Shown piece after piece: positions 1-64,000 of a stretch of DNA of 64,000 nucleotides. The stretch comes from Erysipelotrichales bacterium (GTDB taxonomy: Bacteria; Bacillota_I; Bacilli_A; RFN20; CAG-826). The DNA lies in contig JAFLVA010000003.1 of the NCBI GenBank assembly GCA_022508525.1, forward strand, positions 39,769 to 103,768, in the 5' to 3' direction. The notes under the pieces were generated by a model. That model had not been told where the DNA came from. It did not search any database and was given only the letters and a program-made list of their open reading frames with translations. A program made the position numbers and the translations under genes. How positions within the stretch are numbered: the first letter of the stretch is position 1; each line of letters starts with the position of its first letter.

Positions 1-466
1 TAATTATGGCGCCATCTTCCTTTTCACATATATATAATGCAATTTCTTTTTTTCCTACAATTAAGTAAAACAAATATTTTGAGCTTGTTTTGCATTTAAC
101 TGAATTATTCTTAAATGTGTTATAATCAGTACTCGAAGGAAAAACATAATCAGAAGGATGAAAATGCCAATCGCCTAGGTACATTGTAGTATTATCACAT
201 TTCCAAATAGAGTTGACAATTTCTATGTGATTTGGATCTAATCTACTATAACTAGTTGATGTAACACGATCAAAATATTGCTGATTTGTAATTCCTGAGA
301 TAATATATTCGTTTTTTTCTTTGATTTTAAATCCATACAAAATGCCTCCACTTTCTAAATGAGAATTTGTTACTTTAAAAAGACTTTTAATTACATCAGT
401 TTTTATAACTATTGATAGTCTTTTATATGTTATTACTACGTTTTCCACATATATCGCATCCTTCAT
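1..466 (-). CDS. cap3: CBASS Cap3-like JAB/JAMM metallopeptidase; C-terminus runs off the window, not in ORF track
   Basis: Hand translation of minus strand from ATG at 466-464: MKDAIYVENVV..HLESGGILYGF..LGDWHFHPSDYVFPSSTDYNTF.. carries the full JAMM motif E..HxHx7Sx2D. Start overlaps the cap2 stop by 44 nt. In-frame stop upstream at 491-493. Confidence 0.8.
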   Translation of the reverse strand, partial: MKDAIYVENVVITYKRLSIVIKTDVIKSLFKVTNSHLESGGILYGFKIKEKNEYIISGITNQQYFDRVTSTSYSRLDPNHIEIVNSIWKCDNTTMYLGDWHFHPSDYVFPSSTDYNTFKNNSVKCKTSSKYLFYLIVGKKEIALYICEKEDGAII

Positions 467-2093
467 AAACAAAATCTTTAGATATAGAATCTAATTCCTC
501 CTGAGTGTAGTTTGCATACTTTGTCAGCTTGTATCCATCCTGCAGATACTTTTTAAAGTTACCTTTTCTTATGAAATGCTTATTTCCCAAGGGGGAATAA
601 CTGCTATAATCATTTAATAATAAGTCTACAATTGAAGTGGCCAATCTAACTGTGGATACTTTCCCATAGGGAGTATAACTGCCTGCACATACATTATTTC
701 TAATTTTATAATCTACATCATCGGTAGTAAAATGAATATTGTTTGTTGATTTGCATAGGCAATTGTAACATCCAGGTTTTGATGTATCTATTGTTAGAAT
801 ATGTTCTGCGATTCCGTAAGGTTCAAGCCAACCAAAAATAAGCTTCGTATTAATATTATTGTCATAAATGTATTTATTTATATATTTGTGTAGAATATTA
901 TTTCCTACACAAACTATAATATATTTATATTTTTTTAGATTTAATTTAGTGCATTTTAAAAGTTCTACAATGTTTTCTTTATAAATTGTTATATTTACAT
1001 CAGGATATTTAAATTCTGTGAAACATTTTAAAACTTCAGCTTTATTGCTTTCTTCTAAATGATTTAAGTATATAAAACCTGTTAAATTTCTGTATGTGTT
1101 TTCATATTTCAAAAGATCGTAGTCGACTATGGATAAATTTAAAAATCCAGAGCTTGAAAGCAGTTCAACCACTTCGCTCCCAACAGATCCACATCCAATG
1201 ACTAATACATCTTCATCGGCCTGTATGCTTCCACCTCTAGTTCTCAAAAATTCAAAAGAAATATCACGAACATTATATATTTTTATGCATGTGTCAAAAG
1301 TAGAAATATTATTTTTATATACAATACTTTTATTTTGTTCTAACTCTGTAAGAAAGTAATTTTTAATTCCGTTATCAAGTTTATATTCACATAAAAAAAA
1401 TTGCGCTTTATTCATTTCTTTTTCCATTTTTTTCTGTGATGACTTGGTAAGACAATTATATAATTCATTGATCATCAAATTGCTGGTAGTAATCTTAGGT
1501 AAAGAGTGTAACTCTAAATGAATATAATTTCTGAATGGATAATTTTTATTTGAGTTTTTTTTATAACATTTGTATAGTGTAGAATCAATCCCGATTAATA
1601 TTCTATTTTCCTCAATAACTAATTGGCCTTTGTCGCCATTAATTGATGAACATAATAGACATTTTTTTTCGCAATAATTCAAATAAAAAGGTAGATAGTC
1701 ATTAAATTCGTATTTGATTTCTTTTGAGTTTTCTTCTTCTGAAACTAATAAAAGGTTTCTCAGAGAATTAATAGTTTTTATAATTACTTCTTCCTCATTC
1801 TCTATGTCATAGTCAATATCTTCTTGATTTTGAAGACAAACAACACCTTTTTTGTCAATGTGCGAATGAATTAAATCTGTAAGAACCGTTAGTTTTGGTA
1901 AGTGAATTGGAAAATATTTTGGAAGGAACAATTCAAATTTTTCCCCTAAGAAATCAAATGTACAAATAAATTGCGAGTCATGATTATTATATAATTTGCT
2001 TTTATCGGCTATTACAATATTCTCTATACCGATTATTTTTTCTAATATATTTTTATAATCAGGCATATTTTGCACTTTTTGAGAAAGACTCAT
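423..2093 (-). CDS. cap2: CBASS Cap2-like E2/E1 fusion (ubiquitin-transferase-like)
   Basis: 556 aa. N-terminal E2-like HIDKKGVVCL. ThiF/E1 Rossmann DVLVIGCGSVGSEVVELLSSSGF..IVDYD. Cys cluster PGCYNCLC. RBS GAGGA 5 nt upstream of ATG 2093. Sits between CD-NTase and JAB genes. Confidence 0.8.
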   Translation of the reverse strand: MSLSQKVQNMPDYKNILEKIIGIENIVIADKSKLYNNHDSQFICTFDFLGEKFELFLPKYFPIHLPKLTVLTDLIHSHIDKKGVVCLQNQEDIDYDIENEEEVIIKTINSLRNLLLVSEEENSKEIKYEFNDYLPFYLNYCEKKCLLCSSINGDKGQLVIEENRILIGIDSTLYKCYKKNSNKNYPFRNYIHLELHSLPKITTSNLMINELYNCLTKSSQKKMEKEMNKAQFFLCEYKLDNGIKNYFLTELEQNKSIVYKNNISTFDTCIKIYNVRDISFEFLRTRGGSIQADEDVLVIGCGSVGSEVVELLSSSGFLNLSIVDYDLLKYENTYRNLTGFIYLNHLEESNKAEVLKCFTEFKYPDVNITIYKENIVELLKCTKLNLKKYKYIIVCVGNNILHKYINKYIYDNNINTKLIFGWLEPYGIAEHILTIDTSKPGCYNCLCKSTNNIHFTTDDVDYKIRNNVCAGSYTPYGKVSTVRLATSIVDLLLNDYSSYSPLGNKHFIRKGNFKKYLQDGYKLTKYANYTQEELDSISKDFVYEGCDICGKRSNNI

Positions 2094-3003
2094 TGCTTTC
2101 CTCTTTTTCTGGCTCTGGGAAGTCTGGAAATATTTTTCTCAGTATACAGCAACATTCATATAAACTGGATTTTTTAATATTTTTAGCTTCAATTAATGTA
2201 TTATGTAATTTTTTCACTTCTTCTAAAAATATTGATACGCATTTTTCATCAGCGTCCATTTTATAATAGATATTATCCGAAGAAAACGGATGACATTTGG
2301 ATATGTGACCATTAATAACTAAGTTTTTTAGCCTGTTTGCAATTTCGATAAGTGTGTCTAAATCATTGTCAAAAAAGAAAGAATCAAACCATTCTTTTGC
2401 TTCTAACGTTAAGGCAATACTTGGGGTTTTTGAATTTTTTCTTTTATTTGCAAATGCGTTGTTATTCCATTTTTTAAGAAGTCTAATTATTCTCTTATAA
2501 TCAGTGTTTTTTGATTGCAAATACTCTATTAAATCATTTGGTTTAGATTCGACCCATTTGACATCATCTTGCTTTCCATCTGCCAAATAATATTTTTTTG
2601 TTTGATCATCATAGGCAAAAATTGGAAAATCAATATGATAATTAGGATTACCATCTTTTATATATATGGCTGTTAGACATTTTGTTTTAAATTTTTTCTC
2701 CTTATGATTAGATATAGCATCATAAACAGATTTTTTGCATTCATTTGCATCGTATTTTTCTAAATCTGATTCTAGAATATTAAGTCTTATACCACAATCA
2801 ATGTCATAGTCATTATCTTTATATTTTACGCCTGTCTTTAATTTATAACTTCCCAAATTAATATAACTAAATGTTAAGTTATCCAAATTATTTTTAATCT
2901 CATCTAAAGTGATATCCCTTTTTTCTCTCATTTTGTCATAATCACTATCATGTAGCATTATTGAATCATTATAGTCTTTAAATAAATCATTTAAATCTTT
3001 CAT
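2059..3003 (-). CDS. CD-NTase (cGAS/DncV-like nucleotidyltransferase)
   Basis: 314 aa. GS..DxD active-site pattern GSYKLKTGVKYKDNDYDIDCGI, third acidic site HIDFPIF, IIRLLKKWNN helix typical of CD-NTases. ATGA overlap with upstream SAVED gene. Ends in TGA. Confidence 0.8.
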   Translation of the reverse strand: MKDLNDLFKDYNDSIMLHDSDYDKMREKRDITLDEIKNNLDNLTFSYINLGSYKLKTGVKYKDNDYDIDCGIRLNILESDLEKYDANECKKSVYDAISNHKEKKFKTKCLTAIYIKDGNPNYHIDFPIFAYDDQTKKYYLADGKQDDVKWVESKPNDLIEYLQSKNTDYKRIIRLLKKWNNNAFANKRKNSKTPSIALTLEAKEWFDSFFFDNDLDTLIEIANRLKNLVINGHISKCHPFSSDNIYYKMDADEKCVSIFLEEVKKLHNTLIEAKNIKKSSLYECCCILRKIFPDFPEPEKEESNESFSKSAKYA

Positions 3004-3773
3004 TTTTGTATTCTTCCTTCCTTAATGTTAATTTTCCATGTGTAGTTTCCGTTTTCATATTCGTAACAGTACACATTTGGGTGATGCTTTTGTATTGAAC
3101 TACCAATCGTAAAAGCAATAGATTGCCTTGCTGCAACGTATAAATGTATGTTTTTTACATTTTTGTAATCTAAGTAATCAAATAGTTTTAAACATTCTTC
3201 ATAAACAAAATCCAAATATTCTTTGGAAATTACCTCGTTTTTCATCCTTACATTAAGAAATATTGAATTTCTTTTAGGTAATTTATCAGTGCTTATATCA
3301 TATGAACTATTTATAACGACATTGATGTCTTCTAATGAATTTTCGATTTCATAATTGATGTCATAATCGATGTGTTTTTTGCTGCTTTTTACTATATATT
3401 TTTTATTAGTATTTTTGTTGTTTTCCAAAAAAACAATGTTTGCTTTGTTGCTTGCCATATACCCATCATAAATCGCTAATGGCACGCTAACGCATCCAGT
3501 ATAATAAAGTGTTTTAGAATATTTTTTACTTTTATTAAATCTTTTCCAAATATACTTCATTTTTTTTAAATGGAGCTTATAATACTTATCGTTTAACGTA
3601 TATAGTTGTATTACATTGCTATTTTGCAGTCCAATTTCTTTTTCAAATGTGCGCATATCTTCACCTAAAAATTTTTTATTACAATTAACATAAATAATGT
3701 TTTTATCATATTGTTTTTTGATTTTTTTGTAAATTTCTATTAGTTGCCAAACAAATTTAAATAGTTCTATCAT
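3000..3773 (-). CDS. SAVED-domain protein (cyclic-oligonucleotide sensor) with no recognisable fused effector; ORF track extends to 3848
   Basis: Two CARF-like halves: YYTGCVSVPLAIYDGYM and IHLYVAARQSIAFTIGSSIQKHHPNVYCYEY. Preferred start is ATG 3773 with AAAGGGGGGG SD-like run upstream. The 25-codon extension to 3848 has no SD and coincides with promoter/CIRCE-like sequence. Confidence 0.6.
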   Translation of the reverse strand: MIELFKFVWQLIEIYKKIKKQYDKNIIYVNCNKKFLGEDMRTFEKEIGLQNSNVIQLYTLNDKYYKLHLKKMKYIWKRFNKSKKYSKTLYYTGCVSVPLAIYDGYMASNKANIVFLENNKNTNKKYIVKSSKKHIDYDINYEIENSLEDINVVINSSYDISTDKLPKRNSIFLNVRMKNEVISKEYLDFVYEECLKLFDYLDYKNVKNIHLYVAARQSIAFTIGSSIQKHHPNVYCYEYENGNYTWKINIKEGRIQK

Positions 3774-3800
3774 GCGATATGTCCCCCCCTTTGTTACTAT

Positions 3801-3830
3801 ATTATATAAACAAATTAGCACTGTTGTCAA
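3801..3830 (-). promoter_or_regulatory. Putative sigma-70-type promoter of the CBASS operon
   Basis: Minus-strand read TTGACA (3830-3825), then 16-18 nt, then TATATA/TATAAT (3808-3801), followed by a G-rich SD and ATG 3773. Confidence 0.5.
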
Positions 3831-3841
3831 CAAAGTGCTAA
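3815..3841. promoter_or_regulatory. CIRCE-like inverted repeat (HrcA-operator-like) overlapping the CBASS -35 box
   Basis: Plus strand reads TTAGCACTG-TTGTCAACA-AAGTGCTAA versus consensus TTAGCACTC-N9-GAGTGCTAA (16/18). Arms are self-complementary at 8/9. Layout matches the distal clpB CIRCE at 20429-20455. Confidence 0.6.
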
Positions 3842-3913
3842 AAAACATTTGCTGAAAGTTGTCAAATTGTTAATTTTGCGGCAAAAACGGAATAATTATC
3901 TCAGTTTTATACA

Positions 3914-3941
3914 TTGAAATAGTACAACTTTATGATAAAAT
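3914..3941 (+). promoter_or_regulatory. Putative promoter of the helicase-nuclease gene
   Basis: TTGAAA, 16 nt, TGaTAAAAT (extended -10); AGGAG RBS 7 nt before ATG 3970. Such matches are common in AT-rich DNA. Confidence 0.35.
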
Positions 3942-3969
3942 TATTTTAATAAGTGCTTAGGAGTAAACT

Positions 3970-6900
3970 ATGAAGACTTTATTAAATAATTACTGCTTTT
4001 CTGAAAAAAAAGGTGGGTTATTATTGATAGATATGCCTACTGGTATAGGAAAAACACATGATGCTATTGAGTTCATATATGAAAACTATAAGAAAGCAAA
4101 AAATAAGATTATTTTCATTACTAATTTAAAGAAAAATTTACCTATAGCAGATTTACAAGAATATTTTAAAAAAGATAATAGGTTAGATGAGTTTGAAAAC
4201 GATGTCTTGTTTTTAGATAATAATGTTGATACTCTCATTGATCACTTCGATGAAGTTAAAACTTTAATACCAAGAGATAAATTTAATAAAAATGGTATTT
4301 TAAACAACGTGGAGACTTGCATTAATATTATACACACGCTCAAACCCGCTTTGAATAAAAGAAAAGATATGGCAAGAGATATTGTTTCAAAAGATAATAC
4401 TATTTTTATTATAAACCAAGCCAAAGAAAACCTTAGAGATAAATATGAAAAGGAGTTTAGATTAGTAATTGAAGAAGTATTAAAAATTGATGCTGATGGA
4501 AAGAAAAGAACAAAAGCGCAAAAATTACAACTCATCAAAGATGATTCTGATTATCAATGGATTTCAAAACTTTATCCAGCTGTATTCACTGATGAAAAGA
4601 AAATACTTTTTATGAGTATTGATAAATTTCTTGTTAGAAATTCAACAATTATTGAGCCTTCATATAATTTCCTTGATAATAAATCATTATTAAACGATTC
4701 CATTATTTTTATTGATGAGTTTGATTCAAGCAAAGAAATTTTTTTAAATAATATAATAGATGATTGTTTAAACACTGAAATAGGAATAATTGAATTATTC
4801 CGTATAATTTATTCTGGGTTGGAAACTACTAATTTTTCAAGATTATTAACAGAAGTATCTAAAAAACTATTTGACAATATAAATAATAAAAAATTACGTT
4901 ACTATACGCCAGAGAAGATACTGAATGAGTTTAGTGCGCGAGCAAAAGAAATTGAAGAAAAATATAATCTTGTTGATTTTCATAAACTTGAGGTTTCAGA
5001 AAAAGAAAAGGCAAACTTTTTGTTTCAGGATTATCAATTTCATACAGTTCTAAATGATGAGAAAAAATTTGTTTATTTTGAAAACGACCATAAACAGCAT
5101 ATAAACTGGATAAAAAGTTCCAACAGTAAAAAAACAACTGAGGAGGAAAGTCTTTTTTCATTGCTTAATGAAATTAAATCTTTTTTAGTGTATTTCCAAA
5201 ATGGAGTTAAGTTAATTGCGGATAACTATTTATCATTAAAGAATGATAGAAATCAAGAAACAAATAATTTTTCTTATGAAGCCGCTGTAAAAACAGTTTT
5301 ATCAGAGTTTGGTATTGATGGGAAATATTTAAATTACTTAACCAGTCAAATTCTTAACACAAAGAAAACAAAATCGGTTAAACTAGTTGATTTAAAAAGT
5401 GAACTAGATTGCTCAGTTTATGAAAAAGGATTTAGATTTTATAATTTAATAGATAATGATAGTTTTGATACTCAATCAAAAATTAATTTAATATCTTTTA
5501 ATATATCGCCAGAAAAACTATTAATTTATTTATGCTCAAACTCTAAAGTAGTGGGTATATCCGCAAGTGGCACTTTAAATACAGTTACTGGCAACTATGA
5601 TCTTCCTTATGTTAAAAGTAAATTAGGACATTTATACTACGAATTAAGTCGGGATGAACAAGATAGAATTAACAATTTTGTTATGAAAAATTTAGGTGAT
5701 TATAGTAATGTGAAAATTGATATTGATAAATGTATTATTAATGATAAAAATTATTATGATGTTATACAAAATTTTTTGACTGAAGATGAGTTTAAGTTAA
5801 TCAAAAAGAAAATTGATAAAATTACTACAGAAGACTATATGAAATCAAGATATTGCAAAGTTACGTATGCAATTCATAACTTTTTTGTAAGAAATATAAA
5901 TTCATTTTTATTTTTAACAAATGTGTCGATGAATAATAGTATGAATTTTAATTACGAAGTAGTTAAATTTATATTTAAAACATTAAAAACAAAGTATTGT
6001 AAAAATGCATATTTATATTCTTTAGATGGTCCGTTAGATAAATTTGAAAATTTAAAAGAAAATATTTTTAGTAAATTGAAAGAAGGAAATGATGTGTTTG
6101 TAGTTTCGTCCTATCAATCAATTGGAGCCGGTCAAAACTTACAATACGAATATAATGAAATGTATGAAGATTTATTGGAAACAATAAAAGATAGTTCATA
6201 TGGAAAAAAATATAAAGACTTTGATGCTTTATTTTTGGATAAGCCAACTAATTTGTTTGTAAATATGAATTCTAGCCCAACAGAAGAGCAATTACTAAAA
6301 TTTATATATCAAATTAAGTGTCTAGAGGAAGTTGGTTTTTTTACTCTTGAACAAGCGAATATTGAGATAAAAAAAGGAATTAAAAGATTATATCATACTT
6401 CTACTCAAAGAATTAGAACTCCAAGGTCAAAACATTTATATATGCATACTGCTAAAATTATTTTACAAGCAATTGGAAGAATATGTAGAACTAATAAAAA
6501 GAATAAAAACATTTATATTTCCTTTGATCAACAAATGGAAACCGAGCTAGCAATTTGTAAAGAAGATCTTCTCAACATACAAATTAATTATGAACTAAGA
6601 AAATTGCTAAGTGAGTGTAAAAATATAAAAATTATTGATGATCAAAGCATACATAATGTAAACAATTCGAAAATTAGAAAAATTAATGATAGATTAGAGA
6701 CTCTAAAACAGTTTAAATTTGAAAGTGATATTGAAAAATGGGAGGAATTGAGAGATGTTGTTTTAAAACATCCGTACGATAATGATGAAATACATTTTAA
6801 ATATGATATATATGTTGAGTTAAAGGAAGCTAGTAATCATTATTATTACAATTTAAATGAATACAATGAAATAAACGTTACATATAGTATGCCTAATGAT

Positions 6901-7431
6901 TTTTGCATATGTGAAAATTCCTCCAATTTAAAAACGCTTATGTCCATAAATGGTGTTAAAGATTATTTTGAACTAAAAGGTTATGCAACCTCATTTCAAA
7001 AATCAAGATATATTCTTTTTCCGAATGTTTTTAATAGAATATATCTTGGTGCATTAGGCGAGGTTGTTGGTGAGTTTTTAGTGAACAAAATATTGGAACC
7101 TTTCAATTTTAAACTTGAACGCATTAGGGAACTAGAAAGATATGAAAAATTCGATTTTGTTTTTGATAATGATAAATATATTGATTTTAAATATTGGAGC
7201 GGAATGAATGATAAAGAAAGAACCGCTGAAGTAAATAGAGCATTAAAAAAATTAGATAAATGCCAGGGTAAAATATGCTACATAATTAACATACTCAAAC
7301 CAGAAAATTATGATCCTAAACTTTACATAAGTGCAGATTCAAGATTAATTATAATTCCTTATTTATATAATCCCGAAACTTGCAAATTTAATAATAATGC
7401 TATAGAGTTGCTTTTAAAAAACAGCTTTTAA
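3970..7431 (+). CDS. SF2 helicase (DinG/XPD-like motif pattern) fused to a C-terminal PD-(D/E)xK-like nuclease domain
   Basis: 1153 aa. Motif I DMPTGIGKTH, motif II IIFIDEFDSS, motif III GISASGTL, motif V-like SSYQSIGAGQNL, motif VI LQAIGRICRT. C-terminus GALGEVVGEFL..EKFDFVF..YIDFKYW fits a D..(D/E)xK nuclease core. Confidence 0.65.
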   Translation: MKTLLNNYCFSEKKGGLLLIDMPTGIGKTHDAIEFIYENYKKAKNKIIFITNLKKNLPIADLQEYFKKDNRLDEFENDVLFLDNNVDTLIDHFDEVKTLIPRDKFNKNGILNNVETCINIIHTLKPALNKRKDMARDIVSKDNTIFIINQAKENLRDKYEKEFRLVIEEVLKIDADGKKRTKAQKLQLIKDDSDYQWISKLYPAVFTDEKKILFMSIDKFLVRNSTIIEPSYNFLDNKSLLNDSIIFIDEFDSSKEIFLNNIIDDCLNTEIGIIELFRIIYSGLETTNFSRLLTEVSKKLFDNINNKKLRYYTPEKILNEFSARAKEIEEKYNLVDFHKLEVSEKEKANFLFQDYQFHTVLNDEKKFVYFENDHKQHINWIKSSNSKKTTEEESLFSLLNEIKSFLVYFQNGVKLIADNYLSLKNDRNQETNNFSYEAAVKTVLSEFGIDGKYLNYLTSQILNTKKTKSVKLVDLKSELDCSVYEKGFRFYNLIDNDSFDTQSKINLISFNISPEKLLIYLCSNSKVVGISASGTLNTVTGNYDLPYVKSKLGHLYYELSRDEQDRINNFVMKNLGDYSNVKIDIDKCIINDKNYYDVIQNFLTEDEFKLIKKKIDKITTEDYMKSRYCKVTYAIHNFFVRNINSFLFLTNVSMNNSMNFNYEVVKFIFKTLKTKYCKNAYLYSLDGPLDKFENLKENIFSKLKEGNDVFVVSSYQSIGAGQNLQYEYNEMYEDLLETIKDSSYGKKYKDFDALFLDKPTNLFVNMNSSPTEEQLLKFIYQIKCLEEVGFFTLEQANIEIKKGIKRLYHTSTQRIRTPRSKHLYMHTAKIILQAIGRICRTNKKNKNIYISFDQQMETELAICKEDLLNIQINYELRKLLSECKNIKIIDDQSIHNVNNSKIRKINDRLETLKQFKFESDIEKWEELRDVVLKHPYDNDEIHFKYDIYVELKEASNHYYYNLNEYNEINVTYSMPNDFCICENSSNLKTLMSINGVKDYFELKGYATSFQKSRYILFPNVFNRIYLGALGEVVGEFLVNKILEPFNFKLERIRELERYEKFDFVFDNDKYIDFKYWSGMNDKERTAEVNRALKKLDKCQGKICYIINILKPENYDPKLYISADSRLIIIPYLYNPETCKFNNNAIELLLKNSF

Positions 7432-7444
7432 AGGTTTTATATAA

Positions 7445-7468
7445 ACTTACATGTGTAAGTACTTTTTT
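7445..7468 (+). terminator. Rho-independent terminator after the helicase-nuclease gene
   Basis: ACTTAC-ATGT-GTAAGT hairpin followed by a T6 run. Confidence 0.45.
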
Positions 7469-7651
7469 GTTAGATATGATATTAGAGTTACTCATTTACA
7501 TTAGAATTATGTTTTTAAGTTTTACATATTATTTGAATTCATCATATTTACAAATTAATATTTTGTTACCGTCTCATTGAATATGATCGCCAAATTGACA
7601 ATCTCCACAAGTGAATTTATGTTATTACAATTGTTTATTTGAGTAATGTTT

Positions 7652-7977
7652 TTATAGCTTGTTATATTTTGTGGATACACCTTTAGCTTTATCAACGGGA
7701 TACTTTTTTTCTGTTTTATCCATTTTTTCATTTATGATTTCTAAAATGTCTACATTTACGACTAGAGACATTTGAATGCAATAATTCATTACATCTGCCA
7801 ATTCTTCTTTAACTTCTTCAATATCATATTCATTATCGTTCCATTGAAAACATTTTAATAATTCATTCGCTTCAATAGAAATAGATTTTGCTAAATTAGA
7901 TGGAGTATGGAATTTATCCCAATCTCTGTCTTTATTAAATTTATCGATTCGTTTTTTAATAATTTTAATTTGTCCAT
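7652..7977 (-). pseudogene. MazG-like all-alpha NTP pyrophosphohydrolase (DCTPP1-like), frameshifted in a 5' A6 tract
   Basis: GAGGA RBS + ATG 7977, giving MDKLKLLK. The frame breaks at A6 (plus-strand T6 7952-7957). The shifted frame reads KKRIDKFNKDRDWDKFHTPSNLAKSISIEANELLKCFQW..EELADVMNYCIQMS..KYPVDKAKG..* with no further lesions. Not in ORF track. Confidence 0.7.
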
Positions 7978-7988
7978 ACTTATATCCT

Positions 7989-9330
7989 CTAATTTAATTT
8001 TAACATTTTTTTAATATAATTTGACAATGCTTTATCTTCACAATAAATAAAACATCCTTTTTGCCCTCTTGTTAATAATGTTTTATATGTGTTTTTAATT
8101 AGTTGTTTAGCTAATACTTCTCCACAAGATCTAATACCTGATGATTTATCATCTTTTGAAATTTGATTTTTATCAGTTATTATTTCGTTTTTAACCTCGT
8201 CATATCTCAAATCTTTTCCGATAAGGACACCAATATAATTAAATTCTAGTCCTTGAGCAGTATGAATACATCCAACTTCTTCAAAAGACGATGGATTAAT
8301 AACCCATATTTTATCATTTTCTAAATTCCATCTTGCTTTAAATCCATTTTCTAAATAAATATCGTATTCTCCACGATGGTTTTTAACATCCCAATCATAA
8401 CAATACCCTGCAACCATACGTGCTTTATTATCAATTTCATTTTTATTTCTTAATTCATCTCTTAAAGCATTTGGATCATCAAAGACTCTAATATCGAAAT
8501 TTAAGTCAGAAACATCAATATCAACAGGTTCTCCTATTTGAAGAATGTTATTTATTAATTGAATATATAGATCACTACCATTACATCTAAATTGTTAAGT
8601 TAAAATTGTTTCTTCGTTCATTGTGACTCTACTATTTAATTGCTTTGCCCAATGAGCTATTTCTTCAATTGATCCAATATCTTTTGTAGTTACTTTTTGA
8701 TTTTCATCAATTAAAAATATTGTTAACAAAGAGGCATTGATGCATTCCATAATTTGATTTTGACCTTGGAAGTCACCATACATTTGTTTGACTAATCTAT
8801 GTGATTCATCCACAATTAAGCAATCATAAAAATTACTTGGAGACTTACATAATCCAAATGGTGATCTAAACAATTGCTTTATATTAACTTTTTTTTAAAT
8901 CGGGTTTACTTAATAATCTTAAATATGCATCTCTAGAGGCGCTATTTTTAGTGACATAACTAGTATTTAATACATTAGCAATGTATCGTTTTAAAAGATT
9001 TACAGCCAAAACAGATTTTCATGTACCTGGTCCGCCTTGAATAATAATAGTTTTTTCATAGTCTTAACACACATGTCATAAACTACAGCTTGTTCATCTA
9101 AAAGCATGAATTATTTTCTGCCTTTAATTAATAAAATGGTACGAGACAATCTTGTAATGACTTAGAAGGCTTAGTTCTACCATTATCAATTTTATATAAT
9201 AAATCACCATCATTTGATTTTTGATACAAAATGGTACCATATCATATCACTCTTTATAAATAGCATCATTTAATTTTCAGCAAATAACTATAACGTCGTA
9301 TTTATATTTATTGTATTTGATTATACGCGC
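7989..9330 (-). pseudogene. DUF2075-type P-loop NTPase (Schlafen-helicase-like), decayed; N-terminal limit approximate
   Basis: Reconstructed ..TIIIQGGPGT*KSVLAV.. has TGA at 9019-9021 in Walker A. Frameshift at the T8 run 8889-8896. CLIVDESHRL. In-frame TAA at 8595-8597. Then QFRCNGSD..MVAGYCYDW..IHTAQGLEFNYIGV..YKTLLTRGQKG. Another frameshift at the T6 run 9051-9056 and more stops upstream. Confidence 0.75.
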
Positions 9331-9506
9331 TACAATTGGGATATGAATAATTTTAAATTACAAATAGGCATGGTGTCATGACTATGTATAACTTAATATT
9401 TTTTAAATAATATTTCGATTGAACACACAATGCCAACTTGTACCATTGTTAAACATTTAACTCATCCTTTTTATATATTGTTTGAGCTGTTTTATTTAGA
9501 AATTAC

Positions 9507-10037
9507 TCACTCATCTTTATCTAAATCAATCATTCTTTTAATTATGAATCTAACTTTATCACTTTCAAATATTAAGCCAAGAATTTGTTTTAAAGCACTA
9601 ATTGATTCAACATATTCAATTGTAAATTTCTCTCCCAATATCCCATCTTCAATTTCGATTCTTAGTGGAAAAACAGATTGATAATTAAGTGTAAACAATC
9701 TAAATTTGTATTTTCTACTATAAATCTCAAATTTATATTTGTTTTTTTCGAATAATGAATCTGCATTTTCTAAATTTTGTGTTTCATCTTTTTCGATTTT
9801 TTCAACATTCGGCGCGCATAATGTTGAAGAAATCTCACTTGCTGCAATAAGTGCTTTTTTCAAAACTTCAGAATTTAGATTTTTATATTGATAATGTACA
9901 AGGCTAAGCGAAGCCGTAACTTTTCCATCTGTTTTTTCTTTGAGTAAGTTTGCCTGACCTCTAATAAGAGATAAAGCTGTACTTGCAATATTCTTATTAC
10001 AATTTACATTTCCCCATAAATCTAGTTTGTCATCCAT
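9507..10037 (-). CDS. Hypothetical 176-aa protein, translationally coupled to the upstream EEP gene
   Basis: AAGGAGAG RBS 6-7 nt before ATG 10037. 12-nt gap after the EEP stop. No motif recognised. Ends in TGA. Confidence 0.55.
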   Translation of the reverse strand: MDDKLDLWGNVNCNKNIASTALSLIRGQANLLKEKTDGKVTASLSLVHYQYKNLNSEVLKKALIAASEISSTLCAPNVEKIEKDETQNLENADSLFEKNKYKFEIYSRKYKFRLFTLNYQSVFPLRIEIEDGILGEKFTIEYVESISALKQILGLIFESDKVRFIIKRMIDLDKDE

Positions 10038-10049
10038 AAATTTCTCTCC

Positions 10050-10853
10050 TTATATATTAATATTTACTAATAATGGAAGATGATCACTAATTTTTTTATT
10101 AGGTTTTTTCTTCTTTATTAAATCTTGTTGCTTTATTTTTTTTAAGTATTTGAAAGTGTGTATTTGATTGGCCAAGTTTTTTCTAACTAATATTTGATCA
10201 AAACAATACCAATAAAGACAGTAATTGCCAGAACTATAATAAAACGAGCCATAGTTTTCGTTGGTTTCGTTAATATATTCTATAATCGGATTATAAAATC
10301 GTCTATATTTACATTCTAAGTAAGTAACAACTTCTTGCGAATTTATAATGTTTTTGAAAAGGACCGAATTAAAAGAGTCCTTTTCAATCATTTCTGCATC
10401 AAAGGGACTTGCATTCATATCGCCAATTACTATACTACTCTCAATATTGTCTTTCTCAGCATCTGAAATATCATTTATTATATTTCTTATAATATGTTTT
10501 CGATCACTACTATTAGAACCACATGTGTTTGATGGTAAATGTACACCTACTATTATATATTTTTTGTTTTCTAGATTTAATTTGGCTAATAAATATCTAT
10601 GTTGCTCTCTGATTAATGTGAGTGAAATTGTATTCCTATATAAGATTTTAACTTTCTTGCAACCACCAAAACTTTCTAATAAACAAAAACTATCTGAAAG
10701 TTTTCTTTTTAAAATATCAAAATTAATATTTTCATACTCCGAAAATATAGCGATGTCTATACTATTTTCTTGAATACAATCTGCAATAATTAATTCTAGA
10801 TTATTATTAGATTTTAAATTCCAATACAACAAATTCATTAGTTTCATTCCCAC
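10050..10853 (-). CDS. Endonuclease/exonuclease/phosphatase (EEP) family protein
   Basis: LLYWNL N-terminal strand, GVHLPS, VIGDMNASPFD and C-terminal SDHLPLLV motifs. Start ambiguous: GTG 10853, ATG 10847 or ATG 10838. Confidence 0.7.
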   Translation of the reverse strand: MGMKLMNLLYWNLKSNNNLELIIADCIQENSIDIAIFSEYENINFDILKRKLSDSFCLLESFGGCKKVKILYRNTISLTLIREQHRYLLAKLNLENKKYIIVGVHLPSNTCGSNSSDRKHIIRNIINDISDAEKDNIESSIVIGDMNASPFDAEMIEKDSFNSVLFKNIINSQEVVTYLECKYRRFYNPIIEYINETNENYGSFYYSSGNYCLYWYCFDQILVRKNLANQIHTFKYLKKIKQQDLIKKKKPNKKISDHLPLLVNINI

Positions 10854-10880
10854 AAAAGCAATATGCCCATTTATATATTA

Positions 10881-10909
10881 TTTATAGCATGTTTATTGAA
10901 ATATATCAA
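10881..10909 (-). promoter_or_regulatory. Possible promoter of the EEP two-gene module
   Basis: Minus-strand TTGATA, 17 nt, TATAAA about 25 nt upstream of the start. Weak evidence in AT-rich DNA. Confidence 0.3.
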
Positions 10910-11162
10910 TTGTATTAGTTGATTTTTTTGAGCTACAGTTGCTTTATATTATTTAGGTTTTTAATAGAATGAAATAAAAATGTAAGCGTATGCTTTAAGC
11001 ATCTAAACTAAAAGGAGAAACTATATGTGAATATTATATAACTAAATGATAAGAGTTTGATGGATATTTGCAAATATCGCTTGGAAACGATGAGTGTCAT
11101 ATTAACTTTGCATTTTTTGTTTTTGTAAATCAAAAATCAATTTGAGTTTTTGTTCATATTGA

Positions 11163-11555
11163 CTAACTATAAAACTTCTTTCTTGCAGTATATAGTTTAT
11201 ATATTCCATAAATAATGCCTATAAGTGTTACCACTGATAAGTAGCTAGTAACATATAAAAAATCAAATGAGCCAGAAATCAAAATGACCAATACTACACT
11301 AAATGTATAAGACATGATTAAAGGTATTAGATTAAAAAATTTGAATTTAATTTTAAAAATTAAACCTACTAAATAAGAAATTGAATAAGAAATAAATACA
11401 GTGCTAATCCAAATTATGCCAAGAATGACCAAATGCAATGAAGAAAAATCAAAATCAATTAATCCAACAATTGTTCCAAATATAATAGATAGTATAGAAG
11501 CAATTATTGAAACAATAATCATTTTAATAAAATTTCGTTTTTTTAATCTTATCAA
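11163..11555 (-). CDS. Small multi-pass membrane protein (hypothetical)
   Basis: About four hydrophobic helices. Track start is TTG without SD. ATG at 11522 (MIIVSII..) is an alternative. Confidence 0.4.
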   Translation of the reverse strand: MIRLKKRNFIKMIIVSIIASILSIIFGTIVGLIDFDFSSLHLVILGIIWISTVFISYSISYLVGLIFKIKFKFFNLIPLIMSYTFSVVLVILISGSFDFLYVTSYLSVVTLIGIIYGIYKLYTARKKFYS

Positions 11556-11576
11556 TACTATTTTTTATTTTAGTCA

Positions 11577-11810
11577 CTATTTTTTATTGCCCCCGAAAAA
11601 ATTCGAAAAGGCCTCTTTTGATTTGCCTAATATATTTTTCTTTTGATCATAATGCTCTAATTTATCATTAAGAGAAATAGCATGTCTATAAAAGTTTTCT
11701 ATTTCTAATTTTTCGTTGTAGTTATATTCGTCGTAATTATCCATAATATCTTCAATTACTTTATTTAATGCTTTAATTAAATTCTTTTTTTGCTCATAAT
11801 CGTTCTCCAA
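11577..11810 (-). CDS. Hypothetical 77-aa helical protein (doubtful)
   Basis: ORF only. TTG start, no SD, no motif. Confidence 0.25.
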   Translation of the reverse strand: MENDYEQKKNLIKALNKVIEDIMDNYDEYNYNEKLEIENFYRHAISLNDKLEHYDQKKNILGKSKEAFSNFFGGNKK

Positions 11811-12023
11811 ATGTTTTGCTAATTTTACTTTGTTTATTACTAAAAGAAATTACAAATGTAAATGTTCTATTCTATAACTTTAAGCGAATTATAAAGTTTG
11901 CATATTCTCTAAAATTTCATATTAAAATTATAACATATAAATTATGTATATGCGTTTCTGAATTTAAAATAAAGAAACAAATTAAAAACATTTTGCGTGC
12001 TTGCAAAATGTTAATAAAATAAC

Positions 12024-12098
12024 TGGTAGTCCCAACGGGAATCGAACCCGTGATCCAGCCTTGAGAGGGCTGTGTCTTAACCGCTTGACGATGGGACC
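12024..12098 (-). tRNA. tRNA-Glu (anticodon CUC)
   Basis: GGTCCCATCGTCAAGCGGTTAAGACACAGCCCTCTCAAGGCTG..GGGTTCGATTCCCGTTGGGACTACCA. Cloverleaf foldable by eye. Anticodon loop CT-CTC-AA. CCA encoded. Confidence 0.85.
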
Positions 12099-12170
12099 AT
12101 ATGACTATATTTAATCACGAATAATAGTGTTATGCAAACATTATTTATAATTAAATATAGTTATTTTTCT

Positions 12171-13850
12171 TTATAATTTGTTATTAATAACGTAATCAAT
12201 ACGTTTTGCTATTTTGTCTTTACCTAATATTTGTAAGACATAATAGAGATTTGGGCTTTGTTTTGATGATGTAAGAGTAATTCTTAATAATTCTGCTACA
12301 TCTCCAACATGACCTATATACATATCTTTATTTTGCTTATAGATTTTGTTACTTTCAGCAAAGCCGTATTTAGTTCCTAATTCTTTTAATGAGTTAAACC
12401 AAACTTGTTCATCTAGTGATAAATCTAAAGTATTACTAAATTCATTTAATAAATTTTTAATAACATCTTTTGAAATAAATGGATTAAATGGTAATTCATT
12501 ATTCATTAATTCTAAATAGTAATCTTCATAGAAGAATTTAATTGCATTAAACATATCAGAGAACTTTTCATAATCTTTACGAGGATTTTCTTTTTCTCTT
12601 TCAATATTCATGATTGATATAAAGTAATTCTTATCACGATTAATTAAATCTAATAATTTTTCATCATATACTTTTGCCCAAGCTAATGCACGATTAGTAA
12701 TTTCCACTTTATTCATTCTAGATAATAATTCTTTAGAAATGAATTTAAGTTTCATAATATCAAACAACGCTCCATCAAGAGACATCTTTTCAAAACTTAA
12801 TTTAAATTCATCATTTGATTTATCTCTATTTTCTGCTTTCCATTCTTCAAAGTTACTATTTGCAATAGTTAATAAATATTCAATCAATGCTTCAAATGGG
12901 TATCCATCTTTTAAGAAGAATGATACTGCAGCTTCATCATCTTTTCTTTTAGATAATTTACGGCGATTACCATTATCTAATTTCATAATAACAGGAAGAT
13001 GAGCATACATTGGTAACTCAAATCCTAAAGTATTAAATAATTCAATATGAATTGGAAGAGAAGATAACCACTCTTCACCACGAGTTACACAATTAGTGCG
13101 CATAAAGTGATCATCAACAGCGTGCGCAAAGTGATAGGTTGGAAGACCATCACTCTTTAAGATAACAATATCTTGATCGTTTTCTGATAATTCTAAATCT
13201 CCACGAATTAAATCATGAACTTTAACTTTGTTGTTATGATTGCCAGAACTTCTAAATCTAATAACGTAAGGTTCTCCACTTTTAATTCTTTCAATTGCTT
13301 CATCTACACTTATATTTCTACATTTAGCGTATTCTCCGTAATATCCTGGAGTAACTTTATTTTTCTCTTGTTCAGAACGTAAATCTTCTAAATCCTTTTG
13401 ACTACAGAAACAAGGATAAGCTTTACCATCTCTTACCAATTGTTTAATAACAGTTTTATAAATACTCGCGCGTTCTGATTGCTTATAAGGACCATAATTT
13501 CCTTCTTCATGATCTCCTAAATATCCTTCTGAAGGAATAATTACAAATTCTTTTAATTGTTTTAATAAATCAGCACCTGATCCTTCAATTTCTCTTTTAG
13601 TGTCTGTATCTTCTAAACGAATATAAAATAGTCCTTTTGTATCTTTTGCAAATTTATGTGCGATTAACGATGTGAATAAAGAACCAGTATGTAAGAAGCC
13701 AGTTGGAGATGGAGCAAAGCGAGTTACTAATGCACCACTTGGTAAATCTCTTTTTGGAAATCTTTTTTCTAAATCTTCAATAGTTTCTTTAATTTCAGGA
13801 AATAATAGTTCTGCTAAATCATTGTTATTCATACTTATTCCTTCTTTCAT
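12171..13850 (-). CDS. gltX: Glutamate--tRNA ligase (long class I GluRS form)
   Basis: RFAPSPTGFLHTGS (HIGH-type region), KLSKRK (KMSKS). 559 aa. Better SD (GAAGGA) precedes the in-frame ATG at 13832. Confidence 0.85.
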   Translation of the reverse strand: MKEGISMNNNDLAELLFPEIKETIEDLEKRFPKRDLPSGALVTRFAPSPTGFLHTGSLFTSLIAHKFAKDTKGLFYIRLEDTDTKREIEGSGADLLKQLKEFVIIPSEGYLGDHEEGNYGPYKQSERASIYKTVIKQLVRDGKAYPCFCSQKDLEDLRSEQEKNKVTPGYYGEYAKCRNISVDEAIERIKSGEPYVIRFRSSGNHNNKVKVHDLIRGDLELSENDQDIVILKSDGLPTYHFAHAVDDHFMRTNCVTRGEEWLSSLPIHIELFNTLGFELPMYAHLPVIMKLDNGNRRKLSKRKDDEAAVSFFLKDGYPFEALIEYLLTIANSNFEEWKAENRDKSNDEFKLSFEKMSLDGALFDIMKLKFISKELLSRMNKVEITNRALAWAKVYDEKLLDLINRDKNYFISIMNIEREKENPRKDYEKFSDMFNAIKFFYEDYYLELMNNELPFNPFISKDVIKNLLNEFSNTLDLSLDEQVWFNSLKELGTKYGFAESNKIYKQNKDMYIGHVGDVAELLRITLTSSKQSPNLYYVLQILGKDKIAKRIDYVINNKL

Positions 13851-13946
13851 ACGTTAAATATCATAATTAATTTTATAAAAATTAACAAGAAATTTTATAA
13901 AAATACTTGCAAAAAAAATATAGTATATTATAATAAACAACGTATC

Positions 13947-14020
13947 GCAGGCGTAGTTCAGTGGTAGAACACTACCTTGCCAAGGTAGTTATGCGGGTTC
14001 GATTCCCGTCGCCTGCTCCA
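13947..14020 (+). tRNA. tRNA-Gly (anticodon GCC)
   Basis: GCAGGCGTAGTTCAGTGGTAGAACACTACCTTGCCAAGGTAG..GGTTCGATTCCCGTCGCCTGCTCCA. TTGCAA-16-TATAAT promoter upstream. Confidence 0.9.
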
Positions 14021-14163
14021 TTTTTTTTGCTCTGAAACTCGGATTTGGCTCATAAATTCGGGTTTTTTATTATTGTTAGGTATGAATTATTTGTATTTTA
14101 AATTATTGCAATTAAATTTATACATGATGTAAAATGTATAAAACAAGAGAGTAATAAAAAGGT

Positions 14164-14784
14164 ATGAGATATAGAATTAATTTAAAAACAGAAAGAGAAA
14201 AACGTAATATGACGCAAGCAAACCTTGCGAAACTTATTGGTGTGACTGAAAAATCTATATCTAAATGGGAAAGTGGTCGTGGACAACCTAGTTATGAAAA
14301 TATGTTAAAGATTTGTAAAGAGTTTAACATTGATATAAATAAGGTAGATAACAAGGCCATTATTAGGAATAGAATTAATATAATTTTGAATGGTTGCCTA
14401 GTACTCGTTAATTTAACAATAGTTATATTAATTTTTATACAAGTTGCTAAAATGAAAAATTCCGATCCTTTAACTGGCAACTTAAGTGTAGCTGGTCATT
14501 CACAGCTTATTGGCGAAGGAAATTTGATATCGGCAAATAGATTGAAAATTCTGTTAAAAATATTCATCATTGCTCCATTAATAAATTTATTTATACCTTC
14601 TATATTACGAAAACACGTTTTAATATCGGCTTGTGTTGCAATTGCTAATGTAGTATTTTGCATGTTTGTATTTAAAGATTTGAATTATTCTATATTCAAG
14701 TTTATTGGAATTATATCATTATTCATAATCGGCATAATTTTGTTTGCTAATTTCAAAACAAATAAAGAATTTAAGGTGACATAG
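14164..14784 (+). CDS. XRE-family HTH regulator with C-terminal transmembrane region
   Basis: HTH_3-like MTQANLAKLIGVTEKSISKWESGRGQPS followed by several hydrophobic helices. Confidence 0.7.
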   Translation: MRYRINLKTEREKRNMTQANLAKLIGVTEKSISKWESGRGQPSYENMLKICKEFNIDINKVDNKAIIRNRINIILNGCLVLVNLTIVILIFIQVAKMKNSDPLTGNLSVAGHSQLIGEGNLISANRLKILLKIFIIAPLINLFIPSILRKHVLISACVAIANVVFCMFVFKDLNYSIFKFIGIISLFIIGIILFANFKTNKEFKVT

Positions 14785-14785
14785 T

Positions 14786-15280
14786 ATGATAAGTTCAGAT
14801 GATTTTGGTAAATTTATTTCTGCTAAACGAAAAGAACTAAAAATATCTCAAGCATTATTAGCAGAAAAACTAAATATTGATTCTAAAACATTATCAAAAT
14901 GGGAAAATGGTGTAAATTATCCAGATCTAGAATCTGCACATAAAATTGCTGAAATTTTTAATATATCTTTAGATGATATATTAAATGAAAATTTTGACAC
15001 AGAAATAATTAGAAAGAAAAGGATTTTAACTTTTGATAATATTTTTGCTTTTGCGGTTATCATTTTAAGTACTATTTTTGTTGTTTTTAAGTATGTGAAA
15101 ATTTTTCGTGTTGTTGATGTAAATGTGTCACCAATAATATTAAGTTTCGATTTCTTATTAAACGTAGCATCCTTTATTATTTTAATTTTATATAAAAAGA
15201 GTATAACCAAGCAAAAAATGCTGATAATTTTTATTAAAATTATCTATTTTTTAACTATTGTATTGTTATTTATTTTGTAA
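14786..15280 (+). CDS. XRE-family HTH regulator with C-terminal transmembrane region (tandem paralogue)
   Basis: ISQALLAEKLNIDSKTLSKWENGVNYPD followed by TM helices. Starts 2 nt after the previous stop. Confidence 0.7.
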   Translation: MISSDDFGKFISAKRKELKISQALLAEKLNIDSKTLSKWENGVNYPDLESAHKIAEIFNISLDDILNENFDTEIIRKKRILTFDNIFAFAVIILSTIFVVFKYVKIFRVVDVNVSPIILSFDFLLNVASFIILILYKKSITKQKMLIIFIKIIYFLTIVLLFIL

Positions 15281-15354
15281 ATTTCCGTTTTTATAGATAT
15301 AGGTAGAGTTGACTTTGTGCTTATTATATAGCAGAAAGGAGCTTTTATACCGAC

Positions 15355-16614
15355 ATGAGCAACGGATTATTTTTAGTTGCAGGGTTATTAATAGGTGGAA
15401 TGACCTTGAGCAACAAACAAATTGGCGATAATGTTGATATTGCTAAATTTGAAAGTCTTAACTATATAGTTGAGCACATGAAAGAGTTTAATGAAGTTCG
15501 TATGGATGAAGGGTATGCGCCTACGAGCGTTGATTTCATTAAACCGGTTCCAATTAATACGGTCGATGGTGAAAAACTTGATGGCCGTTTATTAAAATTA
15601 AATGAGGGCTATATATTATTTGGTGAGGATGAAAAGATTCATGAAATCTCTCATATAAATAATATAGATATAGACAAATCTGCAAAATTAGAATTTTACG
15701 ATATTGGTGGATTTGTAGAATATGATAAGGCAACTGGAGAATTTGTTCCAATTAGTGAAAAAAATAAAGATGATGTAAATGCAACAACACCTACTATATA
15801 TGATGGACAATCTAGTAGTGGAGAAGGATGTATCTATGATCCAGAATTATATGTTTTATCAAGATATGGTGAGGGATATAATCTTTATCAATCTTATGAA
15901 ATTCGTAGTCCATTAGATAGATCTGTTAGAGCACTTAACGCATCTATTGTTGAATTAGGACAGTATAGGACTAATTTGGGAGCAAATGCTTTTGTGGATG
16001 AAGATATTTATGGCCTTATTGATGCTACAATTCTAGCGGATTTTATAAGTTTAAATTATGAATTTAGATTTGGCAGAAATTTATCATTTATTTATAATTG
16101 TGAAGAAAATGAACCAGAATTATATGAATACAAAACCACACATGGATGGTGGTGGACAAAAAATTATGTTTCAAAACTTTACATGCTTTTAAGAAAGCAT
16201 ATGTACGATGAATATGGAAGACTTGAACTTCTTACAAGAGACCAAGTAAAAGAAACTATTTTGTGGTTTGCTAATGAATATAACTACCCATTATCGTTGT
16301 CTGAAGATACGAGTATTTGGAGAAGCATGTATCTTAGAACGGATTTTTTCAATAAAACATTAAATCAGGATAGAATTATGATTGTGGATATTTCGAATAG
16401 TAAAACATATTCAGAATTAGTTGGAGTTGGAGTGGGATATAGAATTTATCAAAAAATTTCATATATCGTAGGTGTAGAGGTTGTTCAACAAGCATATTTA
16501 TTAGATTTTAAAGATTCATTCAATTATGGCCCTAATTATCTAGATATATCTTCTGCTGGAGTAGCGTGCAAAACAATTACTATGATTACGTCACCAGAAA
16601 GCTTTAATGCTTAG
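15355..16614 (+). CDS. Hypothetical exported/membrane-anchored protein
   Basis: N-terminal hydrophobic segment LFLVAGLLIGGMTL. AAAGGAG RBS. No domain recognised. Confidence 0.55.
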   Translation: MSNGLFLVAGLLIGGMTLSNKQIGDNVDIAKFESLNYIVEHMKEFNEVRMDEGYAPTSVDFIKPVPINTVDGEKLDGRLLKLNEGYILFGEDEKIHEISHINNIDIDKSAKLEFYDIGGFVEYDKATGEFVPISEKNKDDVNATTPTIYDGQSSSGEGCIYDPELYVLSRYGEGYNLYQSYEIRSPLDRSVRALNASIVELGQYRTNLGANAFVDEDIYGLIDATILADFISLNYEFRFGRNLSFIYNCEENEPELYEYKTTHGWWWTKNYVSKLYMLLRKHMYDEYGRLELLTRDQVKETILWFANEYNYPLSLSEDTSIWRSMYLRTDFFNKTLNQDRIMIVDISNSKTYSELVGVGVGYRIYQKISYIVGVEVVQQAYLLDFKDSFNYGPNYLDISSAGVACKTITMITSPESFNA

Positions 16615-16669
16615 GTGTGTAATAGATCCTATTTGGGTATGATATGAGCGTAGGACATATCGTTCCAGC

Positions 16670-16712
16670 GGGTTGCCTCTTTTTGAGGGGGAGGCAACCC
16701 ATCTTTTTTTTT
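16670..16712 (+). terminator. Rho-independent terminator
   Basis: GGGTTGCCTC..GAGGCAACCC 10-bp stem followed by a long T run. Confidence 0.7.
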
Positions 16713-16759
16713 ATTTATAAACTTTTATATGTGCCAGATTTGTAGTATTATATTTTTGT

Positions 16760-16836
16760 GCCCTTGTAGCTCAGTTGGATAGAGCATTCGCCTCCTAAGC
16801 GAAAGGTCGTGCGTTCGAATCGCGTCAAGGGCGCCA
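16760..16836 (+). tRNA. tRNA-Arg (anticodon CCU)
   Basis: GCCCTTGTAGCTCAGTTGGATAGAGCATTCGCCTCCTAAGCGAA..TTCGAATCGCGTCAAGGGCGCCA. Confidence 0.88.
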
Positions 16837-16868
16837 GCACAGAATTAGATAAAAATAGGAAGTTTATT

Positions 16869-17771
16869 ATGGCAAAAATTTTAGTTATTGGAAGCGCTAA
16901 TGTTGATTTTGTAAGTTATGTAGACAAGTTACCAAAAGAAGGAGAAACAATACTTGGTGATTCTTTTTCAATAAATGCTGGAGGTAAAGGTGCAAATCAA
17001 GCTGTTGCTTGTGCAAAAGCAGGAGCGAATATTACTTTCCTTGCTAAGGTTGGTCAAGATGAAAATGGTAAGTTATTAGAATCAGTTTTACTTGATAATA
17101 ATGTTAAAGCAAAATTATTAATTGACCAAAAGAATCCTACCGGTGTTGCTTCAATAATTGTAGACAAAAACACTGCAGAAAATAGAATAATTGTTGTAAA
17201 AGGCGCGAATGATAATTTAACTATTAAAGATATTGAAGATAATATTGATTTAGTAAAAGAGGCAGACATAATTATGGTGCAACTTGAAATACCATTAGAT
17301 GTTGTAAATTATGCTGTATTGTTAGGATATTTAGCGCATAAAACCGTGATTTTAAATCCTGCTCCTGCTCAAGAATTAAGTCGAGAAACATTAAAACATG
17401 TAACGTATTTAACACCAAATAAAACCGAACTTGAGTTATTAGCAAAAATGACAATTAATAGTGAAAATGATTTACTATTAGCGCTTGAAAAGATTGCTAA
17501 TTATGGAGTGAAAAATATTATAGTTACTTTAGGAGATCGTGGATCAGTATTATATAGACATAAACGTATGGAATATATCCCTAGTTATAAAGTAAATGCA
17601 GTTGATACAACTGGTGCTGGCGATTGCTTTAACGGTGTATTTGCAGCAGGATTATCAATGAGATATAGTGTGGTTGATGCAATTAAATTTGCCACAAAAG
17701 CGTCTTCAATATGTGTTACAAGAGCTGGGGCAATAAAGGCAATGCCATCTAAAAAAGAAATAGTAAAATAA
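16869..17771 (+). CDS. rbsK: Ribokinase
   Basis: MAKILVIGSANVDF, NAGGKGANQAVA, TGAGDCFNG. AGGAAG RBS before ATG 16869. The track start 16809 lies inside tRNA-Arg. Confidence 0.85.
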   Translation: MAKILVIGSANVDFVSYVDKLPKEGETILGDSFSINAGGKGANQAVACAKAGANITFLAKVGQDENGKLLESVLLDNNVKAKLLIDQKNPTGVASIIVDKNTAENRIIVVKGANDNLTIKDIEDNIDLVKEADIIMVQLEIPLDVVNYAVLLGYLAHKTVILNPAPAQELSRETLKHVTYLTPNKTELELLAKMTINSENDLLLALEKIANYGVKNIIVTLGDRGSVLYRHKRMEYIPSYKVNAVDTTGAGDCFNGVFAAGLSMRYSVVDAIKFATKASSICVTRAGAIKAMPSKKEIVK

Positions 17772-17813
17772 GAAAAAGACAAGTTAGGGAGGACTTAACT
17801 TGTCTTTTAGTTT

Positions 17814-20369
17814 TTATTTGATAACAAATATGAATTTATCATCAAAATCTATATAAATATTTGAATTTTTCTTGATTTTTCCAGCAATTATTTCTTTAGA
17901 TAATGGAGTTTCAATTTCTTTTTGAATGAATCTTTTAATTGGTCTTGCTCCATAGATTTGATCAAAACCTTGCTCCACAATTGCATCCATTGCTTTATCG
18001 CTTAAAGAAATCGTGATTTGCATTTTAGAAAGACGATGTTCTAGTTCTTTAATAAATTTGTTGACAATGTTTTTAATGATATCCTTATTAAGAGGATTGA
18101 AGAATATTATATCGTCAATTCTATTTAAGAATTCAGGTTTAAAATGCGATTTTAATTCATTTTCCACTAATTGATAATTTTCTTTAGATGCACTTTCTAG
18201 TAAGTATTCAGAGCCAATGTTAGAAGTCATAATAAGAATTGTGTTTTTGAAGTCTACAACTCTTCCAAGTGAGTCTGTTAGTCTTCCATCATCAAGTACT
18301 TGTAATAATACATTAAAGACATCAGGATGTGCTTTTTCAATTTCATCAAGTAAAACGATAGAATATGGTTTTCTTCTAACTGATTCAGTTAATTGACCGC
18401 CTTCTTCATAACCTACATAACCTGGTGGAGCGCCAAGTAAACGAGAAACTGAAAATTTTTCCATATATTCGGACATGTCTATACGCACTATTTGATCTTC
18501 ACTATCAAACATATTTTCTGCCAAAGCTTTAGCTACTTCTGTCTTGCCAACGCCAGTTGGACCTAAGAAAAGGAAGCTTCCGATTGGGCGATGTTCATCA
18601 GATATACCTGCTCTAGATCTTAATATGGCATTACTAACTTTTTCTAATGCTTCATCTTGACCTATAACTCTTTTGGAAAGATTTTCCTCAAGTTTTAATA
18701 ACTTCTCTGATTCTGAGGAATTTAATCGCGATACTGGTATACCAGTCCATTTAGCCACTACTTCAGCAATATCAGTTTCATCTACAATTTCATCAAGCAT
18801 TCTTCCATTTTTATCTTTAGTTTTATCTTCAGTTATTAATTTTTCTAAATCTGGAATGGTTTGATATTGGAGCTTGGCTGCCTTTTCAAAATCAGCATCA
18901 TTTAATGCTTTATTTAATTCGATTTTTGCTAAATCCAAATCTTTTTTAGCATTCTTAGCTCGATATAATTCATCTTTTTCTTTTTGCCATTTAGCAGTTA
19001 ATTCAGTCTGTTTTTGTGTTAAATTAGCAATTTCTTCATCCATTTCTTTCACTCTTTTAAGAGAAACATCACTTGTTTCTTTAGAAAGAGAGATACGCTC
19101 AATTTGAAGTTGCATTAATTTTCGAGATATTTCATCTAATTCAACAGGCATTGAATCAATTTGCATTCTTGTAGCAGCACATGCCTCATCAATTAAATCA
19201 ATTGCTTTATCTGGTAAGAAACGATCAGAAATATAGCGTTTAGATAATGTTGCAGCGGATATTATCGCAGAGTCTAATATTTGTACACCATGATGTGATT
19301 CAAATCTTTCTTTTAATCCTCTGATGATTGAAATCGTATCTTCCACAGTTGGCTCGTCAACCATGACTTTTTGCATTCTTCTTTCAAACGCTGAATCTTT
19401 TTCAATATATTTACGATATTCATCAAGGGTTGTTGCTCCGATACAATGGAGTTCTCCTCTTGCAAGCATTGGTTTAAGCAAATTTGCCGCATCCATAGCG
19501 CCTTGAGTTTTACCAGCACCAACAAGCAAATGAATTTCGTCAACAAATAGTATGATTTGTCCATTTGATTTAATTATTGCGTTTAAAACAGCCTTTAATC
19601 TTTCTTCAAATTCTCCTTGGTATTTAGCACCAGCAATAAGCGCACCCATATCTAATTCGAAAATAGATTTATCTTTTAAAGAGAATGGAACATCACCTTT
19701 AAAAATTCTCCATGCCAAACCTTCTACAATTGCAGTTTTACCAACACCTGGCTCACCAATTAAAACAGGATTGTTTTTACTTTTTCTTGATAATATTTGC
19801 ATTACACGACGTATTTCTTCATCGCGACCAATAATAGGATCAATTTTTCCTGAACGTACATCACTAATTAAATCTCGACCGTATTTTTTTAATACTTCAT
19901 ATGTCTCCTCTGGGTTTGTACTTTTCACAGTATTTCCGCCTCTAATATCTTTAATGGCATTAAGCACATTTTGCTTTGTGAAATAATTTAACTTCTTTAA
20001 TTTAGTAGTGATTGAGTGCTTATTATCAAATATTGCTAAAATTAAGTGTTCAATAGATAAATATTCATCATCAAAATTTTTCTTATATTTTTCAGCATCA
20101 TTTAAAAGAGTAGCGACATTATTAGATAAATAAGGATTATTAGCATTAGATGTTGTAACACTATTAAGAACATAATCATTAATAATATTTAATACTTCGT
20201 TTTTATTTACTCCTATTTTTTCTAAAACGTTTAATAGCATTGAATCATTATCTTGATACATCGCTAGTAATATTTGAGGCATATCAATCTCGTTATTTTT
20301 ATGATTTTTTGCAATTTCACTTGCGTCGTTTATTATTTTAATAACTTTTTCTGTCATTTTATCGGTCAT
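17814..20369 (-). CDS. clpB: ATP-dependent chaperone ClpB
   Basis: 851 aa. Two AAA+ modules ([16 protein letters not shown]) separated by a coiled-coil middle domain. No ClpP-binding loop noticed. Confidence 0.92.
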
Positions 20370-20382
20370 ATGTAAACCTCCT

Positions 20383-20409
20383 TTAGCACTCTACAGCTTC
20401 AAGTGCTAA
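20383..20409. promoter_or_regulatory. CIRCE element (proximal, between -10 and SD of clpB)
   Basis: TTAGCACTC-TACAGCTTC-AAGTGCTAA, 17/18 to consensus. Confidence 0.8.
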
Positions 20410-20428
20410 TTATATTATATGGTAAATT

Positions 20429-20455
20429 TTAGCAATGTCAATACAAGAGTGCTAA
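20429..20455. promoter_or_regulatory. CIRCE element (distal, overlapping clpB -35)
   Basis: TTAGCAATG-TCAATACAA-GAGTGCTAA, 16/18. On the gene strand TTGACA-16-TATAAT is embedded in or follows it. Confidence 0.7.
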
Positions 20456-20540
20456 AAATTGCTTTTATACTAATATTATGTTTTATTTTGGAATAAATAG
20501 ACTTGTAAAGATAAAATTAAATTGTTAAAATATTTACACT

Positions 20541-20626
20541 GCCCGAGTGGTGAAATTGGTAGACGCAATGGACTCAAAATCCATCGGTTAAGAGCCATGC
20601 CGGTTCGAGTCCGGCCTCGGGCACCA
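20541..20626 (+). tRNA. tRNA-Leu (anticodon CAA)
   Basis: GCCCGAGTGGTGAAATTGGTAGACGCAATGGACTCAAAATCCAT plus long variable arm, ending ..GGTTCGAGTCCGGCCTCGGGCACCA. Confidence 0.9.
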
Positions 20627-20696
20627 ATTGAATAAACAAGTTTGATGTATCTATATCAAACTTTTATTTTTGCGGTTGAAAGCGAAGTGAACGTTC

Positions 20697-21308
20697 ATGA
20701 ATGCAAATTTTAAAATAAATGGAAAAACACTTGAAACAAGTAGACTTATATTAAGAAGTTTTAAACAGGCTGATCTCAATGATTTTTATGAGTATGCATC
20801 TGTTGATGGTGTTGGTGAGATGGCTGGATGGTCTCATCATGAAAATATAGAAACATCTCAAGAAATCTTAAATCAATTTATTAATGAAGATAAAACTTTT
20901 GCAATTTGTCTAAAAGAAAGCAATAAAGTAATTGGTTCACTTGGAATTGAAGAATATAAGTTAGAAGACAAATTAACTGAATTTTATGGTTATAAAGGCA
21001 GAGAAATAGGATATGTGTTGAGTAAGAACTATTGGGGACAAGGAATAATGCCAGAAGCAGTTAAAACAGTAATTGATTATTTGTTTAATGAATGTAATCT
21101 TGATTTTTTGCTTTGTGGTTATTTCGTATTCAATTCACAATCAAAAAGAGTTCAAGAAAAATGTGGATTCAAGCCATATAGAAAACTTGTGATGCAAACA
21201 AAAATGGAAACACAAGAGACAAGCGTCTTAAATCTACTTATTAATCCAAATAAAAATTTGAAACTTAATTTTTCTCACCCGGAAACTTTAATATATAAAA
21301 ACGATTAA
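20697..21308 (+). CDS. GNAT family N-acetyltransferase (RimJ/RimL-like)
   Basis: TSRLILRSF..DL..Y N-terminal pattern and WGQGIMPEAV acetyl-CoA loop. Confidence 0.7.
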   Translation: MNANFKINGKTLETSRLILRSFKQADLNDFYEYASVDGVGEMAGWSHHENIETSQEILNQFINEDKTFAICLKESNKVIGSLGIEEYKLEDKLTEFYGYKGREIGYVLSKNYWGQGIMPEAVKTVIDYLFNECNLDFLLCGYFVFNSQSKRVQEKCGFKPYRKLVMQTKMETQETSVLNLLINPNKNLKLNFSHPETLIYKND

Positions 21309-21352
21309 TTAATAATATAGACTTTTATTGGTCATAAGACTAAAATAAAAAT

Positions 21353-21874
21353 ATGAATAAAAAATGCTTTGAACCAATTTATGATAATAATTGTAAGATT
21401 CTTATACTCGGAAGTATTCCTAGTGTAAAATCTTTAGAAAATAATTTTTATTATATGCATCCAAGAAATCAGTTTTGGAAAATATTAGATGCAGTATTTT
21501 ATAAAGATCAGCCAACATTCACTTTATTAGTGGAACAATATCGAAATAATAAAACTGAGGAGAATCGCGAAGCAATAAAGCAATTGTTACTTAAAAATCA
21601 TATTGCCTTATTTGATGTAATTAATACATGCGAAGGTAGAGGATCCTTAGATATCAATATAGATAAAAATAGTATTAATACGAATGAAAAAGAAATTAAA
21701 AAAATACTGAAAATTACAGACAAAATTTATTTAAATGGTGAGAAAGCATATAGTCTATTTATAAAGATGTTCCCGCATTTAAAAGAAACAGCAATAAAAT
21801 TACCAAGTACAAGTCCTGCAAATACAATTCCTTTTGAAAAGAAGTTAGATGAATGGAAGAAAATAAAAAATTAG
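21353..21874 (+). CDS. Uracil-DNA glycosylase superfamily protein (deoxyinosine glycosylase-like)
   Basis: ILILGSIPSVKSL..YYMHPRNQFWKIL and C-terminal LPSTSPAN motifs. Confidence 0.65.
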   Translation: MNKKCFEPIYDNNCKILILGSIPSVKSLENNFYYMHPRNQFWKILDAVFYKDQPTFTLLVEQYRNNKTEENREAIKQLLLKNHIALFDVINTCEGRGSLDINIDKNSINTNEKEIKKILKITDKIYLNGEKAYSLFIKMFPHLKETAIKLPSTSPANTIPFEKKLDEWKKIKN

Positions 21875-21891
21875 TCGTTAGACTAATTTTT

Positions 21892-22452
21892 TTAAATTCC
21901 AAATTCTTTTCGATAGACTTTTAATAAATCATTAAATCTGTCGTAGTGTACAACTTCACGTTGTCTTAAATAAAGAAGAGGGTTAATAACATCAGGATCT
22001 TTAGCAAGATCAATAATATGTTCGTATGTTAAGCGAGCTTTTGCTTCTGCCGCTAAATCTTCTTCTAAATCAGCATCATAGTTTCCAGTTGAACCGACAT
22101 TTGCCATAGAGAATGGAACACCATTTACATCAGTTGGGAATAGTCCCATACCGTGTTGGGCATAGTGTTTATCTAGCCCTACTGCGGCTAATTCTTGAAG
22201 TGTTGCACCTTTCATTAATTGGTATAATAAGGTACAAATCATTTCAACATGTCCTAATTCTTCTGTACCAATATCTGTCAAGAGTGTGCGACCTCTTTCA
22301 TCAGGCATAGTGTATCTTTGATTTAAATAACGCAAGGCTGCACCTAATTCACCATATGGTCCACCATATTGAGTTAAAATGAAATTGGCCATTCTTAAAT
22401 CTTTAGTTTTAACGTCAATCGGGTATAAAAGACTTTTACTATATTTCCACAT
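21892..22452 (-). CDS. cotJC: Manganese catalase family protein (CotJC-like)
   Basis: GELGAALRYLNQRY, EELGHVEM di-metal ligand motifs. Confidence 0.8.
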   Translation of the reverse strand: MWKYSKSLLYPIDVKTKDLRMANFILTQYGGPYGELGAALRYLNQRYTMPDERGRTLLTDIGTEELGHVEMICTLLYQLMKGATLQELAAVGLDKHYAQHGMGLFPTDVNGVPFSMANVGSTGNYDADLEEDLAAEAKARLTYEHIIDLAKDPDVINPLLYLRQREVVHYDRFNDLLKVYRKEFGI

Positions 22453-22463
22453 AATTTATTCTC

Positions 22464-22919
22464 CTATCTAGAAATCCAAGGACTTGGTGTTGTTACGTAA
22501 TTAAATGTTCCGTTTTCATCTCTGGCATCTTCTGCCATAAGCGGACCAAATTGCTTTACATATTCTTCCCTGGCTTTTTTATATTGATTGTTAACTTCTG
22601 TAAATAAAGCAAGTGCTTCTTTATCGGTTGGATAAACATCAAGAATGAGATTTAAATCATGACTATAATCGTATAAAGCTAATAAATTAAAAAACTTTAA
22701 TTCACGTTCGTTTTTCGGGGCTAATTTTGGAATTCTATAATTTTTGTATGGCAAATATTCACTTCTAACAATGTTACCTGCCAAGAATCCTTCCTCTACG
22801 CCAAAGAATCTAGAATCCATACTTTTTGTAGCTCTAGATAATTCAGATTCATCTTGAAATGATTGGAATGGTTGATATGGATAAAATGATTGATAATACA
22901 TTTTGTTTTCCTCCCACAT
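22464..22919 (-). CDS. CotJB-like protein with N-terminal extension
   Basis: LLALYDYSHDLNLILDVYPTDKEAL..YVKQFGPL resembles CotJB. GGAGG SD favours the ATG at 22901. Confidence 0.6.
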   Translation of the reverse strand: MWEENKMYYQSFYPYQPFQSFQDESELSRATKSMDSRFFGVEEGFLAGNIVRSEYLPYKNYRIPKLAPKNERELKFFNLLALYDYSHDLNLILDVYPTDKEALALFTEVNNQYKKAREEYVKQFGPLMAEDARDENGTFNYVTTPSPWISR

Positions 22920-23041
22920 TTCAAGATATTCACCTATGTTTTACTGACATAATTAAATAGCCCAAAATCAAAATAATTTTTTTGGCGTTTCACCTAATTA
23001 GTCTTGAAAATAAGCATAATATTTAATATTATAAACAAGAA

Positions 23042-23117
23042 GCCGGCTTAGCTCAGTTGGTAGAGCAATTGAATCGTAATCAGTGGGCCGGGGGTTCGAA
23101 TCCTCTAGCCGGCACCA
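23042..23117 (+). tRNA. tRNA-Thr (anticodon CGU)
   Basis: GCCGGCTTAGCTCAGTTGGTAGAGCAATTGAATCGTAATCAGT..GGTTCGAATCCTCTAGCCGGCACCA. Confidence 0.88.
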
Positions 23118-23182
23118 TTTTATATGACTAGATTGATGAATATCAGTCTTTTTTTATAAAAAGTGGCTAAGGAGGAATTATA

Positions 23183-23770
23183 GTGGATTATACAATTAGT
23201 GAGAAATATGATTTGATTATTAATGAAGTAAAAAAAGATAAATCTTTAGATCCAATCAAAATTGTTAAGAATATTATGCATAAAGAATATATTAACATTC
23301 ATGGACCTGAGCATCACTTTTTAGATGGTGCAGCTTTTCTAGTCGCTTATAATAACGCTGGTGGAAATATTGATTTAGATAAAGCATTATTTGATTTACG
23401 TGAAAGAACAATCAAAATGCCGGGAGCAATGTGTGGCTTATGGGGCGTTTGTGGTTCAGTAACATCAATTGGAGCAGCTCTATCTGTGATTCATGGAACT
23501 GGTCCTTTATCAAATGATGACTTTTATAAAGAACATATGAAATATACATCATCTGTCATTGAGAAGATGAGCGAAATTGGTGGACCAAGATGCTGTAAAA
23601 GAAATGCATTTTTGTCTTTAAGTGCCGCAATAAAATTTGTTGAGGAAAATTACGGTATTAAAATGGAAAATAATCAAATAACATGTGAATTTACAAGTTG
23701 GAATAAGCAATGCATAAAAGAAAGATGCCCATTTTTTGTTAACACATTTAATAATAAAATTTTAATTTAA
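23183..23770 (+). CDS. Hypothetical Cys-rich protein
   Basis: GTG start with AAGGAGG RBS. HGPEHHF and several CxxC-like cysteines. Family not recognised. Confidence 0.55.
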   Translation: MDYTISEKYDLIINEVKKDKSLDPIKIVKNIMHKEYINIHGPEHHFLDGAAFLVAYNNAGGNIDLDKALFDLRERTIKMPGAMCGLWGVCGSVTSIGAALSVIHGTGPLSNDDFYKEHMKYTSSVIEKMSEIGGPRCCKRNAFLSLSAAIKFVEENYGIKMENNQITCEFTSWNKQCIKERCPFFVNTFNNKILI

Positions 23771-23894
23771 ATAACAACTTTTAGTGATTAAGTAAACGAA
23801 GCGTCTTAATTGATATAACTAAATATTTTTGTTATCATATTATAAAATTAGACGGGTTAGAAAAGGGAGTATTGATTAACTAATCAATAGACTG

Positions 23895-24743
23895 ATGAAT
23901 ATGGAAAAGTTTAAACAAGGTTTTTTTACAGGTGAAAGAGCATTATATGATACACATGATGCAATAATAGAAGATTCTACTTTTTGTGATGGAGAATCTC
24001 CATTAAAAGAGAGTTCAAATCTTAAAATATATCATTCGATTTTTAAATGGAAATATCCTTTATGGTATTGTAAAAACGTCGAAGTAGAAAACACAACGCT
24101 TCTTGAAACAGCAAGAAGTGGAATTTGGTATACACACAATATCACTATGAAAAACTGCAACATTTCTGCGCCTAAAACTTTTAGAAGAGCAAGTAACATC
24201 CATATTATTAATTCAAATATGCCTAATGCTATTGAAACACTTTGGAATTGCAAAGATATTGAAATTATAAAGGTATCTGCAACTGGTGATTATTTTGGAT
24301 TAAATGCCGAAAATGTATATATAGATGATTTCAATTTGATTGGGAATTATGCCTTTGATGGTGGCAAAAACATCGAAATTCATAACGCTAAAATGGACTC
24401 TAAAGATTCGTTTTGGAATTGTGAGAATGTTACAGTGTATGATTCAATAATTGTTGGAGAATATTTGGGTTGGAATTCGAAAAATTTGACATTCATCAAC
24501 TGCACGATTGATTCTATGCAAGGAATGTGTTACATGCAAAATATTAAAATGATAAATTGTAGACTTTTAAATACGAATTTATGTTTTGAATTTTGTGAAA
24601 ATGTTGAAGCAGAAATTAATTCAAACATTGATTCAGTAAAAAATCCTTATAGTGGAACAATTAAAGCAAAAAAAATCGATGAAATTATTCTAGATGAAAA
24701 ATACATTGATCCTAAAAAAGTTAAAATTGAAACGGAAGAGTAA
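23895..24743 (+). CDS. DUF3737-like beta-helix protein
   Basis: FTGERALYDT..GESPLKES..FKWKYPLWYC..GIWYTHNI pattern. Confidence 0.6.
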   Translation: MNMEKFKQGFFTGERALYDTHDAIIEDSTFCDGESPLKESSNLKIYHSIFKWKYPLWYCKNVEVENTTLLETARSGIWYTHNITMKNCNISAPKTFRRASNIHIINSNMPNAIETLWNCKDIEIIKVSATGDYFGLNAENVYIDDFNLIGNYAFDGGKNIEIHNAKMDSKDSFWNCENVTVYDSIIVGEYLGWNSKNLTFINCTIDSMQGMCYMQNIKMINCRLLNTNLCFEFCENVEAEINSNIDSVKNPYSGTIKAKKIDEIILDEKYIDPKKVKIETEE

Positions 24744-24745
24744 TT

Positions 24746-25900
24746 ATGTATAATTTTGATAAACTTGCTAATAGAAGAAATACTTATTCTCTCAAATGGG
24801 AAGTTAATGAGTCTGAACTACCAATGTGGGTGGCAGATATGGATTTTAAAGTTGCCCCATTTATTAAAAATGCTATAAAAAGTAGAATGGATATTGAAGC
24901 TTATGGATATTCTTTAATTCCGGAAGAGTTTTTTAATTCAATCATTGGTTGGTATAAAAGAAGACATAGTATTGAATTTAAGCGTGAATGGATGCTTTAT
25001 TCATCTGGAGTTGTTGCTGCAATATCATCTATGGTAAGGAGACTAACTAATCCTGGCGATAATGTTATAGTTCAAGCACCAACATACAATATTTTCTACA
25101 ATTCTATTATTAATAATAAATGTGTGGTATTATCAAATGATTTAAAATATAAAAATGGCGTTTTTGATGTAGATTTTCACGATTTAGAACAAAAAATGAG
25201 TGATGAAAAAACTACACTTATGATTTTATGTAATCCTCATAATCCGATAGGAAAGATTTGGAGCAAAGATGAACTAGAAAAAATAGGACAGTTAGCGAAA
25301 AAATACAATGTTACAGTTATTTCTGATGAAATTCATTGCGATTTAACTGATCCTGGCTATGAATATGTTCCATTTGCGTCTGTAAACGAGACTAATAGAG
25401 AAATATCTATAACTTGTATTGCGGCATCAAAAACTTTTAACATTGCGGGATTACAATCTGCATGTTTAATTATTCCAAATGAAAATCTACGAAAAAATGT
25501 AGATCGAGGATTAAATAATGATGAAGTAGCAGAACCGAATTTCTTTTCAATGGAAGCAAATATTGCTGCTTTCACAAATGGCGATTTATGGGTTGATGAA
25601 TTAAGAGAATATATTTTTGCAAATAAGCGATATTTTTATAATTTTATAAAAGAACATCTACCTAATTTGCATGTTATTGAGGATCATGCAACATATCTAG
25701 TTTTTGTAGATATTTCTTACTATTCAAATGATTCGGTGAAATTTTGCAAGGAATTACGAGAAAAGACTGGGCTATATGTTTCAGATGGCGAAGAATATGG
25801 AAAAAATGCAAAATCTTTCTTTAGAATAAATTTAGCAACGTCAATAGCGAATGTTAAAGATGGATGTCAAAGATTGCAAAAATTCCTTAGTATAATATAA
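24746..25900 (+). CDS. MalY/PatB-type PLP-dependent C-S lyase (aminotransferase class I/II)
   Basis: NRRNTYSLKWEV N-terminus and SKTFNIAGLQSA PLP-lysine motif. Confidence 0.8.
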   Translation: MYNFDKLANRRNTYSLKWEVNESELPMWVADMDFKVAPFIKNAIKSRMDIEAYGYSLIPEEFFNSIIGWYKRRHSIEFKREWMLYSSGVVAAISSMVRRLTNPGDNVIVQAPTYNIFYNSIINNKCVVLSNDLKYKNGVFDVDFHDLEQKMSDEKTTLMILCNPHNPIGKIWSKDELEKIGQLAKKYNVTVISDEIHCDLTDPGYEYVPFASVNETNREISITCIAASKTFNIAGLQSACLIIPNENLRKNVDRGLNNDEVAEPNFFSMEANIAAFTNGDLWVDELREYIFANKRYFYNFIKEHLPNLHVIEDHATYLVFVDISYYSNDSVKFCKELREKTGLYVSDGEEYGKNAKSFFRINLATSIANVKDGCQRLQKFLSII

Positions 25901-26030
25901 TCTTTAGTTTTTTTACTGAAAAATTTAACTTATTTTTTCTCATTGATTAAACATCCGAAATAATCGGGTGTTTTATATTTTTTTACTAATGTAAAATAAT
26001 TAGCCAATTTTTAGCAATGTTAAAAAATTG

Positions 26031-26060
26031 TTTTACATTAAAAATGTAAAATAATATAAT
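26031..26060 (+). promoter_or_regulatory. Promoter with embedded palindromic operator (site A)
   Basis: TTTTACAT-TAAAA-ATGTAAAA (26031-26051). -35 TTTACA, 17 nt, -10 TATAAT (26055-26060). Paralogous to site B. Confidence 0.5.
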
Positions 26061-26084
26061 TTTTATACAAAAGGAGAAATTTTT

Positions 26085-27146
26085 ATGAAAAAAATATTAC
26101 CAAATATTTTTATTATGTTATTAGCATTAGTGGCAGTTTCTGCTCCTCGTAATGTTAGTAATGTAGAGACTACTAAAGATTTTACAACTCATGTTCGTAG
26201 AGCAAAAGTTACACCTACTTTTTCGTTTACTTATGAAAAAGACGGCGAAGAGGTTGCTCTTACAAGTGGTACACATTTTACAGAAGGCAAAGTACCAGCT
26301 TTTAATGTCCATGCAAATGAAGAAGGTGCACAAGTTGAAGTCTATTATACTATGAATGACGGAGCAACCAATTTGGGAAGTGTGGCACCATCTGAACCAG
26401 GAACATATGCAGTTAACGTTAATTCAATTGAAGATGATAATTTTGAATCTAAATGGGACTTCCGTTGGTATGTAATTGATCCAGCACCAGAGGAAGGACA
26501 AATTAAAGTCCATTTAGTTCCTGATGAAGTGGCATTTATTTATGATGGCCTACCACATTCTCCAATTTGGCATTTTGAAGATGAAAGCAATAAAAAAGTT
26601 GAAGGTGTTCAATATACTGCTAAATACTCTTCAGAGGAAACAGGATATGATAGCGAAGAAGCACCAACTGATATTGCGTGGTACTCCATCTCAATTACAA
26701 TTACTGATGACAAACATTTAATGGATGGAAGTTGGTGGGTTGTATTTCATATTGATGATTCGGCAGATGCATTTATTAGAGACTGGAATGCTTTAAGAGT
26801 TGAAGGTGGATCTGAGGGAATGTGTGCATTTATAACTGATGGAAATACATATAAATTAATGGCATTAATTAATCGTTATGATAAATTAAATGAAAATGAC
26901 AGAGCACGTGTTAATGAAGAATATGAAAATGATGGAGAAACATTAATATCTACATCCATTACTTACTTTAAATCTATGTTAGGATTAGAATCACATGCTG
27001 CTAGCGATGATCAAAATAGTAATAGTACTTTATTACTTGTAGAAGGAAATGTTAAATACGTTATATTGTTAGTTTCATTGCTTGGCGTAGCTGCTTTAAG
27101 TTATATGGTTATTACTAAAAGAAGAATAGCTCTTCTTGATAAATAA
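26085..27146 (+). CDS. Surface protein: signal peptide, MBG/Ig-like repeat module, conserved C-terminal module, TM tail anchor
   Basis: About 170 aa are roughly 60% identical by eye to the middle of ORF 47852 (FRWYVIDPAP..PHSPIWHFEDE). C-terminal VILLVSLLGVAALSYMVITKRR. Confidence 0.7.
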   Translation: MKKILPNIFIMLLALVAVSAPRNVSNVETTKDFTTHVRRAKVTPTFSFTYEKDGEEVALTSGTHFTEGKVPAFNVHANEEGAQVEVYYTMNDGATNLGSVAPSEPGTYAVNVNSIEDDNFESKWDFRWYVIDPAPEEGQIKVHLVPDEVAFIYDGLPHSPIWHFEDESNKKVEGVQYTAKYSSEETGYDSEEAPTDIAWYSISITITDDKHLMDGSWWVVFHIDDSADAFIRDWNALRVEGGSEGMCAFITDGNTYKLMALINRYDKLNENDRARVNEEYENDGETLISTSITYFKSMLGLESHAASDDQNSNSTLLLVEGNVKYVILLVSLLGVAALSYMVITKRRIALLDK

Positions 27147-27175
27147 AAATTAGTTTTTAATTTTTTGGAGGCATT

Positions 27176-29197
27176 ATGAAAAGAAATTTAAAATTAATTG
27201 CATTATTTAGTTTGGCTTTTTCGGTATTTTTAGGAGTAAAGAATAATAATGCTAAAGCTACAAACGTAAAAGCAGATTCAAAAAGTTATATTGTTGATTC
27301 GTTTAATGATGTTCCAGCAGATTGGGAACTTTATAAACGTGCAGATCAAGGAACTCAAGCAGAAGCAAAAGATGGACAACTAGTAATAACAAATAGCAAC
27401 GGAAGTGCTGGTAACTATTACGGCGGTGTTTATCTATTTGATACTGAAGCTTATACAAACTTCACATTTAAAATGGAGTTTTCTATTCAATCTTCTGCAA
27501 ACACTAGAAGATTTATTGGCTTACTATGGCACACAAATATAGTAAATGACTATTTAAATGGTCTTTATATGAACTATCGTATGGATGGTGGATCTGCAGC
27601 ATCGGTTATTCATCATTCCGGTTCATTTACAGATGATTCTGAAATAAAAGCTGGTACACCAGCTCTTAAAACAAATGAATATCACACTTTAAAAGTAGTA
27701 ATGAATGGTGATTATGTTTATCAATGTATTGATGATATTCTTATCACTTCTTATGATGTTAAGGCTAAATATGCTAGTAACTTATTAGGTCCTGACTATC
27801 CAAGAAGCGGTGGCTTTGGAGTTCTTGTAAATAACTGTGCTCTTAAAATTAAAAGTATTTCTATTTTTGATGAAGTAGAAAGAAATTCTGATGGTGGAAC
27901 AAGCACTGATCACCTTATGGCCTTATTTAATAACTATAATGGTGCAATGGCTAAATGTATTCCAGCAAGTTGGTCAACAATTCCTTATGTAATTGATGGC
28001 GCGGATTCGACATCTGCTGTCGGTTTAAAGGGATCAGCAGGTATATATAGAGATACAGCTGGCAAAGCAGATTATTTAGAATTTGGTCAATATGATGAAA
28101 CTAGCAACTGGCCAACTGCAGAAAAAATGAGTTTAAAAAATTATAAAGATGTAGATGAAGAACTATACAAGGTCTATGCAGATTTACAAGATACTTTACA
28201 AGATTATCGATTCGTTAGTGCTTTGATTACTACATCGTATATTGAAGATGTCCAAGATATATCTTTATATTGGGGTAACTCAAGTTCTGGTCTTTATGGT
28301 AATGCTTATTTATACTTCGTCTATCAACTAGAAGATGGAGATGGAAGTTGGCATATTTTAACTCGAGATGATGGTGTTTCAACATATTCTACAAGTTCTA
28401 TTTATGGAGGCGTTGGAGCAGATGGCGATTATGCATGGAACAACTACGCTATCTTCTCTGGTGATGTTAATGGTGCTAACGAAACAACTGATGATGGAGA
28501 CTTTGCATTAAATCTTAAAGGTAAAACTGCTAAAATCGGCGTTGTACTTGCTTCACTAAGAGGTCCAAATAATAAAATTGATCTTACTGGTTTTATGGTT
28601 AATAGAGTCAACTCAATCAAGGCAGTCATGAATGACGCAAGCTTGAATGAAAGCACATTAGTTGAAATGGGAGGATATAACATTCTTCAATCTCAAGCAG
28701 ATAAATTAGATTCAGAGATTGCTTCAAATGGATCATATTTCGATGATTTTAGTAAGAGGTATGAAGAAATTACTGGAAACAAATTAAGCAAAGAAACAGT
28801 TCGTACATTCCTTGAAGATTGGGATAAAATGAGAGCTAATGGTGAAGGTGGAATTTGTGATTATATAAAAGATCCAAATTGGAATATGTTAAAAGACTTA
28901 TTAGCCCGTTATGATGCTTTCGATGAAGCGCATAAAGAAGAAATTAATAATACAATTGATAAAGGATCTGGTGGATTTGATAGCGAGGATACTACTATTG
29001 GTAACACAATTCAATTTGCTAAAGCAGAATTAGAAGCATACGAAAATGAATCTAGTGACCAAAACGATCCTAGTTTGGGTGGATTAATTATTTTATCAAA
29101 GAATAATACTGCTTCAATTATTGCGTTATTTATAATTTTAGGTTTAGTAGCAGTATCTGCATATTACTTAATTGAAAAAAAGAAATTTGCTAAATAA
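27176..29197 (+). CDS. Surface protein with N-terminal LamG/DUF1080-like domain and TM tail anchor
   Basis: Signal peptide. ADSKSYIVDSFNDVPADWELYKR.. is paralogous to the N-terminus of ORF 29507. C-terminal IIALFIILGLVAVSAYYLIEKKK. Confidence 0.7.
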   Translation: MKRNLKLIALFSLAFSVFLGVKNNNAKATNVKADSKSYIVDSFNDVPADWELYKRADQGTQAEAKDGQLVITNSNGSAGNYYGGVYLFDTEAYTNFTFKMEFSIQSSANTRRFIGLLWHTNIVNDYLNGLYMNYRMDGGSAASVIHHSGSFTDDSEIKAGTPALKTNEYHTLKVVMNGDYVYQCIDDILITSYDVKAKYASNLLGPDYPRSGGFGVLVNNCALKIKSISIFDEVERNSDGGTSTDHLMALFNNYNGAMAKCIPASWSTIPYVIDGADSTSAVGLKGSAGIYRDTAGKADYLEFGQYDETSNWPTAEKMSLKNYKDVDEELYKVYADLQDTLQDYRFVSALITTSYIEDVQDISLYWGNSSSGLYGNAYLYFVYQLEDGDGSWHILTRDDGVSTYSTSSIYGGVGADGDYAWNNYAIFSGDVNGANETTDDGDFALNLKGKTAKIGVVLASLRGPNNKIDLTGFMVNRVNSIKAVMNDASLNESTLVEMGGYNILQSQADKLDSEIASNGSYFDDFSKRYEEITGNKLSKETVRTFLEDWDKMRANGEGGICDYIKDPNWNMLKDLLARYDAFDEAHKEEINNTIDKGSGGFDSEDTTIGNTIQFAKAELEAYENESSDQNDPSLGGLIILSKNNTASIIALFIILGLVAVSAYYLIEKKKFAK

Positions 29198-29216
29198 TCA
29201 AAGCTTAAATTTTTAT

Positions 29217-29243
29217 GGGTACATATAAAATATGTGCCCTTTT
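29217..29243 (+). terminator. Rho-independent terminator
   Basis: GGGTACATAT-AAA-ATATGTGCCC followed by TTTT. Confidence 0.55.
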
Positions 29244-29411
29244 AATATGCGATTAAAATATTGAAATGCCTTTTGTTCGTAATGGTTATATTTTTTTAAT
29301 AAAATAATTTAAATTTTTTTATTTTTTTTGAAACGATTGAATTAGTCAATGTATTTGTTTTTTTAGGGCAAATAAAAAAAATAGTCATTTTTTAGCAAAC
29401 TAAAAAAAGTG

Positions 29412-29441
29412 TTTTACATCATAAATGTAAAAAGATAAAAT
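29412..29441 (+). promoter_or_regulatory. Promoter with embedded palindromic operator (site B)
   Basis: TTTTACAT-CATAA-ATGTAAAA (29412-29432). -35 TTTACA, 17 nt, -10 TAAAAT (29436-29441). Confidence 0.5.
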
Positions 29442-29506
29442 TAAATTGAGAATGATTTGATTGTTAAAAAATTCTTAAGCTATTGTAAAAACTTTGGGAG
29501 GAACTT

Positions 29507-32500
29507 ATGAAAAGAAAAACTAAAATTTTGGCATTGTTTGGGCTAATATTTTCAATTTTTATGGGTGTAAATAATAAACAAATTATTGATGTTAAAGCTG
29601 ATTCAAAAAGTTATAATATTGATTCATTTACACAAATGCCAGAAGATTGGACAATCTATAAGCGTTCGGATGTAAATTATTCGTCGCAACAAGTGGTTAA
29701 TAATGAACTAGTATTAAGTCACTTTAATGAAAGTGGAACTCAGGCAGACAAATATTATGGTTCTGTTTATTTGTTCAATACTGAGGCATATACCGATTTT
29801 ACATTTAGTATGGAATTTTCTTTGGAATCAGCGTTGAATACGAGCAGATTTATAGGATTGCTGTGGCATGCTAACGAAGTTAATGATTATTTAAATTCAT
29901 TATATATGAACTATCGTGTAAGTGGTGAAACTGCATCATCAGTTATATGTGGATCTGGTTCGTTTAAAGATGATACATCAAAAAAAGGACCAGTTGTGTT
30001 ATCTGATGGTAAATATCATGAATTAAAAGTTATCATGATAGATGATACAGTTTATCAATATATTGATAACAATTTGCTTACAACTTATAGTGTTGAACCA
30101 AAATATGCTGATAATTTATTAACAAGTTCATTTCCTAAAGATGGAGGTTTTGGAATTCTTGTGAACAAGAGTACGATAAAAATTAAAAATATTCATATAT
30201 CTGATATACCCGAAGATCCATCAACCATTGTACCTGATGTACCAGAAAATAGACCAATTAAAGATAATGAATTAGCTTCTACATATCAAATGGAAACTGC
30301 ACTAGTTAATTTCCCTACAGTTGTCGCGGATCTTAAAACTAAATCAGATTTACTTGCAATAGAAAGTAATCAGGCAAAACCATCTAACGCAATATTAAGA
30401 ATGAACGCTGATCAAGATATTGTTGATATTAACAATAATAAAATCGATTCTTTTGAAAACATTTTTAAAAACACGCTTAAAAAACAAATTATTCCAATTG
30501 TCAGAGTTGAAGATACACAATCCGCTGATGCATTAATTAGATACTTAAATAACGAGATTGATATATTGGACATGGCGGTTATGTCAAGTAAACCAGAACT
30601 TGTAAAAAAAGTGAGAACAGCTAAAACTCATATTCGTGGAATTATTTCTTTTGAAAATAGTAATTTAACAATGATACAAATTGTTCAAACTCTTAACATG
30701 AATTATGCCACTATTGCTGTTTTTTCTGAAGATATGGCAACTATTGATAATGTATTCTATGTCCAAGCAAGATTTAAAACAGTTTGGGTTAATATGGCTG
30801 ATTCAGCAACAGATTTTAATATATGTAATGCAATCAATAGTAGTTGTTATGGAATAATTGCCAAAGATTATAATAATGTATATGACGCATATAAAACTTA
30901 TGATTCAACGGCGTTTATCCATCCTGTATTTAATGCAGCACATAGGGGGTTACCTAAAAAATATCATGAAAATTCCGTAAGTGGTGTTAAAGCTGCAATT
31001 GCTGCTGGCGCAACGCATTTAGAAATAGACTGCTATTTAACAACAGATAATAAGGTTGTATTAATGCATGACGCTAATATTGCGCGTACTACAAACGGAG
31101 AAGGAAATATTGAAGATTTATCTCTTGAGCAATTACGTCAATATAAATTAGATGCTGCAAAAGATCCAACTCAACCATTAGAAGAAATTCCAATTTTAGA
31201 AGATGTTATTGAGGCAATGCAAGGTAGTGATGCAGTTCTAATTTTGGAAATCAAATCTTCTAAGATTGCTATCGTCGATTATATTCGAGAAGTATTAGAA
31301 ACATATGATTTCTTTGATCAAGTAATATTTATTTCCTTTAATATAGATAATATTGGAAAATTGAAGGTTGTAATACCGGAATGTCCTACTGCATGGTTAG
31401 GAGGAATAATTGCTTCTAATTTTGCATCAAGATTAGAATATATGGGTGATTACAATACGTTATTTGATACTGAATATTCCTATAACAATGGCACTAATAA
31501 AAGTTTTAATCAAAAATATTTAAGAGATCGTGGAATTATTGGTTGGTTCTGGACATTTGATGGAATTGGTCAACTTGAAGGAATTGCAAATAGTAATGGT
31601 TTTTTAGGCGTAACAAATAATGACGCTGACTATTATTCTGATAAAGTAAAATTTGTTAGAGGTGTTTCAACTACACTTGAAAAGGGACAAAATATTACTG
31701 ATTTAGAAACATTGAAAATAGAAGTAGAAAATTATAATGGCGACAAGAAGTTAGTAGACGGAAAAATTGTAAGTTATGAAGAAAAAGACACCCATTATAA
31801 TGTTATTTGTAGTTATTTTGTTGATGGGGGATTCAAAAAAACATACTACACACAAGCGTTTGTGGTTTATAAATATTCGGTAATAACATCAATAGAAATT
31901 GAAACTGCTCCCAAAATAGAATTTGATTATGGCGAAGACTTCTCCGTTAATGGTGGGAAAATAAAAATTAATTATTCTAATGGCACAAGCGAAATCATTG
32001 ATATGGATATTACAATGGTTTCTACTATTCCAGATATGACACAAGTTGGAACGAAAAAAATACTAGTAGAATACGAAGGAGAAACTACAAGTTACTTTAT
32101 TACAATTAAAGAAGTTCCAGTGGTAATAACTTCAATTGAAATAGAAAAAACTCCAAAATCAGAATTTGAATATGATGAAGGATTTTCAGTTGATGGTGGA
32201 AAAATCAAAATCAATTATTCTAATGGCACAAGTACAATTGTGGATATGAATATTTCTATGATTTTAAATATTCCAGATATGACACAAGCTGGAACAAAAG
32301 AAATAATAGTAGAATATGAAGGGAAAACTACAAGTTATGTTATTACTGTAAAAGAAGAACCAGTAGTGATAACCTCAATTGAAATTGAAACCACTCCAAC
32401 TATAGAGTTTGAATGTGGTGAAGAATTCTCCGTGACTGGTGGAAAAATCAAAATTAATTATTCTAATGGTATAAGTGAAGTTATTGATATGGATATTACA

Positions 32501-32758
32501 ATGATTTCTAATATTCCAAATATGGAAGAAGTAGGAACAAAAGAAATTACAGTCACATATGAAGGCTATGAGACAAGTTATTCTATTGTTATAAAAGAAA
32601 CTCAAACACCAGGTCCTGGTATTGATCAAGAAGTACCACCGACAAATAATGATGGGAAGGTTGCAAAAATCATTTCTTTTGTTTCATTAGGAATAGCAAG
32701 TATTTCCATTATATTTAATATAGTATTAGTAATCTTATTGAAAAAAAAGAGAGCTTAA
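29507..32758 (+). CDS. Surface multidomain protein: LamG/DUF1080-like + glycerophosphodiester phosphodiesterase (GDPD) + 3 Big_3-type Ig repeats + TM tail anchor
   Basis: GDPD motifs HRGLPKKYHENS..LEIDCYLTTDNKVVLMHD..RTTNG. Three 81-aa repeats. C-terminal hydrophobic helix then KKKRA. Confidence 0.75.
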   Translation: MKRKTKILALFGLIFSIFMGVNNKQIIDVKADSKSYNIDSFTQMPEDWTIYKRSDVNYSSQQVVNNELVLSHFNESGTQADKYYGSVYLFNTEAYTDFTFSMEFSLESALNTSRFIGLLWHANEVNDYLNSLYMNYRVSGETASSVICGSGSFKDDTSKKGPVVLSDGKYHELKVIMIDDTVYQYIDNNLLTTYSVEPKYADNLLTSSFPKDGGFGILVNKSTIKIKNIHISDIPEDPSTIVPDVPENRPIKDNELASTYQMETALVNFPTVVADLKTKSDLLAIESNQAKPSNAILRMNADQDIVDINNNKIDSFENIFKNTLKKQIIPIVRVEDTQSADALIRYLNNEIDILDMAVMSSKPELVKKVRTAKTHIRGIISFENSNLTMIQIVQTLNMNYATIAVFSEDMATIDNVFYVQARFKTVWVNMADSATDFNICNAINSSCYGIIAKDYNNVYDAYKTYDSTAFIHPVFNAAHRGLPKKYHENSVSGVKAAIAAGATHLEIDCYLTTDNKVVLMHDANIARTTNGEGNIEDLSLEQLRQYKLDAAKDPTQPLEEIPILEDVIEAMQGSDAVLILEIKSSKIAIVDYIREVLETYDFFDQVIFISFNIDNIGKLKVVIPECPTAWLGGIIASNFASRLEYMGDYNTLFDTEYSYNNGTNKSFNQKYLRDRGIIGWFWTFDGIGQLEGIANSNGFLGVTNNDADYYSDKVKFVRGVSTTLEKGQNITDLETLKIEVENYNGDKKLVDGKIVSYEEKDTHYNVICSYFVDGGFKKTYYTQAFVVYKYSVITSIEIETAPKIEFDYGEDFSVNGGKIKINYSNGTSEIIDMDITMVSTIPDMTQVGTKKILVEYEGETTSYFITIKEVPVVITSIEIEKTPKSEFEYDEGFSVDGGKIKINYSNGTSTIVDMNISMILNIPDMTQAGTKEIIVEYEGKTTSYVITVKEEPVVITSIEIETTPTIEFECGEEFSVTGGKIKINYSNGISEVIDMDITMISNIPNMEEVGTKEITVTYEGYETSYSIVIKETQTPGPGIDQEVPPTNNDGKVAKIISFVSLGIASISIIFNIVLVILLKKKRA
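31880..32608 (+). repeat. Three tandem 243-nt coding repeats (Big_3-type Ig-like domains)
   Basis: VITSIEIE(T/K)(A/T)PK.EF.YGE.FSV.GGKIKINYSNG(T/I)S..(I/V)DM.I(T/S)M..(T/N)IP(D/N)M. Repeat starts at 31880, 32123 and 32366. Confidence 0.85.
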
Positions 32759-32833
32759 TTTAAATTTTAACTTTATAAAGTTAACAACAATTCGTATTTG
32801 TAGTATGATAGAAAAGATAATAAGGAGAGAATT

Positions 32834-35212
32834 ATGAAAAAAGGTATTTTGATTACAGCTGCTATGTTGTTTGTGGCTATGTTAGGTATGAATACTGAAA
32901 ATGTTAATACTTTGCATAGAGATGTAAACGTAAAAAAGGTTGCAGCTCCAGAAGGCACAACTGTTACCTACAAAGGTTTTAATACTGAACAAGAGAGCAA
33001 TGGTGAAATTCAATCTGGAACATTAGAAGATATTATAGATGGTGATGATTCAACATCATGTAGATTCTTAAGACCTGCTAAAGGAGATTACATTCAGTTA
33101 GAATTTGCAAGAATGACTGAAGTAAGAGATATAAGAATTCAATACGTTGTTAATGAAACAGGAGAATGGCTTAGAAAAGCAACTATAGAGTATAGTGTTG
33201 ATGGTGATACATTCAAAGCTATAGATCAAGTATCACAGCCTAATGAAAAACATCGTTCAACAGTTATTGATATTAGAAATAATCCTATTCAAGCGAAATA
33301 TTTGAGACTTGTAGTTGCACAAGTTAATGGTTGGGTCAATATTAGTGATTTTTCTATAAATAATTTAACTGAAGAAACTCCAATCATAACAACGAATGGT
33401 TTCTCAATTGTTACAAGCGAATCACTTGAAGGTGAATATGCTTATCAATTATCTAATATGATAGATGGTGATGATTCATCTTATTGTAGATTTAGTAGAC
33501 CAGCTGCTGGAAATTATATTCAACTTGAATTTCTTGAAGAAAAAGAAATAACTGATGTAGAAGTTCAATACTATATCAATGATAAGAATGAATATTTAAA
33601 TTACGGCACAATTAAATATAGTGTTGATGGATCAAATTTCTATAATTTGGATGATTATTCACACTTATCAATGCCAGGTGCTTCGAAATTTAATTCAGTT
33701 ATCGATGTAAGAAATAATCCTAAAACAGTTAAATATTTAAGATTAGAAGTTGTTGAACCTAAAGGATGGGTCAATATTGCTGAAATTAAATATAATACTT
33801 TACCTTCCGATACACCATTTGTATTACAAGATAGCGTTAAGATGTATCGAGGTGGATTATATGGATTAATTGATGACCAAGATGATACATTCTGCTGGTT
33901 CAATGGTAAACCAAATAACATTGTTATTGATTATCAAAAATCTATAGAAATTCGTGATGTTAAAGTTCTTACTGGTAAAGATGATGGTGGCGATACCATG
34001 AAAGGAATATTAGAGTATTCACAAGATAATTCTTCATGGGAAACATTAGGAAACTTTGAAGGTGCTGAAACCGTATTTGATATTGTTGATAATCCAATCA
34101 ATGCCAGATATTTACGCTTAGTAGAAAATGGATCAGCTGGTTGGGTTGCTGTTAGAGAAATAAAAGTAAATACTATTTCTGCCACAGTAAAAGCTGAAGG
34201 AGATTTTAAATCTGCTAATAGCGGAAGTTGGAATGCACCAGAGAATATGTTTGATGGTGACTTAGACACAGCAATGTGGTATGACTGGCATTTCTCAGAG
34301 GGATCATCAATAATTTTGGATTTAAGAGAAGTGACTACTGTTAAAAACGTTGCTTTCTTCCAAGGAGGTTATACTTACGCTAACGGAGTTAAAAAAGTAA
34401 ATGATGATAAATTTGATGTTGCTAGATTTTATTATTCTATTGATAATAAAGAATGGATCAGAGTTAATACTTTAGTCTATTATAATACTGCAGAAATATT
34501 TATTGATTTAAGTGATGCTTCTATTGAAGCGAGATTAATAAAATTAGAATCTGGTGCAACGCAAAATAAAACCGGTGTAGTTATTCGCGAATTTGCAGTT
34601 AATTTTGAAAAAGTTAATATACCGTTTAGTGTTGATAATAAATCTGTATATAGTTATACTGGCGAACAAATAATTCCAGAATATACACTTGATCTTCCAT
34701 ATGGTGTTAAAGCAAATGTTACATTTAAAGATAATAAGCTACCAGTAAAACCTGGCAAATACGAAATGACAATATCTACCGAAGAATCAAAAGCATATAA
34801 TACAATTAATGAGACATTTGAATATGTGATTCTTGATACTTATGATCATTATATTGAATCATGGGGACAAATGCTTGATTCAGTTGATGGAAACATTTGT
34901 GAGTATTTAAAAGCAAAGGATGAAAATGCATTATCAGAACTTATTGATGTATTTGAAAATTATTTAAGCAAAGAAGATTATGAAAAAGTAGCGAACTATA
35001 ATTGGAATGGTGAGTCTACAATTGCTGAAACAATTGATTATGTGAAAATGGCAAGAGAATTTGATGACTATCGTGATGAAAGTAATGGCACAACTTCATT
35101 AGTCTTCGTACAAGTAAAAGATGCAAATTTAATAATTCCATTAGCTATTATAATTGTTACTTCAGTTGCAGCTTACTACATTATTGAGAAACGTAAAGTT
35201 ACAAATAACTAG
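32834..35212 (+). CDS. Surface protein with four F5/8 type C (CBM32-like) domains, conserved C-terminal module and TM tail anchor
   Basis: Repeated DGDDS(T/S)xCRF .. NPIQAKYLRLV signatures. C-terminal IIPLAIIIVTSVAAYYIIEKRK. Confidence 0.75.
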   Translation: MKKGILITAAMLFVAMLGMNTENVNTLHRDVNVKKVAAPEGTTVTYKGFNTEQESNGEIQSGTLEDIIDGDDSTSCRFLRPAKGDYIQLEFARMTEVRDIRIQYVVNETGEWLRKATIEYSVDGDTFKAIDQVSQPNEKHRSTVIDIRNNPIQAKYLRLVVAQVNGWVNISDFSINNLTEETPIITTNGFSIVTSESLEGEYAYQLSNMIDGDDSSYCRFSRPAAGNYIQLEFLEEKEITDVEVQYYINDKNEYLNYGTIKYSVDGSNFYNLDDYSHLSMPGASKFNSVIDVRNNPKTVKYLRLEVVEPKGWVNIAEIKYNTLPSDTPFVLQDSVKMYRGGLYGLIDDQDDTFCWFNGKPNNIVIDYQKSIEIRDVKVLTGKDDGGDTMKGILEYSQDNSSWETLGNFEGAETVFDIVDNPINARYLRLVENGSAGWVAVREIKVNTISATVKAEGDFKSANSGSWNAPENMFDGDLDTAMWYDWHFSEGSSIILDLREVTTVKNVAFFQGGYTYANGVKKVNDDKFDVARFYYSIDNKEWIRVNTLVYYNTAEIFIDLSDASIEARLIKLESGATQNKTGVVIREFAVNFEKVNIPFSVDNKSVYSYTGEQIIPEYTLDLPYGVKANVTFKDNKLPVKPGKYEMTISTEESKAYNTINETFEYVILDTYDHYIESWGQMLDSVDGNICEYLKAKDENALSELIDVFENYLSKEDYEKVANYNWNGESTIAETIDYVKMAREFDDYRDESNGTTSLVFVQVKDANLIIPLAIIIVTSVAAYYIIEKRKVTNN

Positions 35213-35236
35213 TTTCTAATAATTACAAAAATATTT

Positions 35237-35268
35237 AGGACACATTACAAAATGCAATGTGTCCTTTT
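35237..35268 (+). terminator. Rho-independent terminator
   Basis: AGGACACATT..AATGTGTCCT 10-bp stem followed by TTTT. Confidence 0.65.
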
Positions 35269-35393
35269 AAAATATCTTAAATAAATGCTTTTTTCAAAAT
35301 AATGATTATAGTTTAGAGTTTGTTACTTATAAAATATTTTTTATGCACAAAAAAAGAGCTGCTTTTTGCAGCTCTTTTGATTTTAATTTTGGC

Positions 35394-36824
35394 TTAGCCA
35401 GCTTTTCTTGTCCATTCGTCCCAGTTATTTTTTGCTTTATTTGCAATCTTTTGGAATACTTCATTAAGAGGATTAGAAGAAGAGTCATATGTTCCATTTA
35501 ACAATGATAAGAATGGGCGATCTCCACCTGTACACCATACGTCGATTTGGCTAGTTAAGTATTTACGGTTTGAAGAGAAATTAGTAAATTTGTTATTTAA
35601 TCCTGCTCTTAAGGCAATCATTTCTTGCATAAATGTATCTTCAACATTCATTTTGGAATAATCAGCTTTATAAGCTAAGAAACCATGAGCTTTATTTAAG
35701 AATACTTCACAGCCTTTGTCACTAATCATTTCTTTGATAAATTCTTTTGCCAAATCTGCATGTTTTGATGTTGCAGGAATAGCAATGTATTGGTCTTCAC
35801 CAATGATATATGTTGCATCAGCGTTATCGCTTGTTACACCGGATAATGTAGGTGTTTTCATATATCCTAATTCAAATGTGTCTTTTTGTGATCCACCATT
35901 AGTATAAACAAGAGAGTCATTATATAACCAGTCGCAGTTAAACATCATTGCAGCTTTACCATTGATAAAGTCTTTTTGAGCATCGGAAGCATTTAGATTA
36001 TTATTTGAAGAATTCCAGTTACCATTTCCTTTTGCAAATAATTGATGCCAATGTTCAGTAGCAGTCTTTAATGCAGCATAAGTTTCATTTTTGCTTGCGT
36101 CAAAGTTTTCATAACTTTCATATTTTAAGAATTCTTTAATGTTATCTACACCTGCTAATTGACCCCACCAGTTAAACACTGCATAGTCGAAGTAGTCAGT
36201 ATCAGTACCACCATATACGAATGGTATTACCGCTGTAGTACCTAAGCCACCAGGAACAGGAAGTCTTGCACTTTTAATAGTTTCGCAAAGTGTCATTAAA
36301 TCATCAAAGGTTGTTGGCACTGTCCATCCGTTATCTTCAAACATCTTTTTATTATAATAGATACCGCCGATACCAGAAGTGAATGGTAAACGATAGACTT
36401 TCTTTTCTCCATTGCTTCTTGTAAATTCAATTGAATCTTTAAATTCATCTGCAATCTTATCTTTAACTGTTACGCCATCAACTGTTTCTTCTAAGAAATC
36501 AGTTAAATCTAAGAATTTACTTTGTGCGGCATATGATTTCCAAGCCGTATCAACACATATATATAAGTCATCGTTATTTCTACTTGAAGCTAAATTACTT
36601 TTAATGATTTCTTTTGCAGAGTAGTCAGCCTTTAAATTTACTTCAACACCCGGATGGGTTACTTTAAAGTTTTCGACAAGTGTGTTAATCCAATCGACAC
36701 CATAACTAGCTTCGATACAGACAATGTTCAAAGTGTTAGATGAATTTGAACCTCCACATGATGCTAATCCGGAGCTTAATCCCGCAGCCAATAGAACGAC
36801 AGGAATTATCTTTTTTATTTTCAT
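35394..36824 (-). CDS. ABC transporter sugar-binding lipoprotein
   Basis: Lipobox GLASCGG. Family-1 solute-binding protein size and composition. AAGGAG RBS. Hairpin terminator at 35348-35380. Confidence 0.8.
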   Translation of the reverse strand: MKIKKIIPVVLLAAGLSSGLASCGGSNSSNTLNIVCIEASYGVDWINTLVENFKVTHPGVEVNLKADYSAKEIIKSNLASSRNNDDLYICVDTAWKSYAAQSKFLDLTDFLEETVDGVTVKDKIADEFKDSIEFTRSNGEKKVYRLPFTSGIGGIYYNKKMFEDNGWTVPTTFDDLMTLCETIKSARLPVPGGLGTTAVIPFVYGGTDTDYFDYAVFNWWGQLAGVDNIKEFLKYESYENFDASKNETYAALKTATEHWHQLFAKGNGNWNSSNNNLNASDAQKDFINGKAAMMFNCDWLYNDSLVYTNGGSQKDTFELGYMKTPTLSGVTSDNADATYIIGEDQYIAIPATSKHADLAKEFIKEMISDKGCEVFLNKAHGFLAYKADYSKMNVEDTFMQEMIALRAGLNNKFTNFSSNRKYLTSQIDVWCTGGDRPFLSLLNGTYDSSSNPLNEVFQKIANKAKNNWDEWTRKAG

Positions 36825-37020
36825 TTTATGTGTTCTCCTTTTTTAACTTTCTAAAAAATACTATTTTTATTGTAATGATTTTATCTAATAAATGCAATAG
36901 GATAAAGCAAACTTACGTAGTAAAAGCGACATAATGGCTTTTTTTAACTTTATAAAAAAACAATTGTTTTTTGTAGTATACATTAGGTATAATGTAAATG
37001 AAGAAATAGAGGTGTCTGCC

Positions 37021-38439
37021 ATGAAAGGTTTAAAAAATAAAATTATTGCTCTTTTGTTGCTCTCGTTTGTTGTAAGCGGTTGCGCTAATACAACTAATGA
37101 GACTGCAGGGTTTAAAACAGGCGATGATATTAAATTACTTGATAATATTAAAATGGATTATGACAATGCCATTTTTGATGATTTTGCCAATGGAGTCAAT
37201 AAATCTAATTGGTATATTGGTAATCAAGCCTGGGGTGGTGGCAATGGTGGTGTAATACCAGCAAACGTTAACTATACCGATGATGGTGTTTTAGTTTTCA
37301 CAGCAAACGGAAAATATTATTCTGATAATGATGTCCGTGGTGTGGGAGATGTTAAAGATGGCAGATACACCGGTGCAGCAATCATTTCTAAATTTAAAGT
37401 TCGTTCTGGTAGATTTGAAGTAAAAATGAAAGTTTTGCCACGTCAAGGTGCGTGTACTGCATTTTGGGTTTACGCAAATGATACACAAACTGGAGCTAAC
37501 CACGAAATTGATATTGAGCTACCAGGTGGAAATATAGAAAGACCAGTTACTTTTGAAAATGTTTTAAATACCAACTATATAACAGAAGAATTTAGACAAT
37601 CTCAAGATACAAAAATGTCTTCTTTATATGAGGATGGAAAAGAAGTGTACCTCAATGATGGCGAATGGCATGTTTTTGGATTTGATTGGTACACGAATCC
37701 TGAATTAGTCGTTTATTATGTTGATGGTAAAGTTACTGCAGTATCAGATATATTCGTTCCATTTATGGAATCTAGATTGTGGCTTGGTTGCTGGTTCCCA
37801 GTAACATCATCTTTTGTAGGAACTGCCGAATTTGAAAAAGATAATATGTATGTTGATTATGTTAAATACATTCCGTTCTTAAATCAACCATATGAAGAAT
37901 TTGATCCACCAATTAGTGGCTATGCTTTGGAAAATGAATATCCAACTAGCCCAATTCCTGTACCTAATATCAATAAGATATCAAACGGTACTTTTGAAAA
38001 TATTGCCTCACTTAATATAGGAAGTGCTCTTGCTAATGAAGTAGAAGTATATGGCTGGCATTTAACTAAAAAACTTTCAGAAGATAAAAACTTAGAAGAA
38101 GTTGTAGAAATTATTGATGGTGTAGGATTTGATAATTCCAAAGCATTAATTCTAAAAGATGGAGCAGTAGTGTATCAAACTATAGATTCTGTTTATCACA
38201 ACTTCAAATATGATTTTTCCTTCCATGCTAAAGGTAAAGGAAGAGCAATTGTTGCATTTTATGGCAAAACAACTTCTGAAACATTAGATACTATAACAAT
38301 TAATATTGATGAAGAAGATTTAACTTTATTTACTAAAGAATTAATTGCTCCACAAAATTGTCAATCTATCATGATAAATTTTGATACAAGCGATGGCAAC
38401 TCTTTACTTATTGATAACTTGTCTTTATTAAATAAATAG
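37021..38439 (+). CDS. GH16 glycoside hydrolase lipoprotein with C-terminal CBM-like domain
   Basis: Catalytic motif NHEIDIELPG. Lipobox FVVSGCAN. GAGGTG RBS before ATG 37021 (track start 36934 unlikely). Confidence 0.8.
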   Translation: MKGLKNKIIALLLLSFVVSGCANTTNETAGFKTGDDIKLLDNIKMDYDNAIFDDFANGVNKSNWYIGNQAWGGGNGGVIPANVNYTDDGVLVFTANGKYYSDNDVRGVGDVKDGRYTGAAIISKFKVRSGRFEVKMKVLPRQGACTAFWVYANDTQTGANHEIDIELPGGNIERPVTFENVLNTNYITEEFRQSQDTKMSSLYEDGKEVYLNDGEWHVFGFDWYTNPELVVYYVDGKVTAVSDIFVPFMESRLWLGCWFPVTSSFVGTAEFEKDNMYVDYVKYIPFLNQPYEEFDPPISGYALENEYPTSPIPVPNINKISNGTFENIASLNIGSALANEVEVYGWHLTKKLSEDKNLEEVVEIIDGVGFDNSKALILKDGAVVYQTIDSVYHNFKYDFSFHAKGKGRAIVAFYGKTTSETLDTITINIDEEDLTLFTKELIAPQNCQSIMINFDTSDGNSLLIDNLSLLNK

Positions 38440-38450
38440 AGAGGGGGCAG

Positions 38451-39887
38451 TTGAAAATGCATATAAAAATAAAAACAAAGTCGACAATGTGCATGCTAGC
38501 TTCCATAGTATCATTCGCATTGTTGTTAGTAAGTGGATTAATAATGCTAGGTGGAGAATTCTTCAAATGGATAACCAAAGCATTCCACTATACATACTAT
38601 TTCATATTTTTAAAAACGTTTGACTATAAGACAGGAATAGTTCTAGGCGTAGCATTAATAACGTTAGCGTCTTTAGTGTATTCCTATATGTTAGTTAAGA
38701 AAAATAAAAAATTTCAACCTCATGAAATAATTGCACCATTTACTACAGTAATAATGCCATTTACAGTATTGGCAGCAATAAGAGGAAAAACATTAGGTAT
38801 ATGGGATAGAAGTGCTAAGGTTTTAGCTGTATTAGTGCTTATATTCTTAATAATATATGTAATTACATCTTGTATTACATTGTTCTATTTTTATAAAACA
38901 ACTTATAAAACTGTGCTTGATTTTAAAAAGCCAGACCAAGTAGAAGTAAAAAATACAAAAAAGAAAAAAATGACAAGCAAGCGAAAAAAGGAATTAATTT
39001 TCGTTATTGTTTTACTTGCGTTTCCAGTCTTACAATTTTTAGCAACATGGATATTTGTCAATTCTTATTCGATTATTTTAGCTTTTGAGAATGTGAGTTT
39101 TGAAGGCGAAGTAACTTTCGCAGGATTTTCTAATTTCTTGAAAGTTATTGAAAATATATTTGATGCTTCGAAAGATCCAATCCGGGTTGGAAGTGTAGAT
39201 ATATCATCTACTTTAATGATTTTCTTAAACTCACTAGGATATACTTTGATAACTATTTTTGTTAGTTTGCCACTTGCATTGATAAGTTCTTATTTCTTAT
39301 CTAAAAAAATGCCACTTGCAAATGTATTTAGAGTAATATTCTTTTTACCAAATATCATATCAACTGTCGCTCTTGTTTATGCGTTTAGAATGCAGACAAT
39401 TGATCCGAATGCTGGATTGTTATATCAATTCTTTAAATCAATTGGTATAACTCATGAAAACTGGCCATCAACAACAACGATTGTTTATATTTATTGTATT
39501 TGGGCTGGCTTAGGATATAATGTCTTACTTTTATCTGGTGCTATTGGAAGAATTCCAAAAGAATTATTTGAATCCGCTCAAATGGATGGTGCAGGATCAT
39601 TTAAAGAATTTACAAAAATTATGATTCCAATGATTTGGCCAACAGTTGTTACATTAGTGGTTTTAGGCTTAACAAGTATCTTAACGCTATATTTACAACC
39701 ATATCTCTTTAATTTAAATAATAACGAAACTATTGCAGGTGCAATCTTTAATAACGTAAGTGACGCAAATACAGTAGATTATCCATATTATGCGGCATTT
39801 GGTTTATTGTTCTCGTTTGTTTTAGCACCATTAATCCTCTATATCCGAAAAGTTATTTCCAAAAAATATTCGGATACAGATTGTTAA
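38451..39887 (+). CDS. ABC sugar permease (MalF-like) with a long N-terminal multi-TM extension
   Basis: EAA-type loop ESAQMDGAGSFKEFTKIMIP. ATG at 38457 likely the true start (G-rich SD). Confidence 0.8.
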   Translation: MKMHIKIKTKSTMCMLASIVSFALLLVSGLIMLGGEFFKWITKAFHYTYYFIFLKTFDYKTGIVLGVALITLASLVYSYMLVKKNKKFQPHEIIAPFTTVIMPFTVLAAIRGKTLGIWDRSAKVLAVLVLIFLIIYVITSCITLFYFYKTTYKTVLDFKKPDQVEVKNTKKKKMTSKRKKELIFVIVLLAFPVLQFLATWIFVNSYSIILAFENVSFEGEVTFAGFSNFLKVIENIFDASKDPIRVGSVDISSTLMIFLNSLGYTLITIFVSLPLALISSYFLSKKMPLANVFRVIFFLPNIISTVALVYAFRMQTIDPNAGLLYQFFKSIGITHENWPSTTTIVYIYCIWAGLGYNVLLLSGAIGRIPKELFESAQMDGAGSFKEFTKIMIPMIWPTVVTLVVLGLTSILTLYLQPYLFNLNNNETIAGAIFNNVSDANTVDYPYYAAFGLLFSFVLAPLILYIRKVISKKYSDTDC

Positions 39888-39900
39888 AGGAGGGAAAATC

Positions 39901-40785
39901 ATGGAAAATGCTTTAAAAAAGAAAAGAAAAAATCCTATTGCATCATTTGGTTTGTGGATTGCCTTTATTGTCTTTGCTTTATATTCAATTTCTCTACTTT
40001 TCCCATTCATTTGGATTTTAATTAATTCATTTAGAAATTTAGAAGAATGGCGAGCAATTACAACTATTAATGGTTATTGGTCTTTGCCATCTAAATGGGA
40101 GTTTGGTAATTATATTACGACGCTTACAAAAAGCATAAGTGGCGATGATAACATTCTTTCAATGATATTTTATTCAGTACTTTTAACTGTTTTAGGTACT
40201 ATTGTTAATGTGTTCTTTTCCGCTTGTGCTGCATATGTCGTAGCAAAGTATGAATTTCCAGGTAAAAAGTTACTTTTCTCTTTAGCGATTTTTGCGATGG
40301 TTGTGCCAATTGTTGGTACTTTACCAGCACAAGTACGCTTTATGGAAATGTTACATTTAGATGATTCAGTTATTGGTGTTTTATTCCTATATTCAGGTGC
40401 CTTTGGTTTTAACTTTATTTTACTACATTCGGCATTCCAAAGTATTTCTTGGAATTATGCTGAAGCAGCCCAGATGGATGGGGCAGGTCATTTCTCAATA
40501 TTTTTCAAAGTTATGATTCCAATGTGTAAAGGACCAATTATCTCATGTTGTATTTTACAAGCAATAACTTTGTGGAATGATTATTCAACTCCATTCTTAT
40601 TCTTAAAATCACATAAAACATTGGCTGTAGGTTTGCAATCAATTCAAGCAGGTTTAGCAAACAGTCAAGAATATCCTATTATGTTTGCGGCAATTATTAT
40701 TTCAATTCTTCCAGTATTGATTTTATATGCTGCTTTCCAAAAGAAGATTATAGAAAATACTGTAGCAGGAGGTTTAAAAGGATAA
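39901..40785 (+). CDS. ABC sugar permease (MalG-like)
   Basis: EAAQMDGAGHFSIFFKVMIP loop, six TM segments. Confidence 0.85.
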   Translation: MENALKKKRKNPIASFGLWIAFIVFALYSISLLFPFIWILINSFRNLEEWRAITTINGYWSLPSKWEFGNYITTLTKSISGDDNILSMIFYSVLLTVLGTIVNVFFSACAAYVVAKYEFPGKKLLFSLAIFAMVVPIVGTLPAQVRFMEMLHLDDSVIGVLFLYSGAFGFNFILLHSAFQSISWNYAEAAQMDGAGHFSIFFKVMIPMCKGPIISCCILQAITLWNDYSTPFLFLKSHKTLAVGLQSIQAGLANSQEYPIMFAAIIISILPVLILYAAFQKKIIENTVAGGLKG

Positions 40786-40786
40786 T

Positions 40787-43700
40787 ATGAAAAAGACATG
40801 GCTTTTTGTTAGTGGATTATTAGCTCTTGGTATATTATCTAGTTGTTCTAGTACTCCAACTTTAACATTCTCTCAAGATGAATATCAAATTTATAGTGGT
40901 GATAAAGTAACTGTAAAAGAGAATTATCGCGGTGTTAAATATGAAATCGTAAGTTGTGATTATGAAAATATTACTTTGGATTCCAACACAGGTACTTTTA
41001 CGTATGATGAAACTATACCTAATGGTGCACAAGTTTTATATATCGCAACTTACAAAGATATTCAATCTGAACCAATTGTTATAACTTTACTTCATGAATA
41101 TGAAGATGCGACAATTGAATTCCAAAATCTTTCCGATTATGTCGTAAATGGTGAATTTGTTACTGGTAAAGCGTCGCTTCCTTATGCAGTAACATATACC
41201 CTAAAAGATAGAGTGCCTGGTATTACTATTAACGAATATACTGGTAAGGTTTCCTACACAAGTCAGGTAGAAGATGGGACAGAATTTACTGTTGTTGCTC
41301 ATACACATAATGGTGTAACAGAAGAAAAATCATTTTATGCAATGACAAAAAACTTTGTTAAAGTTGAGAATACACGTCAAGTCACAGAAAAAGGTAGTAG
41401 CCTTAAGGCCACATATGTCCTTGATTTCAGTGAGAATCGTGGTGTTAGAGAACAAGGTGTTATTGCTCTAACTAATGAAAAAAACGTAATAATAGATTCT
41501 AGTAATTATACATATGACAAAAATAATAATACGTTAACTATAAGTTCTAATTATTTAAATACTTTAATGGATGGTGAAAATGTTTTTAAAATCATCACCG
41601 CTAGAAACGCTGTTACAGTAACAGTCGAAATTGCAACCAAGTTTATATATACAGCTAGTGATTTAGCATCCATCAATGATTCCGAAGAAAGTTTAGAAGG
41701 ATATTATATTTTAATGGATGATATTGATATGACAGAGTATTTGGCCAAAGGTGGCGAGGGATATAACGATGGTAAAGGCTGGACACCAATTGGCTTATAT
41801 CAAGATGTTTTAGATTACAATATTGCTACTAAAAAGGCTTTTAAAGGAACTTTTGAAGGTAATGGCCACGTTATTTCAAATGTTCAAGCAACACGTCATG
41901 ATGAAAGTTCGTTTAACTGTGGATTATTTGGCTATTTAACAACATCCGCGGTTATTAGAAATTTAGGTGTAACTGGTTATTTCAATGTTTCCTCTTATTC
42001 AGGTGGATTAGTAGGTTCGAATTCTGGCACAATTACAAATTGTTGGGCAGATGTAGATATGGAAGTTTATACAGGAGAAGAAGTTTATCGTTATGTTGGA
42101 GGATTCGTAGGTAACAATTTTGGTATTATTGAAAATTGTTATTCTCTTGGTAACGTTAACTCTGATCAAGATTTTGGATCTTTCGCCGGATATAATGAAG
42201 GTGACATAATCAATTGCTTTGCTATGAAAACTAAGAATTCACAAAAGTTCTTAGGATTTGGCACTAACTCAGGAACAACTGTATTAGCAGAAAACCTTGA
42301 TCAATTAAAAAGTTTAAATTGGGAAGAATATTTCTCTAAAGAATATTGGAATTTTGAAATTGGTAATTTACCTACTTTGAAAAACACATTAAAAGAATAC
42401 GCTATTCGTCGTATAGCTATTGATCGTTCAATATTACAAAAAAATTATTTTATGGGCGATAAAATTGAATTTAAGACAAAGATTTATCCTGAATCTTTAC
42501 AAAGTGAATATGAGCATTTAGTTACTTACTCCGTAGAAAAAAATGGTGGAATTAAATTTACTGGAAATGTCTTAGACACTTTAAATGCAAAAGAAGAAAA
42601 AGTTGTAGTAACTGCCTCTTTAGAATATGAAGGTGATGTTTTTGAAGATACAGTCACTATTATTTTAAATACCAAAATTGAAGAGATTACTTTAGAGACA
42701 TCTCTTACAACTCTTAAAGCTGGATTTAGCTATAAATTAACAGCAAACTATTCACCAATAGAAGCAACAGAAGGAATAATTTATCATGCAAGTGCAACAT
42801 CACTAGCAGGTATAACTATTAACGATGATATTTTAACAATTGATGAAGATGTTCAAATTACACAGTTAGAAATATATGCAACTAGTGCGATTGGAAAAGT
42901 TCGTTCTAATACTTTAAAATTCTCTATTAATGTTATAAAGAGCATTGGAAAAGATATCGTATATAACAATGATACAAGAGATTTAGAATTCAAATTTGAT
43001 AGCATGCTTGATTTGAATGATATGAGTGTTTTATGTTTTGGAAAACCTGTTGCTTATGAGGTTTCAAATAATGTAGTCACAATTAATAAATCCTATTTAG
43101 ATGATGTGAAAGATACAAGAGTGCCAGTTGTATTTACTTTAAACGATGGTACAAGATATAGAGCAGATGCTTATTATATGTCACATGATGAGTACACCTT
43201 AGAATATGTGAAGTCTCATGAACAAAACGTTATTGAAATAAATTCATATAAAGATTTTGATAAATATTTTAATGTCTTAACTTATGATGAAAGTAAATAT
43301 GAAAATTACGATAAGGTTTTCGTTTTAACTTCAGACATAAATTTTCAAGGAAAAGAAATACGTGGAATTGGTTTTTCTTCAGATGATAATTCCAAATATG
43401 CATTTAAAGGAAAAATCTATGGTTGCGGACATACCATTTCTAATTTTACAATTCGCGAGAACGAGATGGGCTTTACTGAAGGTAATAATTTAAAGACAAA
43501 ATATGGTGTTGGATTGATTGGATGCCTTGATGGTGGAGAACTATATGATATCAAGCTTTCTAATATTAAAATTCGCGGCAATAATTTTGTCGGTGGATTA
43601 GTTGGTCTTATGAAAACAGGCATAGTGGAAAATTGTGAAGTCATCAACAACGGAACATCAAGCATTATGGCAAGTGACTATGAATATTCACAAGAAGATA

Positions 43701-43789
43701 TACATGTTGGCGGTATTGTCGGTATTTCTTATGGTGGCAAATGTTTCGCTAATTACTATAAAAATATTACGACTAACGCAATAGGATAA
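40787..43789 (+). CDS. Large lipoprotein with Ig-like (BIG2-type) domains and two GLUG-motif regions
   Basis: Lipobox ILSSCSS. FKGTFEGNGHVISN..GLFGY..GGLVGSNSGTITNC..GGFVGNNFG, and again GKIYGCGHTISN..VGGLVGLM.. Confidence 0.7.
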   Translation: MKKTWLFVSGLLALGILSSCSSTPTLTFSQDEYQIYSGDKVTVKENYRGVKYEIVSCDYENITLDSNTGTFTYDETIPNGAQVLYIATYKDIQSEPIVITLLHEYEDATIEFQNLSDYVVNGEFVTGKASLPYAVTYTLKDRVPGITINEYTGKVSYTSQVEDGTEFTVVAHTHNGVTEEKSFYAMTKNFVKVENTRQVTEKGSSLKATYVLDFSENRGVREQGVIALTNEKNVIIDSSNYTYDKNNNTLTISSNYLNTLMDGENVFKIITARNAVTVTVEIATKFIYTASDLASINDSEESLEGYYILMDDIDMTEYLAKGGEGYNDGKGWTPIGLYQDVLDYNIATKKAFKGTFEGNGHVISNVQATRHDESSFNCGLFGYLTTSAVIRNLGVTGYFNVSSYSGGLVGSNSGTITNCWADVDMEVYTGEEVYRYVGGFVGNNFGIIENCYSLGNVNSDQDFGSFAGYNEGDIINCFAMKTKNSQKFLGFGTNSGTTVLAENLDQLKSLNWEEYFSKEYWNFEIGNLPTLKNTLKEYAIRRIAIDRSILQKNYFMGDKIEFKTKIYPESLQSEYEHLVTYSVEKNGGIKFTGNVLDTLNAKEEKVVVTASLEYEGDVFEDTVTIILNTKIEEITLETSLTTLKAGFSYKLTANYSPIEATEGIIYHASATSLAGITINDDILTIDEDVQITQLEIYATSAIGKVRSNTLKFSINVIKSIGKDIVYNNDTRDLEFKFDSMLDLNDMSVLCFGKPVAYEVSNNVVTINKSYLDDVKDTRVPVVFTLNDGTRYRADAYYMSHDEYTLEYVKSHEQNVIEINSYKDFDKYFNVLTYDESKYENYDKVFVLTSDINFQGKEIRGIGFSSDDNSKYAFKGKIYGCGHTISNFTIRENEMGFTEGNNLKTKYGVGLIGCLDGGELYDIKLSNIKIRGNNFVGGLVGLMKTGIVENCEVINNGTSSIMASDYEYSQEDIHVGGIVGISYGGKCFANYYKNITTNAIG

Positions 43790-43804
43790 GGAGGAAAGAT
43801 TCTT

Positions 43805-44965
43805 ATGGTAAAACAAAAGTTTGGAAGGACTCAATCTTATGCCCGGGCAGTCAATAATGAACTTGTAATTGAGCAACTTCGTGAACGTGATTATTCTGCA
43901 ACTGACTTGGCTGAAAATTTATGTTTATCACATGCTACAATATCATCAATTTTAAAAGGTTTATTAGATAAAGGAATTATTAAGATTTCTTATTCTATAT
44001 CAAAAGCAGGTAAAGGAAGAAAACAAGTATACTATTCTCTTGATGAGGATTACGGAATCATTATTGTCGTTTCTTTATCCGATAACCGTTATAACATTAC
44101 AATTAGTAATATTAAAGAAAAGGTACTATATCGTGAAGAAAAAGAAATTGAACGTTATGATGTTGCAATTATCTATGAGTTAGTACTCCATCTAAAAAGA
44201 ATTCTTGCTAAGGATAGTTTAAATAATATTTTACTTAGAAATATTATTATTGCGGTTCCTGGACGTGTTAATTCGGTAACAAATGAATTACAACTCTCTA
44301 AACATTTCGATCGCGATTTGTTCTATGGAAAGAATAATATTAGAACAATTTTTGAAAATCATTTTGATACACCAGTTATGATGGAAAATGACATAAATCT
44401 ATCTATCATTGGCGAAATGAAAAGTGGATGTTTAACAGGTGTTGAAAATGCGATGCTAGTATATATCGATAATGGTATGGGTGGAGCATTACTTATTAAT
44501 GGCAAATTCTATGGAGGCTCATCAGGATATGCAGGCGAAATTGGATTAATGCAATGCGATTTTAATGGTCAAAGTAGTTATTTAGATGAATTTGCATCAT
44601 TACGTAGTATTAAAGAATATGCTAAAAGCAAGTTTGGTCAGACATTTAAGGTCGATGGCTTAGTAGAAGAATATAAGAAAAAAGGCGAACTTTATAATTA
44701 TATAAATGAAACTGCACGTTTAGTTGGTCGTAAATTACGTGACATTATTGAAATACTAAACGTCTCTACTATTGTTATATCTGGTAGAGTTGTATTATTT
44801 GGAGAAGATTATTTGAATTGTATTCGTGAAGAAACAAACAAATCACAAAACGAATGTTTAATTCAATTTTCTCAACTTGTAAATAATTCAAAATTAATAG
44901 GTGCAATGTCTAAATCAGTAGATAATTCTATCCCGCATTTAGCACGTGCAACTGTAAAGATTTAG
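43805..44965 (+). CDS. ROK family transcriptional regulator
   Basis: N-terminal wHTH SATDLAENLCLSHATISSILKGLLDKGIIK. ROK sugar-kinase-like core with GYAGEIG. Confidence 0.8.
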   Translation: MVKQKFGRTQSYARAVNNELVIEQLRERDYSATDLAENLCLSHATISSILKGLLDKGIIKISYSISKAGKGRKQVYYSLDEDYGIIIVVSLSDNRYNITISNIKEKVLYREEKEIERYDVAIIYELVLHLKRILAKDSLNNILLRNIIIAVPGRVNSVTNELQLSKHFDRDLFYGKNNIRTIFENHFDTPVMMENDINLSIIGEMKSGCLTGVENAMLVYIDNGMGGALLINGKFYGGSSGYAGEIGLMQCDFNGQSSYLDEFASLRSIKEYAKSKFGQTFKVDGLVEEYKKKGELYNYINETARLVGRKLRDIIEILNVSTIVISGRVVLFGEDYLNCIREETNKSQNECLIQFSQLVNNSKLIGAMSKSVDNSIPHLARATVKI

Positions 44966-44976
44966 GTGGTGATTAA

Positions 44977-46488
44977 ATGTTTAAATTATTAGAAATTTCT
45001 TTATTATCACTAGTATCGATGGGAATGCCACTAAAGATAAGTGATAGTGTAGTTGAATTACCAAACGAGCATCAAACACCTAAAATGATTACAATGAATT
45101 TGTATTCTGATAGTGCTTCACAAATGGCATTTAGGTGGAATACTGATTATCGCGCTGATAGTGATCTTCAAGTAATCAAAGCAAGTGATGGCGATTTTAA
45201 TTCTGCGAACTTATTAGAATTTAGTGGAAAAACAGAAAAGAGCCGTGTGCAAAATGATGGATTTATACATAGTGTTGTTGCAACGGATTTAGAAAAAAAT
45301 ACTAAATATCTTTATCGGCTTGGAGACAAAGAATTAAACTTATGGTCAGATGTCGGATCATTCACAACAGAAAACGATAATGAGTATACTTCATTCTTAC
45401 ATATTTCTGATCCTCAAGTTATGGAGGAATTACATTCTTCAACTTATAGTGAACTATTAGGAAAAATAACAAGTGAAGTAGATTTAGACTTTATGTGTGT
45501 ATCAGGAGATTTGGTAAATAGTTCTTGGGTTGATCATAATCCAATTTTAGAACAATGGGACTTGGCGTTAACTAATCAGGCAGAATATTTACAAAATATC
45601 CCTATGATGGCAGTTGCAGGAAACCATGAAGCGGCAGACTATGACTTCGCTTCACGATTCAATCTTCCAATTGATGATTTAAATCAAGATGTTAAATCAG
45701 GTGTCTATTATTCTTATGATTATCATAACATTCATTTTATTTGTTTAAATACAAACGACACGTTAAATCCAAATAGCCCTACAGACGCAACTGGCTTATC
45801 TAATGCTCAAATAGAATGGCTTAAAAATGATTTAGAAAAATCTAAAGATGCCGAATGGAAAATTGTCATGATGCATAAGGGCATTTATGATGCTGGTAGT
45901 CATGCTTCAAATAAAGATGGCGAAGATTACGATATTGCTCTTATTCGTAAACAACTTGCACCATTATTCAGTAAGTATAATGTTGATTTAGTGCTTCAAG
46001 GACATGATCATTTATATTCACGTTCTTATCCTATTGAAAGTTCAATTAATAATAATGAACTAGTTTCTAAAACCAAAGAGGAAGAAGTTATTGAATTAAG
46101 TCATGATGATCAAACATATCGTGGATATCTTAATCCAAGTGGACCAATTTATGTCAATACTGGTTCAGCATCAGGATCTAAATATTACGGAGTAACTGAT
46201 TATGATTCAAAAGTTATGCCAATTGAAAAGGCCTATGGACCTAATAATCGTATGTTAACATCGTATTATGTTGAGGATAATACCTTGTACGCAAATGTAT
46301 ATGAAATAGTAAATGGTGAATTATCACTTTACGACACATTTGCCATAAAAAAGGAACAGGTTCATGTTTCTGATGATAAGGTCTTTATTAAAGTGATTTT
46401 TATTGTTACTAGTGTGATTGTGTCGTGTGGTGCAGGAGTAGGATTATTCTTTGTATTAAATAAAGATAAATATAAGGAGGGAAACTAA
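44977..46488 (+). CDS. Membrane-anchored metallophosphoesterase (purple-acid-phosphatase-like)
   Basis: HISDPQ, SGDLVN, AGNHE, MMHKG, GHDHLY motifs. C-terminal TM helix. Confidence 0.8.
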   Translation: MFKLLEISLLSLVSMGMPLKISDSVVELPNEHQTPKMITMNLYSDSASQMAFRWNTDYRADSDLQVIKASDGDFNSANLLEFSGKTEKSRVQNDGFIHSVVATDLEKNTKYLYRLGDKELNLWSDVGSFTTENDNEYTSFLHISDPQVMEELHSSTYSELLGKITSEVDLDFMCVSGDLVNSSWVDHNPILEQWDLALTNQAEYLQNIPMMAVAGNHEAADYDFASRFNLPIDDLNQDVKSGVYYSYDYHNIHFICLNTNDTLNPNSPTDATGLSNAQIEWLKNDLEKSKDAEWKIVMMHKGIYDAGSHASNKDGEDYDIALIRKQLAPLFSKYNVDLVLQGHDHLYSRSYPIESSINNNELVSKTKEEEVIELSHDDQTYRGYLNPSGPIYVNTGSASGSKYYGVTDYDSKVMPIEKAYGPNNRMLTSYYVEDNTLYANVYEIVNGELSLYDTFAIKKEQVHVSDDKVFIKVIFIVTSVIVSCGAGVGLFFVLNKDKYKEGN

Positions 46489-47835
46489 ATGGCTAGTTTA
46501 AATCTAAAAAATATCACAAAAATTTACAAAGGAAATGTTAAAGCAGTATCTGATTTTAATATGGATATTGAAGATGGAGAATTCATTGTCTTTGTTGGAC
46601 CATCAGGATGTGGAAAATCTACTACACTTCGAATGATTGCAGGGTTAGAAGATATATCTGATGGTGAACTCTACATTGATGGAAAGTACATGAACGATGT
46701 AGAACCAAAAGATCGTGACTTAGCAATGGTTTTCCAAAACTATGCTTTATATCCTTATTTAACAGTTTACGAAAATATTGCTTTTGGTTTAAGAATGCGA
46801 AAAATCAAAGTTTATGACAAGGATCAAAATGGCAATCAAATTCTTATAGTTAATCAAAAACAAATAAAAGAAATAAAAGCAGAGATTAAAAAATTAGAAA
46901 AATCTAAGAAGAAAGCAAATGAGGATGAATTAGCTGAAATAAATGCAAAAATTTCCGAATTAAAAACTAAAATAAATGATTTAGAAAATAATCCTAGTGC
47001 TCCAAAATATCATACTCGCAAATTTACAAATGCGGAAATTGATGAAAAAGTACAAGCGGTTGCCACGATGCTTGGTATTAAAGAATATCTTAAACGTAAA
47101 CCAGGTGCATTATCAGGTGGACAAAGACAACGTGTTGCATTAGGAAGAGCGATTGTAAGAGATGCAAGAGTATATCTTTTTGATGAGCCACTTAGTAACT
47201 TGGATGCTAAACTTCGTGCAGCAATGCGAGTTGAAATAACTAATTTACATCATAAATTAAATACTACATTTATTTATGTTACTCATGATCAAGTCGAAGC
47301 TATGACAATGGGTACAAGAATCGTAGTAATGAAAGATGGTATTGTCCAACAAATTGATACTCCAACAAATTTATATGATCATCCAATTAATAAATTTGTC
47401 GCAGGATTTATTGGTACACCTCCGATGAATTTCTTCAACGTAAATATTAAAAAGAATAAATCTAGTTATGATGTTTACTTTAATGAAAAACAAAACGTTA
47501 ATATTGGAAAACTTACTCTTAATGAAACTTATAAAGAACAAAGCGAATTTAAAGCAATATTAGGTGTAAGAAGCGAAGATATCCATCTTGCTAGTGATCA
47601 CGAAGAGAGCTTTGAAGCAAGAGTGAAAATTGTAGAAACTCTTGGTAGCGAATGCCTTGTATATATGAAATTAACTAACGAAGAAGAAACATTACTTTCC
47701 AGCAATGAATTCGTCATGAAAGTACAAGGAAGATGTTCTTATGTTAATGGTGATGTTATAAGAATCGCCTTTAATAATGAGCATATACATTTATTTGATA
47801 ATGACACTGAATACAGTGTTCTTATAGAAAAATAG
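46489..47835 (+). CDS. ABC sugar-import ATPase (MsmK/MalK/UgpC type) with about 70-aa insertion
   Basis: [38 protein letters not shown]. Lys/Glu-rich insert between the Q-loop region and the signature motif. Confidence 0.88.
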
Positions 47836-47851
47836 AAAGGGAGAAAAAAAC

Positions 47852-49396
47852 ATGAAAAGAAAATCTATTTTATTTATGTCTATAGCATTACTTGCTAGTA
47901 CGTTAGTTGGTTGTGGAACAAAAAGTAGCGAATCAACTACATCTTCAAATAGTGGTGATTCAACACCATCTGCTAGTGTGGGTTCAACATCAACCTCAAC
48001 AGAAACATCAGCCCCAACTAGTGACACACCATCTACTTCAATTCCAAATGAAGAAAAGGTTGTAACTAGTATTGAAGTTGAAAATTATCCTGACAAAACC
48101 GAATACGAAATAGGGGAAGAATTGGATTTAACAGGACTTACAATCATGGTCTATTACGCTGATGGTAGTTCAGAAGAAATTCCAGTTACAATGAGCATGA
48201 TTAAGAGCATGCCAAATATGTCAACCAGTGGAGAAAAGACTGTTGTTATTACCTATGAAGGAAAAGAAGATTCCTACAAAATAACTGTTAAAGGTGAAAA
48301 GATAGACCCAACAATTGTATTTTCAATTGAAAATGGTGCAGTCTTTACTTACGACGGAACAGGTGAAGCACCAGATATAAGTGTTATTGTTAACGAAGAT
48401 GTAAATTATGATGTATGGTTTGAAGAAGATGAAGTAAATATTGGAACTTCAATTCCTACAGTTCCAGGAACCTACGCTATTGTAGTTCAAACAGAAGAAA
48501 ACGACCTATATAACGCAATAAGTGCATTCCGTTGGTTTGTCATTAAGGCACCAACAAATAAAGTTGCACCAACCTTCACATTTACTTATGATGATAACGG
48601 AGAAGAAGTAAGTTTAGAAAATGGCGCACACTTTGTTGAAGGCAAAGTTCCAACATTAACTGCAAAAGTTAATGAAGAAGGCGTACAAATTGACGAAATA
48701 TTCTATGCAATGGATGATGGTGAAACATATTTAGGTAGTACTGCACCAACAGCTCCAGGAATATATAGTATTAATATTAAAACAATAGAGAACGAAGACT
48801 TTGAATCCAAAAGTGCATTCCGCTGGTATGTAATTGATCCAGCACCTCAAGATGGACAAATTAGTGTCCATTTAGTAGGAGATGAAGTAGTATTTGCCTA
48901 TGATGGACAACCTCATTCACCAATTTGGCATTTTGAAGATGAAGAAGGTAATGTAATAGAAGATGTTCAATATACAGTTTGGTATTCTTCTGATGATACA
49001 GGATATAATAGCGCAAATGCACCAATTGAAGCTGCATGGTATGGAATGACAATCACTATTACTGATGATGTCCATATAATGTCTGGCAATAATTGGGTGA
49101 CATTCCGTATTGAGGCAGTTGATGCAAAACCTGCACCAGATATTTCATTTAGTATTAATAATGGCGACATATTCTATTACGATGGCACAGGTGAAGCACC
49201 AGTAATTATGGCATTTGTTTTCCCAAGTGACATTGTCTTTACTACTCGTTTTGAAAAAGATGAAGTAGAAATTGAAAACAAAGTTCCAACAGAGCCGGGT
49301 ACATATGCTTTTGTTTGTGAAACAGAAGAAACTGATGAATACAGAGCACACAAAGCCTGGGTTATATTTACAATTGCAACACCTGAATCAGATTGA
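47852..49396 (+). CDS. Lipoprotein with Big_3 and MBG/Ig-like repeats; N-terminal part of a GH16 gene interrupted by TGA
   Basis: Lipobox STLVGCG. Ends at TGA 49394-49396, in frame with the next ORF. Confidence 0.7.
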   Translation: MKRKSILFMSIALLASTLVGCGTKSSESTTSSNSGDSTPSASVGSTSTSTETSAPTSDTPSTSIPNEEKVVTSIEVENYPDKTEYEIGEELDLTGLTIMVYYADGSSEEIPVTMSMIKSMPNMSTSGEKTVVITYEGKEDSYKITVKGEKIDPTIVFSIENGAVFTYDGTGEAPDISVIVNEDVNYDVWFEEDEVNIGTSIPTVPGTYAIVVQTEENDLYNAISAFRWFVIKAPTNKVAPTFTFTYDDNGEEVSLENGAHFVEGKVPTLTAKVNEEGVQIDEIFYAMDDGETYLGSTAPTAPGIYSINIKTIENEDFESKSAFRWYVIDPAPQDGQISVHLVGDEVVFAYDGQPHSPIWHFEDEEGNVIEDVQYTVWYSSDDTGYNSANAPIEAAWYGMTITITDDVHIMSGNNWVTFRIEAVDAKPAPDISFSINNGDIFYYDGTGEAPVIMAFVFPSDIVFTTRFEKDEVEIENKVPTEPGTYAFVCETEETDEYRAHKAWVIFTIATPESD

Positions 49397-50263
49397 ATGA
49401 CACAAGTAACGATTGTTCCTGATGTCGTGGCATTTGAGGTTGATAAATTGCCTCATGCCCCAACCTTCCATTTTGTTGATAAGAACAACAAAGTTGTGGA
49501 AGATGTTGAATACAGTATCCATTATACAAGTGAAAATAATGGGTATGACAGCGACGAAGCGCCATCTTTACCAGAATACTATGCCGCTACGATAACAGTC
49601 CTTGATGATAGATATCAATTAATTGGAAAGAATTGGATTGTATTCCATATTGATCCAAGAAAGGATGGACTAGATTATATTGTTGAAAACTTCAAACCAG
49701 TAGATGCTAGATGGGGTAATGATGGAAACGGCGGTGTCTATATGAACAACGTTTCTTTGAACGATAATAATATAACATTTAGAGTTGATGGCGAAACTCG
49801 CACAGGCGGGGCAATCGTATCAAATGATTTATATTCTCAAGGAAGTTTTGAATTTGTAGCTTCTACGAACGCAAAAAGTGGAGTGTGCATGGCTTTTTGG
49901 ACTTTCTTCTATGCAAATGCAGGAGAAATCAATAGCGAAATTGATTTTGAATTATTTGGACAAAACTCAATAATTTACTCTTCTTATACAAGTGAAGCTA
50001 TAGATAAACAAACACATGTTTACGATAATGTCGGTTTTAATATTCCAGATAACAAAATACATACTTATCGTTTTGATTGGTATGCTGGAGAAAGAGTCGA
50101 ATTTTATATTGATGAAGTATTAGTTTGTACAATTACTGAAAATGTTCCAGTTACTCCAATGAATGTATGGATTGGATCATGGTGTCCTATTTGGGCTGGT
50201 GAGCCAACTAACGAAAAATCGGAAATGACATTATACTCATTTACTTACAAAAGTTTTGATTAA
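49397..50263 (+). CDS. GH16 catalytic domain ORF lacking its own signal peptide (C-terminal part of the split gene)
   Basis: Begins inside a repeat module (VTIVPDVVAFEVDKLPHAPTFHF). Catalytic NSEIDFELFG. Confidence 0.7.
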   Translation: MTQVTIVPDVVAFEVDKLPHAPTFHFVDKNNKVVEDVEYSIHYTSENNGYDSDEAPSLPEYYAATITVLDDRYQLIGKNWIVFHIDPRKDGLDYIVENFKPVDARWGNDGNGGVYMNNVSLNDNNITFRVDGETRTGGAIVSNDLYSQGSFEFVASTNAKSGVCMAFWTFFYANAGEINSEIDFELFGQNSIIYSSYTSEAIDKQTHVYDNVGFNIPDNKIHTYRFDWYAGERVEFYIDEVLVCTITENVPVTPMNVWIGSWCPIWAGEPTNEKSEMTLYSFTYKSFD

Positions 50264-50286
50264 AGAAGAAAAGGTGTTGATATTTT

Positions 50287-51705
50287 ATGAAAAATAATAT
50301 TAAGTTTGGAACAGGAGGATTTCGCGGAATCATTGGCGAAACCTTCACCAAATATAACATTCAACTTGTAGCGCAGGCTATTTGTAATTTAATTATTGAA
50401 GAAAAGTCAACAAAACCTGTTGTTATTGGATATGATTATCGCTTTCTTTCGGATAAAGCAGCAGAATGGATGAGTGAAGTATTCGCTTATAATAATATTC
50501 CAGTGCTATTATCTAATGGTCCAGTTCCAACACCAGCAGTTATGTATATGACCAAATCATTAGAAAATGATTTTGGTGTAATGATTACTGCATCGCATAA
50601 TCCATATTACTTTAATGGAATAAAGGTATTCCAAGCTCAAGGTATGGACGCTGATGTTGATTTAACAACTAGAATTGAGAAACAATTTGATAAAATTGAA
50701 GAGGTAAATAAGAAACCTCTTGAATTAGCGATTAAAGATAAAACTGTAAAAGTTGTATCTTTCTTAACAGATTATGTTGTTTCTATCAAAAGATGGATTT
50801 CTCCGAAAGTATATGGTAGTGATATTCGTGTATTATTTGATAATTTGCATGGTGTTGGTGGAAGATCACTTACCTACATTGCAAAAGAATTAGATTTAAA
50901 AAATTTCCGTACAATTGGAAAATCCCAAGATGCGTTCTTTGGAAATAAATTACCTAATCCAACACGTGAAAATATGGAAAGTGACCGTAAATATTTGAAA
51001 AATGGAAGTTACGATTGTGTTTTAGGATTAGACTCTGATGGTGATAGATTAGGTATTTTAGATGAATGTGGTAATTATGTAGATAGCAATGAGTTATTAG
51101 CATGTATCTATTATTACTTAATTAAATATCGCGGCATGAAAGGCGATAGTGTTAAAAATTGTGCAACATCTAATTTAGTAAATAAAGTCACAGAAAAGTT
51201 CGGTTATAAATGCCATGAAGTAGATGTTGGTTTCAAAAATATCTCCGGAAAAATGAAAGAAGTAGATGCTTTACTAGGTGGAGAATCATCAGGTGGATTA
51301 ACAGTACGCGGATATCTATATGGTAAAGATTCATCTTTTGCCGCAAGTTTATTTATTGAAATGCTTGTGGTAATGGGCAAATCAGTATCAGAAATTGTTA
51401 AAGAAATTAGAGAATTTGCAGGATTTGATCACGTTATTATGGAAGATAACATTTCGTATAACAACGAAGATGTTGTCTTACATTATGTTCGTACACAAAA
51501 TATTGAATTTCCAGATAAAGTAATTAAAAGAGAACAATTCGGTAAAAACATTAAGTATCATTTTGAAAATGATTGCTGGGCATTGCTTCGTTGTTCAGGA
51601 ACAGAGCCAGTTTTAAGATTGTTCGTTGAAATGGAAACTAAAGAAAAAACACAACAATATTTGAAAATATTGAAAGATTCTGTAAAATCTGTGGACACAT
51701 TTTAA
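50287..51705 (+). CDS. Phosphohexomutase (phosphoglucomutase/phosphomannomutase family)
   Basis: Active-site TASHNP, metal loop DSDGDR, GGESSGG sugar-binding loop. Confidence 0.85.
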   Translation: MKNNIKFGTGGFRGIIGETFTKYNIQLVAQAICNLIIEEKSTKPVVIGYDYRFLSDKAAEWMSEVFAYNNIPVLLSNGPVPTPAVMYMTKSLENDFGVMITASHNPYYFNGIKVFQAQGMDADVDLTTRIEKQFDKIEEVNKKPLELAIKDKTVKVVSFLTDYVVSIKRWISPKVYGSDIRVLFDNLHGVGGRSLTYIAKELDLKNFRTIGKSQDAFFGNKLPNPTRENMESDRKYLKNGSYDCVLGLDSDGDRLGILDECGNYVDSNELLACIYYYLIKYRGMKGDSVKNCATSNLVNKVTEKFGYKCHEVDVGFKNISGKMKEVDALLGGESSGGLTVRGYLYGKDSSFAASLFIEMLVVMGKSVSEIVKEIREFAGFDHVIMEDNISYNNEDVVLHYVRTQNIEFPDKVIKREQFGKNIKYHFENDCWALLRCSGTEPVLRLFVEMETKEKTQQYLKILKDSVKSVDTF

Positions 51706-51722
51706 TAAGCGGGGAGATTATT

Positions 51723-54257
51723 ATGGTAAATAGTAGTGTTTTAGAAAAAGATGTAATGACTCTTTTTCGGAAAATTAAAAAATTAAAAAAAAGTGATACA
51801 AAGGATAGTTATCTTTTAGAAAATACTTATTTTTTAGATGATGGAAGGGTGCTTTGTGAGGACCGTACTTTTGGTGTTTCACGTTTTCCGTATGGCACGG
51901 ATGGTTTTACTTTATGGGCTTATTCTTCTGGACATATCTCAATTAATGAGTCAACATTTTATGTTGTATTACCATCAGAAGAAGGTAAAGAACCTTACCT
52001 TGCATTTTTTGCTGGCGAATTAAAAGATAATTTGTATGTACCAATTTCGCTTCTTGGTAGAGCGAAAAACCCACTTGAAAGCAATGTTGAAAGATATTGT
52101 GTATACGCTAAAGATTGTGTCTACTATTTAACCAAAACGAAAAAATGTATTTACGCTGTTAGAGCGTTTGTGACAGATGATAAAAAAGTAAGTTTTTCAA
52201 TTTTTGCTAAAAATAATAGTAAGAAGACTACAGATATATACTTATCATCTTATTTAAATTGTTTATTTAAATATTGCAATGGTGAATCAATGGAAACTAA
52301 GTGGTTTAAAAAATGTACATATGATAATGAAACATTTAGTTTTGAATCACCAGAAGATTTAGATCGTAAAACGCATGTATTAAACTTTGGTGTTGTTAAA
52401 AGAGAATTAATTAATGAACCGAATGAAATACATAATACAACTTCGCGAAGTGTTTATATGGGAAACAAAGAAAATCAATTAGTAAATTCTGTCCCACTTC
52501 GTGAAGGACATTTTAGAAGAGAAAAACTAGTTACACATTTTACTGATACTGCGATTGCAGGAGATATTTTAAAATATTCTTTAAAAAGTAACGAAATCGT
52601 AGAAGTTAATTATGTCATTAGTTTTTCACATAGTGAAAAAGAAAATTTATGTCAAAAAGATTCTTTGGTATCTTTTAAAGACATAGAAAAACTACTTTCA
52701 ATAAAAAGAAAGCAAATAGCGGTAAAAGAAAACGCTAAGTCAATGCTGAAAATTAACTTTGCTAATTGGAATACGAATAAAATAAATGCGAAAGTCCTAA
52801 ACAAATTTTTAGATTATGTCATTTATCAAACTGAATATTGTGGACTTGCGAAAAATTCAGGCGCCTTATTTTTAGGCGTGCGTGATGTCATGCAACAAAT
52901 TGAGGCAGCTTTAATTTGGAATCCTAAAGATTGTAGAGCAAAAATATTAGAAGTTTTAAGCTTTATTGACTCAAGTGGAAATCCACCAAGACAATATTCA
53001 ATTCCACCAAAAGGTAGTAATCCGCGCATGGATTTAAGAGACTTTATTGATCAAGGCGTTTGGATTATAAATACTTTGTATGCCTATTTAGCATATACGA
53101 AAGATTATAAAATTTTAGATGAAGTTATTGGCTATTATGATCGAAGAGAGGGAGGATATGCTGTTCTTTCTTCGCGCCGTGATACAGTTCTTGATCATCT
53201 TATTCAAGTTATGGACTATTTAATTAAACATATTGATCCAAAAACAAAATGCTTGAGAGCAATGTATGGAGACTGGAATGATGCATTAGATGGTCTTGGT
53301 ATTTCTTCAGATGAAAATAAGCTTTATGGTGATGGTGTATCTGTTATGGCATCATTACAGTTATACGCTAATTTAAAAGAAATGATGGAAATATTGGAAA
53401 ATACTAATAAGCACCTTGAGTTAGTAGATATTTATAAAAAAGTACGAGATGAACTACGAAGTGGCTTAAAAGATTATGCGATTGTAGAAAAAGATGGACT
53501 TAAACGAATTATTCATGGATGGGGCGAAAATCGTTCTTATCTTGTTGGTAGTTTTTGCGATTCTGATGGCAAATCCCGTAATTCATGTACAGCGAATGCA
53601 TATTATGTAATTTCTGATTTATATAAAGAAGGCTATATTAGTAAAGAAGATATATTAGAGGCTTATAAAAATCTTGATTCAAAATATGGTATAAAAACTT
53701 TTGAGCCGTATTTTGCTACTGATTGTCCTGGTGTTGGAAGAATTGTACGACTTCCAATAGGAACTGCAGAAAATGGTGCTACATATATTCATGGAGCTCT
53801 ATTTGCCGTTTTATCATTGTTCTATCTAGATGAAGAAGAATTAGCGTTTGAGCAATTGGAAAAACTATTACCACTTACTCATAAATCTTTGACAACGACA
53901 CCATTTGTTATGCCAAATTCTTATTCATACAATGAAGAAGCAGATATGGATGGAGAATCAATGTCAGATTGGTATACAGGATCTGCTAATACTTTAATTA
54001 AAATATTAGTAAAAGGCTTATTTGGCGTTAGGGTTTCACTAAATGCTATTGAAATAAAATTAAGAAAGAATTATCCGGCTCAAAATTGCTCAATGTCTTT
54101 TATGGCACAAAAGCACTATATAACCATTAATTATCGCAATGATAATAATCAACTTAGACGAGTTAGAATTAATGGTAAAGATATGGAAAATATAACAGTT
54201 GTTATAGATAAAAATTTCGAGGGCATTAAAGATATCAATATTGAGATTATAGACTAG
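51723..54257 (+). CDS. GH94-like glycoside phosphorylase (disaccharide phosphorylase; substrate unassigned)
   Basis: 844 aa. YGDWNDALDG catalytic-region motif of (alpha/alpha)6 phosphorylases. No signal peptide. Next to the mutase. Confidence 0.65.
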   Translation: MVNSSVLEKDVMTLFRKIKKLKKSDTKDSYLLENTYFLDDGRVLCEDRTFGVSRFPYGTDGFTLWAYSSGHISINESTFYVVLPSEEGKEPYLAFFAGELKDNLYVPISLLGRAKNPLESNVERYCVYAKDCVYYLTKTKKCIYAVRAFVTDDKKVSFSIFAKNNSKKTTDIYLSSYLNCLFKYCNGESMETKWFKKCTYDNETFSFESPEDLDRKTHVLNFGVVKRELINEPNEIHNTTSRSVYMGNKENQLVNSVPLREGHFRREKLVTHFTDTAIAGDILKYSLKSNEIVEVNYVISFSHSEKENLCQKDSLVSFKDIEKLLSIKRKQIAVKENAKSMLKINFANWNTNKINAKVLNKFLDYVIYQTEYCGLAKNSGALFLGVRDVMQQIEAALIWNPKDCRAKILEVLSFIDSSGNPPRQYSIPPKGSNPRMDLRDFIDQGVWIINTLYAYLAYTKDYKILDEVIGYYDRREGGYAVLSSRRDTVLDHLIQVMDYLIKHIDPKTKCLRAMYGDWNDALDGLGISSDENKLYGDGVSVMASLQLYANLKEMMEILENTNKHLELVDIYKKVRDELRSGLKDYAIVEKDGLKRIIHGWGENRSYLVGSFCDSDGKSRNSCTANAYYVISDLYKEGYISKEDILEAYKNLDSKYGIKTFEPYFATDCPGVGRIVRLPIGTAENGATYIHGALFAVLSLFYLDEEELAFEQLEKLLPLTHKSLTTTPFVMPNSYSYNEEADMDGESMSDWYTGSANTLIKILVKGLFGVRVSLNAIEIKLRKNYPAQNCSMSFMAQKHYITINYRNDNNQLRRVRINGKDMENITVVIDKNFEGIKDINIEIID

Positions 54258-54268
54258 AGGATTGAATT

Positions 54269-54988
54269 ATGAAGTTATTTATAATGCCAGAACAAGAGAT
54301 TAATGATGCAGTTTCAAATCAAATTGTAGCTCTAATTAATAATAAACCTAATTGCATTTTAGGCCTTGCAACAGGTGGAACACCAGTTGGAGTTTATGAA
54401 CAACTAATCAAAAAGTTTCAAAATAACGAAGTATCATTTAAAAATGTGCGAACTTATAATTTGGATGAATACGTTGGGTTAAACAGCGAAAACGAACAAT
54501 CATATCATTATTTCATGAAAAAAGTTTTATTTAATTATATAGATATTGACTTAGATAATACACATGTTCCGGATGGTGAAAATGTTGAAAAATCTATAAA
54601 AAGTTATGATGAAGATATACAAAATGCAGGTGGTATTGATTTGCAAATATTGGGTATTGGAAGTAATGGACATATTGCTTTTAATGAACCGGGTACACCA
54701 TTTGATACGTTGACGCATGTTGTAAATTTAAAAGAGTCTACGATACGTGATAATTCAAGATTTTTCAAAAACATTAATGAAGTGCCTCGTCAATCAATCA
54801 CCATGGGATTAGCGTCAATAATGAAAGCAAAAAAAATTGTTTTAATTGCTAAAGGCGAAAGAAAAGCTGAAGTAATTAGAAAGTTATTTCAAGAAGAACA
54901 AAGCGAAGATTTGCCTGCATCAATTTTAAAGACACACCCAAATGTCGAAATATACTGTGATAATTTAGCGGCAAAATACTTAAAGTAA
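54269..54988 (+). CDS. nagB: Glucosamine-6-phosphate deaminase
   Basis: LGLATGGTPVGVY, GIGSNGHIAFNEPG. Confidence 0.9.
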   Translation: MKLFIMPEQEINDAVSNQIVALINNKPNCILGLATGGTPVGVYEQLIKKFQNNEVSFKNVRTYNLDEYVGLNSENEQSYHYFMKKVLFNYIDIDLDNTHVPDGENVEKSIKSYDEDIQNAGGIDLQILGIGSNGHIAFNEPGTPFDTLTHVVNLKESTIRDNSRFFKNINEVPRQSITMGLASIMKAKKIVLIAKGERKAEVIRKLFQEEQSEDLPASILKTHPNVEIYCDNLAAKYLK

Positions 54989-54996
54989 GGAGATAA

Positions 54997-56151
54997 ATGG
55001 ATATGTTCGGATTTAAAAATGCGAATGTTTATGTAGAAGGTAAAGGCATAATAAAAATATGTTTACAAATTGAAAATGGAAAGTTTTCATCGTTTTTAGA
55101 TTCGAATTTACTTGTAGAATTAAAAGATGATTTAATTATTGTGCCGGGATTTATTGATGAGCATATTCATGGTGCGAATGGTTCGGACGTAATGGATGGA
55201 ACTATAGATGATTTATTAAATATTTCTAGGGCTATTTCTAGAGATGGTGTGACAAGTTTTCTTGCAACCACTATGACTATGGAAGAAGAAAAAATTTGTA
55301 AAGCTTTAGATAATATTCATAATTTTATGAAAGAAGAACATGATGGCTCTACAATCCTTGGAGTTCATTTAGAAGGACCATTTATATCTAAAAAGTATTG
55401 TGGTGCTCAAGATCCAAGTAATATTCAAAAACCTTCTATTGCTGCTATAGAAAAATATATTAGTGCTTCAGGTCAAAAAATAAAAATGGTTACCTTGGCG
55501 TATGAAGAATGTGAAGATGGTTTTATTAAATATCTTAATGAAAAAGATATAGTGCCAAGTATTGGACATAGTGATTGTACAAGTGATTTATTAAAAAAAG
55601 GAATTGTGGAAGGTATAAAGTCTTCTACACATACTTATAACGCAATGAGAGGCATTCACCACCGCGATATTGGAATTGTTGGTGAAGTAATGCTCAATGA
55701 AAATGTATATGCTGAATTAATTTGTGATCTTCATCATGTTAGTGAAGATGCGATAAAACTTCTTTATAAATGTAAAGGAAAAGACAAAATTATTCTTATT
55801 ACTGATTCTATGGAAGCAAGATATCTTAATGATGGAATTTATTCCTTAGGAGGACAAGAAGTTTTTGTTTCAAATGAAACAGCTAGACTTAAAGATGGAA
55901 CACTTGCAGGTTCTATCTTAAGAATGAACGATGCAATTAGAAATATTCAGCAAGTTTTGAATATTTCTTTAGAAGATGCAGTTGATATGGCAAGTATCAA
56001 TCCTGCGAAGAATTTGAAAATTCATAATAGAAAGGGATCTATTGCAATTAATAAAGATGCCGATTTTGTCATTGTTGATAAATATTTAAACGTATATGCC
56101 ACTTTTGTAAATGGCAAACAAATATATAAAGGAGAAAACTATGAAAAGTAA
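54997..56151 (+). CDS. nagA: N-acetylglucosamine-6-phosphate deacetylase
   Basis: PGFIDEHIHG, HLEGPF, GHSD, amidohydrolase pattern. Confidence 0.88.
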   Translation: MDMFGFKNANVYVEGKGIIKICLQIENGKFSSFLDSNLLVELKDDLIIVPGFIDEHIHGANGSDVMDGTIDDLLNISRAISRDGVTSFLATTMTMEEEKICKALDNIHNFMKEEHDGSTILGVHLEGPFISKKYCGAQDPSNIQKPSIAAIEKYISASGQKIKMVTLAYEECEDGFIKYLNEKDIVPSIGHSDCTSDLLKKGIVEGIKSSTHTYNAMRGIHHRDIGIVGEVMLNENVYAELICDLHHVSEDAIKLLYKCKGKDKIILITDSMEARYLNDGIYSLGGQEVFVSNETARLKDGTLAGSILRMNDAIRNIQQVLNISLEDAVDMASINPAKNLKIHNRKGSIAINKDADFVIVDKYLNVYATFVNGKQIYKGENYEK

Positions 56152-57667
56152 AAGATTGTTGTTGGCTTTATTAGGCGTAATGCTAGTCTCTTGTGGACGT
56201 CACACAAATAGTACAAGTACAAGCGTTGGACAAGATTCTAGTAGTACTAATCCAAGTGTTTCTACTACTACACCTAAAGAATTAGTGTATGATGCAAATT
56301 TGCCAGAAGTTAAAGATGATGGATACGAATTTGCAAAAAAATCTTATGCAGATTTTCCTACTAATTTAGTAGAAACTAGTGGACTTACTTATGAATTGAG
56401 TGAAGACGAAACTTATTATAAAGTAAGTGGCAAGACAAGTTTTTATGGTGATGTTCTTGTAATTCCAAGTTTTCATAATGGTTTACCGGTCAAAGAAATC
56501 GTAAATGATGCTTTTGCGGAAAAGGTACGTTTAAAAGAAGTATATATTCCAGAAACAATTGAAAAACTTGGTGCTGGAGTATTTAACTGCACACCATTAC
56601 TAGAAAAAGTGTATTACAATGCAAAAAATGTTGCTGATTTGCAAGGAAAAAACTGGGCGTTTTTACCGGTCGATAAGGCTACAAATAAAATTGACGTTTA
56701 TTTTGGACCAAGTGTAGAAAAAATACCAAATAGACTTTTCTATCCATTATCTACTGATCCAGATAGAATTCCATATATAAAAAATATTTACTTTTCAGAA
56801 AATTCTAAACTAAAAACTATTGGTGAATATGCTTTCTATAAATCAAGTAATGCAATTATTCATGACTTACCTGATACTATAGAGTCCATTGGTAATTATG
56901 CTTTTTATGAAGGAAAAACAGAAAATCTAGATTTGCCAGTATCATTAAAGAATATTGGACAATTTGCTTTTGCCTTTAATGAGGACTTAAAACGCGTTAA
57001 TTTCCATGAGGATTTAGAAGTTGTAGGTGAGCATGCTTTCTATAATTGCCGTAAGTTGACTAAAGTAGATTTATCTAAAACTAAAATAGAAGTTTTAGGA
57101 TCTAGCAGTTTTAGAAATTGTGAATCACTAAATAAAGTCTTATTTCCAAGTACTTTAAATAAGATTGATAAGCGTGCCTTTGAAAACGCCGGCTTAGAAG
57201 TTGTTGATTTACCAAATAATTTAGAAATTGTTGGAGAAAATGCTTTTATAGGATGTCATAGTTTAGTAGCAATTAAATTAAATTCTTCATTAAAAACAAT
57301 TTATAATGGTGCTTTTGAAGACGCGATTAATGTTACTAAATTAGTGGTGAATTCTATAGAATTAGAAGACTTTGGACCTAGTAATAAGATTTTCTCAAGA
57401 TTAGGACAAAACACAAATGGAGTGGAAGTAATATTTATGGAAACAGTTAAAAGAATTCCACAAAGAATGTTCTTCCCTAATGCGAATGAAGATTTGGATC
57501 CTAACATCAAAAGAGTCGTACTTCTTAAGACTATTGAAGAAATTGGAGATTATGCTTTCTATGAACTTAGTGTTGGAAAGATTGATTATGAAGGCAATGA
57601 AGAGCAATTACAAAATATAAATATGGGCAACAACATTCTTACAAATGTAGAATGTTATAACAATTAA
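56141..57667 (+). CDS. BspA-type leucine-rich-repeat lipoprotein
   Basis: Lipobox VMLVSCG. Repeated ..I(G/E)..AF..C..L..V.LP..L..I.. units. AAAGGAG RBS before ATG 56141 (track start 56111 unlikely). Confidence 0.75.
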   Translation: MKSKRLLLALLGVMLVSCGRHTNSTSTSVGQDSSSTNPSVSTTTPKELVYDANLPEVKDDGYEFAKKSYADFPTNLVETSGLTYELSEDETYYKVSGKTSFYGDVLVIPSFHNGLPVKEIVNDAFAEKVRLKEVYIPETIEKLGAGVFNCTPLLEKVYYNAKNVADLQGKNWAFLPVDKATNKIDVYFGPSVEKIPNRLFYPLSTDPDRIPYIKNIYFSENSKLKTIGEYAFYKSSNAIIHDLPDTIESIGNYAFYEGKTENLDLPVSLKNIGQFAFAFNEDLKRVNFHEDLEVVGEHAFYNCRKLTKVDLSKTKIEVLGSSSFRNCESLNKVLFPSTLNKIDKRAFENAGLEVVDLPNNLEIVGENAFIGCHSLVAIKLNSSLKTIYNGAFEDAINVTKLVVNSIELEDFGPSNKIFSRLGQNTNGVEVIFMETVKRIPQRMFFPNANEDLDPNIKRVVLLKTIEEIGDYAFYELSVGKIDYEGNEEQLQNINMGNNILTNVECYNN

Positions 57668-57680
57668 GGAGGTAGAAAAA

Positions 57681-60600
57681 ATGAAAATTTCGAGTTTGAA
57701 AAAATTAATGTTTATACCTCTTATCGTCGGTATGTTGTCTAGAAATAATGTTATTTTAAAGGAAAATGATAGAATGAGAGCAAATGCAGAAACTGATGTT
57801 GAGGTGTCTAAAGTAGAATATGAAATATATCCTACTCCTCAAGAAATAGTTTATTCTGATGGGATAATTAGCTTAACAAAACGTGTTAATGTATACGCAG
57901 AATCATCAATTGATGTTTATACAAAAAACAAATTGTATGACATTTTATCTTTAAAAGATGTTAAAGCACATAATGTTAGCAAAATCACTGATAATGGAAA
58001 TTTCAATATTAATATAGGAGTGTATAAGAGTAGCGAAGATGTAGATAAACTTTGTCGTGGAGTGGATTTATCCTATATTGAAAATAAAATTGATGCATAT
58101 TATTTAGAAATTAATAGTAATTCCATAATTGTTTTAGGTAAAGATACAGATGCAGTTTTTTATGGACTTGCAACATTAAAAATGATTTTTGAACAAAGCA
58201 AGAAACAAATAAGAACATTAGTAATTAAAGATTATAGCAATTCTAAGTGGCGTGGATTTATTGAAGGATATTATGGTATTCCTTGGACAAGCGAAGAAAG
58301 AATCGAATTAATGAGATTTGGAGAAATTGTAAAGAGTAATATCTATATTTACGCTCCTAAAGATGATAGTTATCATAGTTCAAACTGGCGTGGTTTATAT
58401 AATGAGCGTGATTTGGAAGTCTTAAAAGAACAAATTCAAGCAGGTTTAGAGACTAAGACAAAATTCGCTTGGGCAATCCATCCTTTTATGGAAAAACCAA
58501 TTACTCAATCTAATTATTCTGAAGGACTTCAAGCAATAATTAATAAATTCGATCAAGTTTATAATGCTGGTGTACGTCAATTTGTTGTTTCAGCAGATGA
58601 CATTTCGGTTCCGGAAGATGGAAGCACATTGACTGGATATTTACATCGTGATTTATTAAATGATTTAGCAAAATGGAATAAGGCTAAAGGAGATTGCGGA
58701 GATTTAATATTTGTTCCAACTGCGTATTTCTATGTTGAGCATAGTACTCATTTGACAAATTACTTGAGAACATTAGTAGAAAATCTTGACTCATCTATTA
58801 GTATTATGTGGACGGGTAATAAAGTTTGTAGCTCCGTCGCTAATGGAAAATTCCAAGAATTTAAAGAAATTACGGGGCGTGAACCATTTATGTGGATGAA
58901 CTGGCCAGTTAACGACTATTCTACAAACCATTTGTTAATGGGTAAAGGCGAAGTACTTAACGATAATTATTTAGATAAAGAATTAGATTTCTCTGGTATA
59001 GTTACTAATCCAATGGCAGAAGCGGAACCTTCAAAATTGTCGATATTTGCAATTTGTGATTATACTTGGAACATTCATCAATTTGATATGGATAAGAGTT
59101 ATCTCGCAAGCTTTAAATATGTAGAAAAAGATACACCAGAGAGTCTTTATGAAATTTGCCAACACTTAACAAATGCTGGTAGATTTGAAGATCAATATTT
59201 TGAAGAAGCTAAGGAATTAGCGACATTAATTAATAATTATAATAATGCGATTAAAAATGGTAGTAATGTTGAACGAAGAATTGATGCATTAAATACTTAT
59301 TTTGATAAACTTATTGGTTGTTGTGATGATTTTTTAAATAACGGATACAATAAAAAATTAATTAAAGCAATGCGCGGTTGGGTAGAAATGATTAGTGATA
59401 TGGCTATCGCTACAAAGGCATATCTTGAAATGGCTAAAAATGTAGATTCTTATTCAGATAGCGAAATGCTTGCTAAATTGAATGAGGCTGATAGTTATTA
59501 TGATCGAGCATTTACACACACTTCTCCAGTTTTGATTAGAGGTAGTGTTGAATCTCAAATTGTCGATGGTGGTATGACTGTTTTACAACCATTCTTAAAA
59601 TCAATCAGAACGTCAATACGTGATGATATCATGTTAAAACTAGGAATACCAACGGGTATAGTATATGAAGGTTTTCCAAATGGTATTTATGAAGGAGCGA
59701 TAAATAACATTATGGATGGCGATGATAGTACTTTCTGTTGGTTTAATGGTAGACCAGAATCTGGCGCTTATATTCGTATTGATTTAGAAGAAGTTAAAGA
59801 AATATTTAGTATTCGAATTTTATCCGGTAATGCGCAAGGTAAAGATTTCATGAATGGCTACGTTGAATATTCAAATGACGCTAAAACATGGACACAAATA
59901 AGTGCGTTTAATGGAGCACAAACTATTATTGATATTAGAAGTAACCCAATTCAAGCTCGTTTTATTCGTTTATTAGACAATAATACTTCTACATGGATTT
60001 CTATTAAAGAAGTATCAATTAATGATTTAAATATGGATGCATTTAATGCTGTTGAATATGATGGATTTAATGGTGGTATTCAAGAGGGAACAGTTGATTA
60101 TATTATTGACGATGATGAAAACACCTATTGCTGGTTTGGAAAATCAACTCCAGATGCTTATGTTAAAGTAGATTTAGGCGAAGTTAAAACTGTTGAAAGT
60201 GTTCAAGTATTATTAGGAAAGCCTGAAGGCGGAGACATTATGAATGGTGTAGTGGAATATTCTCTTGATGGGTTAACATTTATTCAAATCGGTGAACTTG
60301 TCGGGGCTAAAACTATTGTTGATTTAAGAGATGCTCCAGTTCAAGCAAGATATATTCGAATAAAAAACAGAAGTACCGCAAACTGGGTTGCTGTAAGAGA
60401 TATATCAGTTAATAAAGTCTCTGATGATGAACCAATTGTTTCATCTAGTGGCTTAACTTTTGTCAGTCAAAAGAAGAGTAGCGTCAGTGGAATTAATGAT
60501 GGTGATCTATCAACATATGCGTGGTATGATTGGAAAGGTGAAGCTGGTTCATATGTACAAATTGATTTAAGAAAAGAAACTGAAATAAAAAATATCGTTT

Positions 60601-60848
60601 TTTATCAAAGCTGTGACGATGTTCCTGCTGACTACTTTAGAGATTTCAGTATTAAATATTCTCTTGATGGAATTAACTGGTATACAGTTGGAGAAGAGCA
60701 TTATTTAGCTGATTCTAATACTAATTTAGAATTGAATTTAGATTTGTCTAATTCACCAATTAATGCCAGATATGTTCGTGTTGTAACAAATATATATATG
60801 ACAAATGGAGTTACAATTAGAGAATTTAACGTAAATATTAATTTCTAA
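57681..60848 (+). CDS. GH84 beta-N-acetylglucosaminidase (NagJ/NagH-like) with three C-terminal F5/8 type C domains
   Basis: WRGFIEGYYGIPWTSEERIELMRF..IYIYAPKDDSYH, catalytic VVSADDI. DGDDSTFCWF-type CBM32 signatures three times. Confidence 0.85.
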   Translation: MKISSLKKLMFIPLIVGMLSRNNVILKENDRMRANAETDVEVSKVEYEIYPTPQEIVYSDGIISLTKRVNVYAESSIDVYTKNKLYDILSLKDVKAHNVSKITDNGNFNINIGVYKSSEDVDKLCRGVDLSYIENKIDAYYLEINSNSIIVLGKDTDAVFYGLATLKMIFEQSKKQIRTLVIKDYSNSKWRGFIEGYYGIPWTSEERIELMRFGEIVKSNIYIYAPKDDSYHSSNWRGLYNERDLEVLKEQIQAGLETKTKFAWAIHPFMEKPITQSNYSEGLQAIINKFDQVYNAGVRQFVVSADDISVPEDGSTLTGYLHRDLLNDLAKWNKAKGDCGDLIFVPTAYFYVEHSTHLTNYLRTLVENLDSSISIMWTGNKVCSSVANGKFQEFKEITGREPFMWMNWPVNDYSTNHLLMGKGEVLNDNYLDKELDFSGIVTNPMAEAEPSKLSIFAICDYTWNIHQFDMDKSYLASFKYVEKDTPESLYEICQHLTNAGRFEDQYFEEAKELATLINNYNNAIKNGSNVERRIDALNTYFDKLIGCCDDFLNNGYNKKLIKAMRGWVEMISDMAIATKAYLEMAKNVDSYSDSEMLAKLNEADSYYDRAFTHTSPVLIRGSVESQIVDGGMTVLQPFLKSIRTSIRDDIMLKLGIPTGIVYEGFPNGIYEGAINNIMDGDDSTFCWFNGRPESGAYIRIDLEEVKEIFSIRILSGNAQGKDFMNGYVEYSNDAKTWTQISAFNGAQTIIDIRSNPIQARFIRLLDNNTSTWISIKEVSINDLNMDAFNAVEYDGFNGGIQEGTVDYIIDDDENTYCWFGKSTPDAYVKVDLGEVKTVESVQVLLGKPEGGDIMNGVVEYSLDGLTFIQIGELVGAKTIVDLRDAPVQARYIRIKNRSTANWVAVRDISVNKVSDDEPIVSSSGLTFVSQKKSSVSGINDGDLSTYAWYDWKGEAGSYVQIDLRKETEIKNIVFYQSCDDVPADYFRDFSIKYSLDGINWYTVGEEHYLADSNTNLELNLDLSNSPINARYVRVVTNIYMTNGVTIREFNVNINF

Positions 60849-61029
60849 TTTGAAAAAAGTTACTGAAATAGAAATATAACTATTAAATAAAATGAATATT
60901 AGTGTATTAAATGACATTAAATTTTTTTGTTATAAATTTAAATGATTACTTTTTATTAGGCATAATATAAAATATTAGTGTCAAATATATTAATATGAAA
61001 ATATTAATAAAAACAAGGAGGATTACTTT

Positions 61030-61890
61030 ATGGAAAGATACGATATTGCCATTATTGGTACGGGCCCTGCTGGACTTCAGGCTAGCATAGTAGCACGCAT
61101 TAGAAATAAAAAAGTTCTCCTTATTGGTAGCAAGGATTTATCTTTAAAATTGACTAAAACGCATTCTATTAGCAATTATTTAGGTTTTGGCACGATAAGT
61201 GGAGAAGATTTAGCTAAGCAATTCAAAAACCACTTGGATGAATTAAATATTGAAATTACTGAGGATAAGATTCAAAGTGTTTATAGTATGGGCGAATACT
61301 ATGCATTACAAGGAGTAAATGTAATGTATGAGGCAACATCTGTTATTTTAGCAACAGGAGTAGTGTCCACACCACAAATTAAAGGTGAAGAAGAATGCTT
61401 TGGACGTGGAGTTAGCTATTGCGCAACTTGTGATGCTCCGCTTTATAAAAATAAAACTGCTGTAATAATTGGTTATTCTAAAAAAGAAGAAAAAGAAGCT
61501 AAATTTTTGTCAGAAGTAGCTAAAAAAATATATTATCTTCCTATGTATAAAGATGAATTAGATTTATCTAGTAGCATAGAAATTATAAAAGGAAAACCAA
61601 TGGAGATTAGAAAAGTCGATGGAGGCATGGAGTTAATTACAGATTCTGATAATTTTGTAGTAAATGGAATATTTGTCCTTCGCGATGCGATAAATGTAAA
61701 AACTTTAGTGCCAGGATTAGAAATTAATGGTCCGCATGTTGTTGTTGATCGTTTGATGCACACCAACCTTCCTGGATTATTTGCATGTGGTGATTTAGTT
61801 GGTTTGCCTTATCAATATATTAAGTCGGCAGGCGAGGGCAATATTGCAGCTTTATCTGCGGTTAATTATATTGATAAAATAAAACAATAA
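61030..61890 (+). CDS. Thioredoxin-reductase-like flavoprotein lacking canonical NADPH motifs
   Basis: YDIAIIGTGPAGLQA (FAD), CATCD redox motif, C-terminal GDLVG. GGGDSA and HRR motifs replaced by IIGYSKKEEKEA and LPMYKDE. Confidence 0.7.
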   Translation: MERYDIAIIGTGPAGLQASIVARIRNKKVLLIGSKDLSLKLTKTHSISNYLGFGTISGEDLAKQFKNHLDELNIEITEDKIQSVYSMGEYYALQGVNVMYEATSVILATGVVSTPQIKGEEECFGRGVSYCATCDAPLYKNKTAVIIGYSKKEEKEAKFLSEVAKKIYYLPMYKDELDLSSSIEIIKGKPMEIRKVDGGMELITDSDNFVVNGIFVLRDAINVKTLVPGLEINGPHVVVDRLMHTNLPGLFACGDLVGLPYQYIKSAGEGNIAALSAVNYIDKIKQ

Positions 61891-61965
61891 TTAGATAATA
61901 AATCTTATAGATTTATATATAATTTTTGTATAAATGCTATAATATTATTAAAGGAGGAGTGAGAG

Positions 61966-62421
61966 ATGCTTACTATGTTGGCAAATATTAACGTCATCGG
62001 CGTTATTGTTTGGGTTGTAGTGTTCGTTGCGGCAGTTGTAATTGAATTCTCGACTATGGAACTTGTGAGTATTTGGTTCGCAATTTCGGCTATACCGTCT
62101 CTTATTATGGCGGCATTTGGTGTGAATATATGGTATCAAATTCTTGTTTTTGCCGTAATGTCTGCAATAGCATTTGTGATAACTAAATTGTTTATAAAAA
62201 AGAAAATAAAAGTTAATCCAAGTGCTACAAATGCTGACTCATTAATTGGTAATGAGATTCTCATCATTAATGATGTTACACCAACTCAAAACGGAGAAGG
62301 AAAAGTACGTGATATCGTATGGACTGTCACAAGTAAAGACTTTATTGCAAAGGGAGAATTTGCAATAGTCAAAGAAATAAAAGGAAATAGATTAATTGTT
62401 ATAAAAAAGGAGATAAAATAA
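61966..62421 (+). CDS. NfeD family membrane protein
   Basis: Three N-terminal TM helices plus C-terminal OB-like GEGKVRD..WTV. AGGAGG RBS. Precedes the SPFH gene. Confidence 0.75.
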   Translation: MLTMLANINVIGVIVWVVVFVAAVVIEFSTMELVSIWFAISAIPSLIMAAFGVNIWYQILVFAVMSAIAFVITKLFIKKKIKVNPSATNADSLIGNEILIINDVTPTQNGEGKVRDIVWTVTSKDFIAKGEFAIVKEIKGNRLIVIKKEIK

Positions 62422-62422
62422 T

Positions 62423-63346
62423 ATGTTTTTAGAAGCAAATGCAGGTTTAATTTTTTTGTTTATTGCATTAGCAATAATCGTTCTTGTCGGTATTATCGTA
62501 CTTGCAAGATGTATTGTCATTGTGCCACAAGCACACGCTGTTATTATTCAAAGATTAGGTAAATATCATAAGACATTAGAAGCTGGTTTTCATATGCTAG
62601 CACCATTTGTTGATTCAAGAGCTAAGACTATTACTTTAAAAGAAATAGTTGCAGATTTTAAACCACAACCAGTTATTACCAAAGATAACGTTACAATGCA
62701 AATTGATACTGTTGTTTATTATCAAATTACCGATCCAAAATTATACGCATATGGTGTTGATAATCCAATTAATGCGATTGAAAATTTATCCGCAACTACT
62801 TTGCGTAATCTTATTGGTGATCTTGAATTAGACCAAACTTTAACAAGTAGAGATACTATTAACCAAAAAATGAGAATTATTCTTGATGAGGCAACTGACC
62901 CATGGGGAATTAAAGTTAATCGTGTTGAATTAAAAAATATTCTTCCTCCAAAAGATATCCAAGAAGCAATGGAAAAGCAAATGCGTGCAGAAAGACAAAA
63001 ACGTGAAGCTATTTTAACTGCTGAGGGTGAAAAGCAAGCTGCTATTTTAACTGCTGAAGGTAAAAAAGAAGCTGCAATTTTAAATGCTGAAGCTACAAGA
63101 ATTCAAGCAGTTAAAGAAGCCGAAGGTAAAGCAGAAGCAATTATTAAACTTGCAGAAGCAGAAGCTGAAGGAATTAGAAGAATTAATGAAGCAAACCCAA
63201 GCGCAGCTTATGTTACTTTAAAAGGATTTGAATCATTAGAAAAAGTTTCAGACGGACAAGCTACAAAAATTGTTATCCCAACTGAAATATCAAATGTTAC
63301 AGGCTTATTAACAGCGTTAAAAGGAACATTAGAAAAGAAAGACTAA
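62423..63346 (+). CDS. SPFH/band-7 (stomatin/prohibitin-like) protein
   Basis: N-terminal TM, VPQAHAVIIQRLGKY.., TKDNV.MQIDTVVYYQI, Ala/Glu-rich coiled C-terminus. Confidence 0.88.
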   Translation: MFLEANAGLIFLFIALAIIVLVGIIVLARCIVIVPQAHAVIIQRLGKYHKTLEAGFHMLAPFVDSRAKTITLKEIVADFKPQPVITKDNVTMQIDTVVYYQITDPKLYAYGVDNPINAIENLSATTLRNLIGDLELDQTLTSRDTINQKMRIILDEATDPWGIKVNRVELKNILPPKDIQEAMEKQMRAERQKREAILTAEGEKQAAILTAEGKKEAAILNAEATRIQAVKEAEGKAEAIIKLAEAEAEGIRRINEANPSAAYVTLKGFESLEKVSDGQATKIVIPTEISNVTGLLTALKGTLEKKD

Positions 63347-63360
63347 TATCTTGTATTAGT

Positions 63361-63400
63361 AAAATTAAAACAGGCAACAAAATGTGTTTGCCTGTTTTTT
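63361..63400. terminator. Bidirectional rho-independent terminator
   Basis: ACAGGCAA..TTGCCTGT stem flanked by an A-run and a T-run, between convergent genes. Confidence 0.6.
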
Positions 63401-64000
63401 AATCTCTTTTATATAAATCTCGTGTATATATTTTATTTTTTACTCTATCAAGATTTTCATCATATCTATTTGCTACAATTATTTCTGACATATTTATAAA
63501 CTCTTCAAAGGATTTTATTATTTTGCAATTAAGATAATAGTCATCGTTAAATAACGGCTCAAAAATCACAATTTTTACACCACCATTTTTTAAAATATCA
63601 ATGATGTCTAATATTGCTGACTGCCTAAAACTATCAGAATTCATTTTCATAGTTAGTCGATAAATACCAATAATCTTATTTTCTTTATTTTCTAATCTAG
63701 AAATTAATTGTTCTGCAATAAATTTTTTTCTTGTGTCGTTTGATTCAATAATAGCAGATATTAAATTTTCTGGAACACTCTTATAATTTGCTTTTAATTG
63801 TTTGGTATCTTTAGGTAGGCAATATCCTCCATAACCAAATGATGGATTGTTATAGAAATCACCAATTCTAGGATCAAGAGATACTCCTTCAATTATGGAT
63901 TTTGTATCTAATCCTTTCAATTCAGCATAAGTGTCTAGTTCATTAAAATAAGCTACTCTTAAAGCTAAATATGTATTCGCAAATAATTTTACAGCTTCAG
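63399..64000 (-). CDS. ugd: UDP-glucose 6-dehydrogenase, N-terminus outside window
   Basis: GYGGYCLPKDTKQL. Reading frame stays open upstream of 63920 to the window edge (..EAVKLFANTYLALRVAYFNELDTYAEL..). Confidence 0.8.
   Translation of the reverse strand, partial: EAVKLFANTYLALRVAYFNELDTYAELKGLDTKSIIEGVSLDPRIGDFYNNPSFGYGGYCLPKDTKQLKANYKSVPENLISAIIESNDTRKKFIAEQLISRLENKENKIIGIYRLTMKMNSDSFRQSAILDIIDILKNGGVKIVIFEPLFNDDYYLNCKIIKSFEEFINMSEIIVANRYDENLDRVKNKIYTRDLYKRD

Follow-up and report, generated by a model that had tools for sequence, protein, structure and literature searches.

A short helix-SAVED protein as a probable reduced TM-SAVED effector in a type II CBASS operon

The first gene of a CBASS operon in an Erysipelotrichales bacterium encodes a 257-aa protein that consists of a single N-terminal helix and a SAVED domain, with no other domain. 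In the 64,000-nucleotide stretch of DNA analyzed here (the window), this helix-SAVED effector gene occupies positions 3000..3773 of the minus strand, stop codon included, as delimited by its open reading frame, translation, and SAVED matches. By both sequence and structure, the nearest relatives of the protein are TM-SAVED effectors. On balance, we consider that it is probably a type II CBASS effector, i.e., a reduced, Cap14-like member of the TM-SAVED class whose membrane module has shrunk to a single N-terminal helix of ~20 residues, arrays of which would breach the membrane. An earlier note on this DNA had described the protein as a SAVED-only sensor with an unrecognized effector: the anatomy holds, in the form of a helix plus SAVED, while "reduced TM-SAVED effector" describes the protein better than a sensor lacking an effector.

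The SAVED domain, composed of two CARF-like halves, covers codons 26-257 (3003..3698, minus strand) and was delineated from Pfam, NCBIfam, and PDB profile matches together with Foldseek. Both Pfam PF18145 (69.3 bits against a cut-off of 26.2, E 4.7e-19, residues 81-250 of the 257-aa protein) and NCBIfam NF033611 (70.7 bits against a cut-off of 33, E 1.4e-19) matched above their cut-offs, and the two peptides previously quoted as typical of the CARF-like halves, TGCVSVPLAIYDGYM and IHLYVAARQSIAFTIGSSIQKHHPNVYCYEY, correspond to residues 92-106 and 209-239. Two AlphaFold (AF2) models (pLDDT 75 and 83; pTM 0.78 and 0.84) place a helix at residues 2-20/23 ahead of two Rossmann-like halves that extend from a strand at residue 26 to residue 256, which agrees with the two halves proposed in the earlier note. 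The Foldseek comparison suggested there confirmed the SAVED fold as well: the top 50 matches in the PDB were SAVED structures only (TMq up to 0.74), the best being Cap14/3TM-SAVED (E 1e-13 to 1e-16), and searches of the PDB and BFVD for a cryptic effector fold returned SAVED proteins only. Profile searches led to the same relatives, with top PDB matches to 9wq2 (8.8e-13; 9wq2/9wq3, "3TM-SAVED filament + 2'3'-cGAMP") and 9om7 (4.4e-12; "BtCap14 SAVED domain"), and matches to the PADLOC 2TM and 1TM effector models at 1e-16 and 4.7e-15, respectively. Even at a lenient threshold (E<=1), Pfam, NCBIfam, and PADLOC yielded no second domain beyond SAVED-containing models. As the note had stated, the protein is thus without a nuclease, TIR, protease, or multi-TM module, and only ~25 residues are left outside of SAVED.

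These ~25 residues would be extended if translation began further upstream, since the reading frame, which contains both quoted peptides, is open over 3000..3848 (minus strand). An in-frame ATG at 3846..3848 had been proposed as an alternative start that adds a hydrophobic helix, in which case MFFSTLLTTVLICLYNIV would form a TM helix and the protein would be an ordinary 1TM-SAVED effector; the resulting 282 aa would also be nearer in length to the 303-326-aa relatives. However, a sigma-70-type promoter identified by promoter scan (TTGACA-18-TATAAT, 12/12; 3801..3830, minus strand, with the -35 box at 3830..3825, the -10 box at 3806..3801, and transcription expected to start near 3794) lies downstream of this ATG, within the putative extension, so that the hydrophobicity of the added peptide presumably follows from the translation of T-rich promoter DNA. 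The only Shine-Dalgarno sequence, a strong one read as AAAGGGGGGG (3783..3792, minus strand), stands 9 nt before the ATG at 3773, and the same G-run precedes the ATG of the related locus L004. The TTGACA/TATAAT arrangement is also kept in L004, L009, and L010, homologous loci carry in-frame stops 5-9 codons upstream of their own ATG, full-length homologs measure 253-282 aa, and NCBI annotates an identical protein (P0001) in an Erysipelotrichales MAG in the 257-aa form. The upstream start was therefore rejected, and production of the long form is extremely improbable.

The operon is a complete type II CBASS system comprising SAVED, a CdnB-like CD-NTase, Cap2, and Cap3, with the SAVED gene in first position. 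The CD-NTase (314 aa; 2059..3003, minus strand) has a start codon overlapping the SAVED stop (ATGA), matches the PADLOC cyclase model (2.6e-61) and the Pfam DncV-like NTFase (33.5 bits against a cut-off of 24.9), and displays visible GS and DxD motifs. Among solved sequences, it is closest to the D. wulumuqiensis enzymes 8ysn/8ysc (E 4e-19); a CdnB structure from this species is on record (PMC12804361), and CdnB is the CD-NTase clade that partners Cap14 (PMC10402079). Cap2, an E1/E2 fusion of 556 aa (423..2093, minus strand), was recognized through PADLOC E1-E2 (1.3e-68), Pfam ThiF (2.9e-18, 66.3 bits), and weak UQ_con/Prok-E2_B matches. Cap3, a JAB/JAMM isopeptidase, runs off the start of the window, with 155 codons visible from the ATG at 466 (1..466, minus strand); its frame includes the JAMM motif HxH...S..D, seen in GDWHFHPSDYVFPSSTD, and matches NCBIfam Cap3 (E 1.1e-13) under the curated cut-off, its 3' end being outside of the window. 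In homologous operons, a Prok-JAB gene of 156-163 aa is found at this position. The island around the operon also includes a broken helicase gene.

The -35 box of the operon promoter is overlapped by a CIRCE-like inverted repeat, TTAGCACTT-N9-CAGTGCTAA (3815..3841, minus strand), a putative HrcA operator with two mismatches to TTAGCACTC-N9-GAGTGCTAA. Counting this one, the window contains three CIRCE-like sites where 0.02 would be expected, two of them in front of clpB, and a palindrome is found at the same place in L004, L009, and L010, with a symmetric base change. A search of the window for dnaK, groEL, and dnaJ signature motifs that could anchor a CIRCE regulon identified none, clpB being the only such gene. 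If real, the operator would connect expression of CBASS to the heat-shock regulon, which has not been reported before; the literature searched held no description of CIRCE/HrcA control of CBASS.

The architecture of the 257-aa protein recurs across a broader family, of which the literature searched included neither a description nor an experiment on any member. A profile search recovered 24 representatives at E<=1e-30, with full-length members of 253-282 aa and shorter matches that are apparent fragments; these 24 representatives (50% identity) share both architecture and length and come from unrelated genomic contexts. A search for related loci based on an 8-sequence alignment retrieved only one, from an Anaeroplasmataceae MAG, in 185,579 species genomes. 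In every context examined (nine contexts), the CD-NTase lies directly downstream of the homolog, and this enzyme is the sole constant partner, with no third conserved gene in these contexts. Four loci are four-gene type II operons, while bare two-gene type I systems occur for five protein families, next to unrelated neighbors including BREX, type I R-M, Mrr, DpnII R-M, and a LytTR two-component system. This constant position directly before the CD-NTase, often in two-gene type I systems, identifies the helix-SAVED protein as the effector. The earlier suggestion that killing is performed in trans by the divergent DdmD-like helicase-nuclease was rejected, as the latter is not a conserved neighbor and is absent from all eight other independent contexts, five of which are bare two-gene systems.

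This conservation bears equally on whether the gene could be a decaying remnant, i.e., a TM-SAVED gene from which the 5' TM-coding part disappeared, perhaps upon arrival of the DdmD-like gene beside it, and which no longer functions. The extra TM helix of the closest longer relatives, the low hydrophobicity of the window helix (the lowest of its family), and the broken helicase gene in the same island would all fit such a scenario. We nevertheless regard it as highly unlikely: the same length and architecture are found in the 24 representatives from unrelated contexts, none of the four reading frames is broken, the promoter, the Shine-Dalgarno sequence, and the ATGA junction that couples the gene to the CD-NTase are likewise intact, and dN/dS values of 0.17-0.28 among the close homologs L004, L009, and L010 indicate purifying selection on the helix-SAVED gene.

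The candidate effector module is the N-terminal amphipathic helix MIELFKFVWQLIEIYKKIKKQYDKN (codons 1-25; 3699..3773, minus strand), defined from AF2, hydrophobic moment, family alignment, and hhalign. This helix, which spans residues 2-23 and 2-20 in the two AF2 models, has a hydrophobic moment of 0.54, a KD19 of 0.47, and a KD15 of 1.08, making it the least hydrophobic among the 25 aligned members of its family. Its apolar stretch of ~14 residues is broken by E3, K6, and E13, and a regular polar stripe runs through E3, K6, Q10, E13, K17, K20, and K24, while I2, F5, V8, W9, L11, I12, and Y15 make up the apolar face. Based on these sequence properties, the helix is shorter and more polar than a classical transmembrane span would require, and a classical TM helix was rejected for the window protein at the Kyte-Doolittle threshold of 1.6. 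Across the family, an equivalent hydrophobic or amphipathic segment of 24-34 residues was present in all 25 aligned members, ranging from amphipathic to TM-like, with its character kept but not its sequence. The mean hydrophobic moment of this segment is 0.49 and exceeds that of composition-matched shuffles in 24 of 25 members (mean z +1.5); in 15/25 members, no other 19-mer in the protein is as hydrophobic, while only six of the 25 pass the simple TM threshold of KD>=1.6. The most hydrophobic helices belong to P0019 (KD19 2.18), P0020 (2.05), and P0030 (1.96). The C-terminal flank of the segment is basic (2.3 K/R vs. 0.6 D/E in the last 8 residues across the 25 members), which fits a cytoplasmic SAVED domain. 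Among the three sources of killing activity initially envisaged, the short helix is the only one left standing, being kept in length and character family-wide and collinear with the TM-adjacent helix of the nearest TM-SAVED relatives.

How such a helix would kill can be read in more than one way. Ligand-bound filaments could lack any killing activity of their own, with the helix acting as an adaptor that recruits or activates an unlinked host protein, or sequesters an essential one. The weak hydrophobicity of the window helix, a polar stripe that would suit a protein-protein interface as well, and the lack of an enzymatic domain in the 257-aa protein are compatible with this possibility. We consider it unlikely, however, given that no neighbor is conserved in nine contexts, that two- and four-gene cassettes spread through different defense islands argue for a self-contained system, and that the helix is frankly hydrophobic in many members, including P0019, P0020, and P0030. 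Similarly doubtful is a further proposal, prompted by the KD19 of 0.47 and the regularity of the polar stripe, in which helix-SAVED would not be a membrane protein in this clade: the nucleotide-induced filament as such, or bundling via the short helix, would sequester or activate an unlinked cellular target, or the helix would behave as a tethered antimicrobial peptide that is lytic only when arrayed, and HrcA would hold the operon off via the CIRCE-like operator. If true, this would amount to a killing principle not yet described for SAVED effectors, and HrcA repression would tie CBASS expression to proteotoxic stress.

Under the preferred reading of a reduced TM-SAVED effector, infection would lead the CdnB-like CD-NTase, with Cap2 priming and Cap3 trimming it, to make a cyclic nucleotide that would bind the SAVED domain. 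SAVED domains would then assemble head-to-tail into filaments, in the way established for Cap14/3TM-SAVED, and each filament would line up many amphipathic, C-terminally basic helices on the inner membrane leaflet or within it, where the helix array would breach the membrane and the infection would be aborted. For Cap14/TM-SAVED, ligand-induced SAVED filaments are described as disrupting membranes, and a swapped effector domain can reportedly be driven by SAVED simply through clustering (PMC10402079; PMC13434031, summarizing Gao 2026 and Tak 2026). According to the summary in PMC13434031, TM-SAVED is the most frequent CBASS effector class, and its filament-driven mechanism of membrane rupture was solved only in 2026. 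A natural one-helix family in which ~20 residues make up the whole membrane module would define a minimum for killing by SAVED filamentation, and the short family would offer a small system in which the shearing and clustering model could readily be tested, with a possible engineering use as a very compact nucleotide-gated lytic module. It also carries a warning for annotation, as the label "SAVED domain-containing protein, 257 aa" can conceal an effector that is complete.

Among known systems, the nearest family by profile-profile comparison is that of the 1TM SAVED effectors (PADLOC PDLC00663), represented by the 303-326-aa proteins P0040, P0047, P0051, P0055, and P0061. A homologous SAVED domain and the helix preceding it are shared with the window protein and aligned to the C-terminus (hhalign to ~320-aa relatives: probability 99.9, E 1e-32, residues 11 to 257 of the window protein), with the retained helix of the window family falling on the post-TM helix of these relatives; a MAFFT alignment of the short and ~320-aa families split the N-terminal helix between two helices, leaving its placement ambiguous. 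Upstream of the shared helix, the 1TM relatives have an additional, strongly hydrophobic TM helix (~40 residues, KD19 1.9-3.7, residues ~15-45) which the window family lacks, and the window match to the PADLOC 1TM profile begins at profile position 104 of 317. Since the ~320-aa relatives have a true TM helix and the short family does not, the latter may have lost its actual membrane anchor.

Cap14/3TM-SAVED (Saf-2TM plus SAVED, as in B. thuringiensis BtCap14; 9om7, 9wq2, 9wq3) provides the best match to the window SAVED domain in both sequence and structure. Both proteins lack an enzymatic domain, and both genes adjoin a CD-NTase; the solved enzymes closest to that of the window belong to a species from which a CdnB structure is available. 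In both proteins, the N-terminal part is polar on one face and apolar on the opposite one, a feature described for Cap14 in PMC10402079. Cap14 is nevertheless larger, with ~370 aa and a three-helix membrane module of ~110-130 residues against 257 aa and a single ~20-residue helix. With only 25 residues before SAVED, the window protein has no Saf-2TM module of two to three membrane helices, and hhalign to Cap14-like proteins covers SAVED only, from window residue 62. Cap14 has been described in type I operons, whereas the window operon is type II with Cap2 and Cap3, and its published mechanism uses a hairpin between TM segments (PMC13434031) that is impossible in the window protein. More distantly, Cap5 (HNH-SAVED) and Cap4 (nuclease-SAVED) have in common with it the SAVED fold (Foldseek E 1e-9 to 1e-11) and an activation logic of ligand-driven oligomerization, but carry a nuclease domain of 110-190 residues that the window protein lacks.

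A protein of similar size is AcrIII-2, a viral standalone SAVED ring nuclease (9r8s; PMC12751052) that is nearly SAVED-only (235 aa vs. 257 aa) and a significant Foldseek match (TMq 0.57-0.64). As this is the one functionally characterized standalone SAVED protein that we found, the window protein might by analogy with AcrIII-2 and the CalpL SAVED be a signal regulator, a sponge or ring nuclease that binds or degrades the cyclic nucleotide, in an operon that would then have no killing module. This is very unlikely: in two-gene systems, the CD-NTase has no partner other than the helix-SAVED gene, and a cyclase whose sole companion destroys its product would achieve nothing; moreover, the SAVED domains of Cap14 and Cap5 match better than 9r8s. 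AcrIII-2 is viral, derives from the CalpL SAVED, degrades cA4 to block type III CRISPR, and has no CD-NTase partner, whereas the window protein takes the place of the effector in CBASS operons, within cellular defense islands rather than viral genomes, and bears a conserved hydrophobic N-terminal helix that a role in signal regulation would leave unexplained.

Region 1..3848 of the window carries four overlapping, co-directional genes on the minus strand, which constitute a canonical four-gene type II CBASS operon led by the effector gene. The first of these, the SAVED gene (3000..3773), has a stop codon that overlaps the ATG of a 314-aa CD-NTase gene (2059..3003; PADLOC cyclase, 2.6e-61) as ATGA. 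This is followed by a 556-aa Cap2 E1/E2 fusion (423..2093; PADLOC E1-E2, 1.3e-68, together with Pfam ThiF) and by a Cap3 JAB isopeptidase, visible over 155 codons from ATG 466 until it runs past the window start, with a JAMM motif (GDWHFHPSDYVFPSSTD) and an NCBIfam Cap3 match (E 1.1e-13) under the curated cut-off. The solved sequences nearest to the CD-NTase are Deinococcus wulumuqiensis enzymes (8ysn, E 4e-19) and, since a CdnB structure is listed from that species (PMC12804361), the window enzyme is probably CdnB-like.

The ORF described in the earlier note (3000..3848, minus strand) is present and contains both peptides quoted there, but its proposed start at ATG 3848, which would add a hydrophobic helix, was rejected on four grounds: promoter position, ribosome-binding site, homologue stops, and conservation and annotation. 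A 12/12 sigma-70 promoter (TTGACA-18 nt-TATAAT, 3830..3801) lies downstream of ATG 3848, while AAAGGGGGGG is found 9 nt upstream of ATG 3773 and nothing resembling it could be read upstream of ATG 3848. Homologous loci have in-frame stops 5-9 codons upstream of their own ATG, so that these homologues cannot be extended. Three other loci with the homologous operon (L004, L009, and L010) share both the promoter and the G-rich ribosome-binding site, and an identical protein of 257 aa is annotated by NCBI in an Erysipelotrichales MAG. Translation from ATG 3848 is thus extremely improbable, and we infer that the hydrophobic character of the extension is a product of translating T-rich promoter DNA.

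The 257-aa helix-SAVED protein matched SAVED models in both Pfam (69.3 bits, cut-off 26.2, residues 81-250) and NCBIfam (70.7 bits, cut-off 33, residues 61-251), and no further domain was detected at E<=1 in Pfam, NCBIfam, or PADLOC. Two AlphaFold2 models, based on alignments of 8 and 21 sequences (mean pLDDT 75 and 83; pTM 0.78 and 0.84), both comprised a helix (2-23 or 2-20), a strand (26-31), and two Rossmann-like halves extending to residue 256. Foldseek comparison of these models, a check suggested in the earlier note, returned only SAVED proteins from the PDB, led by 9wq3 ("3TM-SAVED filament bound to 2'3'-cGAMP") and 9om7 ("BtCap14 SAVED domain"; E 1e-13 to 1e-16, TMq 0.64-0.74 for these leading matches), with Cap5, SAVED-CHAT, the viral ring nuclease 9r8s, CalpL, and Cap4 ranking lower; a BFVD search gave one significant match, which was SAVED-sized. 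This anatomy, combined with SAVED-only matches and the lack of other domains, bears out the view that SAVED fills nearly the whole protein, leaving ~25 residues outside of it.

Homologues of similar size form a short family. A word-indexed search yielded nine close clusters (254-261 aa). When 1.84 billion representatives were searched exhaustively with a profile, 266 proteins were identified at E<=1e-3, including 24 at E<=1e-30 that were 257-278 aa long and matched end to end, bar some shorter, apparently truncated matches; further members (253-282 aa) came from another indexed search. Beyond a score gap lie two longer groups, one of 303-326 aa with a single strongly hydrophobic helix at residues ~15-45 (Kyte-Doolittle mean over a 19-mer, KD19, 1.9-3.7), and a second, Cap14-type group (340-375 aa) in which two or three helices of this kind are present.

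Across 25 aligned family members, the pre-SAVED segment spans 24-34 poorly conserved residues and is helical, hydrophobic, and amphipathic throughout. Its mean hydrophobic moment is 0.49, exceeding composition-matched shuffles in 24 of 25 members (mean z +1.5); it represents the most hydrophobic 19-mer of the protein in 15 members, and passes the Kyte-Doolittle threshold of 1.6 in six. A basic stretch and then a conserved motif, (F)WKNKxI(I/V)YINSNKK, follow this segment. The window helix, MIELFKFVWQLIEIYKKIKKQYDKN, has the lowest hydrophobicity of the 25 (KD19 0.47) and is clearly amphipathic, with a moment of 0.54 and a polar stripe at positions 3, 6, 10, 13, 17, 20, and 24. In profile-profile comparison, the ~320-aa relatives align (probability 99.9) from window residue 11, equivalent to their residue ~42, i.e., in the helix that separates their TM helix from SAVED, whereas alignment to Cap14-like proteins covers the SAVED part only. 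Based on these alignments, the short family looks like a TM-SAVED effector stripped to the helix adjoining SAVED.

Substitution patterns indicate that the SAVED gene is under purifying selection, with a dN/dS of 0.17-0.28 between close homologues (L004, L009, and L010) and a pN of 0.21 against a pS of 0.80 in the first 28 codons; that it is instead a decaying remnant appears highly improbable. Between L004 and L009/L010, pS in these 28 codons is ~3x that of the remainder of the gene (0.24-0.27) in a small sample, a hint that the 5' end has undergone recombination or module exchange.

The four-gene operon recurs in L001-L003, L004-L005, L009 (an Anaeroplasmataceae MAG), and L010; its flanks differ between these loci. 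More distant members (P0009, P0164, P0165, P0166, and P0168) belong to two-gene type I systems in which a ~405-aa CD-NTase with an AGS_C domain directly follows the SAVED gene, in the vicinity of BREX, type I R-M, Mrr, DpnII R-M, or LytTR two-component systems. No conserved neighbour besides the CD-NTase was detected across the contexts examined, and the divergent DdmD-like helicase-nuclease, previously considered as a partner in trans, was missing from all other contexts. As the sole partner of the cyclase in the two-gene systems, the helix-SAVED protein would carry the output function, and is very likely the CBASS effector. A role as adaptor for an unlinked host target is unlikely, and one as an AcrIII-2-like sponge or ring-nuclease regulator (PMC12751052) more doubtful still.

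The island includes other defence candidates. The 1153-aa DdmD-like protein (3970..7431, plus strand, divergent to the CBASS operon; PADLOC DdmD, 1.9e-37, profile positions 312-1111 of 1190) has a weak ResIII match at its N-terminus and no NCBIfam model. With no DdmE/pAgo-like gene adjoining it and no plus-strand ORF of at least 120 aa within ~6 kb after it, it appears to be a stand-alone DdmD-like defence gene. Two minus-strand ORFs match consecutive parts of a Schlafen group 3/DUF2075-type helicase domain (7989..8417, profile positions 218-354, E 2.4e-35; 8595..8873, positions 78-149, E 1.6e-16), and by these matches are fragments of a defence-type helicase gene that has been disrupted and pseudogenised. 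A 267-aa endonuclease/exonuclease/phosphatase-family protein (10050..10853, minus strand; Pfam Exo_endo_phos_3, 9.5e-07) and the 176-aa protein after it (9507..10037, minus strand; no Pfam match) could be a further two-gene defence candidate. Further along the window, a putative tRNA-like sequence (20540..20625, plus strand; gcccgagtggtgaaattggtagacgc...ggttcgagtccggcctcgggcacca) separates clpB from a GNAT acetyltransferase gene.

CIRCE, the HrcA operator, has the consensus TTAGCACTC-N9-GAGTGCTAA. The -35 box of the operon promoter (3825..3830) sits within an inverted repeat, TTAGCACTT-N9-CAGTGCTAA (3841..3815), with two mismatches to this consensus. With a tolerance of three mismatches to CIRCE, the window contains three sites, against 0.02 expected by chance; the two besides the promoter site (20383..20409 and 20429..20455) closely precede a clpB-like gene (17814..20369, minus strand). 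L009 and L010 carry TTGGCACT-N11-AGTGCCAA at the equivalent position, and L004 a near-identical palindrome ending in AGTGCCAT (one end base different); relative to the window copy, all three show symmetric A-to-G and T-to-C substitutions that retain the palindrome. This suggests that HrcA or a similar dimeric regulator represses the CBASS operon via a putative operator, and CBASS may be under heat-shock or proteotoxic-stress control; no functional HrcA-CBASS link was found in the literature searched. In the clade of the homologue P0008 (L001-L003), the palindrome is missing and a small HTH gene is found upstream. There, at 7230..7887, a 156-aa gene without assigned function overlaps this 65-aa HTH_3 gene and precedes the operon on the same strand; the two may form a dedicated regulator pair replacing the CIRCE-like operator.

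Cap14/TM-SAVED effectors have been shown to bind 2'3'-cGAMP from CdnB and then to assemble SAVED filaments, with arrayed membrane segments of opposing polar and apolar faces disrupting the membrane (PMC10402079; PMC13434031, a summary of work by Gao et al. 2026 and by Tak et al. 2026). The membrane module is exchangeable for a nuclease in these accounts, hence SAVED acts by clustering any attached module. By analogy, the window SAVED domain would bind the CD-NTase product, its filament would bring individual amphipathic helices together at the inner leaflet, and the clustered helices would breach the membrane. We lean slightly towards this membrane-helix mechanism, and the window protein probably works much like TM-SAVED effectors. 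No description of the short family was found in the searchable literature, and automated annotation such as PADLOC would still attach a CBASS "2TM/1TM effector" label to the protein on the basis of its SAVED part alone. Whereas a Saf-2TM module defines the N-terminus of Cap14 and a true TM helix that of the 1TM group, the window protein has neither, and is therefore not filed under either group. Instead, we assign it to the TM-SAVED lineage as a reduced variant: not a new kind of system, but a naturally occurring minimal example on which the model of filament-driven membrane rupture can be tested.

Follow-up and report, generated by a model that had tools for sequence, protein, structure and literature searches.

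We found that a CIRCE-like inverted repeat, a putative operator of the heat-shock repressor HrcA, is embedded in the promoter that drives the four genes of a type II CBASS operon, within a 64-kb stretch of DNA from an Erysipelotrichales bacterium (this whole analysed stretch is hereafter the window). The repeat is non-coding, surrounds the -35 hexamer of the operon and is kept, in weaker form, at the promoters of orthologous CBASS operons, and would represent a CIRCE-type operator built into a sigma-A promoter. Repression of CBASS by HrcA, relieved upon titration of GroEL, is the best explanation of the site and, in our assessment, a probable one; the CIRCE/HrcA-operator reading itself is supported, every available sequence-level test having turned out favourable.

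The operon encodes a SAVED-domain effector, a CD-NTase, Cap2 and Cap3, in that order, by genes that overlap or abut on one strand (Table 1). Judged from protein-family matches it is a type II CBASS, as it possesses the CD-NTase, Cap2, Cap3 and a nucleotide-sensing effector, the last also matching the PADLOC 1TM/2TM/SAVED_TM effector models. Cap3 is cut by the window start; on the extended contig L014 it is complete (165 aa, PADLOC JAB 6.1e-30) and followed by an oppositely oriented dehydrogenase gene, so the cassette was delimited to four genes. The island that houses the cassette in the window is variable and adjoins tRNA-Glu (12024-12098) and gltX, and a relative with an 84% identical ClpB has other genes at that island position. 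Orthologous cassettes, all of the loci compared being from uncultured MAGs or metagenome contigs, lie next to sequences resembling tRNA 3' ends or to a gene for a tyrosine integrase (L006 1-60, L007 30-60, L001 1735-3297), from which we conclude that the cassette moves on integrative islands. Farther along this contig, some 2.3-3.5 kb past the first position of the window (L014 16168-17290), lies a gene for a capP-like M78 peptidase (PADLOC capP 1.7e-15), followed by one for an acidic protein of 174 aa in which a membrane segment is predicted; the capP-like gene is located 2.3 kb past Cap3, behind the dehydrogenase gene, and no HTH (CapH-like) partner was found near it.

Table 1. Features of the CBASS locus, of the clpB reference locus and of orthologous repeats. 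Coordinates are window positions; L numbers denote related loci.
Feature	Coordinates	Strand	Evidence and remarks
Cap3 (JAB deubiquitinase-like)	1-448	-	HxH motif; 3' end beyond window start
Cap2 (E1-E2 fusion)	423-2093	-	PADLOC E1-E2 1.3e-68; Pfam ThiF
CD-NTase (cyclic-oligonucleotide synthase)	2059-3003	-	PADLOC Cyclase 2.6e-61; Pfam DncV-like NTFase
SAVED-domain effector, 257 aa, first gene	3000-3773	-	Pfam SAVED 6.1e-19; short hydrophobic N-terminus
Ribosome-binding site AAAGGGGGGG	3783-3792	-	9 nt before ATG 3773; G-rich RBS kept in orthologues
-10 hexamer TATAAT	3801-3806	-	18 nt past -35; invariant in alignment of orthologous promoters
-35 hexamer TTGACA	3825-3830	-	spacer positions 3-8 of repeat; kept in orthologues
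CIRCE-like inverted repeat, putative HrcA operator	3815-3841	none	16/18 to CIRCE consensus
Promoter-like site of DdmD-like gene, TTGAAA-16-TAAAAT with TG	3914-3941	+	promoter scan
DdmD-like helicase, 1153 aa, divergent from CBASS	3970-7431	+	PADLOC DdmD 1.9e-37
ClpB, 851 aa	17814-20369	-	passes equivalog model TIGR03346
Proximal clpB CIRCE	20383-20409	none	1 mismatch; 5' leader, between -10 and RBS
Distal clpB CIRCE	20429-20455	none	overlaps clpB -35
L001/L002 repeat			left TTGGCACTG, spacer TATTGACAA, right CAGTGCCAT; 9-N9-9 around -35
L006 and L015 (uncultured Anaeroplasmataceae MAG) repeat			left TTGGCACTA, spacer TATTGACAA, right AAGTGCCAA
L007 repeat			left TTGGCACAA, spacer TCTTGATAT, right TAGTGCCAA

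The gene divergent from the operon encodes a DdmD-like helicase, with no apparent DdmE-like partner downstream of it, and its own promoter begins 73 nt from the repeat and is not part of the operator. Several other neighbours were recorded in the window. Two adjacent minus-strand ORFs (7989-8417 and 8595-8873) both carry the signature of the SLFN-g3 helicase (PF09848), and look like fragments of one DUF2075-type defence helicase gene, i.e. a pseudogene. At 14164-16614 on the plus strand, neighbouring genes for two HTH proteins of the XRE type, 206 and 164 aa long, precede that of a 419-aa protein without family match, and this trio is kept beside clpB in the relatives L163 and L164. From 26085 to 60848 extends a long, nearly all co-directional cluster encoding repeat-domain surface proteins, an ABC transporter for sugars, a regulator of the ROK type and enzymes of sugar catabolism, which from the translations appears to be a glycan-utilisation locus.

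On the plus strand, the repeat at 3815-3841 reads TTAGCACTG TTGTCAACA AAGTGCTAA (arm, 9-nt spacer, arm). Read on the CBASS strand it is TTAGCACTT-TGTTGACAA-CAGTGCTAA, continuing as TTTGTTTA-TATAAT-ATAGTAAC-AAAGGGGGGG-ACATATCGC-ATG. The initial annotation had counted 16 matching positions out of 18 to the CIRCE consensus, and the recount against TTAGCACTC-N9-GAGTGCTAA agreed: the two mismatches are confined to the innermost positions 9 and 19, and the core TTAGCAC/GTGCTAA matches at 14/14, so the site has the consensus-matching 9-N9-9 repeat by which a CIRCE is recognised. Three CIRCE sites with at most 3 mismatches occur in the window versus 0.02 expected from dinucleotide shuffles, none of 100 shuffles reaching three, and the search at up to 4 mismatches found no 27-mer in the window beyond the CBASS site and two sites at clpB. 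Scoring with a half-site CIRCE PWM, of which two versions were used, gave 25.5-26.2 bits for the CBASS site, between the two clpB sites of the host (24.1-30.3 bits) and within the range of 54 bona fide CIRCE sites (24.0-35.5 bits), a comparison that the initial annotation had asked for; the best non-CIRCE 27-mer in the window scored 2.2-7.7 bits. Counting against the HrcA reading, a deviation at both innermost positions is seen just once among the 50 unique bona fide sites.

The two clpB sites served as host references. The distal one overlaps a 12/12 promoter, TTGACA-16-TATAAT, and so has the CBASS-like layout that had been ascribed to it; the earlier account was right on this site and missed the second, proximal CIRCE. 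Both sites are kept in L163 and L164, whose ClpB proteins are 92% and 84% identical to that of the window, and the arm deviations of the operators TTAGCACTT...GAGTGCTAA and TTAGCACTC...CATTGCTAA are kept there too, with differing spacers. The left arm of the CBASS repeat, TTAGCACTT, is identical to that of the proximal clpB site, and the off-consensus bases of the CBASS repeat recur at clpB, T9 in the proximal left arm and C19 in the distal right arm. Judging from the clpB operators of the window, L163 and L164, the inner CIRCE positions are relaxed in this lineage. Likewise counting against the HrcA reading, no hrcA gene was found in the 64-kb window, and it is from the conserved clpB operators that we infer HrcA in the host.

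As to the promoter, the consensus scan of the minus strand identified TTGACA-18-TATAAT with 12/12 matches. This is the one strong promoter that the CBASS operon has, and its -35 is covered by the repeat, which lies 42 nt before the start codon, i.e. on the promoter/5' leader as known for CIRCE. The elements named in the initial annotation, a TTGACA inside the 9-nt spacer, a -10 hexamer 16-18 nt later, a G-rich SD and the start at ATG 3773, were all recovered, with the -35 at 3830-3825 (spacer positions 3-8), TATAAT at 18 nt and AAAGGGGGGG as the SD. The mechanically called ORF of the effector is open up to ATG 3848, and the repeat would be coding from there, a start that had been named beforehand as speaking against an operator. 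Translation from ATG 3848 was rejected on three grounds: the homologues (254-261 aa plus one 220-aa fragment, the deposited effector having 257 aa) cover the query from ATG 3773 onward only, with 7/7 aligned ones beginning at the residue that matches ATG 3773; in four orthologous loci, stops that fall inside the repeat and the -10 interrupt the frame upstream of this codon; and no ribosome-binding site precedes ATG 3848. The repeat is thus non-coding and promoter-embedded.

The same arrangement was then sought on metagenome contigs with a pattern of CIRCE-like arms plus TTGAYA at the CBASS register, positions 3/25 being set to R/Y and 9/19 left free. At least 120 CIRCE-like sites with the -35-in-spacer layout were retrieved, against only a few expected by chance according to a rough estimate, and C9 and G19 appeared in almost all of the matches listed although the pattern left them free. 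Motif classification of the genes downstream of the 107 listed sites with a callable ORF yielded 27 hrcA, 22 rpoH-like sigma, 21 hsp20-like, 8 groES, 2 dnaK and 27 unclassified genes, so about three quarters were recognisable heat-shock or sigma genes; Pfam confirmed eight representatives (Cpn10, HrcA, HSP20, HSP70, Clp_N, Sigma70_r2). A -10-like hexamer follows the TTGAYA by 16-18 nt in 55 of 94 unique listed contexts versus 14 of 94 in a displaced control. These downstream genes and this spacing indicate that a -35 within the spacer is a standard design of HrcA-controlled promoters; the CBASS register equals that of many hrcA, groES, dnaK, hsp20 and clpB promoters, and by such comparison the CBASS site is equivalent to bona fide CIRCE promoters in both sequence and layout. 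No defence operon occurred among the 120 matches listed, so a linkage of CIRCE with defence is rare, which counts against the HrcA reading.

Natural variation among CIRCE sites was also collected. In the half-sites of the 50 unique bona fide sites, position 3 is A in 79% and G in 21%, and position 9 is C in 95%, making G3/C25 the commonest natural deviations (21% of half-sites); G3 or C25 is present in 19 of the 120 metagenome matches listed. Sites with the double G/C exchange lie upstream of dnaK (L158) and groES (L107), and a full TTGGCACTC-N9-GAGTGCCAA site is found about 110 nt upstream of groES on a contig with 66% G+C. A scan of viral contigs for TTGGCACT-N11-AGTGCCAA returned 27 matches, a number resembling chance by rough estimate, plus three full G-variant sites of high G+C, the groES-linked one among them; the promoter-operator pattern was not found in viral contigs. 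Two low-G+C phage contigs (L036 9800-9826, L040 3437-3463) carry an extended perfect palindrome, TTGGCACTAAAT...ATTTAGTGCCAA, which was matched by the G-variant pattern only.

The effector has few relatives, and their contigs have the four-gene order of the window. The effectors of L001/L002, L006, L007 and L015 are 57-59% identical to that of the window and 75-82% among themselves, and a five-way promoter alignment shows conservation of both arms, of the -35 and -10 hexamers and of the RBS, with the sequence further upstream diverged. A third clade, L169-171, has a 56% identical CD-NTase as the first gene of the operon, the SAVED effector as the last and an extra gene for a 148-aa SMODS fragment; its promoter, TAGACT-17-TATAAT with an extended -10, likewise carries a repeat on the -35, TTAGCAAAT-GTATAGACT-GAGTGCCAA, i.e. 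TTAGCAAAT-N9-GAGTGCCAA (L169 4926-4952, also in L170 and L171). The L166-168 clade showed no comparable repeat, and L165 was left out of the promoter comparison since its contig ends at the effector start and so lacks the promoter. Searching metagenome and viral contigs by protein sequence yielded no further orthologues.

The orthologous operons of Anaeroplasmataceae and of gut metagenomes carry repeats with weaker arms, which read TTGGCAC/GTGCCAA or TTAGCA/GTGCCAA. Repeats of L001, L006, L007, L015 and L169 deviate from CIRCE at 4-5 positions, including G3/C25 changes; their PWM scores of 10-20 bits are lower than that of any bona fide site but far above background, and the shortfall counts against the HrcA reading. 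In 4 of these 5 loci the repeat is the best CIRCE-PWM match under both PWMs, and in L007 it ranks first under one of them and second under the other. What related CBASS loci retain of the repeat, a check raised earlier, is its geometry and its position at the homologous promoter; the close match of the arms does not extend to these loci, given their 4-5 mismatches and 10-20 bits.

In a sister clade (L003-5 and L008, effectors 44-45% identical), two genes stand immediately upstream instead of the repeat. One encodes a 156-aa protein with an HEMRH (HExxH) metallopeptidase motif and no family match, and the other, overlapping it, a 65-aa HTH protein matching the capH model (L003 5230-5887), so that the duo looks like a compact CapP/CapH-like pair. 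Its occurrence where the repeat would be suggests that the promoter-proximal position holds a regulatory module, and the operator appears to be modular with the CapP/CapH-type regulator of the sister clade. Beside the operon of the window there is no regulator gene of the CapH/CapP, CapW or CapK/CapS kind, the sole neighbour being the DdmD-like helicase, and an all-against-all ORF comparison revealed no non-CBASS ORF common to the repeat-bearing loci. As only the four CBASS genes are common to these loci, the factor reading the repeat must be host-encoded.

That factor could be a different host repressor, recognising TTRGCAC-N13-GTGCYAA with a preference for TTGGCAC and repressing CBASS outside the heat-shock circuit; the CIRCE likeness would then be partial or due to a related winged-helix protein. 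This main rival, which we consider unlikely, draws on three orthologous lineages whose two arms have stayed TTGGCAC/GTGCCA(A/T) and so depart from CIRCE symmetrically, on the strongly conserved C9/G19 pair being present in no CBASS site (G19 only in the L169 right arm), and on the scores of the orthologous repeats, all below the bona fide range. However, the CBASS sites scatter about CIRCE rather than about a G-variant consensus (A/T in the window, A/C in L169 and G/C in the others), the window site retains the complete 14/14 core at the exact 9-N9-9 spacing, and G3/C25 is found in real CIRCEs at groES and dnaK. Moreover, the cassette has no linked candidate regulator, and a perfect-core CIRCE would be bound anyway if HrcA is present. 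The lesser rivals are a promoter leftover and a hairpin. Were the promoter captured from a heat-shock gene, the CIRCE would be an evolutionary leftover, intact here and decaying elsewhere, and any HrcA control would be incidental and not an adaptation serving immunity. A layout typical of hrcA, hsp20 and groES promoters and the degenerate orthologous sites (4-5 mismatches) fit such a history; yet the arms, with every G and C, are kept across cassettes whose effectors are only 57-59% identical and whose upstream sequences diverged, this in hosts whose genomes have a G+C content of 25-30%, so that neutral sites tend to drift to A/T, and the third clade retains a related repeat at the same place. 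We rate the capture scenario as improbable.

It is very improbable that the palindrome acts as a nucleic-acid hairpin, be it a cruciform or a terminator that insulates the mobile cassette at its 5' edge. The loop of 7-11 nt holds the -35, scans of the window, L015 and L169 called no terminator-like site, the window has no co-directional gene upstream, the inner positions vary without complementarity (T/C in the window, A/A in L006), and it is the arm sequence itself that is conserved and equals a known protein-binding consensus. These points outweigh, in our view, the predicted folding energies (-10 kcal/mol with z -2.35 for the window repeat, -14 to -17 kcal/mol with z -4.5 to -5.3 for the orthologous ones), the T-rich sequence after the predicted hairpins, and the compensatory nature of the A/T versus G/C difference between lineages. 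An intrinsic terminator was rejected on the lack of a called site, the loop of 7-11 nt and the weak stem in the window (-10 kcal/mol), and a known RNA element on the lack of any Rfam match to the repeat. It is scarcely credible that the repeat controls the divergent DdmD-like gene (3970-7431) or lies inside an effector ORF starting at 3848, ideas prompted by the intergenic region common to both genes and by the frame open to that ATG. The repeat is about 110-130 nt upstream of the likely transcription start of the DdmD-like gene (taken a few bases past its -10), and orthologous loci pair it with CBASS and have no DdmD-like neighbour; an operator of this gene was rejected on such distance and context. 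The longer ORF conflicts with the homologue starts at the equivalent of ATG 3773, the stops in the orthologue frames and the missing RBS at 3848.

Returning to HrcA as the repressor, Bacillus subtilis has both HrcA and CIRCE, and HrcA requires GroEL for activity, as established in this species, from which the GroEL-titration model also stems. On the CBASS promoter, an HrcA dimer bound to both arms would cover the -35 located in the spacer and so exclude RNA polymerase from a promoter that is of consensus type and probably very strong. Given the dependence of HrcA on GroEL, unfolded-protein load, from heat and possibly from mass production of phage proteins, would titrate GroEL, leave HrcA inactive and raise CBASS expression. 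Lacking a regulator of its own, the cassette appears to bring a portable operator, the regulator for which would be present in almost every host. The presence and binding of HrcA, the repression, the stress induction and the link to infection are what we infer, and that last link is speculation. It is compatible with the report that phage infection can induce host heat-shock genes, e.g. phiX174 in E. coli (PMC8125068). A broader proposal, tentative and in our judgement possible rather than probable, is that a mobile type II CBASS family without a regulator uses a portable heat-shock operator, through which a burst of phage proteins would titrate GroEL, inactivate HrcA and trigger immunity, and which may be exchanged for a CapP/CapH-like pair.

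Compared with the class I heat-shock CIRCE/HrcA systems (groESL, hrcA-grpE-dnaK and clpB of B. subtilis, other Firmicutes and Mollicutes), the CBASS site has the same 9-N9-9 repeat and promoter overlap, and shares the -35 register with many hrcA, groES, dnaK and hsp20 promoters and the half-site variants with the clpB operators of the host. It differs in being off consensus at both innermost positions, in travelling with a mobile cassette and in having an abortive-infection immune operon downstream instead of chaperones or proteases. The described CBASS regulators, CapW (WYL), CapH with CapP and CapK with CapS, come from genes adjacent to the operon, and the signals that they answer to are DNA damage or single-stranded DNA (PMC11662680; PMC13373217). 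A repressor site on the CBASS promoter and the logic of stress-triggered derepression, here proposed, are common to them and to our case; here, by contrast, no regulator is linked, and the putative operator belongs to a global host repressor, with an unfolded-protein signal conveyed via GroEL. An HrcA regulon that reaches a non-chaperone gene has been reported in Chlamydiota, where the type III effector gene Wcw_0502/CTL0271 showed heat induction and HrcA occupancy (PMC12038028). It likewise has a CIRCE on the promoter of a gene unrelated to folding; that case concerns a virulence effector of obligate intracellular bacteria, and ours a phage-defence operon of gut Erysipelotrichales and Anaeroplasmataceae, recognised from DNA sequence alone.

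Literature searches for HrcA together with CBASS, anti-phage or defence systems found no link, in line with the initial remark that HrcA-type control is undescribed for CBASS; what is new is the connection, previously undescribed, of a known operator type, CIRCE, to a known defence system, CBASS. The finding bears on how toxic abortive-infection systems stay silent and then switch on. If CBASS is wired to the heat-shock repressor, proteotoxic stress would be a second kind of input to it, and a second design principle would be a mobile cassette that borrows a global regulator of its host through a portable operator. Under the broader and more tentative proposal, chaperone titration would act as an infection sensor for the transcription of immunity genes, an alternative to DNA-damage sensing by CapW, CapH/CapP and CapK/CapS.

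What the first reader, a model, noticed from the sequence alone, without database searches (positions are those of the whole stretch)
3970..7431. 1153-aa helicase-nuclease fusion divergent from CBASS: candidate single-gene defence, or CBASS accessory
All SF2 motifs are present: GIGKT, DEFD, SASGT, QAIGRICR. A roughly 170-aa insertion lies between motifs Ia and II, and the motif V region (SIGAGQNL) recalls DinG/XPD-like enzymes. No Fe-S cysteine cluster is visible. The last 130 aa or so carry a D..(D/E)xK pattern (GALGEVVGEFL .. EKFDFVF .. YIDFKYW) typical of restriction-endonuclease-fold nucleases. The gene has its own promoter-like sequence, RBS and terminator, and no methyltransferase partner. 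It lies between CBASS and decayed defence-type genes. Helicase+nuclease single proteins (Hna- or Nhi-like concepts) are known antiphage effectors. I cannot assign this protein to any named family by eye.
Basis: partly seen in the sequence, partly recalled or inferred. Interest (0 to 1): 0.7.

Follow-up and report, generated by a model that had tools for sequence, protein, structure and literature searches.

The report
DdmD-type helicase-nuclease without its Argonaute partner
The 1153-aa gene is a full-length relative of DdmD, the helicase-nuclease of the DdmDE anti-plasmid system, but it belongs to a conserved branch in gut Firmicutes that has lost the Argonaute partner DdmE, so it probably works as a one-gene defence nuclease.

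Summary
The protein does have a named family. It is a full-length DdmD homologue by three tests: PADLOC DdmD (E=2e-37), PDB DdmD chains (E=1e-43), and a confident AF2 model that matches DdmD structures at TM 0.78-0.79, against 0.30 for DinG/XPD. The Walker A lysine and all five nuclease catalytic residues are conserved.

Canonical DdmD needs the Argonaute DdmE, which is encoded directly downstream. Here there is no DdmE anywhere in the 64-kb window. Across about 160 related loci, homologues at roughly 31-35% identity nearly always carry ddmE. The window protein sits in one monophyletic clade (36-69% identity, about 25 informative loci, all Bacillota MAGs) with no ddmE and no other conserved neighbour. 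That clade is under strong purifying selection (dN/dS 0.05-0.12). Its members lie among varied defence genes such as CBASS, restriction-modification, Fic and Stk2.

The CBASS-accessory idea is not supported. The most likely function is an Argonaute-independent DdmD that loads directly on single-stranded or forked foreign DNA. This mechanism is inferred, not shown. I rate it a new variant of a known kind, of moderate interest.

The parts
3970..7431 (+). ddmD-like gene: 1153-aa SF2 (XPD/DinG-type) helicase fused to a PD-(D/E)xK nuclease, with no ddmE partner
   Evidence: ORF confirmed. PADLOC DdmD E=1.9e-37. PDB DdmD chains E=1.4e-43 and 4e-41. AF2 model pLDDT 86, pTM 0.86. Foldseek top 20 hits are all DdmD, TM 0.70-0.79.
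3914..3969 (+). Putative promoter (TTGAAA-16-TG-TAAAAT, 3914-3941) and AGGAG ribosome-binding site (3959-3963)
   Evidence: The promoter match is 10/12 and is not above chance for this AT-rich DNA. The RBS is read directly from the sequence.
4036..4059 (+). Helicase motif I / Walker A (PTGIGKTH, aa 23-30). K28 is taken as the counterpart of VcDdmD K55
   Evidence: G25, G27 and K28 are invariant in 75 homologues. K55A abolishes DdmDE activity (Loeff et al., read). The K28-to-K55 correspondence rests on the Walker A motif and the short alignment, not on a full alignment.
4141..4587 (+). INS domain (aa ~58-206), an all-helical insertion in HD1 at the position of the XPD Fe-S domain but without a cluster
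   Evidence: AF2 secondary structure. One Cys only, C117. DdmD INS lacks Fe-S (Loeff et al.). Boundaries are inferred.
4714..4725 (+). Helicase motif II (DEFD, aa 249-252)
   Evidence: D249, E250 and D252 are invariant.
4726..5544 (+). Arch-like insertion (aa ~253-525) between motifs II and III
   Evidence: AF2 secondary structure and the full-length match to DdmD structures. Boundaries are inferred.
5560..5574 (+). Helicase motif III (SASGT, aa 531-535)
   Evidence: S531 and A532 are invariant.
5737..5889 (+). HD2 helical bundle (aa ~590-640), equivalent to the VcDdmD S603-A633 bundle that docks DdmE. It is shortened in the DdmE-less clade
   Evidence: Alignment with VcDdmD and 79 homologues shows a 5-aa deletion at window aa 619, and about 10 residues more missing in the sub-clade of L024, L026, L006 and L082. 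The role of the bundle is taken from Loeff et al..
6118..6141 (+). Helicase motif V region (SIGAGQNL, aa 717-724)
   Evidence: G719, G721, Q722 and N723 are invariant.
6466..6489 (+). Helicase motif VI (QAIGRICR, aa 833-840)
   Evidence: Q833, A834, G836, R837, C839 and R840 are invariant.
7000..7428 (+). C-terminal PD-(D/E)xK nuclease core (aa ~1011-1153), with catalytic residues E1031, E1059, D1062, D1072 and K1074
   Evidence: These residues align with VcDdmD E1059, E1082, D1085, D1100 and K1102 and are invariant in all 21 DdmE-less and 58 DdmE-linked sequences. Alanine mutants of the Vc residues abolish plasmid elimination (Loeff et al.).
7432..7649 (.). Downstream spacer with a weak AT-rich hairpin plus T-run (about 7446-7468). 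No ddmE is present here
   Evidence: A six-frame DdmE-HMM search of the whole window gave no hit better than E=5.9.

Best explanation
The gene encodes a DdmD-family helicase-nuclease. It has an XPD/DinG-like SF2 motor, predicted to run 5'-3', with INS and Arch insertions, joined to a C-terminal PD-(D/E)xK ssDNA nuclease. It belongs to a monophyletic branch of the family in Bacillota, mostly gut and rumen MAGs, that has lost the DNA-guided Argonaute DdmE. In the canonical DdmDE system DdmE recruits and activates DdmD.

The most likely function is a stand-alone, Argonaute-independent defence effector carried in a low-GC defence island. The protein would load directly on foreign DNA that exposes single-stranded or forked structures. 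Examples are rolling-circle or conjugative ssDNA intermediates and replication forks of phages or plasmids. It would then translocate using ATP and nick or degrade the DNA with its nuclease.

The following are shown here: family membership, fold, intact catalytic residues, absence of ddmE in the window and within about 8 kb of the gene in clade members, monophyly of the clade, purifying selection, and defence-island context. The following are inferred: the anti-plasmid or anti-phage role, self-loading on ssDNA or forks, polarity and oligomeric state.
For: Family and fold:
- PADLOC DdmD E=1.9e-37.
- phmmer against the PDB: L. casei DdmD E=1.4e-43 over aa 15-1117, and V. cholerae DdmD E=4e-41.
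- AF2 model with pLDDT 86 and pTM 0.86.
- The Foldseek top 20 hits are all DdmD (E down to 9e-57, TM up to 0.79). DinG/XPD follow at TM 0.24-0.31.
- Catalytic residues are invariant.

No DdmE:
- A DdmE HMM built from neighbours confirmed by PADLOC finds ddmE directly downstream of DdmD in 57 of 58 genome loci with 31-35% identity to the query.
- It also finds ddmE in every one of the 72 metagenome loci at 31-36% identity to the query that has any sequence downstream of ddmD. Several of these are partial copies cut off at a contig end.
- It finds none in the 64-kb window or in any locus of the window's clade, even with --max and E<=10.

Clade:
- The DdmE-less sequences are monophyletic in 30 of 30 bootstraps and sister to the DdmE-linked ones when the tree is rooted on V. 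cholerae DdmD, so a single loss is most parsimonious.

Functional:
- dN/dS is 0.05-0.12 within the clade.

No substitute partner:
- Flanking genes differ between loci.
- No PADLOC family occurs in more than 5 of 119 flanking proteins.
- The small upstream genes seen in the closest relatives are absent from the window.

Defence context:
- Neighbours include CBASS, type I/II/III RM, SoFic/PDC-S04, PDC-S14, Stk2, SIR2 and DUF4011/SLFN helicases.
- The region 1-12 kb has 24-27% GC against about 30% elsewhere and abuts a tRNA-Glu gene.

Plausibility of autonomous action:
- V. cholerae DdmD alone degrades ssDNA (Loeff et al.).
- Forked DNA alone dissociates the autoinhibited dimer, and DdmD alone nicks plasmids (Yang et al., bioRxiv 10.1101/2024.07.20.604412).
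- L. casei DdmD alone degrades ssDNA and nicks plasmids.
- The helical bundle that docks DdmE in V. cholerae DdmD is shortened in this clade.
Against: - No experiment exists for any member of this clade.
- In V. cholerae and E. coli, DdmD needs DdmE for plasmid elimination in vivo, so autonomy would require a changed activation mechanism that I could not demonstrate.
- Only about 8 kb on each side of most loci, and 64 kb here, were searched. A DdmE or other sensor encoded elsewhere in the genome is not excluded.
- The shortening of the docking bundle is small. The interface residues are poorly conserved even among DdmE-linked homologues, so that argument is weak.
- The oligomeric state and autoinhibition could not be assessed.
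Confidence: 0.55

Rival explanations
1. The protein is still a guided effector. It is recruited in trans by a sensor encoded elsewhere in the genome, such as an unlinked DdmE, an ApsB-like Argonaute or another DNA-binding surveillance complex.
For: Canonical DdmD is inactive on plasmids in vivo without DdmE (Loeff et al.). The overall architecture is unchanged and there are only small indels relative to DdmE-linked homologues. Only about 8 kb of flanking sequence was searched for most loci.
Against: ddmE overlaps or abuts ddmD in every DdmE-linked locus but one that has downstream sequence to judge, so an unlinked arrangement would be unprecedented. None of the top 80 genome loci pairs a DdmE-less copy with a DdmDE copy from the same assembly (accessions). 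The 64-kb window contains no DdmE.
Confidence: 0.2
2. It is a housekeeping or repair-type DinG/XPD-like helicase-nuclease and not an immune gene.
For: The motor is XPD/DinG-like. There is strong purifying selection.
Against: The protein matches DdmD far better than DinG/XPD (TM 0.79 against 0.30). Its distribution is patchy: only about 5-8 of the 1.84 billion 50%-identity representatives fall in this clade. It sits in a low-GC region next to a tRNA gene. Its neighbours differ from locus to locus and are dominated by RM, CBASS, Fic, Stk2 and SIR2 genes.
Confidence: 0.1
3. It is a non-functional relic left after deletion of ddmE.
For: DdmE loss does occur sporadically (L040). Several ddmE genes elsewhere are split (L058, L080, L143, L161, L167 and L168). 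The window's own island contains decayed genes.
Against: The ORF is intact. All catalytic residues are invariant across a clade that spans 36-69% identity. dN/dS is 0.05-0.12.
Confidence: 0.05
4. It is an accessory or second effector of the adjacent CBASS operon.
For: It lies 121 bp from the CBASS effector gene, transcribed divergently.
Against: No other locus of the clade has CBASS next to the gene. The CBASS operon is already complete, with Cap3, Cap2, CD-NTase and a SAVED effector. The protein has no recognisable cyclic-nucleotide sensor domain.
Confidence: 0.03

Closest known systems
DdmD of the DdmDE anti-plasmid system (V. cholerae VSP-2; L. casei LcDdmDE)
   Same: Both are full-length homologues of about 1150-1190 aa. 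They share the same domain order (HD1 with a cluster-less INS and an Arch insertion, HD2, and a C-terminal PD-(D/E)xK nuclease). They share the Walker A lysine and five nuclease residues, and the fold matches at TM 0.78-0.79.
   Different: Identity to the solved proteins is only about 20%. There is no ddmE gene in the window or within about 8 kb of the gene in any member of its clade. The helical bundle that docks DdmE is shortened, and a residue that is always Glu in the DdmE-linked homologues sampled here (it aligns with V. cholerae position 802) is always Lys (K783) in this clade.
ApsA of the ApsAB anti-plasmid system (E. coli ST38)
   Same: ApsA is described as part of the same broad ApsA-to-DdmD helicase-nuclease family, and it also acts with an Argonaute-like partner (PMC11096173).
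   Different: ApsA is longer (its nuclease residues lie near aa 1420-1435) and is always paired with ApsB. Here there is no conserved downstream gene of 500 aa or more. I did not test direct similarity to ApsA.
DinG / XPD / CasDinG helicases
   Same: They share an SF2 motor with insertions at the Fe-S and Arch positions, and DdmD has been shown experimentally to have 5'-3' polarity.
   Different: The structural match is only TM 0.24-0.31. There are no Fe-S cysteines, and the protein carries an extra C-terminal nuclease.
Stand-alone helicase-nuclease defence proteins (the Hna and Nhi concepts) and Cas3
   Same: The concept is the same: one polypeptide combines a translocase with a nuclease that destroys invader DNA.
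   Different: The PADLOC scan gave no match apart from a Walker-A-level hit to Cas3 (E=4e-4). The fold family is different.

Membership tests
DdmDE system (DdmD component) | Full-length sequence homology to DdmD | tested here: met
   PADLOC PDLC04130 E=1.9e-37. PDB 9ix4_A E=1.4e-43 over aa 15-1117, and 9bf1/8u0u E=4e-41 over aa 310-1150.
DdmDE system (DdmD component) | DdmD fold: XPD-like SF2 helicase with a cluster-less INS and an Arch insertion, plus a C-terminal PD-(D/E)xK domain | tested here: met
   AF2 pLDDT 86, pTM 0.86. Foldseek top 20 hits are all DdmD, TM up to 0.79. One Cys in INS.
DdmDE system (DdmD component) | Catalytic residues: Walker A Lys (Vc K55) and nuclease E1059, E1082, D1085, D1100, K1102 | tested here: met
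   K28, E1031, E1059, D1062, D1072 and K1074 are invariant in both clades.
DdmDE system (whole system) | A ddmE gene (long-C pAgo) adjacent to ddmD | tested here: not met
   The DdmE HMM finds nothing in the 64-kb window or in about 25 loci of the clade. It finds ddmE in 57/58 genome loci and 72/72 metagenome loci of the sister clade.
DdmDE system (whole system) | Elimination of plasmids in vivo, with DNA-guided recruitment | not testable with these tools
   This needs plasmid-loss assays.
DdmDE system (DdmD component) | Autoinhibited homodimer through the INS and Arch domains | not testable with these tools
   Only monomer prediction was available.
CBASS accessory gene | Recurrent co-occurrence with a CD-NTase operon | tested here: not met
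   CBASS flanks the gene only in the window. It is absent from the other 21 loci examined.
XPD/DinG helicases | 4Fe-4S cluster cysteines in the HD1 insertion, and no nuclease fusion of PD-(D/E)xK type | tested here: not met
   One Cys in aa 58-206. TM is only 0.24-0.31 to DinG/XPD.
Hna / Nhi / other PADLOC single-gene helicase-nucleases | Match to the family HMM | tested here: not met
   Only DdmD and a marginal Cas3 Walker-A hit were returned at E<=0.01.
ApsAB | An ApsB-like Argonaute encoded downstream | tested here: not met
   There is no conserved downstream gene in the clade. In the window the next gene is a convergent 107-aa MazG-like ORF. No ApsB profile was available, so this rests on gene size and conservation only.

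The most novel reading that the evidence does not exclude
A whole lineage of DdmD helicase-nucleases has become independent of Argonaute. The effector of a guided system would have evolved into a self-sufficient innate sensor-effector that recognises DNA structure itself, such as ssDNA or forks of plasmids, conjugative DNA or phages. This would show that the DdmD motor-nuclease can discriminate invaders without a guide.
Probability: 0.45. Interest if true: 0.6.

Novelty: new variant of a known kind. Interest (0 to 1): 0.45.

Why it matters
DdmDE is currently understood as a two-part machine. The Argonaute DdmE finds the plasmid with a DNA guide and hands it to DdmD. A conserved, selected DdmD lineage with no DdmE suggests that the effector can be deployed alone. 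That would make it a compact one-gene anti-plasmid or anti-phage nuclease in gut Firmicutes. It would also offer a natural experiment on how DdmD autoinhibition is released without Argonaute. In practice, detection tools that require both genes, as PADLOC- and DefenseFinder-style two-gene rules would (my recollection of those rules, not checked here), would miss these loci.

Tried and rejected
1. Pfam and NCBIfam gave only sub-threshold ResIII or irrelevant hits, so they could not name the family.
2. I tested three candidate substitute partners. Fic proteins lie directly upstream in L005 and L006. They match stand-alone SoFic/PDC-S04 models and occur in only 2 of about 22 loci. A type III RM Res subunit lies upstream in L014, L024 and L026 and is part of ordinary RM operons. 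Small divergent 121-aa and 77-aa genes occur in the closest relatives, have no Pfam or PADLOC match, and are absent from the window.
3. The CBASS-accessory idea was rejected.
4. Carriage on phages or plasmids: there was no phage hit, and only 5 weak or distant plasmid hits.
5. The promoter and terminator claims are not above chance.
6. A simple bit-score cut-off does not separate the clades cleanly. P0080 (648 bits) has a 604-aa gene overlapping its 3' end in the usual ddmE position, which I did not score with the DdmE model. P0084 (637 bits) has no such gene. Phylogeny is needed instead.
7. Literature searches for a DdmD-like protein without an Argonaute found nothing. The library is incomplete, and the original Jaskolska et al. 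2022 paper was not among the papers retrieved.
Full report
**1. The observation**

The ORF at 3970-7431 (+) is intact and encodes 1153 aa. An AGGAG sequence lies 6 nt before the ATG.
- GIGKT at aa 25-29
- DEFD at 249-252
- SASGT at 531-535
- SIGAGQNL at 717-724
- QAIGRICR at 833-840
- GALGE at 1027-1031
- EKFD at 1059-1062
- IDFKYW at 1071-1076

Most of these residues are invariant across 75 homologues. The insertion between motifs Ia and II is an all-helical segment of about 150 aa (aa 58-206) with a single cysteine, so it has no Fe-S cluster. A second insertion of about 270 aa lies between motifs II and III.

The promoter-like site at 3914-3941 is not above chance in this AT-rich DNA. The proposed terminator is a weak hairpin (-6.6 kcal/mol, z = -0.67). 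The gene is still a one-gene unit, because the upstream gene is divergent and the downstream gene is convergent.

**2. What the protein is**

Pfam and NCBIfam could not name it. PADLOC gives DdmD (PDLC04130, E=1.9e-37).

A sequence search of the PDB returns only DdmD chains. Lactobacillus casei DdmD (9ix4) matches at E=1.4e-43 over aa 15-1117. Vibrio cholerae DdmD (9bf1, 8u0u, 9ezx and others) matches at E=4e-41 over aa 310-1150.

An AlphaFold2 model built on a 75-sequence alignment is confident, with mean pLDDT 86.1 and pTM 0.86. Foldseek against the PDB gives DdmD for the top 20 hits (E down to 9e-57, TM 0.70-0.79 over the full length). The next fold family, DinG/XPD/CasDinG, reaches only TM 0.24-0.31.

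I aligned the protein with V. cholerae DdmD, whose sequence I reconstructed from the printed alignment. The five nuclease residues shown by mutagenesis to be essential are E1059, E1082, D1085, D1100 and K1102 (Loeff et al., bioRxiv 10.1101/2024.05.10.593530). They correspond to E1031, E1059, D1062, D1072 and K1074 here, and they are invariant in every homologue examined. By motif correspondence, K28 is the counterpart of the Walker A lysine K55.

These are exactly the published description of DdmD.

**3. The missing partner**

In DdmDE, the catalytically dead long-C Argonaute DdmE uses short 5'-phosphorylated DNA guides to open a D-loop on plasmid DNA. It then recruits DdmD, breaks the autoinhibited DdmD dimer and loads it on the displaced strand. 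The ddmE gene lies directly downstream of ddmD.

In this window the 557 bp after the stop codon carry no such gene. Next come a convergent MazG-like ORF (7650-7975, Pfam PF12643 E=7e-17) and a decayed SLFN-g3/DUF2075 helicase (7989-9240).

I built a DdmE profile starting from the 600-aa gene downstream of a 35%-identical homologue. PADLOC calls that gene DdmE at E=1.7e-8. A six-frame search with all filters off finds nothing better than E=5.9 anywhere in the 64-kb window.

**4. The loss is a property of a clade, not an accident of this locus**

I collected 80 loci from species-representative genomes, 80 from metagenomes, and further contigs by exact protein look-up.
- Among the genome loci, 57 of 58 homologues at 31-35% identity have ddmE overlapping or abutting the 3' end of ddmD. 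This count includes three copies cut off at contig ends. The exception is L040.
- Among the metagenome loci at 31-36% identity to the query, every one of the 72 with any sequence downstream of ddmD has it. Several of these are partial copies cut off at a contig end.
- No locus with 36-69% identity to the window protein has it. This covers the window, L001-L007, L010-L028, L033, L082, L090-L094 and L171, which is about 25 non-redundant loci with enough flanking DNA.

In a neighbour-joining tree, the 21 non-redundant full-length DdmE-less sequences form one clade. With V. cholerae DdmD as the outgroup, this clade is monophyletic in 30 of 30 bootstrap replicates and is sister to all 58 DdmE-linked sequences. 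Both the outgroup and the sister group carry DdmE, so one loss is the most parsimonious history. All members come from Bacillota MAGs (Erysipelotrichales, Clostridia, Lachnospiraceae, Christensenella), apart from one probably mis-binned contig. The window itself matches a protein annotated in an Erysipelotrichales MAG (P0001).

The clade is small. Only about 5-8 of the 451 strong (E<=1e-30) 50%-identity representatives of the family belong to it.

**5. The clade is functional and has no substitute partner**

Nei-Gojobori dN/dS for unsaturated pairs within the clade is 0.05-0.12. The helicase and nuclease motifs are invariant. This rules out a decaying relic.

Flanking genes differ from locus to locus. 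Clustering of the neighbours shows no family shared across the clade. A PADLOC scan of 119 flanking proteins from 22 loci finds no family in more than 5 of them, and DNA methyltransferases are the most common.

Three recurring neighbours were examined and set aside:
- Fic proteins directly upstream in L005 and L006 match the stand-alone SoFic/PDC-S04 models.
- A Res subunit upstream in L014, L024 and L026 belongs to ordinary type III RM operons.
- Small divergent 121-aa and 77-aa genes in the closest relatives have no family match and no counterpart in the window.

The neighbourhoods are typical defence islands. They include CBASS, type I/II/III RM, PDC-S14, Stk2, SIR2 and DUF4011 or SLFN helicases. 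In the window, the first 12 kb are lower in GC (24-27% against about 30%) and end at a tRNA-Glu gene.

CBASS is next to the gene only here, and that operon is already complete with a Cap3 JAB protein, Cap2 E1/E2, a CD-NTase and a SAVED effector. The CBASS-accessory idea is therefore not supported. The gene is not found on phages and only distantly on plasmids.

**6. How it most likely works**

Shown here:
- a DdmD motor-nuclease with intact catalytic sites
- no Argonaute in the window or in the flanks of clade members
- purifying selection
- a defence-island context

Inferred: the protein acts alone.

Three published observations make this plausible. V. cholerae DdmD by itself is a potent ssDNA nuclease and a 5'-3' helicase. 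Forked DNA with a long single-stranded arm dissociates the autoinhibited dimer without DdmE, and DdmD alone nicks plasmids (Yang et al., bioRxiv 10.1101/2024.07.20.604412). L. casei DdmD, the closest solved relative by sequence, degrades ssDNA and nicks plasmids alone.

I therefore propose that the protein self-loads on exposed ssDNA or forks of invading DNA. Candidates are rolling-circle and conjugative intermediates, which are common in Firmicutes, and phage replication forks. It would then degrade that DNA while translocating.

Two sequence features fit relaxed or altered partner contacts, although only weakly:
- The HD2 helical bundle that docks DdmE in V. cholerae (S603-A633) is 5 residues shorter in the whole clade, and about 10 residues shorter still in one sub-clade.
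- A position that is Glu in all 58 DdmE-linked sequences (it aligns with V. cholerae position 802) is Lys in all 21 DdmE-less ones (K783).

The main rival is that a sensor encoded elsewhere recruits the protein in trans. I could not search whole genomes, so this remains open, at roughly 0.2 probability.

**7. Comparison with what is known, and novelty**

The protein is a member of the DdmD protein family, since sequence, fold and catalytic residues are all met. The locus is not a DdmDE system, because the defining second gene was tested for and is absent.

The related ApsAB system also pairs its helicase-nuclease with an Argonaute-like protein. The paper that links ApsA to DdmD describes the family as split between ApsB-associated and DdmE-associated classes (PMC11096173).

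I found no description of an Argonaute-less DdmD lineage in the searchable literature. The library is incomplete, however.

I classify this as a new variant of a known kind. The interest is moderate, for two reasons. The clade is a natural test of whether the DdmD effector can recognise invaders without a guide. Two-gene detection rules would also be expected to overlook it.

Noticed in passing
window 1-3848 (- strand): A complete type II CBASS operon lies here. It has a SAVED-domain effector (3000-3848), a CD-NTase (2059-3003), a Cap2 E1/E2 (423-2093) and a Cap3 JAB protein (1-472, cut by the window start).
   Followed up: partly
window 7650-7975 (- strand): A MazG-like NTP pyrophosphohydrolase ORF (Pfam PF12643, E=7e-17) is convergent with the ddmD-like gene. 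Its only nearby ATG (7972-7974) is out of frame with the body. This could be a frameshift at the start, a non-canonical start codon or an assembly error.
   Followed up: partly
window 7989-9240 (- strand): A decayed SLFN-g3/DUF2075-type helicase is split into at least three pieces (PF09848, E=2e-35 and 2e-16).
   Followed up: partly
window 9507-10853 (- strand): This is a tight two-gene cassette with a 12-bp gap. One gene encodes a 176-aa protein with no family match. The other encodes a 267-aa endonuclease/exonuclease/phosphatase-fold protein with weak Pfam hits. PADLOC matches neither, so it may be an uncharacterised defence pair.
   Followed up: no
window 1-12100: GC content is 24-27% here against about 30-33% in the rest of the window. 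The low-GC block ends at tRNA-Glu (12024-12098, -), next to gltX. This is consistent with a defence island inserted beside a tRNA gene. No integrase was seen within the window.
   Followed up: no
L005:6070-6960 and L006:5965-6951: Fic-domain proteins (PDC-S04 type and SoFic type) lie immediately upstream of DdmE-less ddmD-like genes in two different sub-clades, on the same strand with a 40-50 bp gap. This is probably island neighbourhood, but a functional pairing is not excluded.
   Followed up: partly
L001, L002/L012, L010, L015 (about 130-750 bp upstream of the ddmD-like gene, - strand); the 77-aa family also occurs in L005: Divergent small genes of about 121 aa and 77 aa recur upstream of the closest relatives. 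They have no Pfam or PADLOC match and are absent from the window. They could be regulators or an unrelated small module.
   Followed up: partly
L040; L058, L080, L143, L161, L167, L168: Within the DdmE-linked clade, one locus (L040) has lost ddmE entirely and has ABC-transporter genes downstream. Several others have ddmE split into two ORFs or interrupted (L080 has about 2.3 kb between the pieces). DdmE decay therefore recurs.
   Followed up: no
window aa 783 (nt 6316-6318): There is a clade-specific charge reversal in HD2. The residue is Lys in all 21 DdmE-less sequences and Glu in all 58 DdmE-linked sequences sampled here (the column aligns with V. cholerae position 802). Its structural role was not determined.
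   Followed up: no
L047 and L048: Two separate DdmDE loci occur on different contigs of the same MAG (RUG327).
   Followed up: no
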